From Candidatus Woesearchaeota archaeon (GTDB lineage Archaea; Nanobdellota; Nanobdellia; Nanobdellales; CAZNIQ01), in the NCBI GenBank assembly GCA_964573185.1, contig CAZNIQ010000013.1:1-18966 (forward strand): a DNA stretch of 18,966 nt, given 5' to 3'. Under the pieces are notes generated by a model. The model was not told where the DNA came from. It saw only the letters and a list, made by a program, of their open reading frames with translations, and made no database searches. Below, piece after piece: positions 1 through 18,966 of the stretch. Every line of letters begins with the position of its first letter. The stretch's first letter is position 1. Both the position numbers and the translations under genes were made by a program.

Positions 1-647
1 TAATCTACTTTTTTAAAATCGCCCTTTTTGAGTTTTACAATAAAATATAATGAAACTAAATGATCCTCTGGCTTTAATTCCGTTCCAATAGGCCTTACAT
101 TCTTGAATCCCTGTAAATATTTTAATAATTCTATATAAACGTTTTCTGTAATCCAACTCAACTCTTTATAATATTCTAAAGCTCTCTTTGCATTTTCAAA
201 ACCAGCTTTTTTAACTAAGAATTGCAACCAAGCCATAACTACTGCAATATACATTGGATCTTTTTTTATTTCATCTAAAGGTAAATATTCTGTATAATCT
301 TCTTTCTTTATCTCTTTTTTAGTTTCTTTTTTCTCAATTTCTTTCTTAATTATTTTGGGTTTTTGCACGAAGGGATTATACATATTTGCTATCATTTCAT
401 ATAAAGACATCAATTTTTCGAAATCCCCTTTTATTCTTTCTATTTCCTGATTATGCATTTCAACAGTATCTTTAAGTCCTACAACGGTTTCTTCTATTTT
501 TCTTACTCTTTCCTCAACTAATCTCATCTTCTCACCCAATTCTTGTAAAGGCTGTAAAGCATTGAATATTTCATTTCTTAAGTTTGTTATATGTTCTTCA
601 AAATTCGGTTTTTCTTCTTCTTTTTTCTTGAAGAACTTAAATATCAT
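1..647 (-). CDS. flaD: Archaellum accessory protein, FlaC/FlaD/FlaE (ArlC/D/E) family; the C-terminus runs off the left edge of the window
   Basis: Not on the supplied track because it is open at the window edge. Hand translation of the minus strand from ATG (647-645) gives MIFKFFKKKEEEKPNFEEHITNLRNEIFNALQPLQELGEKMRLVEERVRKIEETVVGLKDTVEMHNQEIERIKGDFEKLMSLYEMIANMYNPFVQK...LPLDEIKKDPMYIAVVMAWLQFLVKKAGFENAKRALEYYKELSWITENVYIELLKYLQGF... with no stop down to position 3. It has an N-terminal coiled coil (FlaC-like) and a C-terminal WLxFL...YYxxLxWI segment typical of the archaeal FlaD/E domain. Confidence 0.7.
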   Translation of the reverse strand, partial: MIFKFFKKKEEEKPNFEEHITNLRNEIFNALQPLQELGEKMRLVEERVRKIEETVVGLKDTVEMHNQEIERIKGDFEKLMSLYEMIANMYNPFVQKPKIIKKEIEKKETKKEIKKEDYTEYLPLDEIKKDPMYIAVVMAWLQFLVKKAGFENAKRALEYYKELSWITENVYIELLKYLQGFKNVRPIGTELKPEDHLVSLYFIVKLKKGDFKKVD

Positions 648-684
648 CTAAAAGTAATATCTTTGTTTTCAATTTAAAGGTATG

Positions 685-1806
685 TTAAGCTTTGATGATT
701 AACGTTTGTTTATATGCAATACTTTGTACCCATTCCTTTACCCACAGAGGAACCCTCCCTTTTATTACTATTTTCCAAGGTCTTACTTCTACTTCAGCTT
801 TTAAGTTTAAATATTCTAAGAACTCTTCTATCTCCTCTTTTGAAATATAAGGTATTTTTTCTGGACAATTGTTTTCACATTTTACACACCCTCCTTTTAG
901 AAATTCTAATGCTGGATTTACTACTTTATGTGCCCAAGCGTTATGACACGAAGCTCTAATGAAATATCTTACATCATACTTCTGCACTATTTTGATAGCT
1001 TTTAAAATTATATCGTTCATTTCTAAATTAACTTGCTTTCTTCCTTTTGGTTTGACTGGTAACCTTCTTTTTATTTCAGAAATATCAAAGTAATATGATA
1101 ATCTTTTTAAATTATTTTCAGTTGCTCTAAAAATACCAAAAACTATTGGAACATCTAAACTCTTAGCTAAATTAACTATATCTTCTATTTCGTCTTCTGT
1201 GATCCCTGGAATTATTGGTCTTAGAAAGATTGCTGGCTTAATATATTTTTTTAATATTTTGATTGTTTCAATTCTTTCTTCAATTTCAGGAGCTCTGGGT
1301 TCTAGTATCTTTTTCTTTTTTAATGTAACTATAGTTACCAATCCGCTCATGTTTCTATCAACGTTCCTTAAGATTTTCGCTTCATGCTCTGAAATATAAA
1401 ATTTCGTAGAAAATTGTATAGGATTTCCTAAAACTTTTAGCTCTTTCATATATTCCAAGGTTTTTTCTTTGAGTTCAGGATGAAAAGGATCAGAAATACT
1501 TCCAAAAGCTAAAAAAGTTCTTTCAGGAACAATATACGGATTTGAAACTAAAGCATAAAGCATCTGTTTCCCATTTAAAGGATTTTTTCTTACTTTAGTA
1601 AATTCTAATCCCATATCTTGAATATAACAATATAAACACATGTTATCACAACCATAACCAGAATGTATTGTGAACCCACATCCTATAGGCTTTCTCCTAG
1701 CATGTTCATTATCCAAAGCCTCCCTCTTCTCTTTTTCAGATAGTTTGGACTCTAAGTTTTCTTTTATTTTCTTTTTCTTTTCATATAACCTGATGAAAAT
1801 GTTCAT
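685..1806 (-). CDS. Radical SAM enzyme (SplB/COG1533-like family), 373 aa
   Basis: CxxxCxxC cluster motif GYGCDNMCLYCYIQ near the N-terminus, and a second Cys cluster (CVKCENNCPEK) near the C-terminus. The overall layout resembles archaeal SPL-like radical SAM proteins. The substrate is unknown. Confidence 0.8.
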   Translation of the reverse strand: MNIFIRLYEKKKKIKENLESKLSEKEKREALDNEHARRKPIGCGFTIHSGYGCDNMCLYCYIQDMGLEFTKVRKNPLNGKQMLYALVSNPYIVPERTFLAFGSISDPFHPELKEKTLEYMKELKVLGNPIQFSTKFYISEHEAKILRNVDRNMSGLVTIVTLKKKKILEPRAPEIEERIETIKILKKYIKPAIFLRPIIPGITEDEIEDIVNLAKSLDVPIVFGIFRATENNLKRLSYYFDISEIKRRLPVKPKGRKQVNLEMNDIILKAIKIVQKYDVRYFIRASCHNAWAHKVVNPALEFLKGGCVKCENNCPEKIPYISKEEIEEFLEYLNLKAEVEVRPWKIVIKGRVPLWVKEWVQSIAYKQTLIIKA

Positions 1807-1834
1807 TAAATTTTTAACTAAAATTAAATTTTAA

Positions 1835-1884
1835 ATGAAGAGCACGGCCGCCACTGATTTAATGATGATTTTTCGAGGAGCAGA
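1835..1884 (+). ncRNA. Box C/D sRNA candidate (sR-a), 50 nt
   Basis: C AUGAAGA (1835-1841), 12-nt guide GCACGGCCGCCA (1842-1853), D' CUGA (1854-1857), loop UUUA, C' AUGAUGA (1862-1868), 12-nt guide UUUUUCGAGGAG (1869-1880), D CAGA (1881-1884). Both spacers are exactly 12 nt. The terminal boxes each deviate from consensus at the positions that pair with each other (U.U to A.A). It lies in the divergent gap between the radical SAM gene and the 1914 ORF. The GC-rich guide stands out in AT-rich sequence. Confidence 0.6.
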
Positions 1885-1913
1885 TTTATAAAGATTTTTG
1901 TCAAAGTAATTAA

Positions 1914-2339
1914 ATGGTAGTAAGGTTTATAATTAAGAAACAAGGAAAGAAGTTAGAAGAAATGGTGTATGCAGGAGAGATAATTGGTATAAGACTGTCT
2001 AATGTTGAAGCATATAATTCTCATCTAAAAGAGATAGGTGTACTTGATTTGATAAAAGATATTGCTGAAAAGGAATATGGTACTGCAGGAATTAGGGATT
2101 TTTATATTAAAAGATTAATAGATCAAAAGTATATTGAAAATGGATATAAGCGCGTGCTCGAAGTATTATTTGATAGATTTTCCTTAAATTATTATTTAAA
2201 AGAAGGAAACATTGATATAGAAAAAGTATCAAGAGTAATAGGAAGAAGATGCTTAGGTATATTAGAACTAATGATAGATGTGGATAAACCAGAAGTAGAA
2301 GCAAGATGCTTAGAAGGAGAAGTTAGTTATACGAGATAG
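1914..2339 (+). CDS. Hypothetical protein, 141 aa
   Basis: ORF track only; no motif recognised. A TATA-like ATTTATAAAG (1884-1893) sits about 25 nt upstream of the ATG, consistent with a leaderless transcript. Confidence 0.5.
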   Translation: MVVRFIIKKQGKKLEEMVYAGEIIGIRLSNVEAYNSHLKEIGVLDLIKDIAEKEYGTAGIRDFYIKRLIDQKYIENGYKRVLEVLFDRFSLNYYLKEGNIDIEKVSRVIGRRCLGILELMIDVDKPEVEARCLEGEVSYTR

Positions 2340-2731
2340 AAAAATAAAATAGCTAGTAAAACTCTAAGAATAGTTGCCAAGGTCATCAAAGTATCTGTAA
2401 CTTTGATATATTTTCCATTCCAAAGTTTCCAAACGTAAATTAATCTATTTTTAAATCCCCAAAGTTCTTTCCATTCTTTAGGATCGACTAAAAACCACAT
2501 AATATCGTTTAAAGCCCAGGAAAGCAAAAGCATCCCAAGCCAGATATTCCATTTTTCAGGATAGAGGATTAATAATGGAATATAAGGTAGAGATACCATA
2601 AAGGGATAAATCCTTATGTGATATCCAATATCTCTGAAATCTTTACCTAAAAACTTTTGTTTACCATACATACTATCCAAGAATGTTATAATTAAGCCTA
2701 TTAAAAATGCAAGAAGAATATATTTTAACAT
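2327..2731 (-). CDS. Hypothetical integral membrane protein, 134 aa
   Basis: About 4 hydrophobic segments (LLAFLIGLIITFL, PFMVSLPYIPLLILY, WLGMLLLSWALNDIMWFLV, LATILRVLLAILFFYLV). No family recognised. Confidence 0.6.
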   Translation of the reverse strand: MLKYILLAFLIGLIITFLDSMYGKQKFLGKDFRDIGYHIRIYPFMVSLPYIPLLILYPEKWNIWLGMLLLSWALNDIMWFLVDPKEWKELWGFKNRLIYVWKLWNGKYIKVTDTLMTLATILRVLLAILFFYLV

Positions 2732-2778
2732 GATGAGTTCAGCCTTAACAGATTAATGAAGAAAAGGTGATCCCCTGA
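2730..2778 (+). ncRNA. Box C/D sRNA (sR-b), 49 nt
   Basis: C AUGAUGA (2730-2736), 12-nt guide GUUCAGCCUUAA (2737-2748), D' CAGA (2749-2752), loop UUA, C' AUGAAGA (2756-2762), 12-nt guide AAAGGUGAUCCC (2763-2774), D CUGA (2775-2778). It fills the gap between two minus-strand genes on the opposite strand. The C box overlaps the start codon (2729-2731) of the membrane ORF, and the D box abuts the L39e stop (2779-2781). Confidence 0.8.
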
Positions 2779-2955
2779 CTATAGTGTTTTCCTAATCTTT
2801 GTTCCTTTTCTCCAATGTCTTTTTATCCTTGTGATTACTGAAGGATGCAATAATCTTCCTAATCTTTTAACTACAGCCCATAAAGGTGCCCACCTAGTTC
2901 TTCTATTAAATTTTCCTAGTTTTATCTTTAAATATTTGGTTTTTGCTTTGCTCAT
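2779..2955 (-). CDS. rpl39e: 50S ribosomal protein L39e, 58 aa (below the length cutoff of the ORF track)
   Basis: Hand translation from ATG (2955-2953) to TAG (2781-2779) gives MSKAKTKYLKIKLGKFNRRTRWAPLWAVVKRLGRLLHPSVITRIKRHWRKGTKIRKTL. It is highly basic, and the NRR..P.W and RHWRK signature matches the L39e family. Confidence 0.85.
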   Translation of the reverse strand: MSKAKTKYLKIKLGKFNRRTRWAPLWAVVKRLGRLLHPSVITRIKRHWRKGTKIRKTL

Positions 2956-2988
2956 AGGTTTTAAAAAGAAGTATTTCTTTAAAAGGTT

Positions 2989-3336
2989 ATGGTAGATATT
3001 GAAGAGATTAGAAGGAGAAAACTACTAGAGTTGTATCAGAAATTAAAAGAAAAGCAAGAAGAGGAAAAAGCAAAAGAAGAACAAATAAAAGCACAAATAG
3101 AACAAATGGAAGAAATAGTAAAGTCCTATTTGACAAAAGAAGCTAGAGAACGATTAAATAATCTTAGAATAGCACATCCTGAAAAATACTTACAAGCTTT
3201 ACAAATATTATATTACAATATAGTTACTGGAAGGTTAAATAGAAAGCTTACAGATGAAGATCTCAAAAAAATATTACGAGCGATGTTTTCAAGAGAAAAG
3301 AAAGAGACAAAAATAAGGATAATCCATGAATATTAA
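2989..3336 (+). CDS. DNA-binding protein, PDCD5/TFAR19 homologue (COG2118 family), 115 aa
   Basis: EIRRRKLLEL...LTKEARERLNNLRIAHPEKYLQALQILYYNIVTGRLNRKLTDEDLKKIL matches the conserved archaeal PDCD5-like dsDNA-binding protein family. Confidence 0.85.
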   Translation: MVDIEEIRRRKLLELYQKLKEKQEEEKAKEEQIKAQIEQMEEIVKSYLTKEARERLNNLRIAHPEKYLQALQILYYNIVTGRLNRKLTDEDLKKILRAMFSREKKETKIRIIHEY

Positions 3337-4331
3337 TGTATGATAATCCATTTTTCCTAATTTCTTCTTTTCTTTTAGGCTTTGTTTTACCTTTTATCAT
3401 TTTTAATAAAATAAAGGAAACAACAGGAAATACTCTACTAACTTTGGCTTTGGCTGGAATAATCTTTGGAATAATTTACCAATTTGAGGATACATTGTTA
3501 TCCTATTCTCCAATTACCATTTATACCTCTGTTTTTTATTTAGGATTTTGGGCAGCTATTTTCTTCTCTATAATCTCCGCTGGTGCAAAATATACTGTTT
3601 CTACATTTAGAACTATTGGAAAGGTGATGAAACCAATAGCAAGGTATACTGAGAAGGCTATTAAAGAAACAAAAAGAGAGATAAAAGAAGTAAAAAAGGA
3701 AGAAAAAATTATAAAGAGTATTAAAAGCAAAGTTTCAAAAGCTTTAAAATATATTTTTGAGGATCCTGAGAAATCAATTAAATTATTAAAAGAAGCTTAT
3801 AGTGAAACTTTAGAAGTAATGAATAAAGTAAAATTTTTGTTAAGAGAGGAAGTTGAAGAATCTGAATTATTGGAAAATATAGAAAAATGGGATATGTTTT
3901 TAGAAAAATATAAACATTTTAGGAATGTATACATTCAATATTTTTTGAGTACTCTAGAAAGAGAGGTATTAAGAGAAAGAAAATTGATAGAAGAAATTAA
4001 AAAAGAAGATATAGCTGAAGAAAGAACTCTAGAGGATATTTATAAAGATTTACAAAGATTAGCAGAATTAATAAGAACTTTAATATCTTTGATAAAATGG
4101 AAAAATTATTATTATGATCTTAGAAGATGGTATAATAATGTTACTAAAATAGTGGAGGAAATGAGGACTTTATTCAAGAAACTGGAGAAAGATGAAAAAA
4201 GATTAGCTAAATTAGTTAAGGAAGAATTATCTTTAGAGAAGAAACTTGAGAAAGAGGAAAGTAAAATGAAAAAAGTTATGAAAAACATTGGAAATAAGAT
4301 TAAAAAATTTGGAAAGAAGTTGAAAATATAG
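3336..4331 (+). CDS. Hypothetical membrane-anchored coiled-coil protein, 331 aa
   Basis: Three N-terminal hydrophobic helices (residues ~5-95) followed by ~230 aa of K/E-rich heptad-like sequence. The start ATG shares its A with the upstream TAA (TAATG at 3334-3338). No family recognised. Confidence 0.6.
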   Translation: MYDNPFFLISSFLLGFVLPFIIFNKIKETTGNTLLTLALAGIIFGIIYQFEDTLLSYSPITIYTSVFYLGFWAAIFFSIISAGAKYTVSTFRTIGKVMKPIARYTEKAIKETKREIKEVKKEEKIIKSIKSKVSKALKYIFEDPEKSIKLLKEAYSETLEVMNKVKFLLREEVEESELLENIEKWDMFLEKYKHFRNVYIQYFLSTLEREVLRERKLIEEIKKEDIAEERTLEDIYKDLQRLAELIRTLISLIKWKNYYYDLRRWYNNVTKIVEEMRTLFKKLEKDEKRLAKLVKEELSLEKKLEKEESKMKKVMKNIGNKIKKFGKKLKI

Positions 4332-4459
4332 TGATGATGGCTCAGTAATCTGACGCCTCCGGGAGTCCAGCGGGGTTGAGACCCCTAAGTGGGGACTGTG
4401 ATACCCCGTCCCGTCGCCCGGAGGACAGAAATAAGAATGATGAATAGGGCGACGTCTGA
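4331..4459 (+). ncRNA. Composite guide RNA candidate (sR-c): a box C/D sRNA whose D'-C' linker is an 83-nt H/ACA-like K-turn hairpin, 129 nt
   Basis: C GUGAUGA (4331-4337; its first G is the last base of the upstream TAG stop), 12-nt guide UGGCUCAGUAAU (4338-4349), D' CUGA (4350-4353), GC-rich insert 4354-4436, C' AUGAUGA (4437-4443), 12-nt guide AUAGGGCGACGU (4444-4455), D CUGA (4456-4459), then T5. Apart from the tRNA, this is the only long GC-rich patch in the window. Confidence 0.75.
4356..4427 (+). ncRNA. H/ACA-like pseudouridylation-guide hairpin embedded in sR-c
   Basis: Lower stem CCUCCGGG (4356-4363) pairs with CCCGGAGG (4417-4424), 8 Watson-Crick bp, directly followed by ACA (4425-4427). 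Pocket strands are AGUCCAG (4364-4370) and UCCCGUCG (4409-4416). Upper stem is 4371-4376/4403-4408 (6 bp). K-turn: U4377.U4402, G4378.A4401, A4379.G4400, 3-nt bulge UGU (4397-4399), C-stem 4380-4385/4391-4396 (one A.A mismatch), loop UAAGU (4386-4390). There are 16 nt between the base of the upper stem and ACA. Confidence 0.55.
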
Positions 4460-4464
4460 TTTTT
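4460..4464 (+). terminator. Oligo-T tract (T5) immediately after the D box of sR-c
   Basis: CUGA is followed by TTTTT. Archaeal transcription commonly terminates at oligo-T. This is weak evidence in an AT-rich genome. Confidence 0.35.
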
Positions 4465-4488
4465 AAGATTTAAAATTACTACTTCTAA

Positions 4489-5124
4489 ATGATTATTGAT
4501 TTTGATTCTCTAGAGCAAAGAATACTAGATTCTAAGTTTGAAAATTTGTGTTCTTTATTTAAAGATTACGATAAAGAGCTAATTCTAAATTACGAGTGTC
4601 ATCCTTATTTTAGAAGGGAAATAAAAACAGAAGGAACTGAAATTACTATAAGTGTTTATTATTTTCCAGGAAAAATCTTTAACGGAAATAAAAAAGATGG
4701 TTTGATAGATAGTATAATAAGAGAAATTAATCCAAATTTTATAGGAGAAGTTTATATAATAAATGCAGAAGTACACTCTAGAACGGGAAATCCTCCTAAA
4801 ACTATTTTAACAACATACAAAAATAATTTATTATTTTATTTTATTAAATTACGTTTCGGATTTGAATTAGAATATTCCTTTTTCAGCGGAGATTCTGGAT
4901 ACGGATTTGCAAAGTTCATAAAAAATGATCCCATAACTTATATTTTAATAGAAGATAGAGCAATACATTGGAATGAAAATGTTGTTTATTTAAATTCTCG
5001 GATAGAATCCTTTGTAGCTTTTTCTATAGGAACTCCTTATGAAGTAAAGAAGAAAGGATATAATGAGTTAAAAGATATTGTTACTTTACTTTTATATAAA
5101 ATTTTGGCTCAGAGATCCAGTTAG
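4489..5124 (+). CDS. Hypothetical protein, 211 aa
   Basis: ORF track only; no motif recognised. Its 3' end overlaps the convergent 5081-5356 gene by 44 nt. Confidence 0.5.
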   Translation: MIIDFDSLEQRILDSKFENLCSLFKDYDKELILNYECHPYFRREIKTEGTEITISVYYFPGKIFNGNKKDGLIDSIIREINPNFIGEVYIINAEVHSRTGNPPKTILTTYKNNLLFYFIKLRFGFELEYSFFSGDSGYGFAKFIKNDPITYILIEDRAIHWNENVVYLNSRIESFVAFSIGTPYEVKKKGYNELKDIVTLLLYKILAQRSS

Positions 5125-5356
5125 ATTTGCATCTTGGACATTGAGATGGAACTTTTATTTCTTTTTTGAAAGTATATCCACATTTATTACATCTTGCTGG
5201 AATTATTTCAAATTTCCATCCTTTTCTTTTAGCGATCTTCTCTATTTTCCTTAAATACTCTATAATTACTCTTCTATTTTCTATTTGCAATTCTCTTGAA
5301 AGTTCTGAAACACTATAAGGCTTCTTACTAATTAAATCTATAATCTTTTCAATCAT
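5081..5356 (-). CDS. Small transcriptional regulator, N-terminal HTH fused to a C-terminal zinc ribbon (COG3357-like), 91 aa
   Basis: The N-terminal helix-turn-helix-like segment is KKPYSVSELSRELQIENRRVIIEYLRKIEK. The C-terminus carries CxxC...CxxC (CNKCGYTF...CPRCKS). Confidence 0.7.
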   Translation of the reverse strand: MIEKIIDLISKKPYSVSELSRELQIENRRVIIEYLRKIEKIAKRKGWKFEIIPARCNKCGYTFKKEIKVPSQCPRCKSNWISEPKFYIKVK

Positions 5357-5365
5357 TATTACTTT

Positions 5366-5845
5366 ATGGAAAGAAAATATATAGCAGATACTTCCTTCTT
5401 CTTAAACTTTAATTTAATTTATAATATTTTTAAAATATATACTGTTCCGGAAGTTATTGAAGAAGTGAAAGATAGATTAAATAGAATAAAGCTTGGAATG
5501 TTTGATATAAATGTTTTAAATCCAAAGAAAAAGACTATTGAGGAAATAAAAAAGAAAATTTTGGAATTTATGCCTTTGGAAAAATTATCAGATACAGATA
5601 TTAAAATAATTGCTTTAGCTTATGAATTAAAAGGGATAGTTCTTACAGATGATTTTTCAATTCAAAATGCTTGTTACTTTTTGAGGATACCGTTTCAAGG
5701 AGTAACTAGAGAAATAAAGGAAGCTTATATATTTAGAAAACTTTGTCCAAATTGTAGAAAGATTTATTCAAATGATAAAAAGAAATGCAGTATATGCGGA
5801 TCTAATCTAAAAATAATTATTTATAGAAAAATCAGCCGAGAGTGA
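5366..5845 (+). CDS. nob1: Nob1-type endonuclease (PIN domain plus zinc ribbon), 159 aa; matures the pre-16S rRNA 3' end
   Basis: PIN-like N-terminus (YIADTSFF), the conserved LSDTDIKIIALAYELKGIVLTDDFSIQNACYFLRIPF block typical of Nob1, and a C-terminal zinc ribbon CPNCRK...CSICGS. Confidence 0.8.
   Translation: MERKYIADTSFFLNFNLIYNIFKIYTVPEVIEEVKDRLNRIKLGMFDINVLNPKKKTIEEIKKKILEFMPLEKLSDTDIKIIALAYELKGIVLTDDFSIQNACYFLRIPFQGVTREIKEAYIFRKLCPNCRKIYSNDKKKCSICGSNLKIIIYRKISRE
5827..5831 (-). terminator. Oligo-T tract (T5 on the minus strand) immediately after the D box of sR-d
   Basis: The minus strand reads CUGA-TTTTT-CTATAA. This is weak evidence in an AT-rich genome. Confidence 0.35.
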
Positions 5846-5881
5846 GGCTCTTCACTTTTCAAGGCCCCGAATCTTCATCAT
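5832..5881 (-). ncRNA. Box C/D sRNA (sR-d), 50 nt
   Basis: Minus strand: C AUGAUGA (5881-5875; it contains the cysS TGA stop at 5880-5878), 12-nt guide AGAUUCGGGGCC (5874-5863), D' UUGA (5862-5859), loop AAA, C' GUGAAGA (5855-5849), 13-nt guide GCCUCACUCUCGG (5848-5836), D CUGA (5835-5832), then T5. It fills the whole convergent gap between nob1 and cysS and is antisense to the last 14 nt of nob1. Confidence 0.7.
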
Positions 5882-7293
5882 AGCAATCTCCAATATGACT
5901 CTAATCCTTTATCCATTACTTCTATTCCTAACTCTTTAAGTCTTTCCCTTATTTTATCAGCGAGATCATATCTTTTTTCTTTTCTTAATTCTTTCCTAAC
6001 TTCTAAAATTAAATCTATCAACTTGGGTATTAAATCTTCTTTTTCTCTTTTATAAAATATATCATCCCATACAGCATATATTCTATTTACTGTGTTATAA
6101 AATTCATAGGTAGCATAGTTTAAAGCAAAGATATCTGTGGGAAGTACTTCTTTATTAATAAATTTTGTTGCTTCTAATAAAATTGCAGTTGCTTTTGTCG
6201 TATCCAAATCATCTAGAATAGTTTCTATAAATCTTTTATGATAATCCAATAGTTTGTTCAAAATCTTTATTTTTTCATCTGGTAAATAATACGTTGGTTC
6301 TAATTCATTAATTCTAGCTATCACTGTTTTAATTGTAGAGGTTATATACTGATAATTCTCCTTTGCTTGATTTAATGCTTCTTCGTTAATATCTAAAGGT
6401 TCTCTGTAATGTGTTGAGATTAAAAAGAATCGTGCAGGCATTGGTTTCATTTGTTTGATAAAATCTTTCGCAGGTATTATATTACCTAAAGACTTGCTCA
6501 TTTTTTCTTTATTTATAGTAACAAAACCTATGTGAAACCAATATTTAACCCAAGGATGCTTCCCAAATCTTGCTTCTGACTGTGCTATCTCATTTTCGTG
6601 ATGTGGGAATATCAGATCTTGTCCTCCGGCATGTATGTCAAATTGCTCTCCAAGATATCTTGAGGACATCACAGAACATTCTATATGCCAACCCGGTCTT
6701 CCTTCTCCCCAAGGGGAATTCCAGTAAGGCTCACCAGGTTTTCTGAATTTCCACAAAGCAAAATCATATGGTTTTTTCTTATCTTCTAGTACATCTGTTT
6801 CCTGTCTCCAAGCCTCCTTATTTTTTATCCCGGAGAGTTGTCCATAATAAGGATACTTATCTACTTCAAAGTAAACTCCATATTTTCCCTTATAAGCATA
6901 CCCTTTCTTTTCTAAAACCCTGATAAAATCGGTAATCTCCTTTATATGCTCTGTAACCTTAGGATTAATATAAAATGGCAATATATTTAATTCTTTTAAA
7001 GCTTCTAAATGATATTTAATGTATGTCTCAGAGATTTCTTTCCAATCTTTTCCAGTTTCCTTAGCTTTCTTAATTATTTTATCATCAATGTCCGTAAAAT
7101 TAGACACTGCAAAGTCTATATACCCCAAAAACCTTAACACTCTTCTGAGCAAATCTACTGCTACATGTGATCTTAAGTGTCCTACATGTGAAACGTCATA
7201 AGGCGTTATTCCACAGAAATAAATTCTTACTATTGGTGGGTTCAATGCTTTGAACTCTTCTTTTCTCTTTGTTAAAGTGTTATAAAGTTTCAA
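5878..7293 (-). CDS. cysS: Cysteine--tRNA ligase (CysRS), 471 aa
   Basis: Class I signature HVGHLRSH (HIGH) and KMSKS (EKMSKSLGN). Also the conserved [13 protein letters not shown] and [21 protein letters not shown] blocks. Confidence 0.95.
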
Positions 7294-7354
7294 AACACCC
7301 GAACATTGTATGTCAATGTTATACTATTTTATAAATTTTTTGTATTGAGATCTT

Positions 7355-8428
7355 GTGAACATGCGTGAAAATAAAAATCATTATAAAGATTATAGTAACT
7401 ACTATTACATGAGGTTGTTATCTAAATTAGAATTAATAGGATTCTATTGGTGTGGGAACAACGAATGTAAAGAAATAGATCCCTCAGAAGTTTTTCCAAC
7501 AGCTTATGGTTTTGTTATAGATATTACTCTTCAGAATCTTCAAGAGAAACTGATGGAAACACGTGGTTTTCCCTCATGGGTTACCCCTATGTATTTAACT
7601 ATCCCAAAGGAAAAGTACGAGGAGCAAAGAAGAAAGATTAGAAACCATATGCAAGCAAGATTTAGATTAGAAGATAGAGTTATTACTTTTCGAGTTTCTT
7701 TAAGGAAAGATGAAAAGATTACAAAAGAAATAATTGTAAAGCCACCAGCAGCTCTATTATTATACAATGAGAATCTAGGATTCTTAGTTTTAAGGGAAGC
7801 AAGAATCTATAATAAAAAGTTTTACAAAGGAGAATTTGTTATAAGAAATGAGAAAGATTTGACTAAGGATGAAGTAGGAGTACTTCAAGAGCCATATGTA
7901 ATATCTTTGAAAGAATTAATTAATTTGGATTTAAAAGTAATAACCGAACCTTATGAATCTTCTATGGAAATTGTTGAAAGTGCTGTATTATATATTAGAA
8001 AGTTTTATCCTATAGTTTTATCTCAATTAAGAGACGTTGATATTGAAGAAATAAGACCTTTATTAAAAAGATTTGTTAGGAGGTGTTATAAACATGGAAT
8101 CATCTTTGGAGATTTTGATTTAGATCAAATAGCAATAGGAACTATTGATAATAACGAAAGAGGAATAATAATTACGGATCCTGAATTTGCATATTTCTCA
8201 AGAAAACCCAAAAAGCTCTCAAGATATTTATGGGAAGGGTATAGAGAAATACTTGGTCCGAAAACAATAATAGAAATATTATCTGAAAGGAAGTTCGATG
8301 TAGATTATACCCTGAAGAGACTAGAAGAAGCAATAGATAAATATAATAAAGGTTCTTACAAGGATTTTATCAATGCTTTATATCAAGATACTGGAAATAG
8401 AAAAGAAGCTCATCAAGAGAATACCTGA
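7355..8428 (+). CDS. Hypothetical protein, 357 aa (GTG start at 7355; alternative ATG at 7361)
   Basis: ORF track. The only recognisable element is a C-terminal segment, HGIIFGDFDLDQIAIG...GIIITDPEF, that resembles a degenerate RIO/Bud32-type kinase catalytic loop plus metal-binding motif. This assignment is weak. Confidence 0.55.
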   Translation: MNMRENKNHYKDYSNYYYMRLLSKLELIGFYWCGNNECKEIDPSEVFPTAYGFVIDITLQNLQEKLMETRGFPSWVTPMYLTIPKEKYEEQRRKIRNHMQARFRLEDRVITFRVSLRKDEKITKEIIVKPPAALLLYNENLGFLVLREARIYNKKFYKGEFVIRNEKDLTKDEVGVLQEPYVISLKELINLDLKVITEPYESSMEIVESAVLYIRKFYPIVLSQLRDVDIEEIRPLLKRFVRRCYKHGIIFGDFDLDQIAIGTIDNNERGIIITDPEFAYFSRKPKKLSRYLWEGYREILGPKTIIEILSERKFDVDYTLKRLEEAIDKYNKGSYKDFINALYQDTGNRKEAHQENT

Positions 8429-8840
8429 AAAATATGCGAAAATTTTTGATATCCTGTCTACATTTTTAATATGCTTCTTTGGAATCGTATCCTTTTTCTA
8501 CTATCCTTTATATTATGCTTTTATTTGTAATACGTTTATTTTTGCAATATATATTTTTAATAGTATTGTTCAAAATTTCTTTAGAAGACCTAGACCCTAT
8601 ATTTTCTCAAATATAATATATCATACTCCTGCCGAAAGATCCTTTCCATCTGGCCATACTATTGTTTCTATTTTAATGTTCATTTGCTTCAACAAAATCC
8701 CCCTCATTTATTTAATTTTATTAGTTCCTATCTTTAGGATTTTAGCATTACAACATTGGCCTTCAGATATAATTCTCACCATAATTTTCTATATTCCCAT
8801 CATTGTAATATTCCAAATTTTCTCTCAGCTTCTATTATAA
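8373..8840 (+). CDS. PAP2-family (type 2 phosphatidic acid / undecaprenyl-diphosphate type) membrane phosphatase, 155 aa
   Basis: Tripartite PAP2 motif: RRPRP, PSGHT, and LQHWPSD (H...D). It is multi-pass hydrophobic. The start is uncertain; as drawn it overlaps the upstream ORF by 56 nt. Confidence 0.75.
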   Translation: MLYIKILEIEKKLIKRIPEKYAKIFDILSTFLICFFGIVSFFYYPLYYAFICNTFIFAIYIFNSIVQNFFRRPRPYIFSNIIYHTPAERSFPSGHTIVSILMFICFNKIPLIYLILLVPIFRILALQHWPSDIILTIIFYIPIIVIFQIFSQLLL

Positions 8841-9459
8841 TTTCATTTAAAACAACCCAAGCTGATAAAGATTTTGGATAAATGCTTACAACTTCATTTG
8901 CAAGATCATAATATTCTTTTGGAAATTTTCCATGCGGAAAAGCCCCTATTATATATAATGTATTCCCTTTTATTATCTCCTTTACTTCTCTTCTCTCACC
9001 TTCTTCATCCAATAAAATTATATAATCAAATTTTTGAACAAAATCTTTTAATTCGACTTTCTCTAACTTTAGCAGCCAGTTATCTTTGTTTGGTACATAT
9101 TTTTTCTTAAATAAATCTTCTATTAATCCTTTGAATCTATCATAATTTCTTGGTACCCTAGTTTCAGGCTTAATTTCTATTAAAAATCCTTGTTGGGTAT
9201 AAATAAAAACCTTCAATTTCCTTTCTTTATTTAAAATAGAATCTAAAGCATTTAGCAAACAAATATGTACTATATCTGGTCTTCCTCTTTGCTCCCTATT
9301 CTTTAATTCCATCATAGCTTTCCAATGATATGTATAATCTAATAAACATTCAGATGGACGCTTCTTTCTTTTCTTGCAGTAAGCTTTGATCTGAGGATGG
9401 TTCCAAAGCTTTTTAGGGATCAATTCTAAAGCCGCATGTCCTAAGAGAATGTAAATCAT
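8800..9459 (-). CDS. nep1: Ribosomal RNA small subunit pseudouridine-N1 methyltransferase Nep1/Emg1 (SPOUT), 219 aa
   Basis: The blocks LLDYTYHWKAM, RGRPDIVHICLLNALDS and RVPRNYDRFKGLIEDL are characteristic of Nep1/Emg1. Confidence 0.9.
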   Translation of the reverse strand: MIYILLGHAALELIPKKLWNHPQIKAYCKKRKKRPSECLLDYTYHWKAMMELKNREQRGRPDIVHICLLNALDSILNKERKLKVFIYTQQGFLIEIKPETRVPRNYDRFKGLIEDLFKKKYVPNKDNWLLKLEKVELKDFVQKFDYIILLDEEGERREVKEIIKGNTLYIIGAFPHGKFPKEYYDLANEVVSIYPKSLSAWVVLNEIIIEAERKFGILQ

Positions 9460-9484
9460 TGAGTTTAGTTTTGGGTAAAATTTT

Positions 9485-9558
<74 letters not shown>

Positions 9559-9582
9559 TTCTAGATTTAAACTTTTCTAAAG

Positions 9583-9590
9583 CTTTATAA
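9583..9590 (-). promoter_or_regulatory. TATA-box candidate for tRNA-Ala
   Basis: The minus strand reads TTATAAAG at -32 to -25 relative to the mature tRNA 5' G (9558). This predicts a very short 5' leader or none. Confidence 0.4.
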
Positions 9591-9658
9591 GCCAAATTTC
9601 TTTTCTTTAAAAATATTTCTATCGAAACATTTTTATTAACAATGATGTTTAACGTTGC

Positions 9659-9853
9659 ATGGCCAAGAAGTCCCCTGTAAAGGAAACCATCTTACAAGTT
9701 TTACAAGAGAAGGGATGTATGACCAAAGATGAATTAGCAGAAGAAGTTGCAAACAGAGTAGGAACAATGCCAAGAGTAGTAAAAGCAGTAATAACAAAAA
9801 TGGTAAAGAGAGGGGAATTAGTAGAAAAAGACGGAAAGATTTGTTTACCTTAA
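9659..9853 (+). CDS. Small winged-helix-like DNA-binding protein, 64 aa
   Basis: ILQVLQEKGCMTKDELAEEV...[24 protein letters not shown] has the helix-turn-helix plus beta-wing pattern of MarR/TrmB-type wHTH domains. A TATA-like TTTTTATTA lies about 26 nt upstream. Confidence 0.5.
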   Translation: MAKKSPVKETILQVLQEKGCMTKDELAEEVANRVGTMPRVVKAVITKMVKRGELVEKDGKICLP

Positions 9854-10663
9854 ATTAGTTAAAAATAAAGCTATTTCTCTTCCTACATTCTTTTTTACAT
9901 ATTTTTCAAAACCTTCAAATCTAGGGCTTCTATTGACTTCTATAAAATAATATTCATTACCTTTTATTAAAACATCTATACCTGCTATATCCAAATCTAA
10001 GCTTTCTTTTAATTCGAAAGCTTGTTCTAGAATCCCTTTATTTAATTTAATCTCCTTTCCATAACCTCCTCTAGCAATGTTTGCCCTAAAATCATTAGGA
10101 TTTATTCTCTGCATCGATCCAAGAATTTTATCTCCTACAATCAAAATTCTAACATCTTTCTCATAAGGAATGTACTTTTGAAATATAAAAAATGGAAGCC
10201 TTTCTTTATTTTTTTCAATAAACTTTAGTAACTCTTTCTCATTTTTAATTAAAAATACTCCTTCACCCCTATGCTTAAATTCATGCTTAGCAACGATTGG
10301 AAATCCTAAATTTAATATTCTTTTATATTGTTTTGGTTCTCTAATTTTAACTGATTCCGGAAAAGGAAAACCTTTCTTTTTACATTTATAATAGACATAC
10401 GATTTTGAAATTATTTTTCCTTTTTCTAAGGATCTATCCACAATTCTTGCTCCTTTTTCTTTAAACTCTTCTACAAAAGCTCTTACCTCCGCAAATATAG
10501 AACCTGTACGGTAAAAATAAGCAACTTTTGGATTCGGTAAATTCAATTTATACGAAAAAATAAGATATCTATTCAAAATTAGTTTCACATCATTAGTTAT
10601 TTTCTTTAACTCTTCATAAATTCTTTTAGTTTCGTAAGATTTATCTCCAAAAATTAAGATCAA
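9845..10663 (-). CDS. RimK-family ATP-grasp ligase (alpha-L-glutamate ligase-like), 272 aa
   Basis: ATP-grasp blocks: [44 protein letters not shown]...[36 protein letters not shown]. The substrate is not inferable (MptN, CofF, LysX and RimK are all possible). Confidence 0.75.
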
Positions 10664-11742
10664 GGTAAGAAATCTTGATTCTCTATTTTTTCAGGCAAAT
10701 ATTTTTTTGCAACGAAATCTAATGACTTTGAAGCTAGAGCCTGTTGCTCTATACGAACCCTCCACCTTAGCATCTTTTTAAATTGCTCTTGCCACTTAGG
10801 ATGTTTAAACCAAGGATAATTCATTAATTGTTTAGCTCTCTTTTCATCTATAGGCTTTAATTTTTCTGTAACATTCCATAGATCATATTTTTCTATGTCA
10901 TCCATAGTCATCCCGATTAGCTTAGCATCTGGAGTAGCTAATTTTTCTGAAATATAAGAAAGTTTCATTGAACCTCTTTTTATTACAGAATAAATATAGT
11001 ATCCCCAGGGATCGCCATCTGTAAATACATATATTGGCAAATCCCATTCGTATCTAAATCGATGTAATAATCTTCTAATCCCTCTTGCAGCCTGTCCTTG
11101 TGTAGCTACAATTATACAATTCAGTTTTTGTGGAACTTTTTCTTCTATAAGTCTTTCCGCCATTGCAGCAGTTTCTACAGCTAATACAAAATCCGCATTA
11201 ACATCAACTATCTCAATTTCTTCTATTGTAGATGGGATAGCCCAACCACCTCTTCCCAATTTCATACAATTCCATTCAGTGCCTTCTATCTTATCTCTCA
11301 TAGTTACATCACCGTAAACGAAACCTCTCCTATCTGCAGTAATATGCATCTCTTCTCTAATTACTCCTAAAGTTCTTTCAAGATCTTCAATTACAGAATC
11401 AGATTCGGACTGATCATCAAAGGTGTTTTCTTTAATTATAGGGATGGCATGTTTTAATTGGTAATAAACTTCTCTTAACGAAGCATGCTTTCCTGTCTCA
11501 ACTAGTTTCTTAGCTAAAGAAGCTACTAATAATGTTTGAACAAATTTTCTTACATGTCTTAAATTAAAGAATTCTCTTATCGAAAATGCCTCCCCTAATT
11601 TTATTAAATCTTTTTCTTGATCATAAACTATAGTTTTTAAAGTACCTCTGGCTCTTAGAGTAAGTTTTACTTTTTCCCCTTCTTTAAACTGCTTGAATAT
11701 TTCTTCAGCTAATTTCTTTAACTTTTCCTGGACAGATACCAT
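10660..11742 (-). CDS. top6A: DNA topoisomerase VI subunit A (Spo11-like), 360 aa
   Basis: Catalytic tyrosine context SLREVYYQL. Toprim motifs [10 protein letters not shown] and [12 protein letters not shown]. It overlaps top6B by 25 nt. Confidence 0.95.
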
Positions 11743-13457
11743 CTTATCATATCATCTATATCAGAATCTTTTAAAATTCCCAACTTTATGATATCACTTA
11801 CCCAATTGTATATTATTTGCTTTGCTTCATTCATTTTTCCAGTTTTTATTAATTCCTGAATATCTTTAACCGTTAAAATTATAGATCTTAATTCTTCTAA
11901 AGCTTTTTCCCTTATCCTTTGTTTTATAACTTCCTCTATTTCTTCTCTAGGTTTTCCAAGCATTTCAGATAAAGCTTTAGCTAATTCTAATCCATAACCT
12001 AAAAATATCTTATATTTTTCTTTCAGTTCCTCAGTTGCTTTCTTTTTCTTTAAGTATAAAGATAATTGTCTCGCAACATCTCTTAATGCAGCTTTTATCT
12101 CTTTAACTATTTCCGGGTAGGGTGCTATAGCCTCCTTTGATTCTGACGTAAATGGTATCCAAACTGAAGCGACATGGACCATTATTACTACAGGCCCTTG
12201 CGGTATTCCTCCTTCTTCTTTCAACCCATAATACTTCCAATTTATTTCTTTTACAGCATGCGTTATAGCACACTCCCCTGCTTTATATAACAACGGAACT
12301 CTGTTTGCTAATCTTATTATATGTGCTTTTTGTTCTTTAATTTCTCCTCCATACGCAATTCCAGCTTCCACTATAAATGGCAATCCTCTATATACAGCAG
12401 GTTTTCTTGTAACAGCAGCAACAAATTCTGGTTTGAAAATTCTCATCAAGCTTTCTCTTATTAGATCTTCTCCCAAAGTAACTATATACTTAGCAGGAAT
12501 TGATCTTACTTTTGTTTCTTGCATAGCATTGTACAACCTCTCTATTTCTTCCCAAGTTAAAGAATGAGGATCTTTATTTGGATTTAGATTGGCTTTCTTT
12601 AAAATTTCTTCAGCAGTTTTATCACCCACAGATGCAAATTCTTTTTTCAAAAACTCTTTAAGAGTTCTAGCGCTAGTTTCTTTTAACATTCTTTCCAAAA
12701 CTCCTATCTCAATACCATGTGGGTGTGGCTTCGTTTCATAAAGCTCAGGTAATTTATTTGTTATTCTTTTGAAAACCAACTTCGTTTTTGGCGAAATATA
12801 ATAGATATTTGCATGAGGATTTGCTAAAGCCGTTAGGGTAATATACTCATCTACAGATTGTTTTCCTCTTACATATTCAGCTTTTATCGTTGCGGAAACA
12901 ATAGTTCCATGGTCCTTTATAAATTCCCAACCTATCTTTTTTGAAAAATAATATGGATCATATGATTGATATTTAATAACCAATGGTTCATTTCTTTTAA
13001 CATCTATTTTTATTTCAAAATAATGTACTCTTGAGTCATTTAACGGTTTCGTAATAACTTTTATTGGACTTCCAGTTGTCAATTGTGCATATAAGGTTAC
13101 AGCACTAACACCAATACCTTGCTTACCCCTTGTAGAAACGTATCTATGGAACTTAGAACCATATAAGAATTTTCCAAAGACATTTGGAACATGCTCTTTA
13201 GGAATACCCGGGCCATTATCGTAAACTGTAACAGTATAAACACCAGGTTTTGCCTGTATTATTTCAACTTTAACTTCTGGCAAAATTCTAGCTTCTTCAC
13301 AAGCATCTAATGAATTATCTACTAGCTCTTTTACAGTTATATATAGAGCTTTTCTCGGAGATTCAAAACCTAAAAGATGCCTATTTTTTTCAAAAAATTC
13401 AGCTATTGAAACTTCCTTAAATTTCTTATATAATTCTACCTCTTGAGAATTACTCAT
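11718..13457 (-). CDS. top6B: DNA topoisomerase VI subunit B (GHKL ATPase), 579 aa
   Basis: Bergerat-fold motifs ELVDNSLDA (N box), DNGPGI (G1) and GKQGIGVS (G2). The transducer domain continues to the C-terminus. Confidence 0.95.
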
Positions 13458-13489
13458 TAGTTACATTAAAAATTAATATTTATAAAAAT

Positions 13490-14062
13490 TTATAATGTAA
13501 AATCTAAAATTCCGAGCTCTTCTAATTTTCTCCTAATCTTCAACTCTTTTCTCCTTTGCTCAGCTTTATGATATACTTTGCTATGTGGAGATCCTTGAAT
13601 TAATCTTGAAACAGCATCTCTAGCAATCTCTACTTCATCTAATTTTCCTAAAATATATACATCATGTCCTTTTATTATTATCTTAGCATTGCTTATCTGT
13701 TGTATTATCTTTTTAGCTTTACCTTTAGTTCCAATTATTCTTGAAAGCACTCTTCTAATATGTTTTATATCTTTACCAACAGCTTCCCTTACGTCTATTT
13801 TTAATAATGTATACTCCTCATCTAATAGGTTCAACGCGTCTTTCGGATCAAACCCTACCTTTATTGCTTCAACAACATTTGTAGCCTTATAAACATCGTA
13901 AAATTCTTCTCCTTCAATTCTAACAATATTTTTGTTTATCTTAATTTTAATTTTTCCTTTTTCTTCCAATTCCTTTTTACACTTCCTCAAATTTTTAAGA
14001 CATTCTAAATCATCAAAAAGGATTTCATTAAAGAACCTCATCTCTAGTAAGTATTTTTTCAA
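13490..14062 (-). CDS. KH-domain RNA-binding protein, Dim2/Pno1-like (COG1094), 190 aa
   Basis: Two KH-like modules. The second has GxxG (IIGTKGKAKKII) and the C-terminal LIQGSPHSKVYHK motif seen in archaeal Dim2-like proteins. The start may be the internal Met at 14041. Confidence 0.7.
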   Translation of the reverse strand: MKKYLLEMRFFNEILFDDLECLKNLRKCKKELEEKGKIKIKINKNIVRIEGEEFYDVYKATNVVEAIKVGFDPKDALNLLDEEYTLLKIDVREAVGKDIKHIRRVLSRIIGTKGKAKKIIQQISNAKIIIKGHDVYILGKLDEVEIARDAVSRLIQGSPHSKVYHKAEQRRKELKIRRKLEELGILDFTL

Positions 14063-14411
14063 TAAAGCTTTTTAATGTTAATCCGTTGCTTTTCGCGTCT
14101 TCATATGTTATTTTCCCTGATATCGGTTTTAAAAAGAACCACCCTCTCCTTATAAACTTCAAAGCTAAATAAGCTTCCGCTCCAAAAATTTTAGAAAATT
14201 CTAGTAATTCCTTAACTTTTATTTCATCAATATAGATGCAATCTTTTTTCGTACTTTTTACTTCTATAGCATAAACTTTACCTTTAAAACCTACAAGAAT
14301 ATCTGGTAAAGGATAAGGAGCTAAGCCAGAACCAGCAACTCTTAAAGCAGCTATACCATGTTTCCAAAAAATCTTAACCAATTCTCTCTCATAGTTTATC
14401 CCTCTTTTCAT
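14028..14411 (-). CDS. hjc: Holliday junction resolvase Hjc, 127 aa
   Basis: YERELVKIFWKHGIAALRVAGSG...PDILVG...AIEVKST matches the Hjc catalytic motif set (E, SG, PD, ExK). Confidence 0.9.
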   Translation of the reverse strand: MKRGINYERELVKIFWKHGIAALRVAGSGLAPYPLPDILVGFKGKVYAIEVKSTKKDCIYIDEIKVKELLEFSKIFGAEAYLALKFIRRGWFFLKPISGKITYEDAKSNGLTLKSFIEKILTRDEVL

Positions 14412-14445
14412 TAAAACTTAAAATAAATGATTTAAATTAAAACTT

Positions 14446-14709
14446 ATGCTTGAAGAAAAAATAAGAAAGTATTTGCTTGAGCTAATAAAGGACAAAGGAT
14501 TGGAAAAGATTGAGATAAAGATAAATCAAATAACAAAATTGTGTTATGTTATAGACAAACTTAGTGGCAATAATGTTGAACCTTATTATTGTTTCTATGC
14601 AAGAATAGAAGGTATTAAAGAGAATAAAAGATATATTGCTTTAGTTGATGGAAAAATAAATAATGAAATAGAAATAACTAATTTTTATGAAAGATGGATG
14701 TCACAGTAA
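14446..14709 (+). CDS. Hypothetical protein, 87 aa
   Basis: ORF track only. It overlaps the downstream methyltransferase start by 16 nt, suggesting co-transcription. Confidence 0.45.
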   Translation: MLEEKIRKYLLELIKDKGLEKIEIKINQITKLCYVIDKLSGNNVEPYYCFYARIEGIKENKRYIALVDGKINNEIEITNFYERWMSQ

Positions 14710-15419
14710 TTTTTGTCGAACCAGAGCATCCTGAAAATATAGGTAATATAGCTAGAGTTATGAAAAACTTTGGTTTTTATAAATTAATTTTGGTAAATCC
14801 TCAATGTGAAATAACAGAAAAAGCATATATAGTTGCAAAGCATGCTAAAGATGTTTTAGAAAATGCAAAAATTTTAGAAACATTAGATGATGCTTTAAAA
14901 TTATTTGATTTGAATATAGGAACTACTGGAAAGTTTGCTGATGAAACAAATGTGATAAGATCAGTAATACCTTCAGATATTTTGCCAAAGCTTTTATCAA
15001 AATATACCGGTAAAGTTGGGTTATATATTGGAAGAGAGTCGATAGGTTTCACAAATGAAGAACTAAAGAAATTCGATATCGTTGTTACAATACCTACAAA
15101 TCCTGAGTATCCAATAATGAATGCTTCACATGCTGCTGCAGTATTGTTGTACGAATTATTTAAAGCGGTAAGAAATCCTGTTTTAGAAAGAATTAGAATA
15201 GCCTCTAGAAAAGAAAAGGAAGTGATAATGTCTATGATTGATAAGATAGTTAATAAGATACCTATACAAGAATATAGGAAACCTATTATGAAAAGAGTGT
15301 TATGGAACGTTATAAATAAGGCAATACTAACCAAAAAAGAAGCTTCTGTTTTGGCAGGTTTCTTTAGAAATATTTTAGAAATGATCAGTAACACGCCATC
15401 TCATCATAATCAGGAGTAG
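14694..15419 (+). CDS. trmJ: SpoU/TrmH-class RNA 2'-O-methyltransferase, TrmJ-like (COG0565), 241 aa
   Basis: N-terminal VIFVEPEHPENIGNIARVMKNFGF, plus GRESIGFTNEEL and IPTNPEYPIMNASHAAAVLLYE (SPOUT knot motifs). The tRNA position 32 specificity is inferred from the family only. Confidence 0.8.
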   Translation: MDVTVIFVEPEHPENIGNIARVMKNFGFYKLILVNPQCEITEKAYIVAKHAKDVLENAKILETLDDALKLFDLNIGTTGKFADETNVIRSVIPSDILPKLLSKYTGKVGLYIGRESIGFTNEELKKFDIVVTIPTNPEYPIMNASHAAAVLLYELFKAVRNPVLERIRIASRKEKEVIMSMIDKIVNKIPIQEYRKPIMKRVLWNVINKAILTKKEASVLAGFFRNILEMISNTPSHHNQE

Positions 15420-15432
15420 CCTAATTCATCAC
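15385..15432 (-). ncRNA. Box C/D sRNA (sR-e), 48 nt, all four boxes consensus
   Basis: Minus strand: C GUGAUGA (15432-15426), 12-nt guide AUUAGGCUACUC (15425-15414), D' CUGA (15413-15410), loop UU, C' AUGAUGA (15407-15401), 12-nt guide GAUGGCGUGUUA (15400-15389), D CUGA (15388-15385). It is antisense to the last 35 nt of trmJ. TTTAAATA lies at -30 to -23. Confidence 0.85.
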
Positions 15433-15454
15433 TTATTATTATTTTATCAAAAAA

Positions 15455-15462
15455 TATTTAAA
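15455..15462. promoter_or_regulatory. Shared bidirectional TATA box (TATTTAAA / TTTAAATA) between sR-e and vapB
   Basis: The element lies 23-30 nt from the first base of the sR-e C box (15432, minus strand) and 22-29 nt from the vapB ATG (15484, plus strand). The minus-strand reading TTTAAATA matches the archaeal TATA consensus TTTAWATA. Confidence 0.45.
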
Positions 15463-15483
15463 GAAGTCTTACTACCAGTATGA

Positions 15484-15729
15484 ATGGAAGTTAAGGTAGG
15501 TTCAAAGGGTCAGATAGTTATTCCGAAAGAATTAAGAGAAAAATATGGTATTAAAGAAAATACTTTGGTTCGAATAATACCTACAGAAGAAGGAATTCTT
15601 ATAAAGCGAAAAAGGGATTTGATAGAAGTACTAAAAGAAATTATAGAAAAAAAGGAAATAAAGAAAAAATATAAATTAGAGAAGGTAAATGCTTCAAATG
15701 TTTATCTCGAAATGGAATTTGAGGAATGA
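15484..15729 (+). CDS. vapB: AbrB/SpoVT-fold antitoxin (VapB-type), 81 aa
   Basis: KGQIVIPKELREKYGIKENTLVRI is the swapped-hairpin AbrB/MazE motif. There is a 4-nt ATGA overlap with the downstream PIN gene. Confidence 0.8.
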   Translation: MEVKVGSKGQIVIPKELREKYGIKENTLVRIIPTEEGILIKRKRDLIEVLKEIIEKKEIKKKYKLEKVNASNVYLEMEFEE

Positions 15730-16127
15730 AGTATTTTATAGATTCTTCAACATTAATATATTTTGTAACTCAAACCCCAGAGGATAAATTAAATAAGTTA
15801 TTTAATTTATTTAAAAAGCTTAAAAGTGAAGGAGCTGAATTTTATACAAATATTTTAGTATTAGATGAAGTTTTATGGGTTTGCAGAAAGAAATATAGCA
15901 TTCAATACAAAGATACTATAAAAATTTTAATTGAATTATTATCTGACATAAGAATATTACCTTTAACTGAAATGGACTTCTATTATGCAATAAGATTACT
16001 AGTTAATTATAATTTAAAGCCATCGGATGCTATCCACGTTGCAAATATGTTAAATAATGGAATTCCAATTATAATTTCAGAAGATAAAGAATTCGATAGA
16101 ATAGTAAAGAGAATATGGATAGAATAG
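15726..16127 (+). CDS. vapC: PIN-domain ribonuclease toxin (VapC-type), 133 aa
   Basis: The acidic PIN residues are in the expected order (FIDSS..., LDEVLW, PSDAIHVA, SEDKEFD). It is a typical size and is coupled to an AbrB antitoxin. Confidence 0.8.
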   Translation: MKYFIDSSTLIYFVTQTPEDKLNKLFNLFKKLKSEGAEFYTNILVLDEVLWVCRKKYSIQYKDTIKILIELLSDIRILPLTEMDFYYAIRLLVNYNLKPSDAIHVANMLNNGIPIIISEDKEFDRIVKRIWIE

Positions 16128-16993
16128 TAATTTCACATTATCAAGCTAAAAGAATTCTAGCTGGTTGGGTTACTGGATTAAAAGAAGTACCAGTCTCTTT
16201 AGATCTAGGGAGAACGATATCTAAAGTTATAATCGACTCTCCAAATGTAATATTTCCTGATGGTTCAAAAATACATATAAATATAATTAGAAAAATAGCT
16301 TTGGATACGAGATCCGTTTATTTAATTGAAAATAATGAGGTTAAGAAAGTTCAATTTTTTTCAGAGGAGACTCAGAAGTTTTATAAATTAGTTCCTACAG
16401 GAGAAAACACCCCACCAACATTAGAAATATCAGGTATCCATATGCATCGAATAAAAGATGTTGATCCTTTAACGGACACATTGCAAAAACTAGAACTAAT
16501 AAAACCTTTGGAAAATACCTTTGTTCTTGATACGTGTACAGGTTTAGGATATACTGCAATATATGCAAGAAAACTTGGAGCAAAAAAAGTTATAACAGTA
16601 GAAAAAGATCCATATGTAATTGAGATAGCAAAATATAATCCTTGGTCAAAGGAGCTTTTTGAAGATGAAAATATAATACTTTACATAAATGATATTACAA
16701 GGTTTATTAGAAACTTTGAAAATGAAATCTTTGATAGAATTATACATGATCCTCCAAGGTTCTCTTATCAAACAGCGAATCTTTACTCTATTCTGTTATA
16801 CAAAGAATTCTATAGGGTTTTGAAACCCGGTGGAAAACTAGTTCATTACGTCGGAAAACCAAAACATAAAAGAGGCTTTGATTTGAAGAAAAATGTTATG
16901 AAAAAATTAAGAGAAGTTGGCTTCAGAAAAGTTTATTTTGATGAAAAATCTCTATGTGTCTATGCTGAAAAACCTAGGAAAGGTTCCAAATAA
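16115..16993 (+). CDS. SAM-dependent methyltransferase with an N-terminal extension (resembles the 'predicted archaeal methyltransferase' COG2521 group), 292 aa
   Basis: Motif I VLDTCTGLGYTAIYA, acidic loop VEKD, and motif IV-like HDPPRF (amino-methyltransferase (D/N)PP(F/Y)-like). The substrate is unknown. Confidence 0.7.
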   Translation: MDRIVISHYQAKRILAGWVTGLKEVPVSLDLGRTISKVIIDSPNVIFPDGSKIHINIIRKIALDTRSVYLIENNEVKKVQFFSEETQKFYKLVPTGENTPPTLEISGIHMHRIKDVDPLTDTLQKLELIKPLENTFVLDTCTGLGYTAIYARKLGAKKVITVEKDPYVIEIAKYNPWSKELFEDENIILYINDITRFIRNFENEIFDRIIHDPPRFSYQTANLYSILLYKEFYRVLKPGGKLVHYVGKPKHKRGFDLKKNVMKKLREVGFRKVYFDEKSLCVYAEKPRKGSK

Positions 16994-17567
16994 AGCTTTT
17001 GTTCTAATAACAGGGGATAATGGAGTAGGGAAATCAATATTGGCTTTACAATTAGCTTCAGAATTAAATAAGAAAACTTTAATTGTATCAACGCAAGAAG
17101 ACGAAGAGGAAATAAAAAGAAGGGTAGAAACGTTTAATTTTAATTTAAAAGAATACAAAGTTGAATTTATTTCTAACGAAATCTACGAAGGGTTAGATTC
17201 TACTGATCTATTTACAATTGACTTTGAAGGCTTGCTATCTTTAGTTTTAGAAAATTATGAAGTTATCGTTTTGGACTCAATTGATTTTTTAGAGTTTATG
17301 TTCGAAGATTTTAATTTATTTAGAAAAGCATTAATAGTTTTGAAGAATATTGCAAGAAAACAAAACAAAATATTAATCGCAGTATCATCAGTTTATTCTG
17401 ATCCGGAAAAAGAAAGTTTTGAACAATTTCTTTCAGATATTGTAATTGAAATGTATTATAAAGATAGTGAAAGATATTTATTTATAAAGAAAAATAGGTT
17501 CTCTAAACATGATAATAAAGAAAGAAGATTTAAGATTGAGGATAAAAAAGGAATAGTTATTTTATAA
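16917..17567 (+). CDS. RecA-superfamily ATPase, KaiC/RadB-like single domain (COG0467-like), up to 216 aa
   Basis: Walker A GDNGVGKS and Walker B-like VIVLDSID. The track start at 16917 is TTG and overlaps the methyltransferase by 77 nt. In-frame ATGs at 16941 and 16962 are alternative starts. Confidence 0.65.
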   Translation: MASEKFILMKNLYVSMLKNLGKVPNKAFVLITGDNGVGKSILALQLASELNKKTLIVSTQEDEEEIKRRVETFNFNLKEYKVEFISNEIYEGLDSTDLFTIDFEGLLSLVLENYEVIVLDSIDFLEFMFEDFNLFRKALIVLKNIARKQNKILIAVSSVYSDPEKESFEQFLSDIVIEMYYKDSERYLFIKKNRFSKHDNKERRFKIEDKKGIVIL

Positions 17568-18210
17568 ACTCTATTAAACTCTTCTGCTTTTTCTTTTCAA
17601 TTATTTCTTTAAAAGTTTTCCATTGAACTCTTATATAATCGATTATCTCCTCCCAATGATCTTCTAAGAATTTTCTTGTCTTTGGATCAGAAGGATATCC
17701 CGAACCAAAATCCCCAAATCGCTCTTTCAATTTTTCTATTTCTCTATCTCTTTCAACTTTAGCTATAATACTTGCAGCAGAAACTATAGGGTATTTTTTA
17801 TCAGCTTTGTTTTCAGCAATAATCTTTACATCTTTTTTTAACAAAGATAGTAATTTTAGTTTAAAATTTTTGGGATTTGGGGAGGGAGTATCAATATATA
17901 TTTCTTCAGCATCACTTTCATTTATTATTTCTGCAAAATATTTTAGTTCCAATTCATTTAAACTTTTGCCTTTCGACATCCATTCATTAATTTCTATGGG
18001 CCATATTTTTTTAACATATATTTTATCTGCAATTTTCTCTATTTCTTTATATAGCTCTTCCCTTTGCTCTCTAGTTAACTCCTTTGAATCTTTTACCCCT
18101 ATTTCCCTTAACTTTTGTTCTTTTTCTTCAGAAATCTCTACTCCGACTATAACTAATGGTCCTATTACAGGTCCCCTTCCAGCTTCGTCAATTCCTAATT
18201 TAAATTTCAA
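17557..18210 (-). CDS. rnhB: Ribonuclease HII, 217 aa
   Basis: GIDEAGRGPVIGPLV (the DEAGRG catalytic motif), SASIIAKVERD, and GSGYPSD. Confidence 0.95.
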   Translation of the reverse strand: MKFKLGIDEAGRGPVIGPLVIVGVEISEEKEQKLREIGVKDSKELTREQREELYKEIEKIADKIYVKKIWPIEINEWMSKGKSLNELELKYFAEIINESDAEEIYIDTPSPNPKNFKLKLLSLLKKDVKIIAENKADKKYPIVSAASIIAKVERDREIEKLKERFGDFGSGYPSDPKTRKFLEDHWEEIIDYIRVQWKTFKEIIEKKKQKSLIEFIK

Positions 18211-18886
18211 ATTCTTCTAGAGGTTTCAATATCTTAACTTCAATTCCAACAGGTTCTAAAAGCTTCTTTAATTCCTCAGGATTTGCTCTTATAACATCCC
18301 AGGTATTATAATGTATCGGAACAACTATTCTTGGTCTTAAGAACCTAGCAGCATAAGCAGCTTGCTTAACATCCATAGTATACAAACCTCCTATAGGTAG
18401 GAAAGCCACGTCTATTGGACCAAACAATTCCGGAAATAATTGCATATCTGAAAATACCATAGTATCTCCTGCATGATAGAACCTTCTACCATCTAGATAT
18501 ACAATAAAGCCACCGGGATTTCCTGTTGGATATATTTTGTCTTCAACAACGTTTCCAGAGTGTACTGCTGGAACTAAAGTTATTGCTAAATCTTCTGAAA
18601 CCTTTAATGTCCCTCCGAAGTTCATAGGAATAGTTTTTGCTCCTTGAGATTCTAACCATACCGCTAATTCATATATAGCAACTATTGGAGCATTATCTCT
18701 TTCAGATAAAGCTATAGCATCTCCTAAATGATCTTTATGCCCATGTGTAACTAAAATAAAATCTACTTTAGGGATATCTTTCAAAGAAATATCATAGGGA
18801 TTGTCTTCTATGTAAGGATCAATAATTATTGTATATGTTCCTTGTAAGAGAACTGCAGCGTGTCCTAGGAACTTAACTCTGACCAT
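18200..18886 (-). CDS. Metallo-beta-lactamase-fold hydrolase, UPF0173 family, 228 aa
   Basis: FLGHAAVLL...ILVTHGHKDHLGD (HxHxDH zinc motif) plus later H and D ligands. Length and N-terminus are typical of the archaeal and bacterial UPF0173 metal-dependent hydrolases. Confidence 0.85.
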   Translation of the reverse strand: MVRVKFLGHAAVLLQGTYTIIIDPYIEDNPYDISLKDIPKVDFILVTHGHKDHLGDAIALSERDNAPIVAIYELAVWLESQGAKTIPMNFGGTLKVSEDLAITLVPAVHSGNVVEDKIYPTGNPGGFIVYLDGRRFYHAGDTMVFSDMQLFPELFGPIDVAFLPIGGLYTMDVKQAAYAARFLRPRIVVPIHYNTWDVIRANPEELKKLLEPVGIEVKILKPLEEFEI

Positions 18887-18966
18887 TTTCTTTCTTTTCT
18901 TCTTCCTTTTTAACCCTTTCTACATACCATTCCCTTTTAACCTTAACTAACTTAACAGAATTTAAT
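18873..18966 (-). CDS. 3' end of an unidentified gene entering from the right edge (last 30 codons only)
   Basis: The open frame on the minus strand reads ...LNSVKLVKVKREWYVERVKKEEEKKENGQS* with stop TAA at 18875-18873. It overlaps the downstream start by 14 nt. It is too short to assign. Confidence 0.3.
   Translation of the reverse strand, partial: LNSVKLVKVKREWYVERVKKEEEKKENGQS

Follow-up and report, generated by a model that had tools for sequence, protein, structure and literature searches.

A candidate box C/D guide RNA from a Nanoarchaeote with an H/ACA-type K-turn hairpin between boxes D′ and C′

The combination of methylation and pseudouridylation guides on one RNA is regarded as a eukaryotic speciality, that of the scaRNAs. 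A locus in an uncultured, heat-loving Nanoarchaeote with an AT-rich genome (~29% GC) raises the question of whether an archaeon can also encode such an RNA. The locus occupies positions 4331-4459 (+) of the window, by which we mean the whole 18,966-nt stretch of DNA that was analysed. Boxes C and D′ are 12 nt apart, as are boxes C′ and D; an 83-nt GC-rich insert separates D′ from C′, and a T5 run follows box D. The fold places a hairpin with a K-turn and an ACA box within the insert. The features are as follows.

4300-4307, + strand: possible TATA-like box, TTAAAAAA, centred ~27 nt 5′ of G4331.
4331-4337, + strand: box C, GUGAUGA, of the RUGAUGA type, at the 5′ end (sequence reading and pattern scan).
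4338-4349, + strand: D′ guide, UGGCUCAGUAAU, 12 nt, between boxes C and D′.
4350-4353, + strand: box D′, CUGA (sequence reading and pattern scan).
4356-4363, + strand: 5′ strand of the lower stem, CCUCCGGG, pairing with 4417-4424 (8 bp).
4364-4370, + strand: 5′ pocket strand, AGUCCAG, unpaired in the fold save for isolated pairs; G4370 may pair with U4409.
4371-4376, + strand: 5′ strand of the upper stem (H2), CGGGGU, pairing with 4403-4408 (6 bp).
4377-4402, + strand: K-turn and distal stem-loop; the K-turn was read from the sequence and the distal stem is present in the fold.
4403-4408, + strand: 3′ strand of the upper stem, ACCCCG (fold).
4409-4416, + strand: 3′ pocket strand, UCCCGUCG (fold).
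4417-4424, + strand: 3′ strand of the lower stem, CCCGGAGG (fold).
4425-4427, + strand: ACA box, directly 3′ of the lower stem and 15-16 nt from the pocket-closing pair.
4428-4436, + strand: A-rich, single-stranded linker, GAAAUAAGA (sequence and fold).
4437-4443, + strand: box C′, AUGAUGA (sequence reading and pattern scan).
4444-4455, + strand: D guide, AUAGGGCGACGU, 12 nt, between boxes C′ and D.
4456-4459, + strand: box D, CUGA, at the 3′ end (sequence reading and pattern scan).
4460-4464, + strand: T5 run, a likely archaeal terminator, directly 3′ of box D.

The locus is probably a real gene, and with a probability of about 0.45 we read it as a small-RNA gene in which a canonical C/D guide holds a complete single-hairpin H/ACA-type guide in the D′-C′ position. 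Every element of the C/D part (the boxes, the two 12-nt spacers and the T5 run) was found where the initial annotation had placed it. The window contained 10 half-units of the form TGATGA-N12-CTGA, with at most one mismatch, where 1.17 were expected, and none of 200 shuffles reached 10. Two of the other C/D guides in the window matched N. equitans rRNA well, one at 11 of 12 positions (equalled by 2% of shuffles) and another at 10.5 of 12 (3%), which shows that the genomic setting is right for a C/D sRNA. The GC content of the locus was 0.60, compared to ~0.25 in the flanks, making it one of only three GC-rich islands within the window. As had been proposed, the RNA would begin on the last base of a stop codon, since G4331 of box C is also the final base of the TAG at 4329-4331 that ends the ORF 3336-4331. 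The transcript would be ~129 nt long and end at the T5 run. Box A spacing and T-stretch terminators are reported for N. equitans RNA genes (Randau 2012, PMC3491384), and the position of TTAAAAAA agrees with this spacing, although such an agreement is weak in flanks that are 75% A+T.

What sets this RNA apart is the distance between boxes D′ and C′. Our recount gave the same values as the initial annotation, with 83 nt (4354-4436) here versus 4, 3, 3 and 2 nt in the four other C/D sRNAs of the window. A short spacer of a few nucleotides that forms a K-loop is characteristic of archaeal C/D sRNAs, and the 83-nt insert takes the place of this K-loop. Only one Watson-Crick pair, C4354-G4435, adjoins the C′/D′ motif. 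Both points speak against the preferred reading.

The minimum-free-energy fold gave the described hairpin at -39.7 kcal/mol (z = -3.6), and none of 200 shuffled sequences was equally stable. It reproduced the 8-bp lower stem followed by ACA, the bipartite pocket and the 6-bp upper stem of the initial annotation. The K-turn was likewise found with all of its claimed parts, namely U4377.U4402, the tandem pairs G4378.A4401 and A4379.G4400, the bulge UGU at 4397-4399 and the closing pair G4380-C4396. To this description we add an A.A mismatch (A4381/A4395) at the second position of the distal stem, above which 4382-4385 pair with 4391-4394 and enclose the loop UAAGU. One distance depends on how the pocket is closed. 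The initial annotation had counted 16 nt from the upper stem to ACA, which holds if C4371-G4408 closes the pocket but becomes 15 nt if G4370.U4409 pairs, as it does in the minimum-free-energy fold.

The hairpin was then set against published rules. Archaeal H/ACA motifs are described with a lower stem of 7-9 bp and with 14-16 nt between the closing pair and ACA, and in productive P. abyssi folds 14-15 nt separate the pocket-closing pair from ACA. The lower stem here has 8 bp and is directly followed by ACA at 4425-4427, and both ways of closing the pocket (16 or 15 nt) fall within the 14-16 nt range. The pocket strands are 7 and 8 nt long; the 3′ strand, at 7-8 nt, and the 16-nt reading are both borderline for the productive range. 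The upper stem carries the tandem sheared G.A pairs and the 3-nt bulge of a K-turn or K-loop. Counted up to the second G.A pair, 9 layers are stacked on the pocket, or 10 with G4370.U4409, where the rule is 10 and the N. equitans hairpins have 8 and 9. Apart from this layer count, which depends on whether G4370.U4409 forms, the hairpin agrees with what is published for productive motifs, in support of the proposed archaeal single-hairpin H/ACA architecture. When Rfam was searched at gathering and E-value thresholds, the locus matched no family at threshold. The best scores were 17.2 bits for PyrR201 (E = 1.7, with a gathering score of 49) and 14.9 bits for PyrR208, but the H/ACA models in Rfam are lineage-specific, so a missing family match carries little weight.

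Such a hairpin could also be purely structural. The RNA would then be a C/D sRNA with an L7Ae-binding hairpin that joins D′ to C′ and keeps a long RNA stable in the heat, with no role for Cbf5 and with the ACA and the internal loop being incidental, an explanation we regard as rather unlikely. There are precedents for long and purely structural D′-C′ inserts, in the Methanoregulaceae tRNA-Trp intron RNAs and at two Micrarchaeota loci (L073 and L111), and the S. islandicus K-turn hairpin RNA sR666 has no guide pocket yet is bound by L7Ae and Cbf5-Nop10. The pre-tRNA-Trp intron C/D RNA and similar long-spacer C/D RNAs resemble the present RNA in having a structured D′-C′ spacer of 65-83 nt, a precedent that counts in favour of the preferred reading too. 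However, K-turn, pocket and ACA are all absent from their inserts, and the Methanoregulaceae RNAs lie in a tRNA intron, whereas no tRNA exons flank the present RNA. In addition, an unpaired loop of 7 + 8 nt between GC stems is costly for a hyperthermophile and is not needed for stabilization, and the lower-stem length, the position of ACA and the distances from the pocket to the K-turn and to ACA jointly fall in the H/ACA windows.

The same geometry is found in H/ACA RNA from the organism's own lineage, which also argues against a merely structural role. The 159-nt H/ACA sRNA of N. equitans, detected by RNA-seq, comes from the same phylum (Randau 2012, PMC3491384). Its hairpin 2 resembles the present one in the 7-nt 5′ pocket, the 6-bp H2, one non-Watson-Crick pair, the tandem G.A with a 3-nt bulge, the 7-nt 3′ pocket, the 8-bp lower stem and the ACA ~16 nt away. 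In contrast to the present RNA, it is a stand-alone RNA with two hairpins, different pocket sequences and no C/D boxes, and none of the N. equitans C/D sRNAs has either guide of the present RNA. The internal ACA of the N. equitans RNA lies directly 5′ of another hairpin, showing that extensions both 5′ and 3′ of an H/ACA hairpin are tolerated. When an H/ACA descriptor was run over ~230 kb of Nanoarchaeota-like DNA, GC-rich matches were found only at the present locus, at N. equitans hairpin 1 and at a stand-alone canonical H/ACA sRNA in a related Nanoarchaeote (GCA_053994055.1, L131:10124-10196, minus strand). From the latter two matches it follows that the lineage uses H/ACA guides. The sRNA of this relative is also a single K-turn hairpin with ACA, but it has the textbook 10/5/9 geometry, its own TTTAAA box, different pockets and no C/D boxes, and it lies between two tRNA genes.

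How new the arrangement is depends on its topology. The initial annotation had named no archaeal RNA that combines the two guide types. This was too broad, as a Sulfolobales transcript carrying an H/ACA hairpin and a C/D sRNA in tandem, Sso1 with Sso-159, has been published (Muller et al. 2009, PMC2651775). This tandem is the one archaeal case known to date, and the archaeal papers searched described no nested C/D-H/ACA arrangement. Only the nested topology therefore appears to be undescribed in archaea. Sso1, Sto1 and Sac1, fused to Sso-159, sR4 and sR39, are like the present RNA in combining a single K-turn H/ACA hairpin with ACA and a full C/D sRNA in one archaeal transcription unit (PMC2651775). 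There, the H/ACA part is 5′ and the C/D part 3′, whereas here the hairpin lies inside the C/D unit and not immediately 5′ of a complete C/D sRNA. Unlike the present RNA, the Sulfolobales system has conserved counterparts in several species and has been confirmed in vitro. Pyrococcus proteins are known to be active with guides from other organisms. Its target is U35 of pre-tRNA-Tyr, to which the present pocket does not fit. The pocket needs GGGA or GGG directly 5′ of the target U, where the tRNA-Tyr anticodon loop, as is generally established, has C-U-G.

On Northern blots of S. solfataricus, a short H/ACA-only form accumulates next to the long H/ACA and C/D form of ~120 nt (PMC2651775). By analogy, the present RNA could be a precursor from which processing frees the H/ACA hairpin, as in the short form of Sso1, with the C/D boxes serving as processing or stability signals; alternatively, the RNA may circularize, and the gene may derive from a tandem H/ACA-C/D unit by circular permutation. 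Among the C/D sRNAs of N. equitans, circular and permuted ones are known (Randau 2012, PMC3491384), and in the window the sRNA at 1836-1884 has its canonical C and D boxes placed internally, a layout that resembles a permuted gene. Because archaeal C/D RNA is symmetric, circular permutation could in principle interconvert nested and tandem forms. Nevertheless, we consider a precursor unlikely. Excision of the hairpin would leave the half-guides C-guide-D′ and C′-guide-D, which form no normal sRNP unless they are religated, and inspection of the sequence at the hairpin borders revealed no bulge-helix-bulge or other processing motif. Furthermore, none of the four boxes and neither of the 12-nt spacers departs from the canonical form, as would be expected if the C/D function is under selection.

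Besides the Sulfolobales tandem, a second precedent for both guide types on one RNA, and a nested one, is offered by eukaryotic scaRNAs of the human U85/SCARNA10 type, in which a terminal C/D core likewise surrounds an internal H/ACA domain and one RNA guides both 2′-O-methylation and pseudouridylation. At the DNA level the present locus has this same order, with the H/ACA hairpin enclosed by the C/D core. The nucleotides modified by U85 lie next to each other in U5 snRNA. The scaRNAs differ in being ~330 nt long, with a two-hairpin H/ACA domain, an H box, CAB boxes and localization to Cajal bodies, whereas the present RNA has a single 72-nt hairpin and no hinge or H box. They also use Nhp2, which binds without a K-turn, whereas the present hairpin has an L7Ae K-turn and is combined with canonical archaeal 12-nt guides. 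According to a 2021 review, archaea, which have no Cajal bodies, do not possess scaRNAs.

Candidate targets were sought in rRNAs of E. coli, H. marismortui and N. equitans, used as proxies for those of the organism itself, with the N. equitans sequences copied manually from the supplement of a paper. For the D′ guide, the best complement was the same 16S site in all three, at E. coli 560-571, H. marismortui 498-509 and N. equitans 528-539. The pairing comprises 9-10 pairs plus G.U pairs and is weak, as 9% of shuffled guides did equally well. The predicted target is AUUACUGAGCCA in 16S rRNA at the site of E. coli 560-571. In archaeal C/D sRNAs, the fifth nucleotide 5′ of box D or D′ faces the nucleotide to be modified, and the D′ guide would most likely direct 2′-O-methylation of the C equivalent to E. 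coli C564. Read in the sense orientation, the D′ guide also agrees with the 16S consensus CGGCUCAGUAAC in 10 of its 12 nucleotides, which we treated as a coincidence since 4% of shuffles equalled it. No target for the D guide was found in the proxy rRNAs, with 89% of shuffled guides reaching the same score.

An ideal bipartite target of the pocket would read 5′-CGACGGGA-U-N-CUGGACU-3′. The best proxy site was U864 in N. equitans 23S rRNA, CGAAGGGG-UG-GUGGCCU, with 12 pairs and a score of 11.5 out of 15, which was equalled by 12-15% of shuffled pockets. That no pocket target in the proxy rRNAs was significant would be expected of a purely structural hairpin, but the pockets of the N. equitans H/ACA RNA scored no better on their own rRNA, so the test is insensitive. 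Tentatively, the pocket may address a U in the loop of 23S helix 35, near E. coli position 740. Sites in the GTPase centre (E. coli U1058) and at U2799 of N. equitans 23S rRNA ranked below helix 35.

A further match was found within the RNA itself. Eight nucleotides of the D guide, 4447-4454, are perfectly complementary to 4412-4419, from the 3′ pocket strand onward, a match seen in ~0.5-0.8% of shuffles. From this complementarity we infer that the D guide may act on, or gate, its own hairpin, or that both guides may address the two strands of one rRNA helix. Guides of tRNA-Trp intron C/D RNAs act in cis on the same transcript, which offers a possible analogy to a D guide that pairs with the pocket of its own RNA. 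With two strands of one helix as targets, ACGUCGCCCUAU would sit on the strand opposite the pocket target.

The distribution of the RNA was explored in genomes, viral contigs and metagenomes. The identical RNA was present in four assemblies (L001, L002, L127 and that of the window), which represent a single population. Among the loci, viral contigs and metagenomes searched, no independent homologue of the composite RNA was found. A strict hairpin pattern run against the metagenomes recovered this population alone (L127), the viral-contig scans gave nothing relevant, and a second composite was absent from eight further CysRS-anchored loci in Nanoarchaeota and other archaea. The genome collection was scanned with the pattern TGATGA-N12-CTGA-N{65,95}-TGATGA-N12-CTGA; the matches listed, at least 120, included no Nanoarchaeota and consisted of bacterial noise, tandem sRNA pairs and tRNA-Trp intron RNAs, and they are not informative on distribution. 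Homologue searches showed that the ORFs on either side of the sRNA, 3336-4331 and 4489-5124, are both orphans. That no homologue displays conservation of the pocket or ACA is a further point in favour of a structural hairpin.

In the closest relative, GCA_054017035.1, whose CysRS is 90% identical, the syntenic site lacks the whole segment that carries the sRNA, the two orphan ORFs and a PIN gene. The RNA may thus be a recent, possibly neutral fusion. A stronger version holds that the gene is non-functional or decaying, an H/ACA hairpin having landed in a C/D sRNA within a variable genomic island, with one or both modules inactive. The restriction to a single population, the segment missing from the closest relative, the orphan neighbours and a D guide without an rRNA target among the proxies all fit this version. 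We nevertheless judge it very improbable, as no decay is seen and the boxes, spacers, K-turn, ACA and both GC-rich stems are perfect. The RNA is also identical in all four assemblies compared to 4 SNPs in a neighbouring ORF in L127, but this is weak evidence since only ~0.2 SNP would be expected in 129 nt.

Returning to the preferred reading, a C/D guide with an H/ACA-type guide nested between D′ and C′, the RNA would provide three K-turn-type L7Ae sites, at C/D, at C′/D′ and at the K-turn of the hairpin. The two 12-nt guides would be used by a Nop5-fibrillarin dimer, and the 8-bp lower stem with ACA would dock Cbf5-Nop10-Gar1, which would use the 7/8-nt pocket. A more specific model is possible but doubtful. 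In it, fibrillarin-Nop5 and Cbf5-Nop10-Gar1 would both assemble on the one nested guide RNA with its three L7Ae sites, and the D guide would be self-directed, either methylating C4415 of the pocket strand or competing with the lower stem and so gating or coupling the modules, unless both guides are directed at one rRNA helix.

The weight of these findings is limited by their coming from one sequence in a single population. If both machines do assemble on the one RNA, scaRNA-type architecture would exist outside eukaryotes. The nested archaeal form would show that a minimal prokaryotic genome can encode a common scaffold for two L7Ae-sharing RNP systems, and the match of the D guide to the pocket hints at cross-talk between the modules. 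It would also bear on the origin of composite guides, through insertion or circular permutation of mobile C/D sRNAs, and at only 129 nt it would offer a very small and thermostable structural model of a dual-enzyme RNP.

The window carries, at 4331-4459 on the plus strand, an RNA gene that reads GUGAUGA (box C), D' guide, CUGA (box D'), insert, AUGAUGA (box C'), D guide, CUGA (box D) and UUUUU. The canonical boxes and the two 12-nt guide spacers of the initial annotation were found there, as were its GC-rich 83-nt D'-C' insert, to be compared with spacers of 2-4 nt in four other C/D sRNAs of the window, and its start on a stop codon, G4331 being the final base of the TAG that ends ORF 3336-4331. 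The insert had a G+C content of 60% compared to about 25% in its flanks. Besides this locus the window has just two GC-rich islands, a tRNA gene and a stretch within the CysRS gene. Over the whole window the half-unit TGATGA-N12-CTGA occurred 10 times versus 1.17 expected. Positions 4331-4459 very probably make up a true sRNA gene, one whose C/D framework is functional. The features were as follows.

4331-4459, plus strand: putative composite RNA gene, read from the window sequence
Between box C and box D', plus strand: D' guide UGGCUCAGUAAU, 12 nt
Between box C' and box D, plus strand: D guide AUAGGGCGACGU, 12 nt
4356-4363/4417-4424, plus strand: lower stem, 8 bp (fold)
Internal loop, plus strand: pocket AGUCCAG / UCCCGUCG (fold)
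4425-4427, plus strand: ACA, directly 3' of the lower stem
4371-4376/4403-4408, plus strand: upper stem, 6 bp (fold)
U4377.U4402, then 4378-4379/4400-4401, plus strand: U.U and tandem G.A/A.G, above the upper stem
4397-4399, plus strand: bulge, 3 nt
G4380-C4396, plus strand: closing pair of the distal stem
1836-1884, plus strand: C/D sRNA, canonical UGAUGA/CUGA internal, degenerate AUGAAGA/CAGA at the ends
2731-2778, plus strand: C/D sRNA
About 5833-5881, minus strand: C/D sRNA overlapping the CysRS ORF at its 3' end
15385-15431, minus strand: C/D sRNA

Folding of the insert reproduced the claimed structure exactly. The isolated hairpin reached -39.7 kcal/mol (z = -3.6), and 0 of 200 shuffles were equally stable. 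In productive archaeal H/ACA motifs the lower stem counts 7-9 bp, the upper stem contains a K-turn, 14-16 nt separate the closing pair from ACA (14-15 in P. abyssi), about 10 stacked layers lead from closing pair to second G.A pair, and each guide strand is about 5-8 nt long (PMC2377435; PMC4652768). The 16 nt first proposed between upper stem and ACA holds if C4371-G4408 closes the pocket, with 9 layers; the G4370.U4409 pair predicted by the minimum-free-energy fold gives 15 nt and 10 layers. With its 8-bp lower stem, 15-16 nt to ACA and 9-10 layers, the predicted hairpin thus lies inside the published H/ACA ranges, with the 3' strand length at the edge and the layer count reaching 10 only with the G4370.U4409 pair, and the insert, judged by sequence and fold, shows every structural trait expected of an archaeal H/ACA guide. 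Rfam, whose models are lineage-specific, did not recognise the hairpin (best match PyrR201, 17 bits). We favour, at a probability of roughly 45%, a composite guide with both modules on one RNA; taken as a whole, this reading predicts that the hairpin would bind Cbf5 and that both modules would act jointly from one mature RNA.

Long structured D'-C' spacers also occur in C/D RNAs that were among the matches listed in the genome scan, namely the known Methanoregulaceae tRNA-Trp intron RNAs and Micrarchaeota RNAs, stand-alone at least in L073.

L023, L025, L106 and L110 (Methanoregulaceae loci): C/D RNAs with structured 65-83-nt D'-C' inserts
L073 and L111 (Micrarchaeota loci): the same type of RNA

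These resemble the composite RNA in spacer length, but their inserts lack K-turn, pocket and ACA. It is next to them that a purely structural role for the D'-C' hairpin, which would then not be a guide, has to be weighed, and we regard it as rather unlikely. The L023 copy lies within a tRNA-Trp gene intron, the same RNA is present in the other three Methanoregulaceae loci, and compensatory changes are visible in their insert hairpins. No tRNA flanks L073, whose RNA is nearly identical to that of L111; in both, the D guide ends in GGAGC.

Eukaryotes are known to have composite C/D-H/ACA RNAs, and in U85 a terminal C/D core likewise encloses an internal H/ACA part. According to a 2021 review, scaRNAs are non-existent in archaea. 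In Sulfolobales, the H/ACA hairpins Sso1, Sto1 and Sac1 are directly followed by the C/D sRNAs Sso-159, sR4 and sR39, a Northern blot showed a short form as well as a long one that combines both, and the H/ACA part was active in vitro (PMC2651775). The assertion that archaea offer no example must therefore yield to this tandem precedent, whereas the nested arrangement of the composite locus was undescribed in the archaeal literature searched. A processed precursor, to be considered beside the two Sulfolobales forms, appears unlikely for the nested gene. C/D RNAs of archaea have a symmetric layout, and N. equitans possesses circular and permuted C/D sRNAs (PMC3491384). By inference from both, the nested composite gene could be a circularly permuted tandem unit. 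The sRNA at 1836-1884 has the box layout to be expected of a circularly permuted gene.

The initial annotation did not mention a perfect 8-nt complementarity between the D guide (4447-4454, GGGCGACG) and 4412-4419 (CGUCGCCC), the 3' pocket strand and top of the lower stem. Such a run was reached by 0.5-0.8% of shuffles, and the duplex (-17.7 kcal/mol) was comparable in strength to the lower stem (-16.0 kcal/mol). The nucleotide lying opposite the fifth position upstream of box D, which sets the methylation site, would be C4415. Through the pairing the RNA may direct methylation to its own hairpin or gate it; the pairing may instead be an alternative fold, or it may be a by-product of guides addressing both strands of one rRNA helix, since mutually complementary targets would make the guides mutually complementary.

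Targets were searched in proxy rRNAs from E. coli, H. marismortui (from a megaplasmid record) and N. equitans (16S and 23S hand-transcribed from the alignment in the PMC4644070 supplement). In each of them the D' guide had its best complement at the homologous 16S site, with 9% of shuffled guides scoring equally; methylation would then fall on the C that corresponds to E. coli C564.

E. coli 16S, 560-571: D' guide site AUUACUGGGCGU
N. equitans 16S, 528-539: D' guide site AUUAUUGGGCCU

The D' guide agrees in sense, at 10/12 positions, with CGGCUCAGUAAC, an archaeal 16S consensus from around E. coli 100-115; this was set aside as probable coincidence (4% of shuffles equal). The D guide had no candidate in the proxy rRNAs (89% of shuffles equal). 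For the pocket, the best N. equitans match was U864 of 23S, which lies in the loop of helix 35 close to E. coli 740; its sequence, CGAAGGGG-UG-GUGGCCU, forms 12 pairs, equalled by 12-15% of shuffled pockets, and its core GGGG-U-N-CUG also occurs in 23S of Pyrobaculum calidifontis, Thermoproteus tenax and Sulfolobus acidocaldarius. No significant target was thus present in the proxy rRNAs. Because the two H/ACA pockets of N. equitans scored no better against its own rRNA, and real archaeal guides tolerate mismatches, the pocket test is insensitive and its negative outcome is not evidence against function. Guides of neighbouring window sRNAs matched N. equitans rRNA well; the D' guide AGAUUCGGGGCC of 5833-5881 (minus strand) matched 23S 1823-1834 at 11/12 positions (2% of shuffles equal).

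The window ORFs are archaeal, including topoisomerase VI, Hjc, Nep1 and CysRS, and the nearest named relatives of the CysRS gene are Nanopusillaceae, Nanobdella and Nanoarchaeum equitans, so the host is an AT-rich, presumably hyperthermophilic Nanoarchaeote. The composite RNA was 100% identical in L002 (ENA contig), L001 (Logan contig) and L127 (JGI metagenome contig), the last with 4 SNPs, all in the downstream ORF; these and the window are a single population. Just beyond the window, L002:18036-21416 (plus strand) holds a FlaI/T2SSE-type ATPase gene with intein and LAGLIDADG domains. The proposed comparison with a syntenic relative could be made at L003, in the closest other genome (GCA_054017035.1; CysRS 90% identical), and gave no aligned homologue, as the sRNA segment is absent: a diverged homologue of ORF 3336-4331 adjoins CysRS. 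The missing segment, window 4332-5877, carries the sRNA, a PIN_6 gene, a PF0610-like zinc-ribbon ORF and two orphan ORFs; its absence from this relative marks it as a variable island. The two ORFs flanking the RNA had no homologues among 5.8 billion proteins beyond one partial match, and no homologue of the RNA was found outside its population in the loci, viral contigs and metagenomes searched. A non-functional fusion, the reading to be set beside this narrow distribution, is nevertheless highly improbable. At L003:12415-12557, Rfam called a tRNA spanning 143 nt, with two GC-rich halves around an insert that can pair end to end (…CCCCGCCGCCGUC / GACGGCGGCGGGG…), the two ends being complementary; ARAGORN made no tRNA call there, and the locus is reminiscent of Nanoarchaeota long-intron or split tRNA genes.

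The sole Nanoarchaeota H/ACA RNA detected experimentally is a 159-nt two-hairpin N. equitans sRNA, in which hairpin 1 and ACA are followed by hairpin 2 without a gap, and hairpin 2 has nearly the same build as the composite-locus hairpin (PMC3491384). This abutment indicates that an H/ACA hairpin tolerates extensions on either side. About 230 kb of Nanoarchaeota-like loci were scanned with a descriptor that specified the two stems and the loop between them, the G.A pairs with their bulge, and ANA. The GC-rich matches were limited to the composite locus, N. equitans hairpin 1 and an sRNA of L131, a locus of a related Nanoarchaeote; AT-rich matches were visibly spurious and dismissed.

L131:10124-10196, minus strand: stand-alone canonical single-hairpin H/ACA sRNA (GCA_053994055.1, descriptor)

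This previously unnoted sRNA sits between two tRNA genes, with its own TTTAAA box about 24 nt upstream. Its lower stem measures 9 bp (UCCCGCCAG/CUGGCGGGA), its 5' pocket is AGAACGA and its 3' pocket GACGA, followed by A-ACA; the 8-bp upper stem makes 10 layers with the G.A/A.G pairs, and the bulge is GAU. Its geometry is textbook but, unlike the composite RNA, it has no C/D boxes. Together, the N. equitans and L131 sRNAs indicate that this lineage uses H/ACA guides, normally as stand-alone RNAs.
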